DNA of 63,520 bases, counting the filler, from Atractiella rhizophila (Eukaryota): NCBI GenBank assembly GCA_021432655.1. It is 8 parts of 7 records of this genome, joined end to end, with 100 filler letters (N's around TTAATTAATTAA, not from the genome) between each part and the next. Parts side by side here need not be neighbours in the genome. Positions count along the whole stretch, not along the records: positions 47,964 to 54,091 come from MU271978.1; 7 more parts are not named here. One strand, given 5' to 3'. The translations under genes and the position numbers were made by a program. Shown here one piece after another: positions 1 to 63,520 of this stretch. Position 1 is the stretch's first letter. Every line of letters starts with the position of its first letter. The notes below the pieces were generated by a model. That model saw nothing but the letters and a program-made list of their open reading frames with translations, searched no databases and was not told the origin of the DNA.

Positions 1-184
1 CTACCTTTTTCTAACAATCTTAGCTCTCGGGTCCCTGGGAAGGTGGTCTTCAGCTTACTTACGGTCCATGAAGTATCTGATCGAGTAATGAACCATCGTT
101 TTCACATATCCTTGATCCTTGCTCTTCATGAATTGAAGAAAATAATGCTACAACATTCGATTACGTGCTACGGACGTCAATAAC

Positions 185-2239
185 TTAATACTGCAAAGTC
201 TCGACGATGGCATCGAGCACCCTGATCTCATCAGGCAGGAAGAACTTTTCGAAAGCAGCAGGGAACGGGGTATCCCAACCGGTGACCCTCTTCACGGGCG
301 CTTCGAGTCTCAAGAACTCACGTTCGGTGATCTCAGCAGCGATCTCGGCGCTGATGCTCCCGCTTCGACTCGCTTCGTGCACGATGATGAGCCGTCCGGT
401 CTTCCTGACCGATTCTGAGATCGTCTCCATGTCGGCGGGGAAGACGGTGCGGAGGTCGATGAGCTCTATCGAGGGAGGTTTGTTGCGGATGGAGGCGGGA
501 ATGAGCGGATTGGTCTTTAGTGCGTCGAGGGCTCGGGCGATCGTGTATAGCGGTGGGCCACTTGGTATTGAGTCAGTTTGGTGGGTTTGGAAGGAAGAGG
601 ACGCACTAGGATACAATTGTTAAATCGCTTCCCTCTTGTAGGATCTCTGCCTTCCCTAGAGGTAATGTAAAGCTCTCCACAGGCACATGCTCGCTCGCAG
701 TCCGGTAGAGAATCTTAGGCTCGAAGAAAACGACTGGATTAGGATCGCGGATACTCGCTGTCCACGCCAAACGATCAGTTTTACGCAACCCAGGGGAACG
801 AGGGAACGAGTCGTACCAAGTAAGAGACCCTTCGCTTGTAAAGGCGAACGCGGGACTACGACCTTGAGACCAGGGACTGCATAGAACGCTTCTGGGCTTT
901 GAGAGTGATACAGTCCGCCATGGCCTACAGCTGCACATGCTGTTCCAAGTGAACCGCATCGCGTCGCTCAGTTTCAGCTCCTGCTTCCTATTAGGTAAAG
1001 GGAGGCTACGCACGAGCTCGAACCGTCAAGTTTCCTGCACTGAACTGGCCGTTCGATCGGTACCTGAACTTGGCAGCCTCGTTCGCGAGTTGATCAAACA
1101 TGGGACCTAGAGTCAATGTCCGTGAGTAACCGTATGGGGAAAGAAAAGAAACGCATACCCATGTAGTCGGCGAATTGACATTCAGCGATTGCGGTTTGTC
1201 CCATGGAGGATAAACCGATGCCAAAACCGGCGATACCCTGTTCGGTGAGAGGAGTGTTGAAAACACGTTCTCTGCCTGTTCCCTCCCGAACATCGAGCGA
1301 CGGGACGTTAGAAATAGCCTATTGACGGAAAAAGGTCGATGATATAATCGGACAAAATGCGATCACAGATTTACCCTGCTTCCGCCAGAATACGAACTGA
1401 ACAATATATGGAAGTTTAAGAATCTATCAAATGCTAATCCGAAGGTAGAGCCAAGAAGGCGTCAGAGAGAAATGAGCCCCAACTTTGAAGCCATTGTCTC
1501 TGCCTTCTTTAGTTACTAACTTACTAACAGAATTGATAACAAGGACGCGTCTAGTGAGAGATAAGAAGAACAGGCTTTGGACCAATTATGAATTCACATG
1601 TGCTTTGGAGAGACAGACAAGATGGATGACCAAGTCTACATCTTCTCATTCGCTCATTCCAAGCGAGCCCCGTATATAGAATGCGACTATCTGGAGGAAA
1701 GGGAAGAATGTATGATTGATCGATCAATACACTGCTTCAACTACTCTTCCCTCTATCCCAGCAGGAAGGAATTCGTACCGCAGGATCACGGCACACACCG
1801 CTCGCCAGTAACAAAAGCAAAAGGAAGGAACAGAAGAGAAGGGCTCACCAAACTCCTCCGCGAGACCAAGAGAGCACCTAAACACGCCTCCAAAAGCGAC
1901 ATCCTCCCCAAACACGACTGCCGTCTCATCGTTGCCCAGGGTGATAGACATCGCGTCCCTGATAGCCTGACACATATTCATCATCCTCGTCTCCCTCCCC
2001 TCCTTCCCTTCCTTCCCAGACGAACCGACGACCTCCTTGACGCCTTCTGCGCCTGATGGCGAGAGCGAGCAGGATGACGAACCCTTGCCGTCGTGCCAGT
2101 CGGACGGGTGGAAGGCGAGTGAGGGCGTGGAGAGGGCGGAGGAACGCGATTTGTGGAGGATGGAGAGTGTCGCGGGGGAGGTGGTGGTGGAGAGTGCGCG
2201 GACTGTGCGGGAGAGACGGTGTACGGGTAGACGCGTCAT
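185..2239 (-). CDS. BCKDHB: 2-oxoisovalerate (branched-chain alpha-keto acid) dehydrogenase E1 beta subunit, mitochondrial; multi-exon
   Basis: Mitochondrial-type N-terminus, then [11 protein letters not shown]...[24 protein letters not shown] | [20 protein letters not shown]...[15 protein letters not shown]...ELIDLRT...[16 protein letters not shown]; intron 1276-1848 joins in frame. Confidence 0.95.
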
Positions 2240-2434
2240 GGCTGCTCACTGGAATCGCTGAGATATTCCTAGGATATGGCTGGAGATGTCAACTACTCAG
2301 ACAGAGGAAAAGTTTCCAATAAATAATTCTGGGGAAAGGCATCCCGATCGCTTGGTGTTCTGCCATTAGTATGAGACTACAAATGTTCACGTGATACTTT
2401 CTTTGGCAAGTATCGCGATCATTGCATTGCAACG

Positions 2435-5400
2435 ATGGCATCGAGTGATCCCCCTCTTCTTCAGTCTACCAACACCTCAGCTACCGTCTCCAAGCGCAGT
2501 GCAGAGAGGGCAGGATACTTTGAACAAGAACAGTGGTTGCGGCCATTCGTCGCTACCAGCACTGGTGGTCAAGGTGGGAGTGGAGGAGGGAAGGTGAAGA
2601 GGAGAAGTCCGTGAGTCCTTTGTGATAATATGTAATCGTTCTGCAAGTGTCACCCTTTGGCTCAAGCTACGATGCCGACTTTGGTCCTGATCATTACTTG
2701 AGATTATTGTCTATGTTGCTTGTACTCTTCCGAGTCTGATTAACGTGTTTCATGGCATGTGTAATCTTACAAAGTGAGCATGATAAGTAATTGAACGAGG
2801 ACAGTTTAATCTGTTGTCCCTAGCCATTGTTGGTGTGATTTTGCAGTCCAAGTTTGAAGGCTAGCGTTAGAGATTCCGCTGCCTGATATGAATCTGAATG
2901 ACGCTTCTTCCTATGATAAGGACGAATATGCAACAAAATGGACGTAGTCCTCTTGCCAAAATATCGAGAACGATATACCATTTGCTGTAGTAATAGTTTC
3001 ATTCGGAAAACGATGGAGCTCTATTCATGATCTACTCCTTCGTTGCAGCGTGACCATTAACGTAATGTAACGTATCTGAAGCCAGATAAACCTCGGGTAC
3101 TACATCCGATCCCACCTCATCCAACGCACCATCAACTCATACATCTCTCTCTCCTCCACTAAATCTCCCCCAAATCCAGCGATCCTAGTGAACTTAGGCA
3201 GTGGCTACGACGCGACCTTCTTTCGTCTTTGCTCCTCTCATGAAGGAAACGGAAACATCTACGTCGTGGACATCGACTACCCTGCGCTCATAGAGAATAA
3301 GAAGCGGATCATCGAGTCTGATCCGGCTATCGCTGACTTTTTTGAAGAGGGGAAGGTGAGGGATGGATGGAATGCGGCGAAGAAGTACACGAAAATGTTC
3401 TATGCGTTGCTTGGGAAGGATTTGGGAGATCTGGTCGGGTTTAAAGAGGGACTGGAGGCCTTGGTAAAAGATGTAGAAGGTCGAGAAGGCAGACAAGCTT
3501 CGATTGCATTTATAGCTGAGGTCTGTCCTTGAACCGTTTTCTCATCTAATGAATTATTTGATAAAGAGAATTTAGGTCTCCATAATCTATTTACCACCTG
3601 AGCACACCCGAGCAATCCTCGACTACGTGTCTACCTTCCCACAGTCCACCTTCATCGTATTGGAACAGTTCATCCCGTCCCCTCAAGCGAATTCGACGTA
3701 TGTTCAAACCATGCTGACACATTTTAAGACGCACCAAACCCCTCTTCTCTCCCTTTCTCCCCCTCCAGAAGGCTGGCGAAGCTTATCGGAGTTTGAGGAC
3801 CGCTTGAAGAGTCGTTGGAAGGTGGCAAGAACGAGGACGATGAGAGAGCTCTGGGAGGAGGAGTGTCAAATGGAGGAGGGGCAGAGACGAAAGTGGACGA
3901 AAGAGGAGTTCGATGAATGGTCAGTGACGACTGGGCTTCTCGGTTGTAAACTGACTTGAGTTTAGGGAAGAGATCCTACTCTTCCTGTCGCATTATTATA
4001 TTGGTGTGGCATCTAAAGAAGAGGGTGTCGCCTGCATCCTCGCATGTAATGGGTCCAGCTTCGTCTCCGAACCGTCCCCTCGACCTAATGGACCTTCAAT
4101 ACTTCCCACTTCATCATCTCCATCGTCCCCCTCCAAGGGCGAGGTAAAGCCTCTGCATGCGTTCCACCCCTCTCTTCGTCTCAAGCTCCGTGGTCACAGT
4201 CTGCATTCTCTCGGTGGTGGAGAGTTCCTCATCTTCGGTGGATACGGCGGGAGTGGAAAAGCATTGGGGCGGACCAACGAAGTGCGCCTGCTCTCTATCT
4301 CTAAAGACGGCACGCCGACCCTCGTCACCCTGCAATGTTCCGGTCCTGCCCCCACTGCGAGAGTACACCACGTAGGTTTTGTGATGGGAGGAAAGGTTTA
4401 CGTGCATGGAGGTAGACAGGGACCGGCGACGCCAATGGACGACCTTTGGCAACTGGATGTCGAGAAGCGGGAGTGGAAGCTACTAAAGAAAGAAGACGTC
4501 ACTGGACCTAGCCCTAGGTCGAGACACGTTTGTGTCGTTTTGAAGATTGGACAAGAGGAGTGTACATTGATCGGCGGTGGCATCGGGCTGCAGGGAGATG
4601 TTAAAGGAGATTGGTGGATATGGCGTGGAGGAAAGGGATGGAGTGAGGTGGAGTTGGAGAGCGAGCTGAGGGTGTTTGGGTGCGATTTAGTCCAGCGCCA
4701 TCCGTCAATAGAGCCTGAGAGCTCGGATGTTGAGCTGGTTCTGCTCGGAGGCTTGAACCAGAAATATCAGATTGCCCAAACGAGGTCGATGCGGCTTCAT
4801 ATCGCTTCAGGAAGTGCGAGATTGCAAGACGTCACACCTCTCCATTTTCACCATGCTCGCTTCGGTCCCCTCGGTGCTCGCTTCGGGTCCCGCGCTACGT
4901 CTCCTTCTCCCGGCGCCGTCGTGATGCATGGAGGAGTTTCCTCTTCCTCTTCTTTGGCACCGGAACAGGACGCTATCCTCCTGGACTTGAACAATGCCTC
5001 ATGGACTCCGGTTGCGCTGAATGGGGCGAAAGCACGTACAGGAATAGATCATGCCCTGGCAGCAGACGGGGATGGGAACATAGTGGTAGTGGGAGGAGCT
5101 TGTAATGCTTTCTCGTTTGGTACAAAGTGGGATGAGGAGCTGCTCATTCTCGGAACTGACTATCCTCAAAAAGTACGAGATGCGAAAGAAGTTATTTCGG
5201 GAGTGAAGGAACGATCGGTGATACCCAATGGAAACAATAAAGGAATTCTAAAGGAAGCAATCCCAATACAACGTGTTCAAGTGGGCAAGGAGGAAGAGTT
5301 TGAAGATATCATGCGTGCCTGTCTTCCTGTCGTCATAACCGGTTTATCCCTCGGCTCTGCAAGCGAGAAGTGGACACCTGAGTATTTGACGGAGAGGGTG

Positions 5401-6486
5401 GGCAGCAAGAAGGCATGTCTTCAACAAAACTTATCGCAACGTTCTCAGTTCAGAAACAGGTCTCCGTCCACGTTTCAAGCACTGCGAATCTCTCCTGGCA
5501 CGACAAGAACTTCCGATACCAGACTATGGACTTCTCGGAACTTTTAACAAGAGTCTTTGCACCTGCGACAGGGTCGAGAGACGAGACAGTTTACCTTCGC
5601 TCGCTCAGCAGCTCAGCAAAACGAGCCGCCATGCTTGAAAATGACTTTCCAGAGCTTCAAGCTGATTTCGAAATCCCGTCTTGTCTGAAGGCGGTGAAAG
5701 AGGGAACATTTTCCAGTCCACGGAGGGTCAGCGGAGCTGACATGGGGTAAGATCCCTAATGTTTCGGTGTGACCGTTCTGATAATGCATCTAACACAGAC
5801 TATGGTAACAATCCCTTTTGACTACGTTGAAAAGGACTGATGCCCGATCACTCCAGGCCACATTACGATGTCTACGACAACATTGTTTGTCCTTGCCGTC
5901 CGTCCAAAGATACACTAACATATTTGCATTTGCAGCTGACGCAAATCCGAGGCCGAAAGAGGGTCCGATTATGGGCACCTCAGTCAGTTCGTTCCTCGGT
6001 TCCAATTATGAAGCTGAAGTGAGATCAAGGGATGTGGACAAACTGTACATTTCAGGGTCTTCCTCCAAAGTATCCAATCCATTTAACCCCGACCTAACAC
6101 AATTCCCCCTCTATGCATCAGCTACGCCGTACGAGACAGTGCTCGAGGTGAGTCTGCTTTCTCTTTCGAGACCACGATAATCAACCTCCCCACAGAAAAA
6201 TGACATCCTCTTCATACCAAGTCTTTGGATACACACCGTACAGACGCTCGAACCATCGATAGGAATCAACGCCTTCTTCAGGTCTCATCTCCGATCGCCA
6301 GGACTGTACGACAAAAAGGACGTATGGGGTAATGTTGACTTGGTTCCTTTCCGTGAGGCCAAAGCACAAACTCTCAAAACAGTCCAAGAACAGTTCGCCA
6401 CCTTACATCCTCAGCAAAAGAGTTTTTATCTCAAAAAGCTAGGAATGGAATTAATCGCTCTAGGCGAGGACAATGTACAAGAATAA
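2435..6486 (+). CDS. TYW4: tRNA wybutosine-synthesizing protein 4 (LCM methyltransferase + Kelch repeats + C-terminal JmjC domain); multi-exon
   Basis: Exon 1 MASSDPPLLQSTNTSATVSKRSAERAGYF...RRSP spliced (intron 2611-3081) to QINLGYYIR...VNLGSGYD; Kelch motifs (LIFGGYGG, YVHGGRQGP); JmjC with HYD...QIRGRKRVRLWAP and LFIPSLWIHTV...YDKKDVWGNVDL. Confidence 0.92.
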
Positions 6487-6541
6487 GCACACAAATCAGT
6501 GTACAAACAGGTGTAGCATGAAATGGTATGATAACAGAACC

Positions 6542-9500
6542 TCAATCTTTGTCCTCCCCGTCTTCTGGAGGGTCTGGCTGCGTATCCCTAGCGACTCGAA
6601 TGCGCATCAGAGATTTATCTTTCCAAGTCAATTCAGCTGGCAAGGGGTATTAGCATTGAGCTGGGTAGATGAATCGGTTGAACGTACCAGTGCGATGGAG
6701 GGACTCAATTTCATCTATCCTTTCACGAACACTGTCGAGATTTTCTTGGAACTTCTCTCTGTATACCAGTTTCCTCATAGCGTTGAGCATTAACCTACAA
6801 CGCTTCCATCAGTACTGGTTCTTACACTGGCGGATTTCGAACCTTGAATCAGCTCGCACGTTATGATTAACATCAATGGTCACAATGCAGTCATTGTCCC
6901 TGCCACTTGCTCAGCGGACCACTTCAACAGAGGGTTAAAGGAGCTGGCTCACAAGAGCGGGAGGAAGTCGGCCCTGGTCATCACCTGTCGCGCTGCACCT
7001 GTTTCGACTCAGTCAGACGGCGAATGGGAAACAAGATTCATTACCGTAAGGTACAAATCCGTTGATGTGACCTTCCTTCATGCCCTCCTCTTGATCTTCC
7101 TCAAGGTCATCGGCTCGTTTTACCAATTCCTGCCCCAAGACTCGTTAATTCTGAGTTTGAGAAAGCGAGGAAGACAGACTTGGAAAAGTAAGAAGGAAGA
7201 GGACGAGAACTTTTGCTCGTCCATTACCTATGCGCCAGAGTCATTGATACATTCCCTCAGCCAAAGGAAAGTGAAATTACATCATCGTCGCCTATTGCCC
7301 ACCGGTATATCAGTCAATCCTGCATTCAAAGTTGAAAAGAAGATCACAGTCAACGATTAACCCAAGTTTAGCTTCCAGCCAGTTAGCTTCGAAATCCACC
7401 AACTCTCGGGCCGCCTGCTCCATGTCGAATTGTCTCACGACACGAGCGAGATAACTTGGCCGTCCTAAATTCTCCTTCAGTTCCATCACAACAAGTTTGG
7501 GCTATACAGAAGCACTGACCACCAACTATGTCCCATATCTTGAAAGCGTCCTTCTCGCAGACTTTCTCACCGAAGTGTCTCAGTCGAATAGCCTTGATCA
7601 TTTTCATGGCAGAATTCTGATCCAGATCCGAGATCGAAAGCACCCGCATCCCTATCCAAACGAACAAAACCACAATTCAGTTCGTTCACTGACAACTTGG
7701 AGAAAAGGGTACCCACGCGAGCCGAACTTTTTCATCTTATCGAAGATCCAGGCGTCATCTACTCCACCATGAGCTCAACTTGCCCTCCGTAGCGGAGCGG
7801 AGCATGTACCCGAGTTAAATACCATAGTGAGCACGCCAGCCTGAGCCCAACTCTCGGCCCTCTGCTGCAAACAGTGCAAGATCGGAGCGCCTTGTTCATC
7901 CTTACCCCTCAAACTGTCAATTTTGACTTCCACAGATGAAATGAGGAGATAAGTGCTCACATTGCGCAAGTAATGAATATTGTTGAAAATCAGCACGAGC
8001 GGTCGTCCACGCTTCTTTCGATACCTGATTGCGACCTATTAGGTGGTGAGTAGGATCGAACCTGCTCAGAGGAAGATGATATACCTTCTCAAGTTTGTTC
8101 AATGCGCGTTCAATGTCTAATATCGCTCCTGCCTCTCGCGGATCCTTCCTTTGAAAAAGTCCATTCTGCCAATCCATAGGCGGTGCTCAACTCCGAGTCT
8201 CATAGTAGAAGGGATGAAGGGAGACGTACGAGCGAGTCCTCGTAGAACTCAAAGTTGAGGCATTTGCCCAACCGAAGTCTGAACACCTCTGGATCTGCTC
8301 ATACCCATCCACCGGTATCAGCATCGATTCTTCCGTATGAGAGATAGGAGGGGAAGTGAAGGCTAACCTTCGTGTGCTTCGCATAGGGAGACCCCGTCAG
8401 CCTCACATTGTCGCATCGCTTCTATGAGCCTGTTCACACCATGTCAACACGTTACTACCACCTGAACAAAAAGTCGAGGCAGAAGGATTCCTACATAGAC
8501 GTCTTTCCTGTGCCCTAAAGCCTAGTCAGTTTGCTTCTCCCTCAAATCAGGCGCAAGCAAGCACCTTAGGACCAAGAATCAAATCTATTCCTTTCCATGA
8601 GCATGCAGGTTTCGAAAGAAAGAAATGAAGAGAGAAGACGTACAATAGCTCCCGACCTCCCCGCCCATCACAATCCGTTCCAAAAGTTCCTGTTCAGGCC
8701 TTCGAAACCAGAGTTCACCCTCCTCCTCCTCGTCTGGACTTTGACTCTTGGCGTTCGCCTTGTCGAGTTCGAGGACGGGGTCGAAGCCTTTGTCGAACGA
8801 GACGGCGATCTTGTAGAGGACGTGCCACTTGTAGAAGTGGTAGTAGGAGATACCTGCTAATGCTACGAGACCCAGACCTGTTCCGAGTTCAGACACTTGA
8901 AAAGGGGAGGAGGACAAGAACAATTTGTCGAGGAATGCAGCTCCGATTGCAACAGGAGAAGGCCCTCTGGAAAGATGGGCCACAGTTTGTAGGAAAGCAG
9001 TGCAACGAAATGTTGTATGAGGAGAAGGTATCAAACGACCAGCTAAGTTGCAATATATTGCGCCGTACACGGATGGCAATGGGAAGCATGCTCGAGGCAG
9101 TGATACAGCAGCTAGTTCTCCATCGATTGGGTGAATATTGACTTAGCGTCCTCCTAAACGAAACAAGATGTGTATCATGCTATCCGAAATGCCTCTCCAG
9201 AGTCGACGAGGCAGGAAAGGCAGGATAGCCTTTGATTCGCCATGATGCTCCAAGCGAGAGGATCAACGAGACGTGGGAAGTAGAATAAGGATAAAGGGGC
9301 TGTAGACTTGTAAGAAGTTGTACTGGTCGGCAAAGAAGCAAGGATGCACGTCGGAAACCTCGGGCAGAATTCATGGCAGCAAGGCGAAGCTGACAGTATA
9401 CGAGGAGGACTCACCAGCTACAGTCTGGCCGCCAACGTCGAGGATAGGTCTCCAATTAAATCCATCCTTCGCCTTTCCTCCATCGTATCCTCCTCCTTCA

Positions 9501-9722
9501 CTATGTCCTTGAGAAGCGAAGCTCGCTGGCGTTGTCGGGGGTCCACCTCCATGTATCATTTGAGCTCTCATGCCATGAAATTGCAGAGAGAAACACACCA
9601 GGAACGACGTTTGCGGGCTGCTGAGTGTCGAATGCCCGTCTCTGGGAGGAGTGGGAGAAGTGCCTGTGCCCACTGAGCCTCAGAGAGAACGCTCGCCAGG
9701 AGATGGTGTGGAGGCGTTGCAT
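6542..9722 (-). CDS. Fungal P-loop/AAA ATPase with N-terminal transmembrane segment, probably mitochondrial; multi-exon
   Basis: Presequence-like MQRLHTISWRAFSLRLSG; hydrophobic GLGLVALAGISYYHFYKW; RRPEQELLERIVMGGEVGSY followed by a spliced Walker-A-like GPKGTGKTS; RLGKCLNFEFYED and LLHCLQQRAESWAQAGVLTMVFNS-type segments typical of this conserved fungal family. Confidence 0.75.
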
Positions 9723-10833
9723 TGGGAGTGGATAAAGTTCGCTGTAATAAATGGAAGCAACAAATGAATGAAATGAAAAGAGCGTCTGGAAACAAAGCGG
9801 CAGCCAAGCACAGTCTATATAGATCTATATGCAAGCAACGGGAGGTGGACACCTTGGGCTCAGTGCGGGCGGAAGTGGCTTCTCGCCATACAAACCTTCA
9901 TCTTTATCATCTAGCATCTAATCTTTGGCTTGTCCAATGTCAACTGGGATTCAAGTTGAAGTTGAGTACAGAGCAGGATGCACATAGACTTCCATATCAG
10001 CGGCATCGTCAACTCCTTTCTCGCCAGGAAAAGGATCCTCAACCCTTCTGGCGCAGATGCCAGAATTTTTGGTGGAGTGTGCGGTGCGTGGTTACTGTTT
10101 GATTTCTGCTCTTTTCTTCAACTGTTGTTTGCCATTTACGAATCTTTTTTCGGAGAACACAATGAGGAGGCGTTGACAAGATTAACGCAATCCACGATCG
10201 CTCCTTCTCCGTCCAATCTGTTACCGTGCAGGGCGATACTGTCATCCATAAAAGCATCTAATCCGATGAGAGGGTTTCACATTGATGAGCAAGCTGTCGT
10301 GAATTACTTCCTAACAGAGCTTTCCATCCAATTTGAGATGCGGGTATTGAGGCTCTCCATCTATCATATTCAACTTGGATGCAGAATAATCAGGGGAAAT
10401 TGGCATTGGCTGCTCCAACATTTTACATCATTCCACCTGTCTGAGATATGTGGAAATGATCCTACCACACCGTCTTCTTAGAAGTTCAGACTACAAGGCA
10501 TGATTGCCTCTTCGCTCTTTATCCTTCGATATCACGACAGGAGTTGTAGGAGGGGCGAGGCCGGAGGCTGCTCTTTGACTCTTCCTAGCGAGGGTCTTTA
10601 TGTGATAAATTTCACATTTCGGTGGTATCGCCATCCGTAGCATTCTTTACTACACATCAGTTCCCGAATCTCCTCTAAAGAAGTCATGTCGAGAGGACGG
10701 CTACCTCGTTTCTGGCTCAGCATGGCCTTCAGACTTGTCAAAACAAACTAGTATATTACAAGGAACACTATGCTATTCCTTCTCACTTAACTATCGTCTA
10801 TTTAACAGATTCAAGCACTCACTCTGGACGTAG

Positions 10834-13708
10834 ATGCCCTCGAAGTTGGAAACTATAGGCTTGCTTCGACGATCTGTACCAAAAGCCTTCGAAAGTTCCC
10901 AGCCTCTCCTCCAGCACCCCCTCCACCGGTCCTCTCGCCATACTATGTCTTCTTGACTTTTCAGGCTCTTTGCCAATTCAAGTTGCACCAGTTACCGGAA
11001 GCGCTCAAGCTCGTCTCTCAGCTCAAGAGCTCCAAGCTCGCCATCGGTGATCCCGACGTCCTAGTCTTCCTCGAAGTCATAATGGCCGGCCTCGGTCAAC
11101 GAGAGGAGGAGATCCTACTCGTTTTTGAAGAGGCAGTAAAACTGTACCCGGATAACGACGATGTGCTCGTTGAAGCTTTCATATTCTACATTCGACAAGA
11201 ATTGTATAAGAAGGCACAACAGCTTGGACTCAAAATCCTCAAATCTCTGCCCACGAGTCCTACTCAGACGGGCAACAAAGAAGCTGATGGGAACAAATAC
11301 TTTTGGTGGACCATCATGACGACCATTCTCCAAGTCCAATCACTGTTGAGGAAGGGAGATGCCAAGTCAAAAACGGAAGCAAGTCTCCCTCTTGCTATCG
11401 CCTCTCGCATGTTCTCTCAACACCTTCCACCAAATAAAGCCGACAACGACAAACGTGAATGGTTTGAAACACAACACCAATTTTTCCTACTGGCCAAGCT
11501 GCTGAAATGTCGTCTCTCCATCGCTCCACTATCTCCGACAAAGGAAAGTCCCACGGGTTCTACAGGAGAGGAGTTTCAGGCGATTGATGAGCGTGGTATC
11601 ATTAACCTCCTCGCGAAACCAATAAATGCCGTGACGGAGGACGAGTTGAGAGCGGGCCTCATAGCCTTGTTCAATATCGAGGAAGGCAAGAAGTGGTGTT
11701 CTCAAGCTCTGGGGCTTGAAATTTGGAGAAGAGAAGAGGAGTTGGAGGGATTCCCGAAAACAATCAGAGAATGCTGGGAGCGGATGAAGGCAGAGCTGGA
11801 AGCTGGGTGGGTTCATCTCCCTTGTTTTTGCCTAAAAGAAACCTAACTGGAATTTTAGTGACACTAATTGGCACTCACTCCTCTCATTCGTCCGTGCCTC
11901 CGTATCTCTTTCCGATCATGCCGTTGTCGAGCAGACCCGCCAACTTTTACAGTCTCTTTCGGAAGGCGAGAATTCGCGTGAAAGAGGTTACATTCTAGCA
12001 CGAATCGAATTGGAACTACGGTTACGGAAAGCGCGTAGGACGTTAGAATCGGACTCTTCCAGCGAAAGTGAGAGTTCGACACGAGATCGGTCGGTCGTCG
12101 ACTTGTTGGTGACTTATTTTCAGAGGTTCGCCAGCAAGACATGTTGTTTCGATGATCTCAGAGCTCACCTCAAAACGATCGAGAAGTCGGAACAGGCTGC
12201 GCTTTTGGAGGAGCTAGAGAAGGAGGAGAGTCTGAGTGCCGATCAAGTTCGTCCATTACTAGCTTCCTTTTCAGACGGAGAAGGATAACTGATTTATAGG
12301 CCCGATCTAGAATATCGATCAGGTCCAGCGTTTGATAAATTATGAGAAAATCAAGCGTGTTTTGACTCTGGACGAGGCCGATATGACGATTGAGAAGCAG
12401 GAAGGACATATGAAGAGATATCTTAAATCTTATTTCGACGCTTTACCGCTCGGTGCGCTCCATCCTACCTGTCGCAGTCTTGAGTTGAAGAGGGGGACAG
12501 GTAAAGGACTCCCTTCTTCTGACTTGCAGCCTGCGGACGACTTCGCCATGCTAGCAGCCCAAGCGTGTGTCTCACTCTGGAGTTTATCGAGTAGGCCTCT
12601 CACTACACTCATCTACTTCTGGAGTGAACAAAAAATAGAAAATATCTCCTATCTACAACAAGCGGTCGTCATTCTCGAATTTGCCTCAAAACGCAGCAAA
12701 CATAAATACCAGCTTCGAGTGTTACTCATTCGTATATACCGCCTCCTAGGTGGTTTCTCTCTTCCCTTCCTCAGACGGTCTTTGTTCTAATCATCTGTAC
12801 CCAGGAGCACCGTCGCTCGCCTTGTCCCACTGGCGCCTCGTTGGCTGCAAACAGATTCAAATGGAAACCATCAGTCACTACATGGCAGACCGCTCTTCGA
12901 CATTCTCTCTTGGGCTTATCGGAGATCAAACATATTTCCTAGAAAATCTCGCCATGTTGAATATCTTGAGGCAGTGTGAAACAGAGACTGGAGAGATGAT
13001 TGTCCGCACCTTTTCATATCAGAATTACACCAAGGTAAAGATCTTTCATCATCCATTGGTAATCTCTAACCCACGAAAAGTCGGAAGACTTTGTTGGTTT
13101 CAAACTTCAACTGCGCGAGTCGTTTCAACGTCACGTCCTGGAACATGAACATCGGAGACTGAAGTGGTTGAGAGGGCCAGAAACTATAGATATTGCGGAA
13201 TTGAGTAATTTTCTCGTGTTGCTGTGTCACGATTTTGTCGCTCATTCCACTTAGCCCTTCAACGTCCTGAGGCGGAACCTGAACTTGTTGACAATCGAGA
13301 TTTCTCACTGATACCAGATTTTCAGCCATATCGTTTTGGATGCATTGATACTGATACATCTATGGGACCTAAACTTACGGTATGTCGGTTCTACTCGATC
13401 AGCCTTATCTTATTCTGCGACTCTAGCCCTCGTGGCTGAAGAAAATGTCTTCCATGTATCAATATTCTCTCCTCTCCGATGGTCATGATGAGAACGCTTC
13501 CGACAGCTCAGGCGTGAGTTTACTGCTTTCTACTTTCTACGAGCGATTTCCTGCTCACATGGTACTCAACAGCTGACTGCGTACGAAGGACTCATGGTCT
13601 CAGGCTCAGATAGTATCAAAGCTTGGAATAACCGTCCTGCTGATAAGCAATCGTCTGAAAAAGCCGAAGAATCGATAAACTCAATGTTTACCCGTTTGAA
13701 TCGTGACC
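10834..13708 (+). CDS. NAA25: N-terminal acetyltransferase B non-catalytic subunit (NAA25/MDM20); start exon uncertain, 3' end truncated by spacer
   Basis: ALEVGNYRLASTICTKSLRKFP N-terminus; YFQRFASKTCCFDDL; DLQPADDFAMLAAQACVSLW; YQLRVLLIRIYRLLGAPSLAL; KQIQMETISHY; DNRDFSLIP. Confidence 0.9.
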
Positions 13709-13808
13709 NNNNNNNNNNNNNNNNNNNNNNNNNNNNNNNNNNNNNNNNNNNNTTAATTAATTAANNNNNNNNNNNNNNNNNNNNNNNNNNNNNNNNNNNN
13801 NNNNNNNN
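13709..13808. other. Artificial contig spacer N44-TTAATTAATTAA-N44 (also at ~25025, 38794, 47864, 54092, 59940, 62378)
   Basis: The same 12-mer, with stop codons in all six frames, sits in the middle of seven ~100-nt N runs, and genes are cut at these points. Confidence 0.97.
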
Positions 13809-14441
13809 TACATGTGAAGAAAGCTTGTTCCCTCTTCATGAGCATGTAACAAGCCATTGAAATAATTGATCACAATGACACTGACACACAGCCCACCATA
13901 TTATGGAGCACATTAGCAGGGGGCCATCTGCCGTACGTAATACTGACTGCACAAAACTGGAAGTGATGGAGAATTAAGTGAAAGCGTGGCATCCCCATTG
14001 AAGAGGAAATGGGGCAGATAAGGCCGAAAGATAATTGCTATCCTCACGTCTGGTCCTTTCTCACGCAGAAATAGAAAGTAAATGCTGGGAATTTGGTGGG
14101 ATTCTCCATGAAAACGCAAAGTGTGGTACAACAGAGGTGTAAGTATTCATAAAGTCGAATGATTCGATGGGTAGAGCGACGCCTAAATAGCTCTCGTCTT
14201 CCTCTTCCGAACCAGAAGCAGCAAGTGATGAGAGAGTTCATCATACTTTCTGCAATTTTTCTAAGTGAATTTTGGCAAAATCATAAACGATTGATGACGA
14301 GGAGACAGAAAGTGGTCGTCCTGCCGTTGTGAGATACAGCGGAAGAAGCTAAGTGCATTCTCTTCTCGGTCATAGAAATGACAGGGTAAACACAGTGGTG
14401 GTATGGAATAGAACCATTTTGGCTGAGGGAAAAAAGACTGA

Positions 14442-14982
14442 CCGGGTCGTTTTTTGACACTTTTTGGGTTTCCGTTTCTCCCTCCTCCTCTTCCTCGCCG
14501 TCTTCATCTTCGTCCTCATCCTCATCCTCATCCTCTTCCTCTTCCTCTTCGTCCTCTCCCTCAGCCTTGTCACCCTCGATGGCCTTCCTCAGCCCCTCCA
14601 ACTGATCCTCTCCAATCTCGTCCTCATCCTCGTCTTCCTCTTCCTCTCCCTCTCCTTCAGACAATCCATCACGCAACATCCCCTCCAACTCGTCCACCTC
14701 GCTCCCCAAGAGCTCCACCATCCGCTCCATCGCTCCTTCCACATCGTCTTCCTCATCTCCATCCTCTGCAGCACCCTCCTCTTCCTGCTCTCCATCTGAC
14801 TCTTCGGCTGCTACTGGCGCTTTTGGCGCTTCTGGCAAATCTGCTTCTACCATTTCGACGTCTGAGGGTTTGGAAGATTTGGGAGATTTTGAGGATTTAG
14901 ACGGTTTCGAAGTCTTTTTGAGCTTTGCAGACGTTGAAAAAGCTGGTTTCCCCAAGCTGGTACGCGCTTTTGAAGGGGCCAT
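14442..14982 (-). CDS. First exon of a nucleolar-type acidic protein, probably rRNA-processing protein EBP2; remainder lost at the spacer
   Basis: Basic N-terminus, long E/D tract, ending TQKVSKNDP then a GTCAGT donor. This resembles the start of the EBP2 conserved domain, but the diagnostic domain itself is not in the contig. Confidence 0.5.
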
Positions 14983-15288
14983 TTCACTGGCAAATGTTGT
15001 GCAAGTGATCTACAAGCCTGAAAATTTGTTTGATCCTAAACTACAAACCGGAAAAGCCAAGCAAAGTGTTAATGATTAAATGAGTGTGACGTCACAGCTG
15101 CAGTGAAGTTGGAATCTGAGTTGCATCACTCGCGAAGCTCGATTATTGCATCCGCCAGCTGCTTTATAACCCCACTTCACCACTCCAGCCTCAGCATCAC
15201 CACCTCAGCGTTAACGACTTCTAGCACAACGACTAACGATTCGAAGAACAATTGTAGGACTCGAAGAGCCCAGGAAATTGATTAAGAA

Positions 15289-18200
15289 ATGGAAGAAACG
15301 ACCCAGCACCACCTCAACGAGCCTCACAGCGCCGTGAATCCCATTCCCAGCACCAACACGGCAGACTCGACGACAGCGACGACGACTCCCTCCGCTCCAA
15401 CGGGGACTACGAATGGCGAAGTGCGGAAGGACCCCATCACCGGCGGGGACGTGGCGCTGAAGTCCTTTGCGGACGCAGACGTCAAAACGACGATCGAGAA
15501 GAGCAAGGAAGGCCGCGCGAATCTGCTCTTCTACAAGTTCCCGCCTCCGGATTGGTCGCTCTTCAAGACTCGGACGAACGCGCTCATCAGCCAGTACCTC
15601 GCCTTCGTCTTTGTATCTTCTTCCCTCCTCCGGCTCGTCTCCAAGGGATACTTTTCGAGCTTCTTGCAGCTCGCACTCATTGCTGGAGGCGGGTATTATG
15701 TGCAGCAACAGGTGGCGAGGTTGGACGCGGAGGTCATGTTTGGGGGAAGTGAGGTGCAGAGAGGCGAAATGGCGTTGAGAGATGAGGTGCCGGAGAGCAC
15801 GGAGTGGTTGAATGCGTTTTTGGGAACGCTTTGGCCTATCATCAATAGCGACATGTTTGCGGGAAGCGCAGATATGATTGAAGGTCTGTCCCCGTCTATT
15901 CTTCCTTCTTCGTTTTCTTTTTGGCTGACTTGGTGAGACAGATATCATGCAACAGTCACTTCCCAAGTTTATCAAGATGGTCAAAGTAGCGTCTATCCAC
16001 CAAGGAACACGAGGAGTTCGCATCTTGCACATGAAGACTTTGAAAGACTCAGAGTTTTCCGACATCGAGAAAGAAAGGGAGAAGAAGTTGGCGGAAGAAG
16101 AGAAGAACTCGCTTCAGGCCATAGGAAGGGAGAAAGCGGCGAGCGAGAGGGCGGAAGAGAGGGCGGGGAAGTACGTCAACCTGGAACTCACCCTGGCGCA
16201 CCAGTTCGTGTCCCCTCCTTCCCTCCTTTTCACCTGTAGACATGATACGGAACAGTGCATCGCCCACCAAAAACCCGAAACGGCCGCAGAACCCGTCCAT
16301 CCAACTCCAGTTCTACATTGGTGCCATCGGCCAAACTATCAACTTACCCATCTGGGCTGAAATCCTCGAGCTGCTGGTCACTGTCAGGCTAAGGCTTCAA
16401 CTCACACCCGACCCGCCGTTCCTCAAGAACCTCACTTTCAGCTTCTCGAGCTTGCCAAAGGTCGGGGTGAGCGTCTTGCCCATGAGCAGGAGCTGTGAGT
16501 TTTTTCTTCTACACCCCACAATTGCTTTGTTCCATTCGCATTCGTTAATTATTTAAGGATAACGGAGTCCTGATTAGATTGGTGATGTGCTGTGCCTAAT
16601 GTCGTGGATTTACCGGTCATCAAAGGATTGGTACAGAGCTCAGTCGAGGTAGCAATGAAGGTTCGTTCACCACGCTCGTTCGAATCTCGCTTATTGAGGA
16701 GCGGGCGGACGAGTAGGAATTCATGGTGCCCAAGTCCATGACGCTCGATGTGGGAGAGATCTTATCTGGAGATGGAATCAAGAAGAAACTCGACACTTGG
16801 GGTGTCGTCTTCATTCGCTTGCACTCCGCCTCCAATCTGCACCCTCACGATCAAGCTGGTTCGACTTTTCATCTCCTTTCTCACCATTTGAGAATTGATT
16901 GTTTGGTGCTGGTGTGACAGGCAAATCCGACCCTTACTTCCTCCTCTCTTTCTCCAAATTCGGAAAACCTCTCTATTCGACCCGGGTGATTGAGNNNNNN
17001 NNNNNNNNNNNNNNNNNNNNNNNNNNNNNNNNNNNNNNNNNNNNNNNNNNNNNNNNNNNNNNNNNNNNNNNNNNNNNNNNNNNNNNNNNNNNNNNNNNNN
17101 NNNNNNNNNNNNNNNNNNNNNNNNNNNNNNNNNNNNNNNNNNNNNNNNNNNNNNNNNNNNNNNNNNNNNNNNNNNNNNNNNNNNNNNNNNNNNNNNNNNN
17201 NNNNNNNNNNNNNNNNNNNNNNNNNNNNNNNNNNNNNNNNNNNNNNNNNNNNNNNNNNNNNNNNNNNNNNNNNNNNNNNNNNNNNNNNNNNNNNNNNNNN
17301 NNNNNNNNNNNNNNNNNNNNNNNNNTAGGAAGCTTCCGAGTTTCGAGAAGCGTATCAGGGTTTGAAACTCGAAGTCGAACTCCCGATAGGGTTACTTTGT
17401 TACAGCAATTTAGGACACACACCCTTGCCTCTCCAACACTGTTTGGCAACTCTCGACGGCGTAGTCCTCTCCACTAAAGCTTCAGCAAGTTTTCGAGGTT
17501 GCAGGGGTTCAATTTTAACTCGTCCAAGAATCCTTCGACGCATAGCTACGAAGACTTGTCCTAGCTCTAGAACTAAAAGGGCATAGGCTGCGGTAGTCGC
17601 TACGATATTTTCAACCTATGGACGTCGGTAATGCAATGTCTGCAGTTAAGTTGAAGAGAGAGGGTCGTTAGGTTGTTTCACTCGCTCTTCCTGGCCCCTC
17701 TGCTTGTGTCGACCGTAAGAAGTTGCGAAGTGGCTACAACTCGACTTGTCACGGGTACTCGAAGAGCAGGCTCAGGGGAGGAGGAAGAGGTTTTGTCGCT
17801 GGCGCTTGAACCGGCTGGAGGTTAGTCCGTTCTTGAAAAGGCAAGGGCGTAACTTCTTTCGATGGCAGGTAAGGTTAGAGTTAGTCAAATAGTCGGCTCC
17901 CCACTGCCTACTGTGTGCTAACCGACACATTCGAAACTGCGCTCAGAACATCTACCGGAGTAGTAACTCTATTTCGAACGTTATCGACGAACCCCGCAGT
18001 AGAGGGAGAAGGAGGACAGGTTAGTTAGGTCGCAGTCGTAGAGATTTTGGCTGTTGATGTCGAGCACTTTGTGGTTGCTCCTATGGGAGGCGGACGAGGA
18101 GGCGTGGTTGCGAGTAGAAGAAGGAGACGAACATGCACAAGGATCGGAATACAGACGGCTCCAGGTGCTAGACTACGTGATACTGTCTCTACTGTGGCGA

Positions 18201-19176
18201 GCGATAGGGTCGTGTTGTTAGGCAGTTGGGGGGAGGAGCAGGTGTTGGTGTTGTCGCCTCCCTCCCTAATGCGTGCTATAAGACCTAGGCCTCCGCACGT
18301 GTTATGTAGGAAGAGGACGCGGACATTGAGGAAATTGAGACCCAAGAACAGGAAGTTTAGGACACTATAGGACCCTAGGCGCGGTAGGCAGGAGTCAAAG
18401 AGTAACTCCCGAGCTTACAGCATCTTGCGCTCCAGGGTTACGTTTCATGGGAACAGAGGTAGGGGGAACATACTAAGCTACCCCTTCTTTCGCTATACCA
18501 GAGAGGGAAGGCGGCGCTGTTTGGGCCACCAAGGGTTTACACCTGCCCGTGACGAAACGAAATTCGTACGCTTTTCGCATCCTCCCTCGTCGAACAATCT
18601 AAAGCTCGAGTGCTGCAGTGCTATCTTCTGGGTCACGTTTAAAAAGAAGTCTAAGCTTGCGGGATTCAACAAGCACGTATATGCCGTCGCGAATAAAAGA
18701 CTGGCGGACATCGTTGACGACCAACCAACGGATTTGGAGCTCGAGGTCGTACTTCCTAAATCTGGGAATAATGCTGAAGGGGATTCTGCTGGCTCATCGA
18801 GCGAGAGCGTATGCCCTCCTGCCGTCTACATGTCTTTAGGACAACGATTGATTTTGTGTTTGATGGACAGGAGGAAGATCTTAATGAGAATCTCGGCGAC
18901 AAAGAAGTGATTGGAAAGATCAAAGTCTCGGTCATCTTCCGTCGTGGTAGGACCACGGCACATTCAGACGATAAACAGGCAACAAGGGCATTGACGGATA
19001 CGTCAACGGGAAGTGACGATGTGCGCCACTTTTATTTTCCTCTTAGCAAGTTGAACTGATTAGTTGTGTAGGATAAGAATGTGGCTGGCAAAAAGAAGGG
19101 CTTTTTCGGAAAGCTCAAGAGCAAGGCTATGCCGAAGCTCGATGGACAGGGCCCTGGAGTAGAAAGCGAGGCGTAA
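15289..19176 (+). CDS. Mug190/tricalbin-like SMP + multi-C2-domain membrane protein; interrupted by an N gap and a reversed block
   Basis: PESTEWLNAFLGTLWPIINSDMF (SMP); LRLQLTPDPPFLKNLTFSF; GKSDPYFLLSFSKFGKPLYSTRVI (C2A). Reversed block supplies GTLHWDLAFY...PPDPEYPSGVISVIVHQIVDL...PSSYCKLYLNDEAIYKTR (C2B). Forward again from ~18492: GGAVWATKGLHLPVTKRNSAIF...YAVANKRLADIVDD...IGKIKVSVIFRRG, stop at 19176. Confidence 0.85.
17326..18491. other. Block written reversed but not complemented (holds internal exons of the Mug190-like gene)
   Basis: Reading the given bases right-to-left without complementing gives open frames with C2-domain motifs and GT-AG introns that fill the missing part of the flanking gene. 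Confidence 0.93.
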
Positions 19177-19433
19177 AATAAAGTACATGAGCGAGGATGC
19201 CGATGTTTCCAAAAGCGGTTGTGGTGTTTTCTCATGTTTCCGATGACCAAAGGACGACTTGAAAGGACTGCCGATAATTCGCGTTTCTCCTTTGCTTTGT
19301 GTATCATAAACAAACAGCATTGTAAATACGATCTACGGGAAATGAGCACAAATGGACATCTAGTTTTGCTCTCTCTCATTGTGCCTCATTATTCTCTTAT
19401 CCTTTCGCCATAACATAATGAACTACAGATTCC

Positions 19434-19958
19434 TCAAGCTAAATCGGCGAATCCAACAAGATTATAATCCTATGCACCGCATTCAGTTTGTTCGTTGAGC
19501 ACTGATGGGATAGAAGGTGAGGTTTACAGACCTGGTCAAATACTGTATAGGTATTCTGCATAAAAACGTCCCCCAGAATCCAACTTGCATCTCCCAGGCC
19601 CACGTCGAGACCAACGAGAGCGCCGACACACCGAGAGCTCCCCATGCTCACCCTTCCAAGATTAAAGTATTTAGTGTCCACAACCCACTCTTTACCATCA
19701 TCAAAAGTGAAACCCAGCTACACCAACCAACAAAGGGCAAATTCAGTTTCAAGTCTCTCTCAGACTGGAGAGGAGAGACACACAGTTGGGTTTGTGGCAC
19801 ATGGGAACGTGTAATAACCTGAGTTTCCATACTGTGCCGACCCAGTGACTTGATCCCAGAACGTGGTGGCGTCGGAAGGAGGAGCGACAATGATACTTGT
19901 TCCAGTATCAATGATGGCGTTGATGTACGCAAGAGGATTCCCATTCAAGTGAGCTAAA
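19434..19958 (-). pseudogene. 3' fragment (C-terminal lobe) of a pepsin-like aspartic protease
   Basis: LNGNPLAYINAIIDTGTSIIVAP...YYTFPC...WILGDVFMQNTYTVFD; 5' end cut at the duplication junction. Confidence 0.85.
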
Positions 19959-20463
19959 GTATATGCCGTCGCGAATAAAAGACTGGCGGACATCGTTGAT
20001 GACCAACCAACCGATTTGGAACTCGAGGTCGTACTTCCCAAATCTGGGAATAATGCTGAAGGAGACTCTGCTGGCTCATCGAGCGAGAGCGTAGGCCTCC
20101 CCCCTGCCGTCGACATATCGTTAGAACAACGATTGATTTTGTGTTTGATGGACAGGAGGAAGATCTTAATGAGAATCTGGGCGACAAAGAAGTGATTGGA
20201 AAGATCAAAGTCTCGGTCATCTTCCGTCGTGGTAGGACCACGGCGCATTCGGACGATAAACAGGCAACAAGGGCATTGACGGATACGTCAACGGGAAGTG
20301 ACGATGTGCGCCGCCTTTTATTTTTGCTCTTAGCAACGTGAACTGATTAGTTGCGCAGGATAAGAATGTCGCCGGTAAAAAGAAGGGCTTTTTCGGAAAG
20401 CTCAAGAGCAAGGCTATGCCGAAGCTCGATGGACAGGGCCCTGGAGTAGAAAGCGAGGCGTAA
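19959..20463 (+). pseudogene. Orphan duplicate of the last exons of the Mug190-like gene
   Basis: Copy of 18677-19176 with no upstream exons. Confidence 0.8.
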
Positions 20464-20721
20464 AGTAAAGGACATGAGTGAGGGTGCTGATGTTTTCAAA
20501 AGCGATTGTGGTGTTTTCTCATGTTTCCGAATGACCAAAGGACGACTTGAAAGGACTGCCGATAATTCGCGTTTCTCCTTTGCTTTGTGTATGATAAATA
20601 AACGGTATTGTAAATACGATCTACGTGGAATCAGTACAAATGGACAGCTCGTTATTCTCTCGTTGCGTCTCATTATTCTCAAATCCTTCGCTGTGTCATG
20701 ACACGATAAACTACAGATTCA

Positions 20722-21770
20722 TCAAGCTAGATCGGCGAATCCAACAAGATTATAATCCTATGCACCGCATTCAGTTTGTTCGTTGAGCACTGATGGGACA
20801 GAAGGTGAGGTTTACAGACCTGGTCAAATACGGTATAGGTATTCTGCATAAAAGCGTCCCCCAGAATCCAACTCGCATCCCCCAGGCCAACGTCGAGACC
20901 AACGAGAGCGCCGACACATCGAGAGCTCCCCATGCTCACCCTTCCTAGATTAAAGTATTTGGTGTCCACAACCCACTCTTTACCATCATCAAAAGTGAAA
21001 CCCAGCTACACCAACCAACAAAGGGCAAATTCAGTTTCAATTCCAAGTCAGACTGAAGAGGGGATGACACACAGTTGGGTTTGTGGCACATGGGAACGTG
21101 TAATAACCTGAGTTTCCATACTGTGCCGACCCAGTGACTTGATCCCAGAAGGTGGTGGCGTCGGAAGGAGGAGCGACAATGATACTTGTTCCAGTATCAA
21201 TGACAGCTAACAGAAGCAGACGCGCTTGAGACCAAAGACGCACGAATTCCCTCTTGATCTCCAAGACCTTCGGAAAACTGACGCCTCCAACTCTTGGCCA
21301 TCTTCATGAATCCCTCAGTCTCGTTATCGTCGTAGACAGCGCGGGCCTCCCTTGGATGCGACTCCTCATTCCGTTTTCGTGCATCCAACGCAGCTTGGTA
21401 CTTGTTGGCCACAAACTGAAGGTGGCCCTACTCGCCCTACATGAGTGATCATGCGTAAAAGTGGAGTGAGAGGACTCACCGAAACGGCAGAGAAGTTGAA
21501 TGTCCCGTCCAAATTAGTTGCTCCAGCCCAAACATGTTTGATGAGTGGAACGGAATATCCGACGTTACTGATGATGGCGGAGGGATCTGGTATCTGGAGA
21601 TCGAACACATTGGGATTTTGATGAGGGGAGAAAGTGTGATTTGTAGACGTGGCGTTCGAATTGGTGTCGTTGTTCGTTGAGGTCCCATTGATTGGAGAAA
21701 CGGAGGAGGACGAAGAAAGTTGAGCACCAGCCTGGATAACAAGGAGGAAGAGAGAGAGCATAATGTCCAT
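20722..21770 (-). CDS. Secreted pepsin-like (A1) aspartic protease lacking the N-terminal lobe; possibly a pseudogene
   Basis: Signal peptide MDIMLSLFLLVIQAGAQ, N-glycosylation-rich pro-region, then directly VIDTGTSIIVAPP...YYTFPC...WILGDAFMQNTYTVFD; only one DTG motif. Confidence 0.7.
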
Positions 21771-22738
21771 CCACCTGGGAAGGCGAAAAACAAAGTACTA
21801 AGCGATATTGAAGACGCGACAGCGGCGTTACCAGCCTCGATATGCACCTGTGCAGCAGAAGAAGTTCTGAAATCGTGAAGGGAGGCTTTTCAAGCGTTCC
21901 TCCTTTTCCTGCAGCTTTAGATTGTGACACAAGACCGTGGCGCAGATCCGAGATGACCCCTTAAAGTCGCAAGCACCATTTGGAAAAACGCTAGAATGTC
22001 TCAGAGAATGTCTGAGAAAATCACGAGGTGGGAAGCGGGAAGGCAACAGGAACTTGAACATCCTTTGAGAGAAGTAGGACTCAGTCGTTGCTGGCCGGAG
22101 CGAGATGGAAGAACAACGGAAAGTCGCTTTCGCTGGATACTGTGCGCTGAACCTGAGATTGAGGTAAACTGTCGATAGCTTGCCGGGCAAACATGCGTTA
22201 CTTAAAGCCCTCTTTGTCAGCCTTATCTGTGGAGAGTCAGTGGTTCATCAAATGATTTTTCAGATTTTCGCTTCTTCTAAATCATGATCATGAGCCTTTC
22301 AGCTAATTCAGCCCAAGAAAGGGACTATTGAAAATCAGACCTGAAGTTGTCGGTGATAGCTTCACCGTCAGCCATGACACACGTTCCGGTCTATCCTCAG
22401 CCATACAACACATTTTGGGCGTGTTTCTTGCGTGTTCTTTCAATAGGGATGGGAAACCAAGAGGTAATTTTCAATCTTTCTGCGGAGTCTACGACCTGAA
22501 GCTGACTTACGTCTCTGCGGGTCTGTCGCCGATGCCACCGAAGGTCCTGTCAGCTTTTCCTGCAAGGATTCTGAACCGACGTAACGTATGCACCTGCCAA
22601 ATGCGCCATCAAAAGAGGCCCTGAAACAGGTGTAGAGGTATAAAAGTTGGAATATGTTGGCTTCTCTTCATCCAGCTACCTTTGGAGGCAAACACAATAA
22701 CGAGCGCCGCTACAATAGAAAATACTAAGAGTGACTAG

Positions 22739-23897
22739 ATGGGAGCACTTCAGAGAAAAACGGTGTTAATTATTGGATGTTCCGAAGGAGGTCTGGGATT
22801 TGAACTTGCGAAAGCTTTTGCGCAGGTACGTTCAATTTCTCTGTTCCTCTACCTACCATTACTGATGTGGGTTTGCAGAGAGGCTCTGTCGTTTTCGCCA
22901 CCTCTCGAAAGGTTGAAAGCATGGCTGGGCTAGAAGGTGAAGCTCAGAGATTGACTTTCTGGAAGAGTTTTCTCACAACTATTCTACTTCCAGAGCTGGG
23001 ATGTCATCTTGAAAGCCTCGATGTCACTTCGCCTGAGTCGGTCCGCAAAGCAGTAGAAAACATCCTCTCGCATCCTGATTCAAGTGGACGCATTGATGTC
23101 CTCATCAACAATTCTGGAGTACTGAAAATCGGTGCCTTCGTGGAATTCGAGTTTGAAAAGGAATTGCGGAATGTCCTTGAAGTGAATGTAAGAAGTATAT
23201 CCTTCTCATAAGCTTGATGCTGAAAATATACCCAGTTAACGGGGACCATGCGCGTCACGCACGAAGTGCTAAACAAGACAATGATGAAGCAAAAAGGTGG
23301 TTTGATCATCACCATTGGCTCATTTGTCGCTCAACTGTAAGCTCCCTCCGATGTCTGTCATTCGCCTAAGCGAACTGGACTAGGCCTCAAGTTTGGAGCT
23401 CGCCTTATTCTGCTGCGAAGGCAGGAGTGCACGCTTGGAGTGTGGCATTGAGAGAAGAGCTGAGACCATTTGGCATCGACGTCCTTTATGTGAATTCTGG
23501 TGGTATAAGATCGAATATGGGCAAGAAAATGCTTAGTGAAGCCATAATCAAAGACGGTTAGCACTTTCTCATTCCTTAAAGTAACAATTCTGACGTTAGT
23601 TCGTGGGAACCAGGCTCACCTTTCGCAGCCGCTGTTCTCTCACAAATCGAAGCAAGCGAGTCAATAGCGAAGAACAAAGCGACACCACCTGAGGATTACG
23701 CCAACAAAGTCGTCAATGCTACTTTCTCGTCGGCTGGAGAGTTAAAGAAGGGATCGAAGGTCAACAGAAGCCTCAACATTGGTCTTGGTGCTTCCATTGT
23801 TGATTTTGCTACTAGTTGGTTCAGCTTATCCTTTTTGATGAGCCTCTTGGCCAAGCAGGCGGGAGTACCGAAGGTTGACACAAATAAACTGCACTAA
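22739..23897 (+). CDS. Short-chain dehydrogenase/reductase, AYR1 (1-acyl-DHAP reductase)-like; multi-exon
   Basis: KTVLIIGCSEGGLGFELAKAF; LDVT; GRIDVLINNSG; YSAAK catalytic motif; LREELRPFGIDV; TATA-like TATAAAA at ~22639. Confidence 0.9.
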
Positions 23898-24366
23898 TAT
23901 CCATCGAAGGCAGAGATAACGTATTAGTAATTATACGATACCATTCATCCAACAACTCAGATCATGCGAGCTTAGGGGTGTCTAATATAGATGCCGTATG
24001 CTGTTACGAAACCAAAGACTAAGGAAATATCTGCGAAAATATTTAGAACTTGTTGGAACCTGGTTTTGATTTGGGCATTCTAATTTGCTTTGAACAGATG
24101 GACATTGAAGCATGATGGTGAGGCTATGAACTATGATAAGGTATAGTTAGCTTTGGAAAGATAAAAAGGTTTGAGTAGGGTGTGTCACTACGGCGGGATG
24201 TGCCCTGATATCGTGAGGAAGTGTTAAAAACTAATGAAAGAATCTCCATCAGCATTGATTCTTGGGCCTATAACTACCCCTATAACCTCTCCTCATTCTT
24301 GTTCTAACAACGTATTTCTTGTCTTGGAACGGCTGTACGAGCGAAAACCGCTTCAGCTCTCGTCCC

Positions 24367-25024
24367 CTAAGCAACAAGGAGACAGCTTACGAGAAAGGGG
24401 GCAAACCAACCGATGTCTAGATTTTTGAAATCCAAGCAGTGGTCGTCAAGAATCCGATAGAAGTTCAGAGTTTCGTCCCAGTTACCAAGTGTGCCGTCTG
24501 TGTTTGCAGGATGCTCGTCCGGTTTCTCAGGTGCATCAGGGGCAGCGTCAGATGCGTTGTCAGAGGTATTGTCTGCATGTCCCTCTGCACTTTCTGCCTC
24601 CGTCCCATCTGATTCCACTGGGGTTCCATGGGTGGTCACAGGCGACTACTGCCTTTTAGTTCCATTTCGAAGCAAAAGGAAGAGAACTTACCTTAGCCAG
24701 AATTTCGGCGGGTGAAGGGACCAACTGAGCGAGCCGGATCGCTTTGTTGAAGGAACGTGTTTCCCAGTCCATCAGAGCTGAAGTTATGTCGTCCCACGCT
24801 TGAAGAGCGGGGTAACGTTTATCGAGAAAAACTGGGAGGACGGAGCCGTCAATGAAATCCGCGTTCTCGAAGACACTCGACCTAAGGGTCACCACACTGT
24901 TAAAAACATTCATATGGGATCTGGGAACCGTACTGAGAAGGAGGGGTGGAAGTGTATGCGATTGATAATTGTGTTCCGTACTTCAATAGACTGGTTCGAA
25001 GGCGATGGAACTCTGCCAACAGCT
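24367..25024 (-). CDS. Hypothetical protein, internal/3' exons only; 5' part lost at the spacer
   Basis: Consecutive open exons separated by short GT-AG introns; no family recognised. Confidence 0.35.
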
Positions 25025-25123
25025 NNNNNNNNNNNNNNNNNNNNNNNNNNNNNNNNNNNNNNNNNNNNTTAATTAATTAANNNNNNNNNNNNNNNNNNNN
25101 NNNNNNNNNNNNNNNNNNNNNNN

Positions 25124-25659
25124 NGAAACTGAGGAAAGAAGTGCCTTGGTCTCCATCACCAAACCGCGCTTTTGCCAGCCGATCTTGCCCAGGTATTCCT
25201 CTGTCAAATATTATTGAATCGGTTGCTTAATACGAGAAAGACGGGGACGAACCAGAAGTACCTCCACAATATCTATTGTCCGAAGATCCATGTAAGGACA
25301 AACACTTAAAAATCAACAGCTGCTCTTACACTCTTGCGGTGTCCACTTCCCTAAAAGAATCCAATCGCAATAAATATCGCACCGACAATTGGTGAAGTGA
25401 AATACGAACGCATGTCCAAACGACTGGAAGATGTCAAGGATATTTTCGACTTCTTTCAGGTTGTGTACCCTTGCTTGCTCCTTCCCTTCTTCCCCGAACG
25501 TCATCTTGGTAGGTCCATTAGCACATGTTCAGTAGGTCGATCAGAGAAGTCCTACCGCACCCTATAAACCCGCCTCAGGTCAGCCTCAGGTCAGCAACGA
25601 AGAAAAAGAGCATCGAGACGCACCATCACAACTTTGAGCGCAGACTTTGGTTGCACCAT
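25124..25659 (-). CDS. Aldo-keto reductase AKR7 (aflatoxin B1 aldehyde reductase-like) copy A, 5' half; truncated by spacer
   Basis: MVQPKSALKVVM-GA-MTFGEEGKEQARVHNLKEVENILDIFQSFGH-EVDTARVYCGGTSEEYLGKIGWQKRGLVMETK; paralog of 27131-28656. Confidence 0.9.
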
Positions 25660-25787
25660 TTCACCTTAAACTTATCTTTTGGGAAATTCCTTCGGGGGGT
25701 TGATGAGAGGAGTGGCTGAGAGAAACTTGCGTGCAGCGCTCAGCTTTTTATGAGGGATGATGTCGGTTTGCATCAGTCAGATTGCAC

Positions 25788-25809
25788 AAGTGGAGGGCAG
25801 CCTCCACTT
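25788..25809. promoter_or_regulatory. Inverted repeat AAGTGGAGG-N4-CCTCCACTT upstream of AKR7 copy A
   Basis: Perfect 9-bp arms, conserved in the paralogous promoter at 28760-28783. Confidence 0.55.
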
Positions 25810-26469
25810 CGCTGACTTCGGCGACCTGACGATCGGGAGCAGGTGGATCGAATCGACTCCGGGTGGATGTAATATTGGGAGATGCACAACTGGAGTTGGG
25901 GAGTGGTCGTGCATTGATTAACTATCGGCGGCTACAGTAATTAGCAGCATAGGAAAACTGATGGGTGCCATCATGACATATTGAACGATCTGGTGGTCCA
26001 AATATAGGAAGCAATGTCAGGATTGCGGGTGAGAACACTTTTGATTTGTTGCTTCTTGACATGAAAGTGTACTCGATTCGGTATGAACCCGTTCGTTCGG
26101 AAAAAAGAACGATTGCATTGGGAAAGGTTTGAAAATTTGACAGTGCTTCATGACATTAAGCCTATTTGACATAGCAAGCTAGCTATGATATCAGGCATCA
26201 GAACTCCATCTCAAATAGTCACGCTCTTACCCAGATCTTTGAACTCTTGGTTTGCATTATCATCGTCTGGCCGAATGTCTATGTGTTCAGCGTCGTAAAG
26301 AGACTGATTGAATCTTTGATCTGCAATAGAAGCTTACGATAGAATAAGCATTACCGTGAACGAGTAGAGACGAGAGACACACCAAGCATCGTGCGCGTTC
26401 GCCTTGTTACTCCACTCTAATGTGAGGAAACGAAACGCACATTCCCGTCTGAGCTGCTCCAGAGTGCTC

Positions 26470-26744
26470 AACACAACATCATATTTTGAAGTTCTGAAGA
26501 TTGTGGAACCAGTCTTATCGACACATGGCCTCACAATGCCCGAGACAGCGTTGCGTTGGGTCAACCATCATTCACTTTTGAAGAAAGAATACGGCGACGC
26601 AGTCATCATAGGTGCTTCCTCCGCCCAACATATCAAACAAATCTTAAGGATTTGGAGAAGGGACCTCTGCCCGAACAGGTAGTGAAGGCACTGGATCAGG
26701 CATGGGAGATTTGCAAGCCTGTTGCGGCCAAGTATTATCATTAA
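26470..26744 (+). pseudogene. Inverted 3' fragment of an AKR7 gene with a frameshift
   Basis: YFEVLKIVEPVLSTHGLTMPETALRWVNHHS...IIGASS, 1-nt deletion near 26640, then LKDLEKGPLPEQVVKALDQAW; no upstream exons. Confidence 0.85.
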
Positions 26745-27130
26745 ATCGTGAAATGTACATACCACGTCATTGTAAACGATTGTTACTTCATTAACTTCGA
26801 GCTGTAGATGTGCAGGTAGCCTAGTAACTATAGTCTAGCCCCATTACTCGACAACATTCGCACTGACTATCACGAATTGTCGCAGCTTGATCTGGTCAAG
26901 AAGCCGCCATTGGACGAAAACGCTAGATGTACTTCGCAGCGATTGAGTCTCCATGACCTGACGCTTCTTAGGTAGCTATAAAGCTTCAGCTATTCAGATC
27001 CAGAAGGCGCAAGCGTTTCTCTTCAGAAATTTGCTAGTACAGCAGTGTCGCAGCTCGGGAAAGAAGCGGGAAGTGACTCTCCTTGATCAATATTTGTTTA
27101 CATTGTTCACAATCGGTACATCGTCACTAG

Positions 27131-28656
27131 CTACTGAAAATATTTAGCTGCAGCTGGCCTACAGATATCCCAAGCCTGATCTAACGCCTTCACTACATCA
27201 TCGGGCAGGGGTCCCTTCTCCAAATCCTTGAGATTCTGTTCAATGTGTTTGGTGGAGGAAGCGCCGATGATCACCGCATCACCATGTTCTCTCTTCATCA
27301 GCGAATGGTGGCTGACCCAACGGAGCGCCGTCTCTGGCATTGTGAGGCCATGTCTCGAAATGACGGGTTCTATAACCTGCAGAGCTTTGAAGTATGTCTC
27401 GTTCCAATACCTTGCCCGGTACAAGCCGCCTTGTCTGGTCTGTGTGCTAAATCGACCACTGGTTGGTGCATCTGATAGCTTGTAGGCACCGGAGAAAAAG
27501 CCGCCTGCCACTAAAACGGACGGAGGTGAGCAGTATGCACGAGGTACAGCGAAAGAGGGGAACCTACAAGGATTGAACTCGTAGAATTGGATATTGAACT
27601 TCCTCTGTTCTCCACCTTAGTTGGTTCAACGGGAGGTAAAGGAGAACTAACAAGGCAGGGGAACAATTCAGGTTCCACAAGCCTCTGGAGTACGTTGTAA
27701 ATTCCCTTCAGACAGGAGCTCAGATTCCATTATTCTAAACAGGCGGGTGGAAGTACGAACCTGATAAGCCGTTGGCTTAACCCATCCATTCCTCTCGCAG
27801 ATACCGACCATCTCTGCTACCTCCCATGCCATGTAGTTCGACACTCCAAACCTGTTGAACTTTCCCTGTTTATGCAATTCATTGATCGCTCCTAATGTCT
27901 CCTCAAACGGCGTGCTACGATCCGGAGCATCTGGAGGAAACGATCCCATTCAGCTTCACAAATGAGAGAGGAAGATGAAGGAAAGACGGACGCAGATAGA
28001 ACATCTCGATCTTGTCCGCTTGCAAGGCAGTCAGCGATTCCTCAAAATATTTCCTGATGCTTGATGCACTGTGGTCTATAGGCTTCATGGGCCACAGCTA
28101 AGCAAAATCCTGGTCATCAGTCAAGGATTGTGAAATAGGGAAAGCCATGCCTTCGTTTCCATCACCAAACCACGCTTCTGCCATCCGATCTTGCCCAAGT
28201 ATTCCTCTGCCAAAATCATCGCATTAGTCGCATATTGATCAAGAGGAGGAGAAGGACAAACCGGATGTCCCTCCACAATATCTGTCGTTAAAACAAGCAA
28301 GTAAGTACAAGGACTTAAAATCTGATGGCCGCTCTTACACTCGCGCGGTATCCACTTCCCTGAGCATAGTGCCATCACAATTAATACGCGACGATAGATT
28401 AGCAAAAGACAGACGTGTGCCCAAATGACTGAAAGATGTCGAGAATGTTTTCGACTTCTTTCAGATCATGCACTCTTGCTTGCTCCCTCCCTTCCTCCCC
28501 GAACGTCATCTTGTTGCATTTATCAGCGCATGCTCGATATTTTAAAGAAAGCTGAGGAGGCCTACGGCGCCCTGTCGAATGTCAAGTTAGCTAGTGACAG
28601 AAAGTATAGCCGAAACATACCATCACAACTTTAAGCTCCGTCTTTGGTTGCACCAT
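27131..28656 (-). CDS. Aldo-keto reductase AKR7 (aflatoxin B1 aldehyde reductase-like) copy B, complete; multi-exon
   Basis: GAMTFG; EVDTARVY; FYLHAPDRSTPFEETL; FGVSNYMAWEVAE; YQGIYN; NPLAGGFFSG; ALRWVSHHS; LEKGPLPDDVVKALDQAW. Confidence 0.93.
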
Positions 28657-28759
28657 TTCACTTGATGTTACTTCCGAAAATTTCCTCAAAGTGATGAAGT
28701 GTCGATGTTGGTGCAACTCTGCGGGTCGCCCCTAGCTTTTATAGAGGAAGTCAATTGCA

Positions 28760-28783
28760 CAAGTGGAGGGCAACCTCCACTTG
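28760..28783. promoter_or_regulatory. Inverted repeat CAAGTGGAGG-N4-CCTCCACTTG just upstream of the TATA box of AKR7 copy B
   Basis: Perfect 10-bp arms; TATAAAAG on the minus strand at ~28735-28743. Confidence 0.55.
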
Positions 28784-29868
28784 CGGCAGGTCACGACGGC
28801 GACCTGAATCGGGAGCAGGTGGATCAAGTGAGCTCCCGGTGGATGTAATCGTATTAAGTAGAGCAAGTCAATGATAAGATGTCCACGTCTATAGAAGTAA
28901 AAATAAGTTAAGCGTTGATTTTGTTAGTCGACTGAATAAGTGTGGGCCATTGTGGTATAAGTATGTGTTCATTCTGGATGGAAACTACGACGGACATCAT
29001 CAAGACTTATTGAAGGGCTCTGGCGGTTCAAAGATAGCTTGCGGTGGCACCATTGAGTTTGAGGTCATTTGATGACGGTTGTTTCGTGAAATGATCGGCG
29101 TTTGATTCAGCAAGACCAAAAGCTGGATTACATTGAAGAAATATATGACAGTTGGTCCATGACATGAAGCGGATTGATTTGGCAGAAATACTTCCGATAC
29201 GGACGTGAGCTGATAGCATGACTACGCTCGAAAAGGTTTTGACGGTTGGTCTTTCACAGAAGAAGCGCCATTAGGTGTTCAGCTTTATCGTAGACGAGCT
29301 AGATAGGAATCAGGAATCAGAACTCCATCTCTCTTTGCTGACGCTAACACTTGCGATCCTACCTCTAATTTTTTACCTGCCCGCTCTGTGCGCATATCAA
29401 CTCAAGCGAGAGCAAACTTGCCTCTCCCCTGTGAAAGGACGAAGCTTTCAAGTTGATCTTGTACAACTTAGATAAACAATGGCGTAAAAAGGGTAGAAAC
29501 GAGACGGACAAAGCAGCACACCGGGTGACTATCCTAGTACTGGAATGTTGGTCTATTGCAACGTTGGGAGAGCCGTTGAAGGCTCCGACAGGAAGAGCTG
29601 TTGCACCACCCGCTCTAGAGCATCAGAAATCCAAGAAAAATTGCAACACTACTGTCGTAGATTCTGAGGAGCTAGGAACTGAGCAATACAATGGGTCAGG
29701 GTAGAAGACACCAGTTGACAACATTCAGTAAATCAGCCATTATTATGGGATTGCATTCTAGTTCTGACAGCAAGAACTGATTACCATTCCGATCGGACTC
29801 CTCGCCACCAACCTCATCAAGTTTAACCAGCATAACTTGACGAAGAACTCGGGACCTTTTCCGTTATA

Positions 29869-32425
29869 ATGGGACACCGCGACCGCCACGATGAACGTTC
29901 TTCTCGCCGTGACGAGCGCTCCTCACGCCACGACGATCGTGGCAGCTCCTCGCGCAAACGACAGCGCTCACGGTCACCAACGCCAGAGCGTCTGAAGAAG
30001 TATTCCGGGACAGACAACCCGTTCAATGATTTGAATCTGGATCAGAAGTTTGTTTGGGGGAAGAAGAGGGAGAAAGAGAAGAAGGAGGGATATAGCAAGA
30101 AGGAGGGGAGGAGGAGAGAGAGCGAGAGGAGACGTGAGAATCAGGTATGTTGCTTTCTATTGTACGGTTGGCTGTAATGCTGTTGCAATTGTTTACTCGA
30201 GTCTAACTTTGATGGACTGTTCTCACTGCTCAGCAACATGCGCTTTGCATTCGAGCTGATAAAGAGTGACCATTTCAAGGCAACGACAAGCTTGACCACC
30301 TTGAAAGGGTAGCAGTCTACGCTACTGCCTTGTTGCTGCAGCTACCTTCCACCCGCACTAATTAGTTTATTGCCCGTTCAACCTATCCATGGCGAATGTG
30401 CTTGCGGATTCTTTGAGTTGTCACTTCACAAATCGAAACAGGTGCCTAGCAAGCTTGCTATATTAGCCATGTTGACTCTCTTCGTGTACAAGCATTGAGT
30501 AATGTGTCGTCACTACCTCCATGATTATGCTCGCACACAATGTTTCCCTCATTTCAACATGGAATAACGAATACTGACATATACCTCAATACAGGAAGAA
30601 CTAGCACGTCTAGCCCAACGACGAGAGGAGCGTGAGGCGGCCGCTGCCGCTGCGGAAGAAGAATCGATGCGGATGGCAGCTTTAGCGGAATCAGCACTAG
30701 TGGAGGAGTGGCTGAACAAAGAGGACGATTTCCATCTGGAGCAGTCAAGGAAACGAGCAGAGATTCGGGTCAGGGATAACAGGGCTCAACCGATCGACTT
30801 GCTCGCGCTCAATCTGAAGTGGAGCCTGCCGAGGGGAGAGTGGGCGAAGGGGACGAGGATCGAGGAAGAGGAAGAGGATGGTGGGATGGGACTTGATGTC
30901 GAGTTGGATGAACCGTATGAAATCTTTAATGTACTTCTCCCCTTCTTTCTATTGACAGTTGAAAGATAGACTAATGTTGCTCTAGAATTTGTCTCTCGAT
31001 GAGGTCATTCAGTTGCACGAGGATATCAAGATGTACCTCTCCCTCGAAAAACATCAATCGTGCATCGATTTCTGGACCGCCCTCCTCGTTGTTTCAAACT
31101 CTTCTCTGCAACGTCTTAACAAGGAACGGACGATGACTGCTCGCCAAAGGGGAGAGAACGAGGAGACCAAGAGCCGAATTGATGCTCTGTTAGCTGGGAA
31201 AACCTATGAACAACTAGTGGCATTGCAGGGCAGCGTAGACAAGAAGCTCGCAAGCGGAGAGGTCATCGATGCTGATTATTGGGAGTCCTTAAAAGACGAG
31301 CTGCGAGTGTGGATCGCCAAAGTAAGTTTTGGTTCATGACAATATCATCCCGCCTGTCTCACCACTTTATTGCAGGCTAAGCTTAGGGATATGCATGAGG
31401 TGGTTCTCAAGAATCGTCTGGAGCAGTTACGCAAACGACAACGCGACGACGCACTCAAAGTTCAGGCGGAATTAGCGGCCGCAGCGGCGAATAAGGATGT
31501 GAATATGGGAGAAGATGAAAAGTTGAGCGCGCCGAATGCTTCTGCCTCTGGAAGGAGAACGGAGGAAGAGCGGGAACCGTGGACGGAGGATATGATGCCT
31601 CGATTGTGGAGTCGGAAAGAGGTCGAGGATTGGAGAGACGTGGAGATCGTGGATGAAGCTCAGGAGAGAGAGAAACTCGTACGGCCTTTCCTCCATCCTC
31701 AGTCTTAAAATTCTGATCTTATTGTCTTTTAGTATGCTCAACGACGCCAGGTCACTAAGACACGCTTCGTGCCGATGAAGAACAAACCCAAGTCTGCGTA
31801 CGAACTCGCAACGGAGAGGATGCATGACAAGGAGCTGGAGGCGGAAGCGATGTATGCTGCTGAGGTCGCGAGAGGCCTGGATGAGGAAGAAGAGGTTTTC
31901 AATGCTGAAGAGGAGATTCGAGGACAAGTTTACAGTTGGGAAGACAAGTACAGACCGAGGAAACCCAAGTATTTCAACAAAGTCCAGACTGGATACGACT
32001 GGAGTACGTTTACCTGCTCACTTTGCCATTGGGGAAGTTGCTAACGTTGCGTTGTAGATAAATACAACCAAACTCATTATGACACGGACAATCCACCTCC
32101 CAAGGTCGTCCAGGGCTACAAATTCTCCATCTTCTACCCTGACCTCATCGATAAGAGGAAAGCACCAACCTACAAAACAATCAAAGAAAAGGTTAGCATT
32201 TTATATTCTTTTCTCATTAAATATGGTAGAATTGACAACCGGATGCAGGGAAACGACGACACTTGTATTCTACTCTTCCAAGCCGGACCGCCATATGAAG
32301 ACATCGCCTTTAGGATCGTCAATAGAGAGTGGGCATTGGGGAAGAAGAGCGGCTTTAGGAGTTCATTTGACAGGGGAGTGCTACAGTTGCATATCAATTT
32401 CAAGAGACACTTTTATAGGAAGTAA
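29869..32425 (+). CDS. CACTIN: Cactin (spliceosome-associated factor); multi-exon
   Basis: YSGTDNPFNDLNLDQKFVWGKK; EDDFHLEQSRKRAEIRVRDNRAQPID; WEDKYRPRKPKYFNKVQTGYDW; NPPPKVVQGYKF; GPPYEDIAFRIVNREW; FKRHFYRK-stop. Confidence 0.96.
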
Positions 32426-32692
32426 TGGAATCCGGGTTTTGTTCTCCCATCTCCCAAAACTTTGCATTCGCATAGTGCTCAGATTTGCGGCATAGCAATT
32501 TGAAAACGTGTAAGCTCAAGAGCTGAGGGTGATGGTGGTGAGGGACTGAAGGTTCTCTTGTGCTCGATGCACTGAAAAAGAATTCTGCAGTGAAGGTATT
32601 ACTTTTCTAATTGCGATTGGTAGACAAACAATGTCGTGAACAGGGACGCTCGGGTCGAGCTCCCAACGCAGATGATTTTATAAACAAATCCT

Positions 32693-35215
32693 TTACATGA
32701 TCCAATCCCATACTCTTGCCAAAAAGCCTTGTGGAGGCTGATATTTGGCATCTTCTTCCTCCTGCATTGCATCAAGCTCCCGTCGTCTATCGCACAGCTC
32801 GTGAGCACAATATGAAGAAAGTGATGGTGAAACGAAACGTACCCAGTGTCGAAGTCCATGTCTTCAATCCTGACGAACCTTGTCTTCCATCCGAATTTGT
32901 AGCCGACCCATAGAACGGCGAAGATAGGCAGGGAGAGATAAGCGGCCACGAAACTCGCAGTGCTCCAATTACCATGGAGGAAGATCTATCAAACTGATGA
33001 GACTAGTCGTCGACTACAGTAAGAGAACAAACCTGGAAGCCGTTGGTGATTGTCACGACGGTGACGAAGAAGCTGTTAAACGCGGTTAAAACCTGCTGGT
33101 AGATAAAGATGCTTAAGAGATAACTTACGTTCCGAAATATGCAGCGTAGGGCATGAAAGGAGCCTTGTAGGGGAAGTCATCACGATTCAATCCGTGATAT
33201 TTGATGCCTTGGTAGAACCTGATGTAGGTGATGAGAATGCACCACCAAGTGATCAATCCAGTAATAGCAGAGATGTTGTCTAGACCCCTTTTCAGTGATG
33301 CGACCTTGACAATGTAATCCCACATACAGAACCAATTAAAGACAGTAGCTCCGTTGTTGCTGACGTTCAAGTATGCAAGTGGTCCAAATAATGCCGTTGC
33401 AATGAGACAGTAAAGCGGGACACCTCCCTTTGTGCAGTACTTAAAGAACGAAGGTGCGAGACCAGATGTAGCCTGAATCAAGTTCTTATCAGCAACGGGG
33501 CAACAGTTTATCTATGAACATACCAGACCGTAAAGAGTACGCGAAGAGGCGTATAAATCACTGTTTCCGGCGGACCACGCACTAGCACTCCATGAGCCAG
33601 AGTCAGCCAGTGGGGATGACGATAGCTACCTGATGAGGATGACTGCATTGATCAAAGAGGGAAGTCCACTGATTCCGGCGTTTGAGATAGCAATAACCTA
33701 CGCGGTTCTCAGCATGGGAACATTGAAGCCACGGAGAACATACGAAAGGAGAGGCGGAGGCATCAGAAGCGCCGTTCAAGAGTCGCGGTTCGTTTGAGGG
33801 AACGAGCCATCCAATGATGAAGACACCAAGAACCTTTCGCGATGTCAGGAGCGAACGCTTAGATCTTTACAACGTACGTAGAAGAGAAGGATACGCCAGA
33901 ACACCCTCCTGATGGCCTTGGGAACATTCCTTCGAGGGTTGGCGGCTTCACCAGCGGTGAGGGCGACGATTTCGGTTCCAAGGAAGGAGAATGCGGCTTG
34001 CGTAAAGACAGACCAGAAGCCTACGATCATTGTGAGGACTTCTCAAACAAGCAGTAGGAGGACGAACTGAGGAAGCGGCCCCATGAGCCCGGAATGCCGT
34101 TGAGTTGGACAAATGGTCCCTAGAGGATATGAGTTTGCTTTCACCATGACAATTAGGCACAAACAGGGTCTTTCCAATAGCGGAAACCGATCCTATCGTG
34201 ATTGGGTCCTCCACCCAAGTCAAGGATGAGACCAAGGAGGATCAATCCGACAATGGTGACGACTTTGGTGAGGGAGAACCAGAATTCAGCCTCGCCGTAC
34301 CAGCGTACGCCGAGGAAGTTAAACCTTTGAGGATATATGAGCATTTCTTCGTCAACAATGCCTCAAGACTTACCCTAGACAAGCGACGAAGAAGATAGTA
34401 ATCCAAACACCAACGTTAATTGAGCTATTCCAGTATCCGATGACAATGGCAGCGGCTGTCATTTCCGTGGGGAGAGTAATGGCGTAGGAGTACCCTTTAG
34501 ACCCATGTCCTTATTAGACGCAAACGTGACAGAGGGGTTCAGGGAAGGACTCACAGTAATTGTATCCCAAGGCAACACCAAGGGCAGGGTCGAAAAATCG
34601 GGAAGCATAGTGGACGAACCCTCCGGCGACGGGATACCTATTTGTCAGAGTCAGCAGGCTTGCCGATGAACTGTGACAAAGTGACAAAACTGACATGGCA
34701 GCCATCTCTCCCAGCGCGGTCATGATGGTGTAGACGACTCCTCCGAAGATCAAATATCCAAGGAAGAGACCGACGGGTCCACCAGAAGCGAGTGCACCAC
34801 CTTTGGAAACCAGCACCCATCAACAACCCCTTTCTCTCCCAAGAGATGCCACATACCGCTACCGACGAAGAGACCTGGGAAAAAGATCAGCGTTATCTTC
34901 TCGGATTTTGGCAAAACTCGCTCACCAGTTCCAATGCAACCACCAATGGCGATCTTTATGTGACACTCAGTACGGCTTTTCTCCAATATTGAACCTGTCG
35001 ATCACGCACCATTTGTAAGTGGCGAGCCTTCAATTTTCTTTGAATCGTCGGCTCTTCCTGAAGACGCACGAGGGTCAATCGGCAGTCCCAACGCTCAATG
35101 AGAGGATACCCACAGGTGCATAGTCCATCCCACCAGCCACGACTTTGGTGGTGTGGACATCGACCTTCTCGCCACTCGACTTCTCCAGGTCGCTATGATT
35201 ATCGTTCGAAGCCAT
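32693..35215 (-). CDS. Amino acid permease (APC superfamily, yeast YAT/Dip5-like); many exons
   Basis: LKARHLQMIAIGGCIGTGLFVGSG; GPVGLFLGY; GVRWYGEAEFWFS; DRIGFRYW; AAFSFLGTEIVALTAGEAANPRRNVPKAI; DDFPYKAP. Confidence 0.95.
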
Positions 35216-37259
35216 ATTTCGTTTTGGTACTACCGAAAGAGAGTAAGGATTGACTGGGGCAGATGGGAGCCCGTGAGACAGGGAGATGGTGGGAGGCACT
35301 CACACGAGCAATGGGGTTATAAGCTGGGGTACCGCCTGTCGTTTGCAATCGCAGTGGATAGGACTGGAGGGGACAAAAACCATGCGATAAAGCAACGGAT
35401 AGCTTTAAAAAGGCCGCGATTGGCAACTCGTCACACGAGATTAGCCTCTAAAAATAGGCCCGGTGCCAACCTCGCAGCCTTCCAAGTGCCTATTTAACGG
35501 CATCCAGCTCATGGTCTTTGCCAAGAAGTTGATTGATTGTCTTGAGTTCACGAGGAATGTTCCACGGTGTCTCTTGCAACATCTTCAAGTTTATTCTCAA
35601 GTTGATTGCTTCTTCGGCAAGACGAGATGAATCAATGAGTCATGTTGGCTGGAACTCTGCTCATCAATTTCGGTCCAGCGCACCAGCTCCACCGCAGATT
35701 GATATCGAAGCTCAGATCTTCCGCACATCTGCGTATCGAAGTCGGGTGCATCAGGAGGAATTATGAACCCTCTGCAATTCACCTTCGAGTGTTTTGCAAT
35801 ACTGATCGTTCCAGGAGTTATGAGTCCCGCAGAAGGTCCCCTCACGGTCCTCACACTGATCATCTGCTTCATACAAAAAGTCGAGAGAAGGAAAAGCGAT
35901 GCTGTATAATAAATGACATGCATTAAGGGCACGTCGAGCTGCGCTGAGGGGGAACAGGATCAGTTCATTCGTTAACGGACTAGGTTGGCAACTGTCCCGT
36001 AGTACAGCGCTAAGTGTACAGCGCTAAGCCCCAATCCTCAATGCCAGCATCGTTAATAAAGCAAATTGAAACAAAGCACTTGTCCTGGCACAATCCTACA
36101 GAAAGAGAATCGACTTCGAGCTGCAGTACCGTCATAATATGGAGCTAAGACATTACATTCTAGTTCGCTGCAATCGCCTCAAATCATACAAGGAGATATT
36201 TCAATGAGGAGACCCACCCAGCAAATGGGAAATGCGTACAAAGTTCACATTCCTGCTGCATGCCTTATCGCACGCATCCAATCCTCCACACGCCACCTCG
36301 ACAGCCCCAAGAATTTACTGTTCCACCGACAGCTCTATTTCCATGACGACTCAAAAAAATCTCGCAATGCTATGCCTGGCTACGCAATTGTCTACCGAAG
36401 CCATATCAGAATACAGACGATCCATGGTGTGAAAGTGTCACGTGATCGGATTCTTTGATTTGGAATGTGGACCAAAATAAGGGAATTGAAGACCACAACT
36501 TGCTGCTTCGCAGATTTGCTTAACATACTGGCGAGAACGTAGGAGGGGAGGTATTCCGGAATGGGAATTAAGAATAAACCAAAAGAAAGTCAAGGATTCG
36601 AAATTCTGAAGGTTGGCGGAGGTGCGTACTTTTGGTTCATTGGATGGGGTGCTATTAGCCTTTGCCTCGATGAGAAACAGAGGCAGAGAGCAAATTCTCC
36701 TCATTTATTCTCTGTCTGAGCCAGTTGGCAACTTTGAGTAATGGCCCTCTGCTCAGAATGTAAAACCAGGATTGTTCATGGACGGTTGACAGTCTCCATC
36801 ATATGCATATTATGTGACCCGTCTTAGGCTTTAGAGCTATATATTCTCTCTCGCCTTCACTAATATGCCATTTTTGGCTTGCCCTGCAACTATTTTGTGC
36901 TTTCTCGCTCTCCATCAGACTAGCCGTCGATTTGATACCCTCTTCCGCGTCGTTCAACGGCTCTTTCATTCTCTCGCCCTCATTCTACACAAAGAGGAGG
37001 CGTTCAGGTGTGGGAGTTCAGTGCATCCATCAATATCTCGCTTTACAGTACGCTCCACTACAGAACTCAAACCAATGCTGTTTAACAGGAGTGTATAGTT
37101 TTCTATCATTCAATACTGATATGCAAGTTTTTTCAGAGTATTCAAAGCGAAACTTGCTCTCGCAGAATTTGCTTTGCATGTGCTATTTTTTTATGAAGAC
37201 TTCCCGGTTCTCAGTACAGTGGCACACAACTCACATAACTCACATGGTGCATATTTGCA

Positions 37260-38793
37260 GTGGAATATAACTCTCTAGGACACGATGATCGCTTACTTCT
37301 AGCCTTTGATAAGCAACAGTTTAATTTCCTCCGTCAATGCGAGATTCTTCGATGGGTCGAACCTTCAGGACCCTTACCCGCTCTGGCTATCCCGGACGAG
37401 TTCGTTACATCTCTAAAGACATGCCCCACTGCCCAAATATACGACAAAATGCGATTATTAGCGAAGGCGGTCCTCCTTCCAAAAGTAAAGGAGGATGCCG
37501 ACTGCGTCACAGCCGATGGTTCAAAACCTAGGGCAGGAATGTCCCCAGAGAAAAACGAGGATAACCTGCCTTCTTCTTCTCTAAAAACCCTCGCGTCTAG
37601 TGAGACAGAAGGGGTATCTCAAAGTCAAGCAACACAAGACGAGGACATCTGGGAGTTCTCCGACGCTGACATCCTCCTCGCGGAGGAGGAACTTCTTTCG
37701 AAAGAGACTACTGAAAATGCACCGGAGCTGGAGGATGCCCCCATCGACACCGCAACCCAAAAGCACTTAGACATGATGTTTTCTCAAGCTTACCCGGAGA
37801 TACTCAATGTGGACATGCCCGAAAGCGACGATAGTTTGATGGAGGACATAGTAGCAAGCGAGCTTCCTAAAGAGCGCACTGTTAACTCTCGCAAAGACGA
37901 ACCTTCTCCTCCTCCTCGTTCACCTCCACCTGCATTTCCAGAAGACGGAGTACCGTTAACAGACCGTCCGAGTACGGTAGATATTGCTCATATCAAAACT
38001 CGCATCAACTCTGTGCCTCGAATGTCCTCCCTTGCTCTCAAGAAAATGTACGGAAATCTACCGTTCGATCAATACACTCCAGCCCATGGCCAGCATGAGA
38101 AAGAAGCACTTGAGCACGCGGTCATTCATTTTCGAGGAACCCTTGCTCTCGCTAACGGACAGCTTTCAATCACCCAGCACGCTCCAGTCTCCGACAAAGG
38201 ATATCGATTCAGTTACAAATCTGGATCTGGTCAGTCTACTCTGTCTATCAGCAATCTTTTCATTGGTTTTCAGACAGGTTTTTCCGCATGAGGTTGGACG
38301 CAGAGCTCGAGAAGTTTGTGCAAAGGAACTGTGACACCAAGCCGGCTCGTTTGGACTTTATCCAGGAGTTCCTCGATCGTCCAATCATTTTCAATGGTCG
38401 CATCTTCTCTCCGTTCTCGCTCAAAGACGGCGCGATCAACTATTTTGCCGAACGCAACATACCAAATGAAGTTTGGGGCGTATGTCGCATCAGTAAAAAG
38501 AGCCGAATCGCATTTCTGTCTGATCATATCGATCCAAAAATCAACTGCAAAATGAAGTTCAGCAAGTATCTATCCCGATTCCATTTGGGCTTGTCCCGTA
38601 CCATCCAAACGGTTACATTTTCACGAGACCAGGTTCGGCGAGTCCCAGATGTTTTCGTTTCTAGCCTGCGGATCTCCCCAACCGCGATGAAGCGTCTCGC
38701 TGGCGGGGTAGATCTTAGATACATCCCCAGTATGTCCACATATCCCTTCTTTCATATCTCTATTGTGGGATACTAAAAGAAAGTGTCTGAAGG
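37260..38793 (+). CDS. Eukaryotic RNA-dependent RNA polymerase (RNAi, QDE-1/RdRP-like), N-terminal part; truncated by spacer, start uncertain
   Basis: RFSYKSGS-DRFFRMRL; FLDRPIIFNGRIFSPFSLKDGAINYF; KFSKYLSRFHLGLSRTIQTVTF...VRRVPDV match the N-terminal half of the fungal RdRP domain; catalytic DLDGD lies beyond the gap. Confidence 0.75.
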
Positions 38794-38893
38794 NNNNNNN
38801 NNNNNNNNNNNNNNNNNNNNNNNNNNNNNNNNNNNNNTTAATTAATTAANNNNNNNNNNNNNNNNNNNNNNNNNNNNNNNNNNNNNNNNNNNN

Positions 38894-39507
38894 GAAGCGG
38901 CAGGAACTGGAGCGGGGACTAGAGAGGGAGGTATGGGGTTTGCTTTTGAGGTTGATGCGAGAAAGTTTTGGGATATCCCGGAGGATATAATGGAAGAAGC
39001 GGATGCCTTCTTTTGAAGAGTAGGAAGACGGGAAGATGAGCTCGGGATACGTGAAGCTGGTACGTCTGGTGAAATAATGTCAGCATTACACCAAAGTGTG
39101 GCTCCTTGAAAGAGCTTCAATCTCCTGTTCAAGTGCATCCAAGTATAATAATTCCAGGGAATAGTAGCTCGTGGTAAGGAAGACAGCGCATTGAATGCCA
39201 TCCTTTGCGTCTCTGACTGACTGACTTGGAGAGAACTTGCGTTCCTGCATGATGATACACACAATATAGCATTTCCTCATACTTCAAAGAGAAAGAGGCG
39301 CTGCACCTTCCCCAATATCCTAACACCCATTCCAGAGAAAGCAAACTCACCAATTCCATCGCTCGCTTTGCTTGAAGTGGGTAATCTCTTTCCAAGCCCA
39401 CTTGGAATGCGCGAGACGGTTTTGCTGACAGAAGCGACTAATGTCACATGAGATTCTCGAGACTTTGACCTCGTACGCGACGCTGGCGTCTCCTGTGGTT
39501 GAACCAT
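38894..39507 (-). CDS. Hypothetical protein, 5' exons; truncated by spacer
   Basis: MVQPQETPASRTRSK... open exons leading into a Ser/Pro-rich frame that runs into the gap; no family recognised. Confidence 0.4.
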
Positions 39508-39795
39508 CGTTGTTGTTGCTCCTTCAAGCACAAGCAGCACTGTGCCTAAAAAATGTGCACGTGATTTGATCTCAGCACCGACATATCATATCGTGTTTTT
39601 TCTTTTCTGTATCTTTTGAGTCTGCTGGCTGTTCTGCTTCAGTTTCACGTCAGCTTGTTTCGCCACCCACTTGGTCATCATCATCACCAGGCCAACATTC
39701 ACTACGTCTCTAAATGGGAACTCAGGCGAGCACTTGTCGCGGCGTCTCGTTAATGACAGACAGATTACATTTCCACACAACAAACAAGTACATAT

Positions 39796-41737
39796 CTAAA
39801 AATGCTGGTACTTGCCACTAGCCGAGCTCGAAGTGGCAGCGGAAGACCCTGGTCGTCCCCATTGGTCATATCCGTGAACATTCAAGCTAGCCTGCTGTGA
39901 GGAGGACTTTTCCGAACGCGAAGCCGATGGTTGTGGCTCCTGGGAGCCATAGCTTGGATACGGTTGATCAACCGGAGGGGGATATACGACTTCGACCTGG
40001 GTTGGAGAATACGTAGGAGAATGCGAGGCCCACGAGCTGGGTTTGAACTGTGGACTGAAACTGTCCTTTGCCTCTTCTCGATCGGCCCGATCACGTCCAC
40101 CACTTGGGCTGCCCGCCATGGCGTTCAGTTCCCCTTGGAGGAAGAACGGTTGACTGTCCCGCTCCACTAAGGCGGTTCGGATGCCTCCAATGATTGCTGG
40201 GAAACCGAAGATTGCTAATGTCCACCACGCCCACAAGTTGAGGGCAGCTGCCAACAAGTCATGATCAGTCAAATCCTCCCTTCCTTTAGGGAACAGGAGA
40301 CCGACCGAACCAATCTCCTTTTATTTGTCCATTGATTCCGAGTACTGAAATTGTGACTGCAAGAGCAAAGAGCGAGAGGGAGCCTCCAAAGAAAGCGAGG
40401 CCTTGAAGGAGCAGATCCTGCGTCGCGAGTTCCATATGGCGGACTGTCCCAAGCGAAATTCACACAGAGACCGAAAGACAGAAAAGAATCTTACCCTTTT
40501 CTTTGTTGCCTGATAGGGTCATAGGAACGTTTTGGCGGGCCGTGATGGCTTGCAAATCTTGGTCCAAGCGTCGATGGAGTTTAGCCTGTACTCGAATCTT
40601 CTTGTACATGAGGAAGAAAGCCGTTCCTCCGAGCTACAGCACATTTCATCAACCCATGGCCGATGGTCAATGGAGAGAGGAGAGGACGTACGGAGAGGAT
40701 GGTGAGCACGATCCAAGCGCACAGACTGCCATACAAAGCTCTCTGGGACGTAATGCATCGACCGGCCGACCCAGCTAATGATTCGAGAGGGGCCATGATT
40801 TGCAAGACACCATTCTGGATGCTGAAGTCGGCGCTTCCCTCTTCAGCAGCGAGGGTGAGGCTTGTGCGGTACGCCTTGTCATAATCGTTGAAAGCTTCAT
40901 CACACAATGCAGAAACAGCTCTGTCTCATCACTGTCAGCTCGCGTCATTGGTTGATGGAGGAAGGAAAGCGAACCCGTTGAGAGGAAGGAGCCAGAAAAC
41001 ATGAATTAGGGGGAGGAAGATAGTAAAGAAGAGAGAAGTGAGCCTGGTAGAACGGAGAGTGAATCGTGGACCAGTCGATTTCTGAATCGCACGAGATGTG
41101 AATTGAGCTTCGATGAGAGTTCCCAGCCCTCGAAACCAAGCCGCGAGGTATAGCCAGACCCTGACGTTCGTCCGTTACACCGATCAGCTCTAGGATGCCA
41201 CTTGAAGGGATCAAGACATCTTACCAACATAAGCCTCGAATTATGTATAATCCGGGATAGGTACGTTTTCCTTCAAATATTCCGATGGTTCTGCTAACGG
41301 CCACGATTGCAAAAGCGTAGTAAAGCGCCATGAAGGTGGTGAAGATGATCTGGAGATCCGCTCATCAATACCGATAATCAACTGGAAGTACAGAGGCACC
41401 AACCGGTGTGTTGGGTACGAGGTAACCCTCTGTTACGAAAGATGAGCCACTATTCTAATTCCAGGAGAGAGATGCGATGTAACGAACCGACTCGGCGCAT
41501 GAGTGGCAAGCTGCCTTTCCTAAGCCATAATGTCCACAAACAGCCTAATAGCAACAGTCCTTGCAAACCATTGACAACCATCAATTGGACCTTCGCTGAT
41601 TCCGGGAAGGAGGGATAGAAGATGGCTCGGACGATTACAGATATCCTAGCGAAAGGATCGGTGATTTGTCCGGTGAGAGCGGCTGCTACGATCTGAGTGA
41701 TAGCAGTCTCGAGTTCTTTCGCTACTCCTGAGGCCAT
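39796..41737 (-). CDS. Hypothetical multi-pass membrane protein; multi-exon
   Basis: Several hydrophobic exons (LQGLLLLGCLWTLWL; LYGSLCAWIVLTILSV; ALNLWAWWTLAIFGFPAIIGG) with a Ser/Pro-rich C-terminal tail; exon structure approximate. Confidence 0.55.
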
Positions 41738-43712
41738 GGTTGCAGTACCAAGCTGCAGCCGTGGGGAAGGAGGCCAGAGAGTTGCAGGGCTACTGGAGGT
41801 AGTGGCTGTGACGGTGGTCGAAAGGGAGGAAATTAAAGGAGGAAAAGGCTTTTATGATATGATCGAGAATTGAATGGAAGGGGAACCGGGCCAGATGCAG
41901 CCTACTTTATGCAGCCGTTTCCAGGCCCGAATCTCAAATCGTCAACATTGAACATAACTGAACCCATGTGCTTCGGCGTGTCCTCATCCCATGCAAATAA
42001 TAATGAGAACTTTCAATAAGACGTCCTTCTGTGGCGCCTCGGGGAGTGCCACTGCATGTCCAAATGCTCTCTAGATTGGCTCGGACGCAGCCTAACAGTG
42101 CCAAAAGCTCTGCAAGGGTTCACATAAAGGTTAAACAAAATAAAGCTGGACACAAAGGTGGGTCGTGACCTTCTGCTGCGGCGGACGGAATGATTGATCG
42201 AAGCAAACCGAAGAAACCCAAAAGTGTGGAAAAGCTAAAATGAGTACCCCAGCTTCTTCTAATGCGACGAAACCATGGAGCCATTATGAATGAAATTGGG
42301 ACGAGCTCATCTCACCAGCCACAAAGGAAGAGGTTGTCAAGGCAGAAGCTGAAGCTTGAAAGTGAACAGTCGCATCAGTGGTGAACATTGGCAATTTGTT
42401 CTTGTTCTGACACTTGTATCACATCTCGACTTGGAACCCTTTAGCCTGCGAACGTTCGAATATTCAGGCTTGTCCCGCAGGTAGACCGCATGAAGAGATG
42501 GAGATAGGGATGAACCTCGCCTCGGTTTCCGTGTACTTGGATAGGAATACAGTGTGACAGTGCGAAGCGGAAGTTCGTGACACTTCCTTTCAAGTAAGTT
42601 CTTCTACGCGAACCTGCGCGAGCTGACGCTTCCAAGAAACCACGTTGGGATGTAGGGAAAGTAAGGGGAGGAAGACTGAGCGCAAAGTTTCGTCCACCGA
42701 GGATGCTGGGCTCGAATCTGCTGGTCCAGCATGCTTCGATGCTTGTCAATGAAAGAAGAACGAGGAACGTACAGACCAGCCACAGATTTTCGAGGCAGCC
42801 ATTAATCATAGAGATTATTTCCCTCCGCGAAGTCCGGTCAGGTGACAAGCACAACGATATCGTGCTTCGAGACGTCCCTAATGAATATACCTATCTCCTC
42901 GCCAGTGTTCCGATCGCCGCCTTCCCGTTGCAGGCGATCTTGTCGGCGAAGAAGATGTTAATCAGTCCACGCATCTCAAGCTTTTTGGTTTGGGAAGGAA
43001 ACAGACTGCGCCAAAGTCGTATCCCCTATCGTGATGTACCGGCTCGGATTGCTGCGCTAACCTGTACCATTTAGAGGTATCTAAACTCAGTTCGAGCATT
43101 AAAACGTTTCGACTTTTGGAGACGTCAGCACGGCCCTCGTGTCCGCCCCTTGGCCACAGACCACGCGAGCGATGACGATGAAGCTCTCTGCCAGCCAGGA
43201 GTTCCAGAACAGCTGGCATATCTTCATAGGGAAGGAAGCGCATGGCAGCTTGCATGGGTATGACGACCGTCTTTGGGAGACACCATTTGATGATGTCCAG
43301 ATTTGTTCTCCTTCTTGGTTTCGTAACGTGGGAGATAGACCATCCGTGATTGAGGAGAAACGTACCATATTAGTCTGCGAAAACCTCGCAATCAGCAACG
43401 ACGACGGAGGGGCAGATTCTTGGATTCCACGAGGTTGGGTCAGGCAGGGGTAGGGTGAAGGACTTTTCCGTGTCATCGAGGGACGCAACTTTGCCAAATG
43501 TGATCAGTGACGTGCAGGAGAAAGAACTGACACGGTGTATCGCCCACCCCTTCAAAGCTTGAGCTGCACCATCTCACCTTGCTGATATTCTCCACCATGA
43601 ACACTGGACAACTCAGAGCAATTCACTTGAAAACAAATCGTACTTGGGGACTTGCTCCGCGAAAGGAAAAGTTTGACGTGTTCGACTTGTAGTACGGACC
43701 GGGAAGTCCAAG

Positions 43713-46700
43713 CAGCGCTATGATCACTGGCATCAAACCTCCCTTACTGGGATGTAGCATACTTGAATCCATTGTAGTGTCCTGTCTCTCCGTTGAAATG
43801 AGTTGGGATCATTCAAAGGTCTTTCCTTCACCAGAACATTCGACTCGGCGGCCGTGACATCTTAGTTATTAATGTATATCCCGTTTTGTCCACATCGTAA
43901 AAGAGCGGCGGCCGTTTTGGCTGTTGTCGTCGACATCCCACGCTCTTTGTACTTCATACTCTTTCCAGCAATGTAGGCACTCCATCTCAAACGTAAACAG
44001 TGAGATTGTGCATAACTCATTCCTTGTCAAGCACTGATGCTGTAGCGGACATAAGTGTGACTTCACCACCTTTGTCTTTGTGCATAGGAAGAAGGTACGC
44101 CATATTGCAGAGCTTTGCTTCTTTTGATTTCAGGCGTCGTTCATACATCTCCTTCTATATTCTCAGGCTACTGGAATTGCACTTGTATTTGTGATCAAGC
44201 GTCAGGCAGATCAACACATGGCGAATAAGCAAGGGGTTTTGGGAGATGTGACTGCCACTTCGTGTAAACTGATGCAAGAAAGAGAGCGAGAGAGCTCCTA
44301 CAACCGAGTTTGTCGCGTGCTTTCAATCGACACGTCAAGAATAAAGCAACTTTAATGGCAACAGTTGTACAGTTTTCTTCTTACTTTTGTCGCTTGTTGA
44401 CAACTTCAGTGGGGTATAAAGGTGAAAAAAGGAGCATATATCAGACAGCATTTCAACCAATAACGACAAGCTTAAGTAGAACGTTCGCACACTTGCAAGA
44501 AGAAGCGTGTAGTAACCAGGTAGAAGAATAAATGTCCACACGAACAGAGCAAGTTACTTTCAGGGCCATGATCGTTTTGCATATAGGACGATGATGACGA
44601 TGATATCATCGATTGAGCTCCATTCGAGGACAGCAATCCATATGCGGCTCTTCAGTTGATAGAAAGTATGTTGGATAAGGCACAAATTAGATCCTTACAA
44701 ATATATACTGCACCACTTCCTTTATACATTACACTTTCTTTCAACAGCTCCTCCCACCCAATCAAGACGCTGAAGCGCGCCGCTTCTCGTGGTAGGATTC
44801 AATAAACGTATGCTTCAACCAAAATGAGCGCTTTCACGTTCCACATCGTCCCAATTCAGGAAAGTCGGAGACCACAAATGCCAACTTTCCATCTATAAAG
44901 AAGCGCACCTGCTAGATGTCATAATGTCATACTGAGATCCAATCTCAGATTCTCTTTCCTTCCGCACCACCATTACAGTTATGGCCCTGTTGCTTCTAAA
45001 TGCTTCACGCACTCTACATAATCTCAATCCAGCTTGAATATTGCCACTCCTTTCCACCTTTCCTTTGCCTTTGGTTGGCAACACGGCTTTACTCTTTGGC
45101 TCATACCGACTGCAGCTCACAACAACGTCATCGCAACCTTGCTATCATCGGTACCGCAATGCCTCCGCCGCCAATTCACGAGCTTGACGGCACAAATCAG
45201 CAACAACCAAGTGCCTTTCGAAAGCCTTCGAGAGGCGTCTCGCCCAAGCCCATAAAAGTAGTATCAATATCGACCGAGCTAATGTCCAGCCAGAAAATAG
45301 AAGAGGCAGATGGGGAGCTGGAGCAGTTTAGGCAGGCAGTGGAGGAGGAGGTCACAAATGGACATTCCATGGGTGATAAGAGAGAGGGAAGCTCTAGTAG
45401 CTCTGGAAGCGTTACTGTGAGTTAATGTGTTTGATTGTGTGATTCTATTCCTGTTCGATAAAATCGCCTTCGGAAGACTTAGCTGTGAGGCCACAACACC
45501 GTGTCGTAGGGAAACACAGCGTCCAGACCAATGTTCGCTCGTTTGACTGCGTCGTATTACATGACGACCTTTATGTCTCTCTCTAGTTCACAATTTACCA
45601 CCGGAGTGAATAGATTGGACATCAAGAAGATAGGGTTGATCATACGGATGCTTTTTTCACTGCCAATCGAACCTTGACAGTGCATTTCTTTTACTGCCTG
45701 CATAAATTAAGTTCCTCATTCCTCAAGGGATTGAATCAAGTTGAAAGTACGGTAATCGACAAGATATGAGTTATTGATCTGGCATCATTGATCATGGCAT
45801 CGGATTGAACAGACAGCGTGCTGTGTTGACTGGAAAGAAGAAGCGCCGTGTGAGAGACCAAGGGGGAAACTCGCAACAGCGGCGCAATAATAGTACACAG
45901 GATGGGGAAAGTTTGTGTGCCTTGTAGTCACTGGTGTCATAATGCACATAACCCGCGACAGTCTTCTCATTTTTCGATTCTTCCCAACCCAAAGAAAGTG
46001 CAGATTTCGCGAAGCTCCATCCACGAAGATCTTTCTCGCACATTTCGAGTTAAATGCTCAATCAAAACCCCTTCCGCCATTTTAGCGGTGGGCATACAGT
46101 GATCGCCATGACATGCATTCAATTCAGAAAGGACATTGCTCATCCAATTGCTCACAGACGCTTGTTTCACCTCTTCCCCCAACCGTCAAACTAAGAAAGC
46201 GACGATCTCTCGATCCTCCTCGCCACGAAGCTTCCTCACCACCTCGAGGGAACGGGACCTCGTCGCGCTTCCGCACCCTCCCCCGATCCTTCACCCTCTC
46301 CCGCGCCGCCCGTCCAGCTGATCTCTCGTCTCTACCTTCCACTTCCTACGTTGACCTGCACCACGGCTCTGTCTCAAGGGCCACAAAGGACCTTCCTCCG
46401 CTCCCAGAGCACACAGCGATGGGGAGGGATCGGTCAAAGAGCTCAACAGCGCTATGATCACTGGCATCAAACCTCCCTTACTGGGATGTAGCATACTTGA
46501 ATCCATTGTAGTGTCCTGTCTCTCCGTTGAAATGAGTTGGGATCATTCAAAGGTCTTTCCTTCACCAGAACATTCGACTCGGCGGCCGTGACATCTTAGT
46601 TATTAATGTATATCCCGTTTTGTCCACATCGTAAAAGAGCGGCGGCCGTTTTGGCTGTTGTCGTCGACATCCCACGCACTTTGTACTTCATACTCTTTCC

Positions 46701-47863
46701 AGCAATGTAGGCACTCCATCTCAAACGTAAACAGTGAGATTGTGCATAACTCATTCCTTGTCAAGCACTGATGCTGTAGCGGATATAAGTGTGACTTCAC
46801 CACCTTTGTCTTTGTGCATAGGAAGAAGGTGCGCCATATTGCAGAGCTTTGCTTCTTTTGATTTCAGGCGTCGTTCATACATCTCCTTCTATATTCTCAG
46901 GCTACTGGAATTGCACTTGTATTTGTGATCAAGCGTCAGGCAGATCAACACATGGCGAATAAGCAAGGGGTTTTGGGAGATGTGACTGCCACTTCGTGTA
47001 AACTGATGCAAGAAAGAGAGCGAGAGAGCTCCTACAACCGAGTTTGTCGCGTGCTTTCAATCGATACGTCAAGGATAAAGCAACTTTAATGGCAACAGTT
47101 GTACAGTTTTTCTTACTTTTGTCGCTTGTTGACAACTTCAGTGGGGTATAAAGGTGAAAGAAGGAGCATATACAGACAGCATTTTAACCAATAACGACAA
47201 TCTTAAGTAGAACGTTCGCACACTTGCGAGAAGAGGTGTAGTAACCAGGTAGAAGAATAAATGTCACGAACAGAGCAAGTTCTTTCAGGGCCATGATCGT
47301 TTTGTATATAGGACGATGATGACGATGATATCATCGATTGAGCTCCATTCGAGGACAGCAATCCATATGCGGCTCTTCAGTTGATAGAAAGTATGTTGGA
47401 TAAGGCACAAATTAGATCCTTACAAATATATACTGCACCACTTCCTTTATACATTACACTTTCTTTCAACAGCTCCTCCCACCCAATCAAGACGCTGAAG
47501 CGCGCCGCTTCTCGTGGTAGGATTCAATAAACGTATGCTTCAACCAAAATGAGCGCTTTCACGTTCCACATCGTCCCAATTCAGGAAAGTCGGAGACCAC
47601 AAATGCCAACTTTCCATCTATAAAGAAGCGCACCTGCTAGATGTCATAATGTCATACTGAGATCCAATCTCAGATTCTCTTTCCTTCCGCACCACCATTA
47701 CAGTTATGGCCCTGTTGCTTCTAAATGCTTCACGCACTCTACATAATCTCAATCCAGCTTGAATATTGCCACTCCTTTCCACCTTTCCTTTGCCTTTGGT
47801 TGGCAACACGGCTTTACTCTTTGGCTCATACCGACTGCAGCTCACAACAACGTCATCGCAACC
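43713..47863. repeat. Near-identical tandem duplication, period ~2.73 kb (43713-45138 vs 46447-47863; second copy runs into the spacer)
   Basis: Both copies start CAGCGCTATGATCACTGGCATC and align for ~1.42 kb with few SNPs/indels; duplicate ORFs are visible in the ORF track. Confidence 0.97.
45159..46457 (+). CDS. Hypothetical low-complexity protein (2 exons), probably truncated by the duplication junction
   Basis: MPPPPIHELDG...SGSVT | intron 45417-46127 | KGHCSSNCSQ...RSKSSTAL-stop in frame; TATAAA at ~44894; the stop codon lies inside the start of the repeat copy. Confidence 0.5.
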
Positions 47864-48311
47864 NNNNNNNNNNNNNNNNNNNNNNNNNNNNNNNNNNNNN
47901 NNNNNNNTTAATTAATTAANNNNNNNNNNNNNNNNNNNNNNNNNNNNNNNNNNNNNNNNNNNNATAGGGATTTTGTCCTGATCGATTGCGATATGGATCG
48001 TTCTCGTCGTTTGGAAACCGCTGGTAGTGACCACTAGGATTCATGGGCTGTGACGGATTGGGTGGTCCTCTCTGCATCGTAGGATCCTCGACAGGAGCAG
48101 CGCTGCTTGTTGGGTTGTTCTGCCTCTGACGCCACTCACGGACCTTTCTTATAAAATCTTCGCTGGCCTGATATTCCGTTGTCCGAGTGTGGTCAATGTA
48201 AAGAAACACTGTAAGAGAAGTAAAATGTATACCGCTGCTACCGCAGGATCACTTTGTTAAAAAAGGACAACATTGTAGTGCACTGACGGTAAGAGACGTG
48301 TTTAATGTTGT

Positions 48312-49044
48312 TACGGTTAGCGGGAAGGAGGAGACAGAGAGAGTCAGAGCTGCGAAAGTGCAAGCTGTCCAAGCCGGTGTAAAAGCATGCCACTCACGAC
48401 TTGAATAAGATGGAGAGGAAAGCTCGGACAGCTAACGTCCTAGTAGTTGGCAGTAACGGAGGGACGTACCTGGTTGTCTTCATGCAGACTCTCTACTTTT
48501 GCAGTACGTCCGGTGTGAACTTCACTTGACCTTTGGCGAAAGGCCGGAAGGACCAACCAGAGACTAACATTTCTAAAGAAAAGCAACTATTTCACGTCCA
48601 GGAGGAAGTGCAAGGGAGTAAAGTTAACAAGCGAGACGTAACAGCCTGCAAAACCTAAATGTCAGCCGTGGCTCTAGAAACGAAGTCAACTGATACGTTT
48701 GTGAAAGACCTAGCAGTCGGAACTGTCTTTAGCGCTGTCGACAATGTCGGCGCCCAAACCGAACGAACCTGCCGCGAAAAGGATACGCTTTAGATTAGTA
48801 ACCGCATAGCTAAAGGCACAATCTAAGTCCTCTATACCATTGCAAAGGCTGACGTTTTCTACTGCTCGCTCGCTGTTCGGCAGTAGAACAAGATTAACGC
48901 TTCCTTCTTTAACACCCGTAGCTCTCAACCCCTCTTCCTCTCCTGCACCTAACCCGGTCTTAGACCCGGCTTTCGCGTTTCTACCCGTATAACTAACTTC
49001 TAACCTAAGCTCGACTCAACCTATTTCATACCTCTTCCGCGACT
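48312..49044. CDS. RRP46: Exosome complex component RRP46/EXOSC5 (RNase PH-like), readable only as the left-to-right complement
   Basis: Complement: ATG 48312, introns 48391-48439 and 48554-48598, TGA 49044; 212 aa MPIALPPLSLSVSTLSRSTGSATFSYGSSTVIASLHGPTEVRLRDENVMQATLEVNWKPLSGLPG...APRSLLQLTMQTL...AVTAAGLACLDGAFPMR. Confidence 0.88.
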
Positions 49045-49599
49045 CTGATAACTCTTAACAACTCTGTAACCTTCGACGGGTACCGCAGACTAGGACTCAG
49101 AGTAAGGTCCAGTGCAATTCCGGCAGTGCCTAGAGGGGACGTCAGATCCAGTAGAGTCTCAGAACGTAACGTAACTCGGTCTGACTCGGGATGATCACCC
49201 TCTTGTACACGACGAGGGCTACTCCGTTCACGCTACAGCGGGTGAAATTTAACGGCGCAAACAATCGGCGAGGGCTTCTCCACTCACACTCTTCTAACGG
49301 GTGAGATTAATGGAATGAAACGACCGACAGGTTCCGACACCCGCGAAAACGTTGACAGCTTTGTTCCAGTGGAAAGGCTACACCACAAGTTACCCGAGTC
49401 TCAAGCTCCCGTTCTTGCGAGTTGACTAGTTAGTTACTGTAGAAGGGCTTGGTACAGTTCGTCGTATAGTCCGGCCTTAGTCGAGAAACGCGGCACGTCG
49501 ACCACGAGCTCGCAACGAGAGAACAACTAAAACCACTTCCAGGCACGAGAGGACTCACCGCCCGACCCTAGTTTGTCGTCTCGGTAGAGGAAACAATGG

Positions 49600-51138
49600 T
49601 ACGAGCGACGGTTTCTAGGAAGTAACTATAGGACGTAGGTGACGTCGGCGTAGAAGTTCGTACGATCCTTCGCCCCTATAGTGCTTTGGTGGTATCGTAC
49701 CCTAGGATAACCCCATTCTTCACCAGGGACGTTCGGATCAACTACAATTGCTGACAACGAGTTTCCAGAAAGATCCTCTACACTGCTGATCAACGGGTCG
49801 TTCTTAAGTCCGACGCTTACAAATAGATTTTGCACCTTTTCCTTTCCTTGGAGTCCTCGTAGGTGGACAAGTGGTTAGAATAAACCCTGTCCGCTCGTCG
49901 CAGATCAAAAGCACAGTCTTGAGTCAGATTGGTAGAGTGTGTCCGCCAAATACCGGACAGAAGTAATCCTGGTGGTCTGGGAGGAAGACTCGACGTTACG
50001 TCTATGACAAGATCTAATCGTCAACTGTCCGGAACCCTGAAGGACGTTGTACCTGTGAACCAGCTGGACGCGTATATGGGTACAGTACTCTTGCTCCGTC
50101 TTCGAAACGTCCGAGCACAAAGCACCTTTTACGTTAGAGCGATTAGTCGATTTACATCCAGATGGACCTGACGAGGCTCAGAGTCTAGATGACCTAAACA
50201 CACCTCGTTGAGTTCAACCGAGAAAGAAAGACAATGTCATTAGCGTGGACTAGACGCAGCATCCTCCCGTTTCCGAACCCAAAAAAAGCACGCATGTAGG
50301 GTTTCGTGTTTTGTAAACTACTCGGAATATGTCCTTTCGTAAATGTCTAGTTCCAATGGGTCGTGGACTTCATTGGACCCACAGTCTGCCATTTCCACAT
50401 ATAGGAGCTGGAGAGTGACTTCGACGTGTGGCTCAACAAGCCCTATAGATGTCGGCGCTCAAGGGTGTGGAGCTGGAGAGATAGTAAAGTCAGAGTTGTG
50501 GAGGAGGAGTCGCTTGTCTTCTACTGCCGCCGCTATCTGCTTGGGTCTAAAGACCCCGATGACTACCCCTCCAGCTAGCTCCTTGTTGGAGAGGACGAGG
50601 TCGGTGGCGGAGGCACAGGGGTGGAAGAAGAAGAGTCGGGCGATGACGTTCCCGTCTATCTTAGGTCGCTCTTCGTTGAGGTAGTCACGGTGGTCTGCTA
50701 CTACCTTAAGCACAATCTGGCTACTTACGAAGCAGGTGGTTATGGTTATCGTTAGGTAGCAGGTGAAGGTTAAGACCACGATGAAGATTAGAAGGCGCCT
50801 GTTCGAGTTTGCTACGCAGGTGAAGGAGAGGTGAAGCTGCGCCTAACAGAAAGAGGAGTCTACCGCAAGAAGGAGCTTAACCGCAAGGAGGGACCTCCGG
50901 TTTCTGAGGGGGAGGTTCTGAGCTGGGAGCAATGCGTGTCTGAGGTCTTTGCTTGGGATAACGCGGTGGGTGTCTCAGTGGATGCGCTTTGTTACGGTTA
51001 CGCGGTGCTCTCAGAAGACCAAGAGTCGGAAGGCAGGATGGAGGCGAGTCGGGAGGTTGAGAAGGTTAGGTTGCTGAGGAAGATTAGAAGCATGAGGTGC
51101 AGTTCGGCTCGTGCGCTTGGGGGCACATGGTGCATGTC
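49600..51138. CDS. Hypothetical protein with two CxxC...H zinc-finger-like motifs and a long Ser/Pro/Asn-rich tail (complement-only reading); appears to continue on the minus strand at 48209-47964
   Basis: Complement: MLAAKDPSLISCIHCSRIFKHARKRGYHE...ELQCRYCSRLAVDRPWDFLQHGH...long last exon TDQGYPAPEVTWVSDGKGVYPRPL...; introns with branch sites. Confidence 0.65.
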
Positions 51139-51163
51139 NNNNNNNNNNNNNNNNNNNNNNNNN

Positions 51164-51724
51164 CTCACACGCGTTGGAGTGTTGGGCATAGCTCTAATGA
51201 CATGCGTCGAAGCAGGAACCCAAGATTTGAGCTGCTTGATTGTTGTTCCAGCCAGAATAGAAACTAATAGTTTTCCATCTAGAGCTTCGTGCATTTCTTG
51301 CAAAAGAGTTTTCGCTTGTTGAGGTTTACAGCTAGATAAACAATCAGTACGATTTATCGCTAAATCTTATAAACAACACACCAAAGGAGCACGACGTCGC
51401 TTTCCTTCACAGAAGCTAGATTTTCTCCCCTCCTAATCTCCACCCTTTCATCTCGAAAGACTTTCTTCAAATTCCGTACAGATTCGGGACGAGAAACGCA
51501 AGCGATAAAGCGGGATGGCAGGGCAGAAGGTTCGATCTCGACTGCAGGAGTAGAAGTGCCAGATGAGGACGGCGGCAGCCTCCCTGAAGATGGGGAAGAT
51601 AGAGAGTCTAATACACCTGAGAGGATGGAGATCCCCATAGTGCCACATCCTGCAAAACCTAGTCAGAATGCGCAAGATTGACGATCTCCAAGAGCCTACC
51701 CAGAACGCAGATGGTGTACGGCAT
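51164..51724 (-). CDS. PRO3: Pyrroline-5-carboxylate reductase, 5' half; truncated at gap
   Basis: MPYTICVLG-CGTMGISILSGV; SDVVLLCCKPQ-type spliced motif; GKLLVSILAGTTI; VIRAMPNTP. Confidence 0.93.
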
Positions 51725-51956
51725 TGTTTTGATCCCTTTTGATTTGAGAATCAGAATACAGGAATTGGCTTTGAAGCTTTGATGGCCTATTTCAAAGAAA
51801 CAGAAACAGATACAGCAGAAAACACCTGATATTGCTTTTGGTTTAATGGATGAGTCAAGGCAACTCATTCCATAACCCATCGTTCGGAACCGCTTCATCA
51901 CGTGGGAAATGTAAAAAAAGGTCTTTTTTCACAAATGGACCAATCTACAAGTAGCT

Positions 51957-53411
51957 CTACTCTTGAGATTCTGATAGTACGCTTATCTCCCTCTCCAAGA
52001 TCAACGCATCTCTCGGTTCGATCATTTTGTAATAATCCTTCACTTCTCCCTTCACGACGAATCCCATCTTTTCCCAGAACTCCTTCGACTCTGTATTCGA
52101 TAACTGGACGTGCACATAAAGCAGCTTAACTCTTCGCCTCGTCTTTGGCTTAGGAGCAGGCTTCGACTTGTCTGATGATGGTGGAGTGTGCCACGTCTTC
52201 TCAGCTTCGTCCACAATATGGTCCAGCATCATCTTCCCTAATCCTTTCCGTCGATAAGGTGCGAGGACACCGAGAGTCATAATGTACAGTTTCACATCTT
52301 CGATGCTTTCCTTCGGCTCTTCTTTCTTCCCTTGCCCTTTCTTTCCTTTCGAGCTAGTACTCGTCGTTGCGGATGTCGTTGGAGGCGGGGGGAGAGGATT
52401 GGAGGGTTGTACGGAGTCTGAGAAATCAGTCGCGGCCGGAGAGGAGTAGGCTTCTAAGCGAGCAGCGATTGCGCCAACGGGGACGTCGTTAAAATAGACT
52501 GGGACGAAGGGACTGTCAATACCTTTCTACAAGAGCTGGAGATCGATTGTAGGCCTGTCTCTTGTACCGAACATTGAACAGGTAGCAGATTTGACATTAC
52601 ATCGGAGCAAGATTTAATATAACAGCGGGTAGGCTGTACAATAAGCCATAACATGGTTGCGTCTGATCCATCATCCACGTCAACCCCCTTTCAGGATGGT
52701 GCTACGGCGATCCAATATGTAACAGCTTGGCAGGGCGTAGGCCCAACGCTCTTTGAGCATATTTCATACTGTATTTATGCTCCTTAATTCCTGCTACAGA
52801 AGCTCATGTGAGCAAAAGCTCGTGTAGGAACTTCATCAAATCAACAGTTATTGTAGCCAATACACAGCATAACAGGGAGGTAGAATAGGGTCACTGATTG
52901 TCAGGATGCCTCAAAGGGAGCAGGTGAACGATGTTATCACCCACAAAGGTGGGCAAGCACAAATTTTGGAAACTTGAGACGACTGAAAGCGACCACTACA
53001 CCCAAGCCTACAAAGCCAAGCACTCACCTAATCTGCAAAAATCTTCAAAATCTTCACGCAGCACGTCTTTATACCATTTATCAGAATATCTGGTATGGAA
53101 TAAGTCTCCTACCGCTTCGCTCAGTTCATCGCGCATACCTGACTGGAAAAAGCACATAGTTGAGCTTTCTCAGCGTCCCAATGTTGTTTCTTGTTCTTTA
53201 AACAGTTCATATCAGTTACTCCAATCATATATGACAAATGGCAAACCTACAAGTATCCCAGCTCGATCCTGTGTTTTGATCCAACTCGTTTTGCGGGTTT
53301 AGCTTCGGGAGTCTGCATGGAGGGGTAGACGTAAGACGTATCGGAGTCTGGAGTGCTGGCGATGTAGTTATCAAGGTCCTCTAGGGTAGTGAGAGAGGCG
53401 ATTTGAGCCAT
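51957..53411 (-). CDS. NAA50: N-alpha-acetyltransferase 50 (NatE catalytic subunit, GNAT); multi-exon
   Basis: RIELGYL-TRNNIGTLRKLNYVLFPVR-YSDKWY; VYFNDVPVGAI; KLYIMTLGVLAPYRRKGLG; LYVHVQLSN; YYKMIEPRDA. Confidence 0.93.
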
Positions 53412-54596
53412 TTCGTCGTTTACGCTAGCCTCCTGGCTCAAGGTTGCAACTTGCAACTTGCAAAATGCGTAACTTGGGATTTGAGGATAAGGATTCGCAT
53501 TGAACACGAGCATGTGGAGAAAGCTCAAAAATTATACATGGTATTCGTCGTCTTAAATGTGAGTGTTGATCATAAACCGGACATACAGTGGGAGTGTGAA
53601 GCTGTGATATCCTTCAATTGGCACTCGACATGCTTCGACGAAGTTTGTTCGTACAGGCTGTGAAGAAGACAACTCTCAGTTCATCAGAAAGCTTCGCAGA
53701 TTAGGGTGCATTGTCGTAAAAGCTCAAAGCAGAGAAGCACAGCAAGCAAGCAGAGTCGGGGCGAGTCAAAGTTCAAACGGAGATCACATCGTTGGTCCAG
53801 CTGCTGGTGCAGGTCATCTGCAGGAAGGTCAAACGACTGTATACGGGATGCTTATCTCGCAAGTGTTGCCCATATGCACCACATCTTGTAGACCAGAACG
53901 AAACTCGGGACAACGAGGAAGTGCTACTCCACATTATAATGAGTTTGCTGTTGTGGCTGCAAGGTAGGCATGCTCCGACCGGAAGATCACAACGAGGTAT
54001 CATGACACAAGAATGGGTGACTATCTACACGACGAAGAGGCAATTTACTTGTGTTCCAATTCATCCTTCTTCTGATCAACTTGCTTGATTTNNNNNNNNN
54101 NNNNNNNNNNNNNNNNNNNNNNNNNNNNNNNNNNNTTAATTAATTAANNNNNNNNNNNNNNNNNNNNNNNNNNNNNNNNNNNNNNNNNNNNATCCTCCAA
54201 TCTCTGTCGGTCGTATGTGACGCCATCTCTTATAGGATAGCAGTTGAAGGTGCTCTCACCACTTAAGCAGAGACTGCTTTAAGAGCTTGCTCGAAGGTCA
54301 CGAGAAGTTTTGATTTCTAGCCACTATGGTGGAAACTGGATCAAGAAGTTAGTCATTTGAATACAGCTGTTGATGAAAGATTGGACTCGAGAGTCTCTGA
54401 CAAACGGTAGCCGTAGCAGGTGCTGGTGACTCTGATAGGCAAATAGAAGCGGTAGTGCCCACTTGCTTACTAATACGAGGACGGGCAGCTAGCTTTCCGC
54501 TCTGGTGGAATTGACGACGTGCAGCTAGATTATGTAGATAGTGAATACCACTGACATTTATCGGTGTCCTTCTCTCTAACCTGAACTTTCGCTAGC

Positions 54597-55001
54597 GACG
54601 CCTCCTACGTTCTTGCGGTACCCTTTCCTATGAACAACGACTTTCTTGCACAAACTAAGATCGATTTCAACGCCATTCACAACGCCGTTCGAAATGCCAT
54701 CCTCAAGATTTTTGCTACTGACGACTCGAAATCGGTGCAGGCGACATTGTATCGCACATGTCAAGTGGTTTTAACGGAGTGTGACAATGGCGCGTTGTTT
54801 CTGCAACTGCATAGCTGACTTCGCAATTAACCTTTTCTATGTGCAGTGAACGAAATGTCAATGGCTCTCCCGAACAAGCATTACGTCCCAGTTGATCTTT
54901 CATTTTACAAAGGGTTGCAGAACACGAAGCCTGCTGATGCTGAGGTTTTCCAACCCATCGAAGTTTCAGGGCTTATCACTGCTACTGTCAAGAGGAGATG
55001 A
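54597..55001 (+). CDS. Uricase (urate oxidase), 3' exons; 5' part lost at spacer
   Basis: IFATDDSKSVQATLY; MALPNKHYVPVDLSFYKGLQNT...AEVFQP...SGLITATV. Confidence 0.92.
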
Positions 55002-55152
55002 CGGCACTGGGATCTGAAGAAGTGCGTAATCACGAAAGTCTGTATGTCCACCGTTGTGGAGAATAAACCACCGCATCCATTACAATGAAGTAAAATACGC
55101 TTCATATATCACATATGGATAGTAGTTCTGTACAACGTTCCGCTAAGTGTCA

Positions 55153-58100
55153 CTATTCTGAGTATTCATCAAGGTACTTCTCAAGCTCATTGACGGCCTT
55201 CTTCTGAAGCTGGATGAGCATGACTTTTAATTCCTGTGCACTAAACGAGGCCGGCGTTTCGCGATGAATCCTACGTAAGGTGTCGACAAGCTGCACCGTG
55301 GTTCACCTTATGACAAAGTCATAGTGATTGGCTTACCTCGAGCACCTGTCTTCGCCTTTCTATCACCATCACACTCTTCGAAGTCCTCTGATCTTCACCT
55401 GCTAGTTCGTCTAAACGCTGCGCGATGTCGATGGCTCTGTTGAGAACGCTTTGTGGCAATCTTGTGCCTCGAGCCAGTTCAATTCCTGGGGTTGAAAGTC
55501 AGAGCCTGGTCTGAATACGTTTCGGCTCACCATAATGAACATGATCTGAGGCACCGTCTTTGATTGTGTGTAGGAATCGAAGACCGCACGCCGTGTGGGC
55601 ACAGTTTGAGTCGACCTGTACACTCAACAAAGTGAGCAGTTTTCAAACGAAAGCAGAAGAAGATGAACTTCGCAAGACATTTGGAGGGTGACCACGGTTG
55701 GATATGCGTGCAGCGTCCTGACGACGATGTCAGGCGTTAGCAAAACCTGGCAACGCTACTGACGTGCAAAGCTCGCGAAAATGTGTAATAAAGAAGCAGA
55801 TTGCCTGCAGAGACTGTCAAATTTACGAATACTTGATTGGTACTAACTGACCGTGCTTTCAATTATTCGTTCTGCAATGGCATGGGCAATCCCAATTCCT
55901 TCTGCACTGCTTGTTCCCCGCCCAAGCTCGTCCACTATGACGAGCACCTTGCCATCTTCCTTGCACACCTCCAGTGCACTGAGTATCAGGCTCATGCTCT
56001 TCATCTCCATGGCAAAGGTTGATAGACCAGACTCGATGGAGTCGTCATTAGAGAGGCGAGATAGTATGGATGAAACCACAGCGAAAGAAGCGTATTCTGC
56101 TGGAACTAACAGAGCGCAAATCGCGCGGAGGACCAGTGGCAGGTTTTAAAGCTAAAGGCGAGTGGGGTAAGCTTACCAAAAGACCCGATCTAGCTCTTTA
56201 TCAACACGTAGTTTTGTAACCGATTGACACTGACCTGAGCCATGATATACAAAAGAGCGACCTGTTTAGGCATTCAGAACTAGTCCAGAAAGTATTCAGG
56301 TAGAGCTCGCCTGACGAATGAACGTGCTTTTCCCTGACATGTTGGGCCCAGTAATGATCTGGAAGGTGGAAGCATCGGTCACCCAAGTATCGCTTGAGTC
56401 GAATGAGCAGAGAAACAGCAAGAATGAATGAGAATGTCACTTCGCAACGAAATCCGCGTCTTCACGGCGCTCAAGCAACGGGTGTCGGCCTTGGAGACGT
56501 TCAGCCATATCACAGAGAGGTGCTACTGTTACCTCCTTTAATAGCCAAAGTTCCTGAACGCTACTATGAACGATGTATGATGTATGAGAGCAAACACACC
56601 TGTAAATTCTGGTCTCGTATACTCGTATTTCGAGGCTAGATCGGCAAAACTAAAGGATGTTATAGAACAAGTGGCACAGGTGGGACTACTTACGATGCCA
56701 ACATGTCGAGCAGGGCTATTGCTTCAGAGCACTGGTACAATACCGAAATATCGGTAGAGATGTGATCATTCAGCATCTCTAGCGTCCTGCCAAAAAGGTG
56801 AGTTTTAACTTCTTCTTGAAGGGTGAGCCAATTGGCGTACTGATCACTCAGCAGGAGGATTTCATGCATTGAGTCTGTGATTTTTTGATTCTTCTTTTTC
56901 TGTACCATATTTGAGGAGAGAATGCGAAAAACTGCAATGGGCTCACAAGTTCCAAGGAACTGAAATACGTCTTGCCAGCTTTTTTGGACTGTCAAATTGT
57001 CAGCATGGTCCGACAAAGACAGAATTCTTACAATATCTTTAAATCCCAGTTTCTCTAATACCCTCCTGTCATCGATGTCTTCGTTTTTAGAGACAAACTG
57101 ATATCCATTTTTGGAGTATTGCAAAGCAATTTCAAACTTGTGCGCTTGAGACAATTTCTCTGCAAGCTCAAAACAATCCGTCACATTTTCGTTGAAAGTT
57201 TCACGAGCAACCTTGAGTTACGAGAAGTCAGAACGGCAAGCAAGGTGATCTAGAGACTAACATCTAGGAGCAGATTTTTCTTGGGTTTCACTGCTCGTAT
57301 CTTTTGGTTTTTTCCAAAAGCTGCATATCTCCACGTGCTCGCCTCTTTTTCATCGCTGAGAATGTCGTCGATAGACTTCAGCATGTCCCCCAGTCTTTTG
57401 GTGTTGAAGGATCGTCTTGATCATAGTAAGAAGGTGGCTTCGACAACCTGATAGCGATTTCGCGAGCAAAGGTAATGCCCTGTGTTCACATGCATTTAGC
57501 AAGGAAGGGCAGATATTTTTAATTCTACCTGAGAAAGGTTTTCAAATTGAGAAATCTCTGGATTTTCTGGCCTGCGAGTGTGGCAGGATCCTGCTTCACG
57601 CGAAGGACGGGCGACGGCGAACGAGAAGTAATGAGCGAGCCAACTAGCTTATCCAAGTCTATATTTTTCAATCTTCACGAAATGTCAGTATTATTCAGAC
57701 AGATATTAAGTGCATACGTGGATAAAGACTTTCGGATGGCGATGAATCTTTCTTCCTTTCCAACCAATTCTTCCACCTGTCGCATCCGTGAGCATTAGCG
57801 AGGGCCAGGGGATGGGAACTGACAACGTCAAGTCGAGCTTCGATTGTTTCTGTCGATGTTGAAGGACTTAGGATGTTTGCACGAAGCTGAGGAAATATGT
57901 CATTCAGGTCCAAGTGACCGTGAAAGTCTCACAAGACGCGTAGCCATCCTGAAAGTATGTCAGCACTTGCTTCGTGCAAAGATCGGAGAGCATACGGTGT
58001 GAAGCAATGGTCCAGTAAGCCGAGCAAGGTTTGTTTACTTTTTGGGTCCACGAGCTAGCCCCATTGTTCAAAGAGTCAAACGACAGAACTGGCTTACATT

Positions 58101-58897
58101 AGTCACAAGTTCGAGGCTGATGACAGTGTCTACATCAATTAGAGCTGTGCCTTCGAGGGCAGAATATTTGACGTTTAGAGATTTGGCAGGGTATGTTATC
58201 CCTAAAGAGACCTCTAGGTATCTACGGTTGTCTCACAATGGTACAAAGGGAAAAATATGAAGACATACTTAAACAAAGCCGACGTAGCAGATAGAGCATA
58301 ATACTTCGACTCTGCAGTCTTCGCACTGGCTCTGTTACTCTCATCATCGGCTCCATATTGAATGATAAAGTCGAGTCCTTCTCAGAAATGAGCAACTGTC
58401 GGCGCATGAGTGATGGGGAATAAGCAAACCGGCTTGCTCGTTCCAATATTTTCGCGCGACCGGGGTGAAAGTCACGTCGTCGAAGGATTCTGTCAGACAT
58501 TCCATGAAGATGGTGCCATTGACCAAGTTCATAAGTTGAGCTTCAGAATTTTGGCCGGGTTTCGCGGCAGTAGACGGAACAAGGATGGTAGACGGATACC
58601 TCTGTTGGGAACTCCATTTGAGTGGCCTTGAATCCAGGGGAAAAGCTTAACTGACGCTCGTCAAGGTGTGAATTGTTTTCACGAAAGTTTGCGAATCGGT
58701 CAACTGCAACACGCTTTCCAGATGTTCCTTGAGGTCAAGAAAGGACGGACCTGAGTGATGTAGCATATTTTCCTATCCAACTCAAGTGTCGCAATCCCTA
58801 CTTCATGTCCAACACCACGTCCCTCCAGAACGGCAGTCACCCAGTTACCATCTTTGACACTTCGTCCTGATGTCGACGGCCGAACTGTTGTGGCCAT
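55153..58897 (-). CDS. MSH4: Meiotic MutS homolog 4; many exons
   Basis: AVLEGRGVGHEVGIA N-terminus without a mismatch-binding domain; FQIITGPNMSGKST; ILSRLSNDDSIESGLSTFAMEM; VIVDELGRGTSSAEGIGIAHAIAE. Confidence 0.92.
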
Positions 58898-59206
58898 TCT
58901 TGCTGTAAATTTGCTCGTCGTGCTTGGTAAGTTGGCGAGGTTCGCATAACTGGCACATTTTACAACGTGTGCTAAATCTTGCACGTGCATGAGCTGCAAC
59001 GCTCATTTTGAGGCTTTTCTGACCTCTCTTCAGCTAACAGAACCGGTATTTCTGGAGCATGTTTGCAAAGAGTGAAAGAAATCCCAATTAGTCCAGTAAT
59101 ACCTCACAAATACGCAATCCACGCACTCCCGATGGCACCCCACTCTAAACCTCTAAAAAAAAGCCGAAAAGGCAAGTTCTTGCAATTTCTAGCAATAAGG
59201 CGGTAT

Positions 59207-59939
<733 letters not shown>

Positions 59940-60039
59940 NNNNNNNNNNNNNNNNNNNNNNNNNNNNNNNNNNNNNNNNNNNNTTAATTAATTAANNNNN
60001 NNNNNNNNNNNNNNNNNNNNNNNNNNNNNNNNNNNNNNN

Positions 60040-62377
60040 TGAGGAGCCGGAGGAGGACGAAGAGTCTTTTGGTTCTCCCATTTCTGCGCCGATATCAGAT
60101 CCTCCGGTTGGCAATAAGGAGAAAGAAGAGAAGAAAAAGCGCAAGAGTGCGAAATCGGCACCAGGTGGTATTCCCAACTCGATCCTAGGCGAGAGCCGAC
60201 ATCCTTCCTCTTCTGCACCAGGTTCCAGGGCCGGTTCGAGGTATGGCTATGTCCCTCCTCCGAATCCCGCTATGGCTCCGTACCCGTACCCCTACCGTCC
60301 ATCGATGCCCAAGGCCAAAAACCGTGCTTTTCTCCCTTTCACCCATCACCCCTCCTCCCAACCGGACCTACGGGCAGTCGCATTGGCGCAGCAGAGGCGG
60401 ATGGCGCAGAGTGTTCGCAGCAGTGCAACAATGAGAACTCGCGGGAGTGCTGGTTTTGGAGAGACGGTTGTTGTGGGGAAGGTGGAGTTTGATATTGATC
60501 GGAGGAGTGGGAGGGCGAGATGGTATGATGAATGGCTGAGACAGGCAGAAGGCGTTCCTGGAGCGGAGGATCTGTTGCGATCCTCGACTGGCGCGAGCTC
60601 AAACGCGAGCTCCGGACGTGAAAGAAGAGGAAGGGATCTCATGCTCCCAACTCTCGTCAACGTCCAAGTGCGCACGCCAACACCGACGAGTGCGCAGCCA
60701 CCGTCACGGGCTCTGAAAGAGCATGATACCCCTCGACAAGTCTCCCAGCCAACTGTGTTCTCCATTCCTTTCGCAGCCACTCGACAACAGTCACCTCCAC
60801 TCTCCCTCTCCTCCGCATCCACTCACTCACCCTCTTCTCGTCGTGCCGCTCTTCCACCCCCGGAAGAAACCGATACCCCAAGCGCTCGAGGGATGGCGCC
60901 ACTTGTAACTGCTCAGCATCAGCACGAAACACAAGAAGTTGATTTCTTGGACGCCCCTTTGCCGACCCCGTTCAGTCTCGCCTCTTCACATTCGCAAAGC
61001 AGTCGCGGACATCCATTCGGCGACGAAGACGTGTTGAGGGAGATGGAGATGTACGAGAGACAAGAGGAGGGGATGCAAAGAGAATTGGAGCTGAAGGAGC
61101 CACAGCGAGAGGTGCATGAGAGGCAGACGACTGGTGATGATGAGGGGTTGCAGGAAAGGGGTATGCGATCCAATCCTCCTCCTACGTCTTCAAGCGTACC
61201 TTCTGAAGATGAACATCACGTTCAACGGCATTCGAGGACATCCTCGGTCAGTATGACAGCAGCGCAGTCGGGGATGGTAGAGAGTGAAGGAGGATATGCA
61301 CCACTGTTAGAACAAGAGGACGGTTCAGAGTACGGCGCCGAAGCAGAAATCAGTTCGCTAGTTCAAGAAGACGACGGGGAGCGTATGTCGTTCAGGGATT
61401 CTCAATCATCCTTCAAATCGCATTCGAGAAGGAGCAGCGTTGGTAGCCTCCCAGACGGCGCAAAAATTCTCTCGTCAGGTACCGACCCTCTCGCCGACAT
61501 CTTCCCATCCGACGGTACTACGTGGATGGAGATGAAATCTGAGACTGGTGTTGCACCGGAACGCGAGCAGGAGTTGATCAACGAGGCACTTGCTGGAAGA
61601 CTTCCAGTGGATGCATATACGAAAGGCCTAGGGATTGTTGGTACAACAGGAGAAGGCATTGTGATGCCACCAAGTGTCACAGACGACGATGAGGATATCT
61701 TGAAGGAAGATGGGGTCAATGAAGTGGTGCGACTGCTGGTTGAGAAAAGGAAAGAGGAAGAACGGTCCGTTTTGCAAGGTTTGGAGAGCCCTATCCAACT
61801 TGCGCCAGCCGTGTTCAAGAAAGGTGCGCTTTGTCCTCCATTAGCTTACATCACATGAAGATGTGCTGACGTTCTTTGCAGAGGAATCACCCGAAACACA
61901 CGGAAGAGAACTTGAAGAATCTATGCCATTGACTCCCCTTACAGACCAGTCACGCCAGCAAACCCCGCCAAGCTTCATTCCCCCCATTGTCGAGCCTGCA
62001 CCTGAGAATGTCGCAGATGCTACGCCTACTCTAGCACCAGACACTTCATTGTCGAAACCGTCAAGTCCATCTAAGTGGGCGTCAGCTCTTGCATTCCCGT
62101 TTGGAGCGTTACGACGGAGAGCGGGTAGCGAAGCGTCGCAAACAAGCGCCTCCGTGCCCTCGGCACCACCTTCACCACAGCCCGCAGCACCTCAAACTCT
62201 TGCAGATAATCCAGACAACTTGTCTCCGGAGAAAGCACAGATGGTTGGGAGTCGCCAGTCCAGCTTGGACATGATGGATAATCTTGACGACCTTGAAAGA
62301 GCGCTGCAGGAACTTTCACCTAAAGCCCTGCGGCCCTTTCCAAGTTCACCCCAACCAGGCGTCAGCTCCAGGATAAC
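60040..62377 (+). CDS. Hypothetical low-complexity protein, internal part (open at both spacers)
   Basis: 528-aa and 188-aa ORFs joined by a short intron; Ser/Pro/Glu-rich; no family recognised. Confidence 0.7.
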
Positions 62378-62477
62378 NNNNNNNNNNNNNNNNNNNNNNN
62401 NNNNNNNNNNNNNNNNNNNNNTTAATTAATTAANNNNNNNNNNNNNNNNNNNNNNNNNNNNNNNNNNNNNNNNNNNN

Positions 62478-63520
62478 ACTGGTGGAGAGATGCTTGAGTG
62501 TTGTTGCGATTGGTGAGGGTCAGCTCGTGGACCGATAGGTCGGCGGAAGCTCATTTGCGAGGGATCAGTGAGAGGGAACACAGCGTGACTGGCTGGATGG
62601 ACATGCGCGACAGTGGATCGAGTAAGAATCTTTAAGCCTGCTCCACTCGTTGGTACATTAGATCCAATCGATCCAGCTGCCATCCCTGCCAGCGTGGTTG
62701 AAGGATTGGCCGTCCCGCTCGCCCTCTTCTCTTTCTCTTTCTCCTTCTCCTTCTCCTTAGCGTCCTCCTCCTCAAATACAGTCAAAGGGAACGGCACCAC
62801 CTTCCCAACATTCAAAGTGTCTTTTCCTGATCCGCCTACAGCAGTCGCAGCCGCAAAAAAGGTTTGGAATGTGTTTCCCTCATCCTTCTCCTTTATTGGG
62901 CTGGCAAGCTTGAGAATCTTGTTTATCGAAGATTTCAAAGGGCTTTTTGGGGTCTCCACTCCAAACCCTGCCGTCGGCGAAGTAGGTTGCCCTTCCATCA
63001 CCATGTAAGACTTAGACTTTGACCGTGGTCGAGCTGTTGTCACTGTGGAGATGGCAGAAGTAGGAGAGAAGGGAAGAGGGTCAGAAGGCGTCCGCATCTC
63101 TAACTTGAGCTGTGGGTGTTTAGATCCTGTCGAAACAGAAGGTAGACTGGTGTCCAGTTTAGGGAGACGCTCCGCCGACGAACGCATCGTTGCCTTGGAA
63201 GGCATTGAGGACGAGGGTTTGAAGGGAGGACGAACATAGGATTGGTTGGTAGCCATGGAATGAGAGGGTGATGTCTGCATGTAGGAGGAGTGAGATTGCG
63301 AGTGGGAATGCGAGTTTCTGATTGAACCGGAGTTCGAATGAGAGTGAGAGTGGGAAGTGTCGCTATCGCTCCAACCCTGACTCCCTAGCAAGTACTCGTC
63401 GCCAAAATTCAACACTGTCGGGCGCACGTAAGGTATCTCCATTTTCTGGATGGTCTCTTCTGACATCCGTTTGGTTATCTCTGCCGAAGAGACATGCTTG
63501 GATGGTCGCCGTCGAGAATC
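62478..63520 (-). CDS. Hypothetical Ser-rich protein, internal part
   Basis: Single frame open across the ~1 kb contig piece; HS and KE repeats; no family recognised. Confidence 0.65.

Follow-up and report, generated by a model that had tools for sequence, protein, structure and literature searches.

Why should a gene of Atractiella rhizophila be legible only when the deposited letters are complemented without being reversed? The question is raised by the window, the whole stretch of DNA analysed here (63,520 nucleotides), in which contigs are chained by seven 100-letter spacers (N44 + TTAATTAATTAA + N44). Our reading, to which we assign a probability of about 0.95, is that two pieces of the real genome, at 48194–51138 and 17326–18509, are written in this record in reverse order and uncomplemented, that the record is in error here, and that the error hides a gene related to RNase PH.

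A gene model in the plain complement

The initial annotation had claimed a gene at 48312–49044 that exists only in the plain complement, read from left to right, with an ATG, two introns of 49 and 45 nt, a TGA and a product of 212 amino acids. Each of these elements was reproduced. The exons lie at 48312–48390, 48440–48553 and 48599–49044, and are separated by a first intron of the form GTGAGT..CAG (48391–48439) and a second of the form GTTGGT..CAG (48554–48598); the TGA ends at 49044. The spliced coding sequence of 639 nt contains all three of the motifs LSRxxGSATFSYG, ASxHGPxEVRLRDE and ATLEVxWKPxSG. The lengths of the introns agree with those of the introns (49–55 nt) that appear as contig joints in the right flank.

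Open reading frames of at least 100 amino acids are concentrated in this mirror reading of 48211–51138. Eight occur in the forward complement-only direction and two in the reverse complement of that reading, and together they make up ten of the 13 mirror-reading ORFs listed over 44000–56000; the true strands of 48211–51138 hold three. A Pfam family was found in none of the nine true-strand ORFs of the block.

Relationship to RNase PH

Reference sequences came from archaeal genomes found via a 16S primer, in which the RNase PH genes were located via PF01138 (loci L121–L131). Whether the complement translation belongs to the RNase PH family had been set as the check on the gene call, and the comparisons with archaeal references bear it out. 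In a phmmer comparison with 45 archaeal ORFs, the 212-residue product matched Rrp41-type sequences only (best E values, 2.1e-14 and 4e-14), and no Rrp42-type ORF among the 45 was matched. A profile built from nine archaeal Rrp41 sequences matched two of 1,010 targets, namely the spliced product (E value, 7.2e-14) and its own exon 3 (3.1e-07). The controls were clean: no match to the same profile occurred among the 457 true-strand ORFs of the window, the 201 decoys (reversed or shuffled) or the other 350 mirror ORFs. An Rrp42 profile (five sequences) gave no match at E ≤ 10 among the 1,010 targets. In tblastn searches, four of the six RNase PH queries matched 48439–48861 in the mirror reading and none matched the true reading. 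These results demonstrate the relationship to RNase PH, and the earlier claim that the true strands encode nothing recognisable holds, given the silence of both Pfam on the ORFs of the block and the Rrp41 profile on those of the window.

On sequence comparison, the hidden gene is thus predicted to encode an RNase-PH-family, Rrp41-like subunit of the exosome ring, and the subunit appears closer to the Rrp41 type than to the Rrp42 type. The product aligns with archaeal Rrp41 (L121, L122, L123 and L125; P0001–P0120) over 206 of its 212 residues, with the E values of order 2e-14 and 7e-14 given above, but at only 19–26% identity. It has also lost the phosphate-binding and catalytic block of active RNase PH enzymes: where all four archaeal Rrp41 sequences shown have ADGGTR, the product has SGSSAL in the aligned columns. 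It lacks the N-terminal arginine-rich motif as well. Because the ADGGTR block and the N-terminal motif are both missing, we infer that the subunit is structural and non-catalytic, and that phosphorolytic activity is unlikely.

Within the Rrp41 clade, the gene is most likely Rrp46, as judged against archaeal references only. This call is made because of the length of the product (212 amino acids), its divergence from archaeal Rrp41, the loss of the active-site block and a likeness to EXOSC5, the ATLEV...GLPG motif of the product resembling human EXOSC5. Like Rrp46/EXOSC5, a non-catalytic ring subunit of the eukaryotic exosome, the product would consist of one RNase PH-like domain over its whole length, be of the Rrp41 type, be short, have lost the phosphate-site block and carry the motifs quoted above; it differs in that its gene, in this record, can be read only after complementing without reversing. 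The loss of the ADGGTR block is common to other inactive eukaryotic subunits and does not single out Rrp46.

Another paralogue of the Rrp41 clade, either Rrp41/Ski6 or Mtr3, is an unlikely competitor, as the references comprise archaeal Rrp41 and Rrp42 only, and Rrp41, Mtr3 and Rrp46 would all match a profile of the Rrp41 type. Against such a paralogue stand the identity of 19–26%, the replaced ADGGTR block, the lack of the N-terminal arginine-rich motif and the length of 212 amino acids. Eukaryotic Rrp41 is much nearer to archaeal Rrp41 than this, and Mtr3 is longer; together with the presumed EXOSC5-like motif, these expectations also speak for Rrp46. A homologue search with a Thorarchaeota Rrp41 returned Asgard Rrp41 only among the matches listed (best 120 of 7,698). 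A correctly written copy of the locus was sought in metagenome contigs with an exact 61-nt flank pattern and with the GNAT-like protein encoded nearby, and none was found.

A backwards-written block beside a scaffold gap

The hidden gene lies within a block of 2,945 nt (block 2, 48194–51138, no strand assigned) that is bounded on the left by true sequence, through 48193, and on the right by a scaffold gap of 25 Ns (N25). Contig ends and a protein map show that the text of this block is the true sequence in reverse order, uncomplemented, and the polarity score described below agrees.

The contigs come from four public runs and were aligned to 47964–54091; one set (X1) is DNA-like and two (X3 and X4) are spliced and RNA-like. 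These are Logan contigs rather than raw reads, and the first 30 run-on letters of each contig were considered. The best-matching runs contain 0.40, 0.39 and 0.27 of the words of the stretch. Contigs of X1, X3 and X4 fit the deposited text over 47964–48194 and then diverge from it for 30 letters, and these letters reproduce, in reverse, the text that starts at 51108 and ends at 51137 (30/30, 29/30 and 30/30, respectively). The true sequence beyond 48193 is therefore the far end of block 2, reversed, and the junction at 48194 is fixed to within at most one ambiguous base. Contigs of all four runs leave 48374–51038 uncovered, and this part counts as evidence neither way.

The second line of evidence is P0131, a protein of 685 amino acids whose source name is Atractiella rhizophila hypothetical protein and which matches the left flank at 100% identity. 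It is the product of a Ser/Pro-rich gene that the deposited text splits in two. The first 431 codons, with their introns, occupy 49600–51138 in the mirror reading (P0131 residues 1–431 map to complement-only 49600–51137, with seven residues lacking a match). Residues 432–508 belong to a part at 47964–48193 on the minus strand, where they map to 48194 down to 47964 with 100% identity over 77 amino acids; the first base of codon 432 sits at 51138, and the gene is cut at the contig end, 47964. Once the block is un-reversed, residues 431 and 432 are 0 nt apart. Because the two parts of P0131 become contiguous and the run-on letters of the contigs match, block 2 is 48194–51138, with the deposit being the true text reversed in place.

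One result counts against this clean picture. Among the five P0131 introns in the block, only two were canonical GT..AG in a crude check, which favours the fewest mismatches first; the P0131 reference, moreover, differs at nearby residues. We put the shortfall down to the method and to these residue differences. Block 2 is not a mirrored copy of sequence found elsewhere in the window, according to a mirror-versus-true comparison within it.

The initial annotation had placed the block at 48210–51138. Its end stands, and its start moves by 16 bases to 48194, as both the contigs and P0131 require; 48194–48209, which looks like the end of a true-strand exon, is part of the reversed text. Several alternatives tied to the former start fall with it. 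A frame of 272 codons at 50323–51138, which might have been joined in frame to an exon at 48209, was rejected, as the boundary is at 48194 and the last 33 codons lie in a different frame, after an intron. A true-strand acceptor at 48210–48220 with an ATG near 48273, starting a neighbouring gene, is excluded by the contigs and the protein map. Complementing the block in place was also rejected as a repair: it runs into a stop within three codons of the junction at the boundary 48210 and within seven codons for all boundaries tested between 48195 and 48218, and both P0131 and the protein used for the other block (P0132, below) demand reversed order.

The restored locus

With block 2 un-reversed, the locus comprises three ordinary genes on one strand, in the order GNAT-like, RNase-PH-like and the Ser/Pro-rich P0131 gene, with a spacer of 555 nt between the second and the third. 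The GNAT-like gene (assigned by Pfam) lies to the right of N25 (51139–51163, no strand assigned), and transcript contigs run from it into the gap. One DNA-like contig of X1 and RNA-like contigs of X3, X4 and X7 extend before 51164 and 51169, and the letters beyond these positions have no counterpart in any reading of the window. The assembly thus lacks one exon or more of the GNAT-like gene, and the 25 Ns understate the true gap, which is longer.

Spliced contigs in this flank reveal minus-strand introns of 49–55 nt at 51332–51381, 51649–51698, 53090–53138 and 53196–53250, and they also skip 529 nt at 52499–53027. Elsewhere in the window, a direct repeat of 1.4 kb (43713–45138 and 46447–47863; 98.6% identity) has a second copy that stops exactly at a contig end.

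A second reversed block

Apart from the spacers, the window contains only two runs of N: N25 and a scaffold gap of 331 Ns (N331, 16995–17325, no strand assigned). Each of the two has exactly one adjoining reversed block. The block beside N331 (block 1, 17326–18509, no strand assigned) is 1,184 nt long, lies directly to the right of the gap and was revealed by the polarity score. It carries codons 516–817 of a MUG190-like SMP/C2 gene.

The evidence for its extent is a map of P0132, a protein of 1,005 amino acids from the same source species with a C2 domain and a MUG190-like SMP domain. Residues 1–460 map to the correctly written 5′ part of the gene on the plus strand (15289–16994), and the gap swallows residues 461–515. 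Residues 516–817 then match exactly when the text is read plainly in reverse, starting at 18509 and ending at 17326, and residues 818–1005 map to the correctly written 3′ part, again on the plus strand (18510–19173). After block 1 is un-reversed, residues 817 and 818 are 0 nt apart, and all four introns inside the block are GT..AG. P0128, a distant homologue that was one of ten weak matches in a protein search with a MUG190 exon, follows the same order as P0132 across the block. The gene is thus split into true, reversed and true parts, the same fault as in block 2. Ends for block 1 at 18654 (a k-mer change point) and 18676 (a repeat boundary) were considered and discarded, as the exact protein map places the boundary at 18509/18510.

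Just beyond, tandem near-copies at 18677–19914 and 19959–21203 (93% identity) each contain the 3′ end of the MUG190-like gene and a fragment of an aspartic protease on the minus strand. The second copy (19959–21203) is the nearer to P0132 (96–100%), and the pair look like two haplotypes placed consecutively.

Polarity of the text

DNA obeys reverse-complement symmetry and not reversal symmetry, so normal text should score positive when each k-mer is weighed against the same k-mer reversed. We calculated such a score with 5-mers, taking frequencies from the window itself, in windows of 400 nt. All 34 of the 400-nt windows that lie wholly inside blocks 1 and 2 were negative (mean, −45.5), whereas only 12 of the 579 outside them were (mean, +33.4). 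The score parts reversed from normal text cleanly. Weakly negative values at 501–1200 and 54101–54800 raised the possibility of further reversed blocks, but both segments read as normal true-strand genes. The minus strand of 300–1300 holds ORFs that, by eye, resemble the C-terminal half of a 2-oxoacid dehydrogenase E1 beta subunit; the score dips there without a reversal.

Nature and cause of the fault

Inversion and recombination yield the reverse complement, never a reversed, non-complemented strand. Because reversal without complement is impossible by either process, the blocks are a fault of the record. The proposal that the polarity is an artefact is borne out twice over: past 48194, contigs from three runs carry on as the far end of block 2 read backwards, and two named proteins from another source of the same species are collinear with the locus only once the blocks are un-reversed. 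The fault resembles ordinary scaffold misorientation, in which a contig is placed as its reverse complement, in being an error of orientation at a scaffold gap. An ordinary misoriented contig, however, is still legible on the other strand, whereas a reversed block is legible on neither and is missed by gene finders and BLAST.

As to the software, we are evenly divided over the following cause, which we prefer to the others considered. A gap-closing or contig-extension step may build an extension outward from the end of a contig, and the extension would then be written into the record unturned. Block 1 lies to the right of its gap and block 2 to the left, which would be explained if one scaffold were later flipped whole. 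We favour this cause because each block forms the contig end next to a gap and is joined to the rest of its contig without a missing or doubled base.

A tentative second explanation is that the blocks were separate contigs in minus orientation, which the scaffold writer complemented without reversing or reversed without complementing. This is a classic programming slip that yields exactly a deposit equal to the true text reversed, and blocks occur only in multi-piece scaffolds, the six single-piece contigs of the window being clean. The junctions tell against it: residues 431/432 and 817/818 are 0 nt apart and at most one base is ambiguous at 48194, with no N and no remnant of an overlap, whereas two separate contigs are usually joined across a gap or by an overlap. 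Had an overlap been trimmed from a mirrored contig, moreover, duplicated sequence would be left, and none is seen. Separate contigs fit these seamless junctions less well than an unturned extension does.

It is improbable that the reversal is confined to the copy analysed here and absent from the public record, as sub-blocks alone are reversed, each ending exactly at an N gap, which looks like the work of assembly software and not like a control planted at the level of the window. That the mirror polarity belongs to the DNA of the organism is refuted by the run contigs and the P0131 map and has practically no probability left: in three independent runs, contigs cross the junction in the ordinary orientation, a protein of the species from another source is collinear only after un-reversing, and a reversed, uncomplemented copy is chemically meaningless given the polarity of DNA strands.

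Consequences for the assembly

Reversed text amounts to 4,129 letters, or 6.5% of the 63,520 in the window (N counted), and affects both of its gaps. With the fault present at both, the whole assembly needs screening. It is an open wager, with the odds level, that the fault is systematic and that every scaffold gap of the assembly may carry one backwards-written flank. If so, a percent-level share of the record would be illegible and many genes would wrongly seem missing or truncated; public assemblies of other genomes produced with the same software could share the fault, and a k-mer polarity score would find them. Among the matches listed in a literature search on reversed-not-complemented sequence, none concerned assembly faults, and among those listed for Atractiella rhizophila and genome, none was a genome paper by its title.

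Neither gene finders nor BLAST nor read mappers can see a block that is reversed and uncomplemented, whichever strand they search. In the record as deposited, a gene of an essential type seems absent and two neighbouring genes seem truncated, so that comparative studies could report false gene losses. The finding has practical value, for annotation, and its biological interest is low. There is no new biology here: the gene very probably encodes an ordinary exosome subunit, and its mirror polarity is a software fault.
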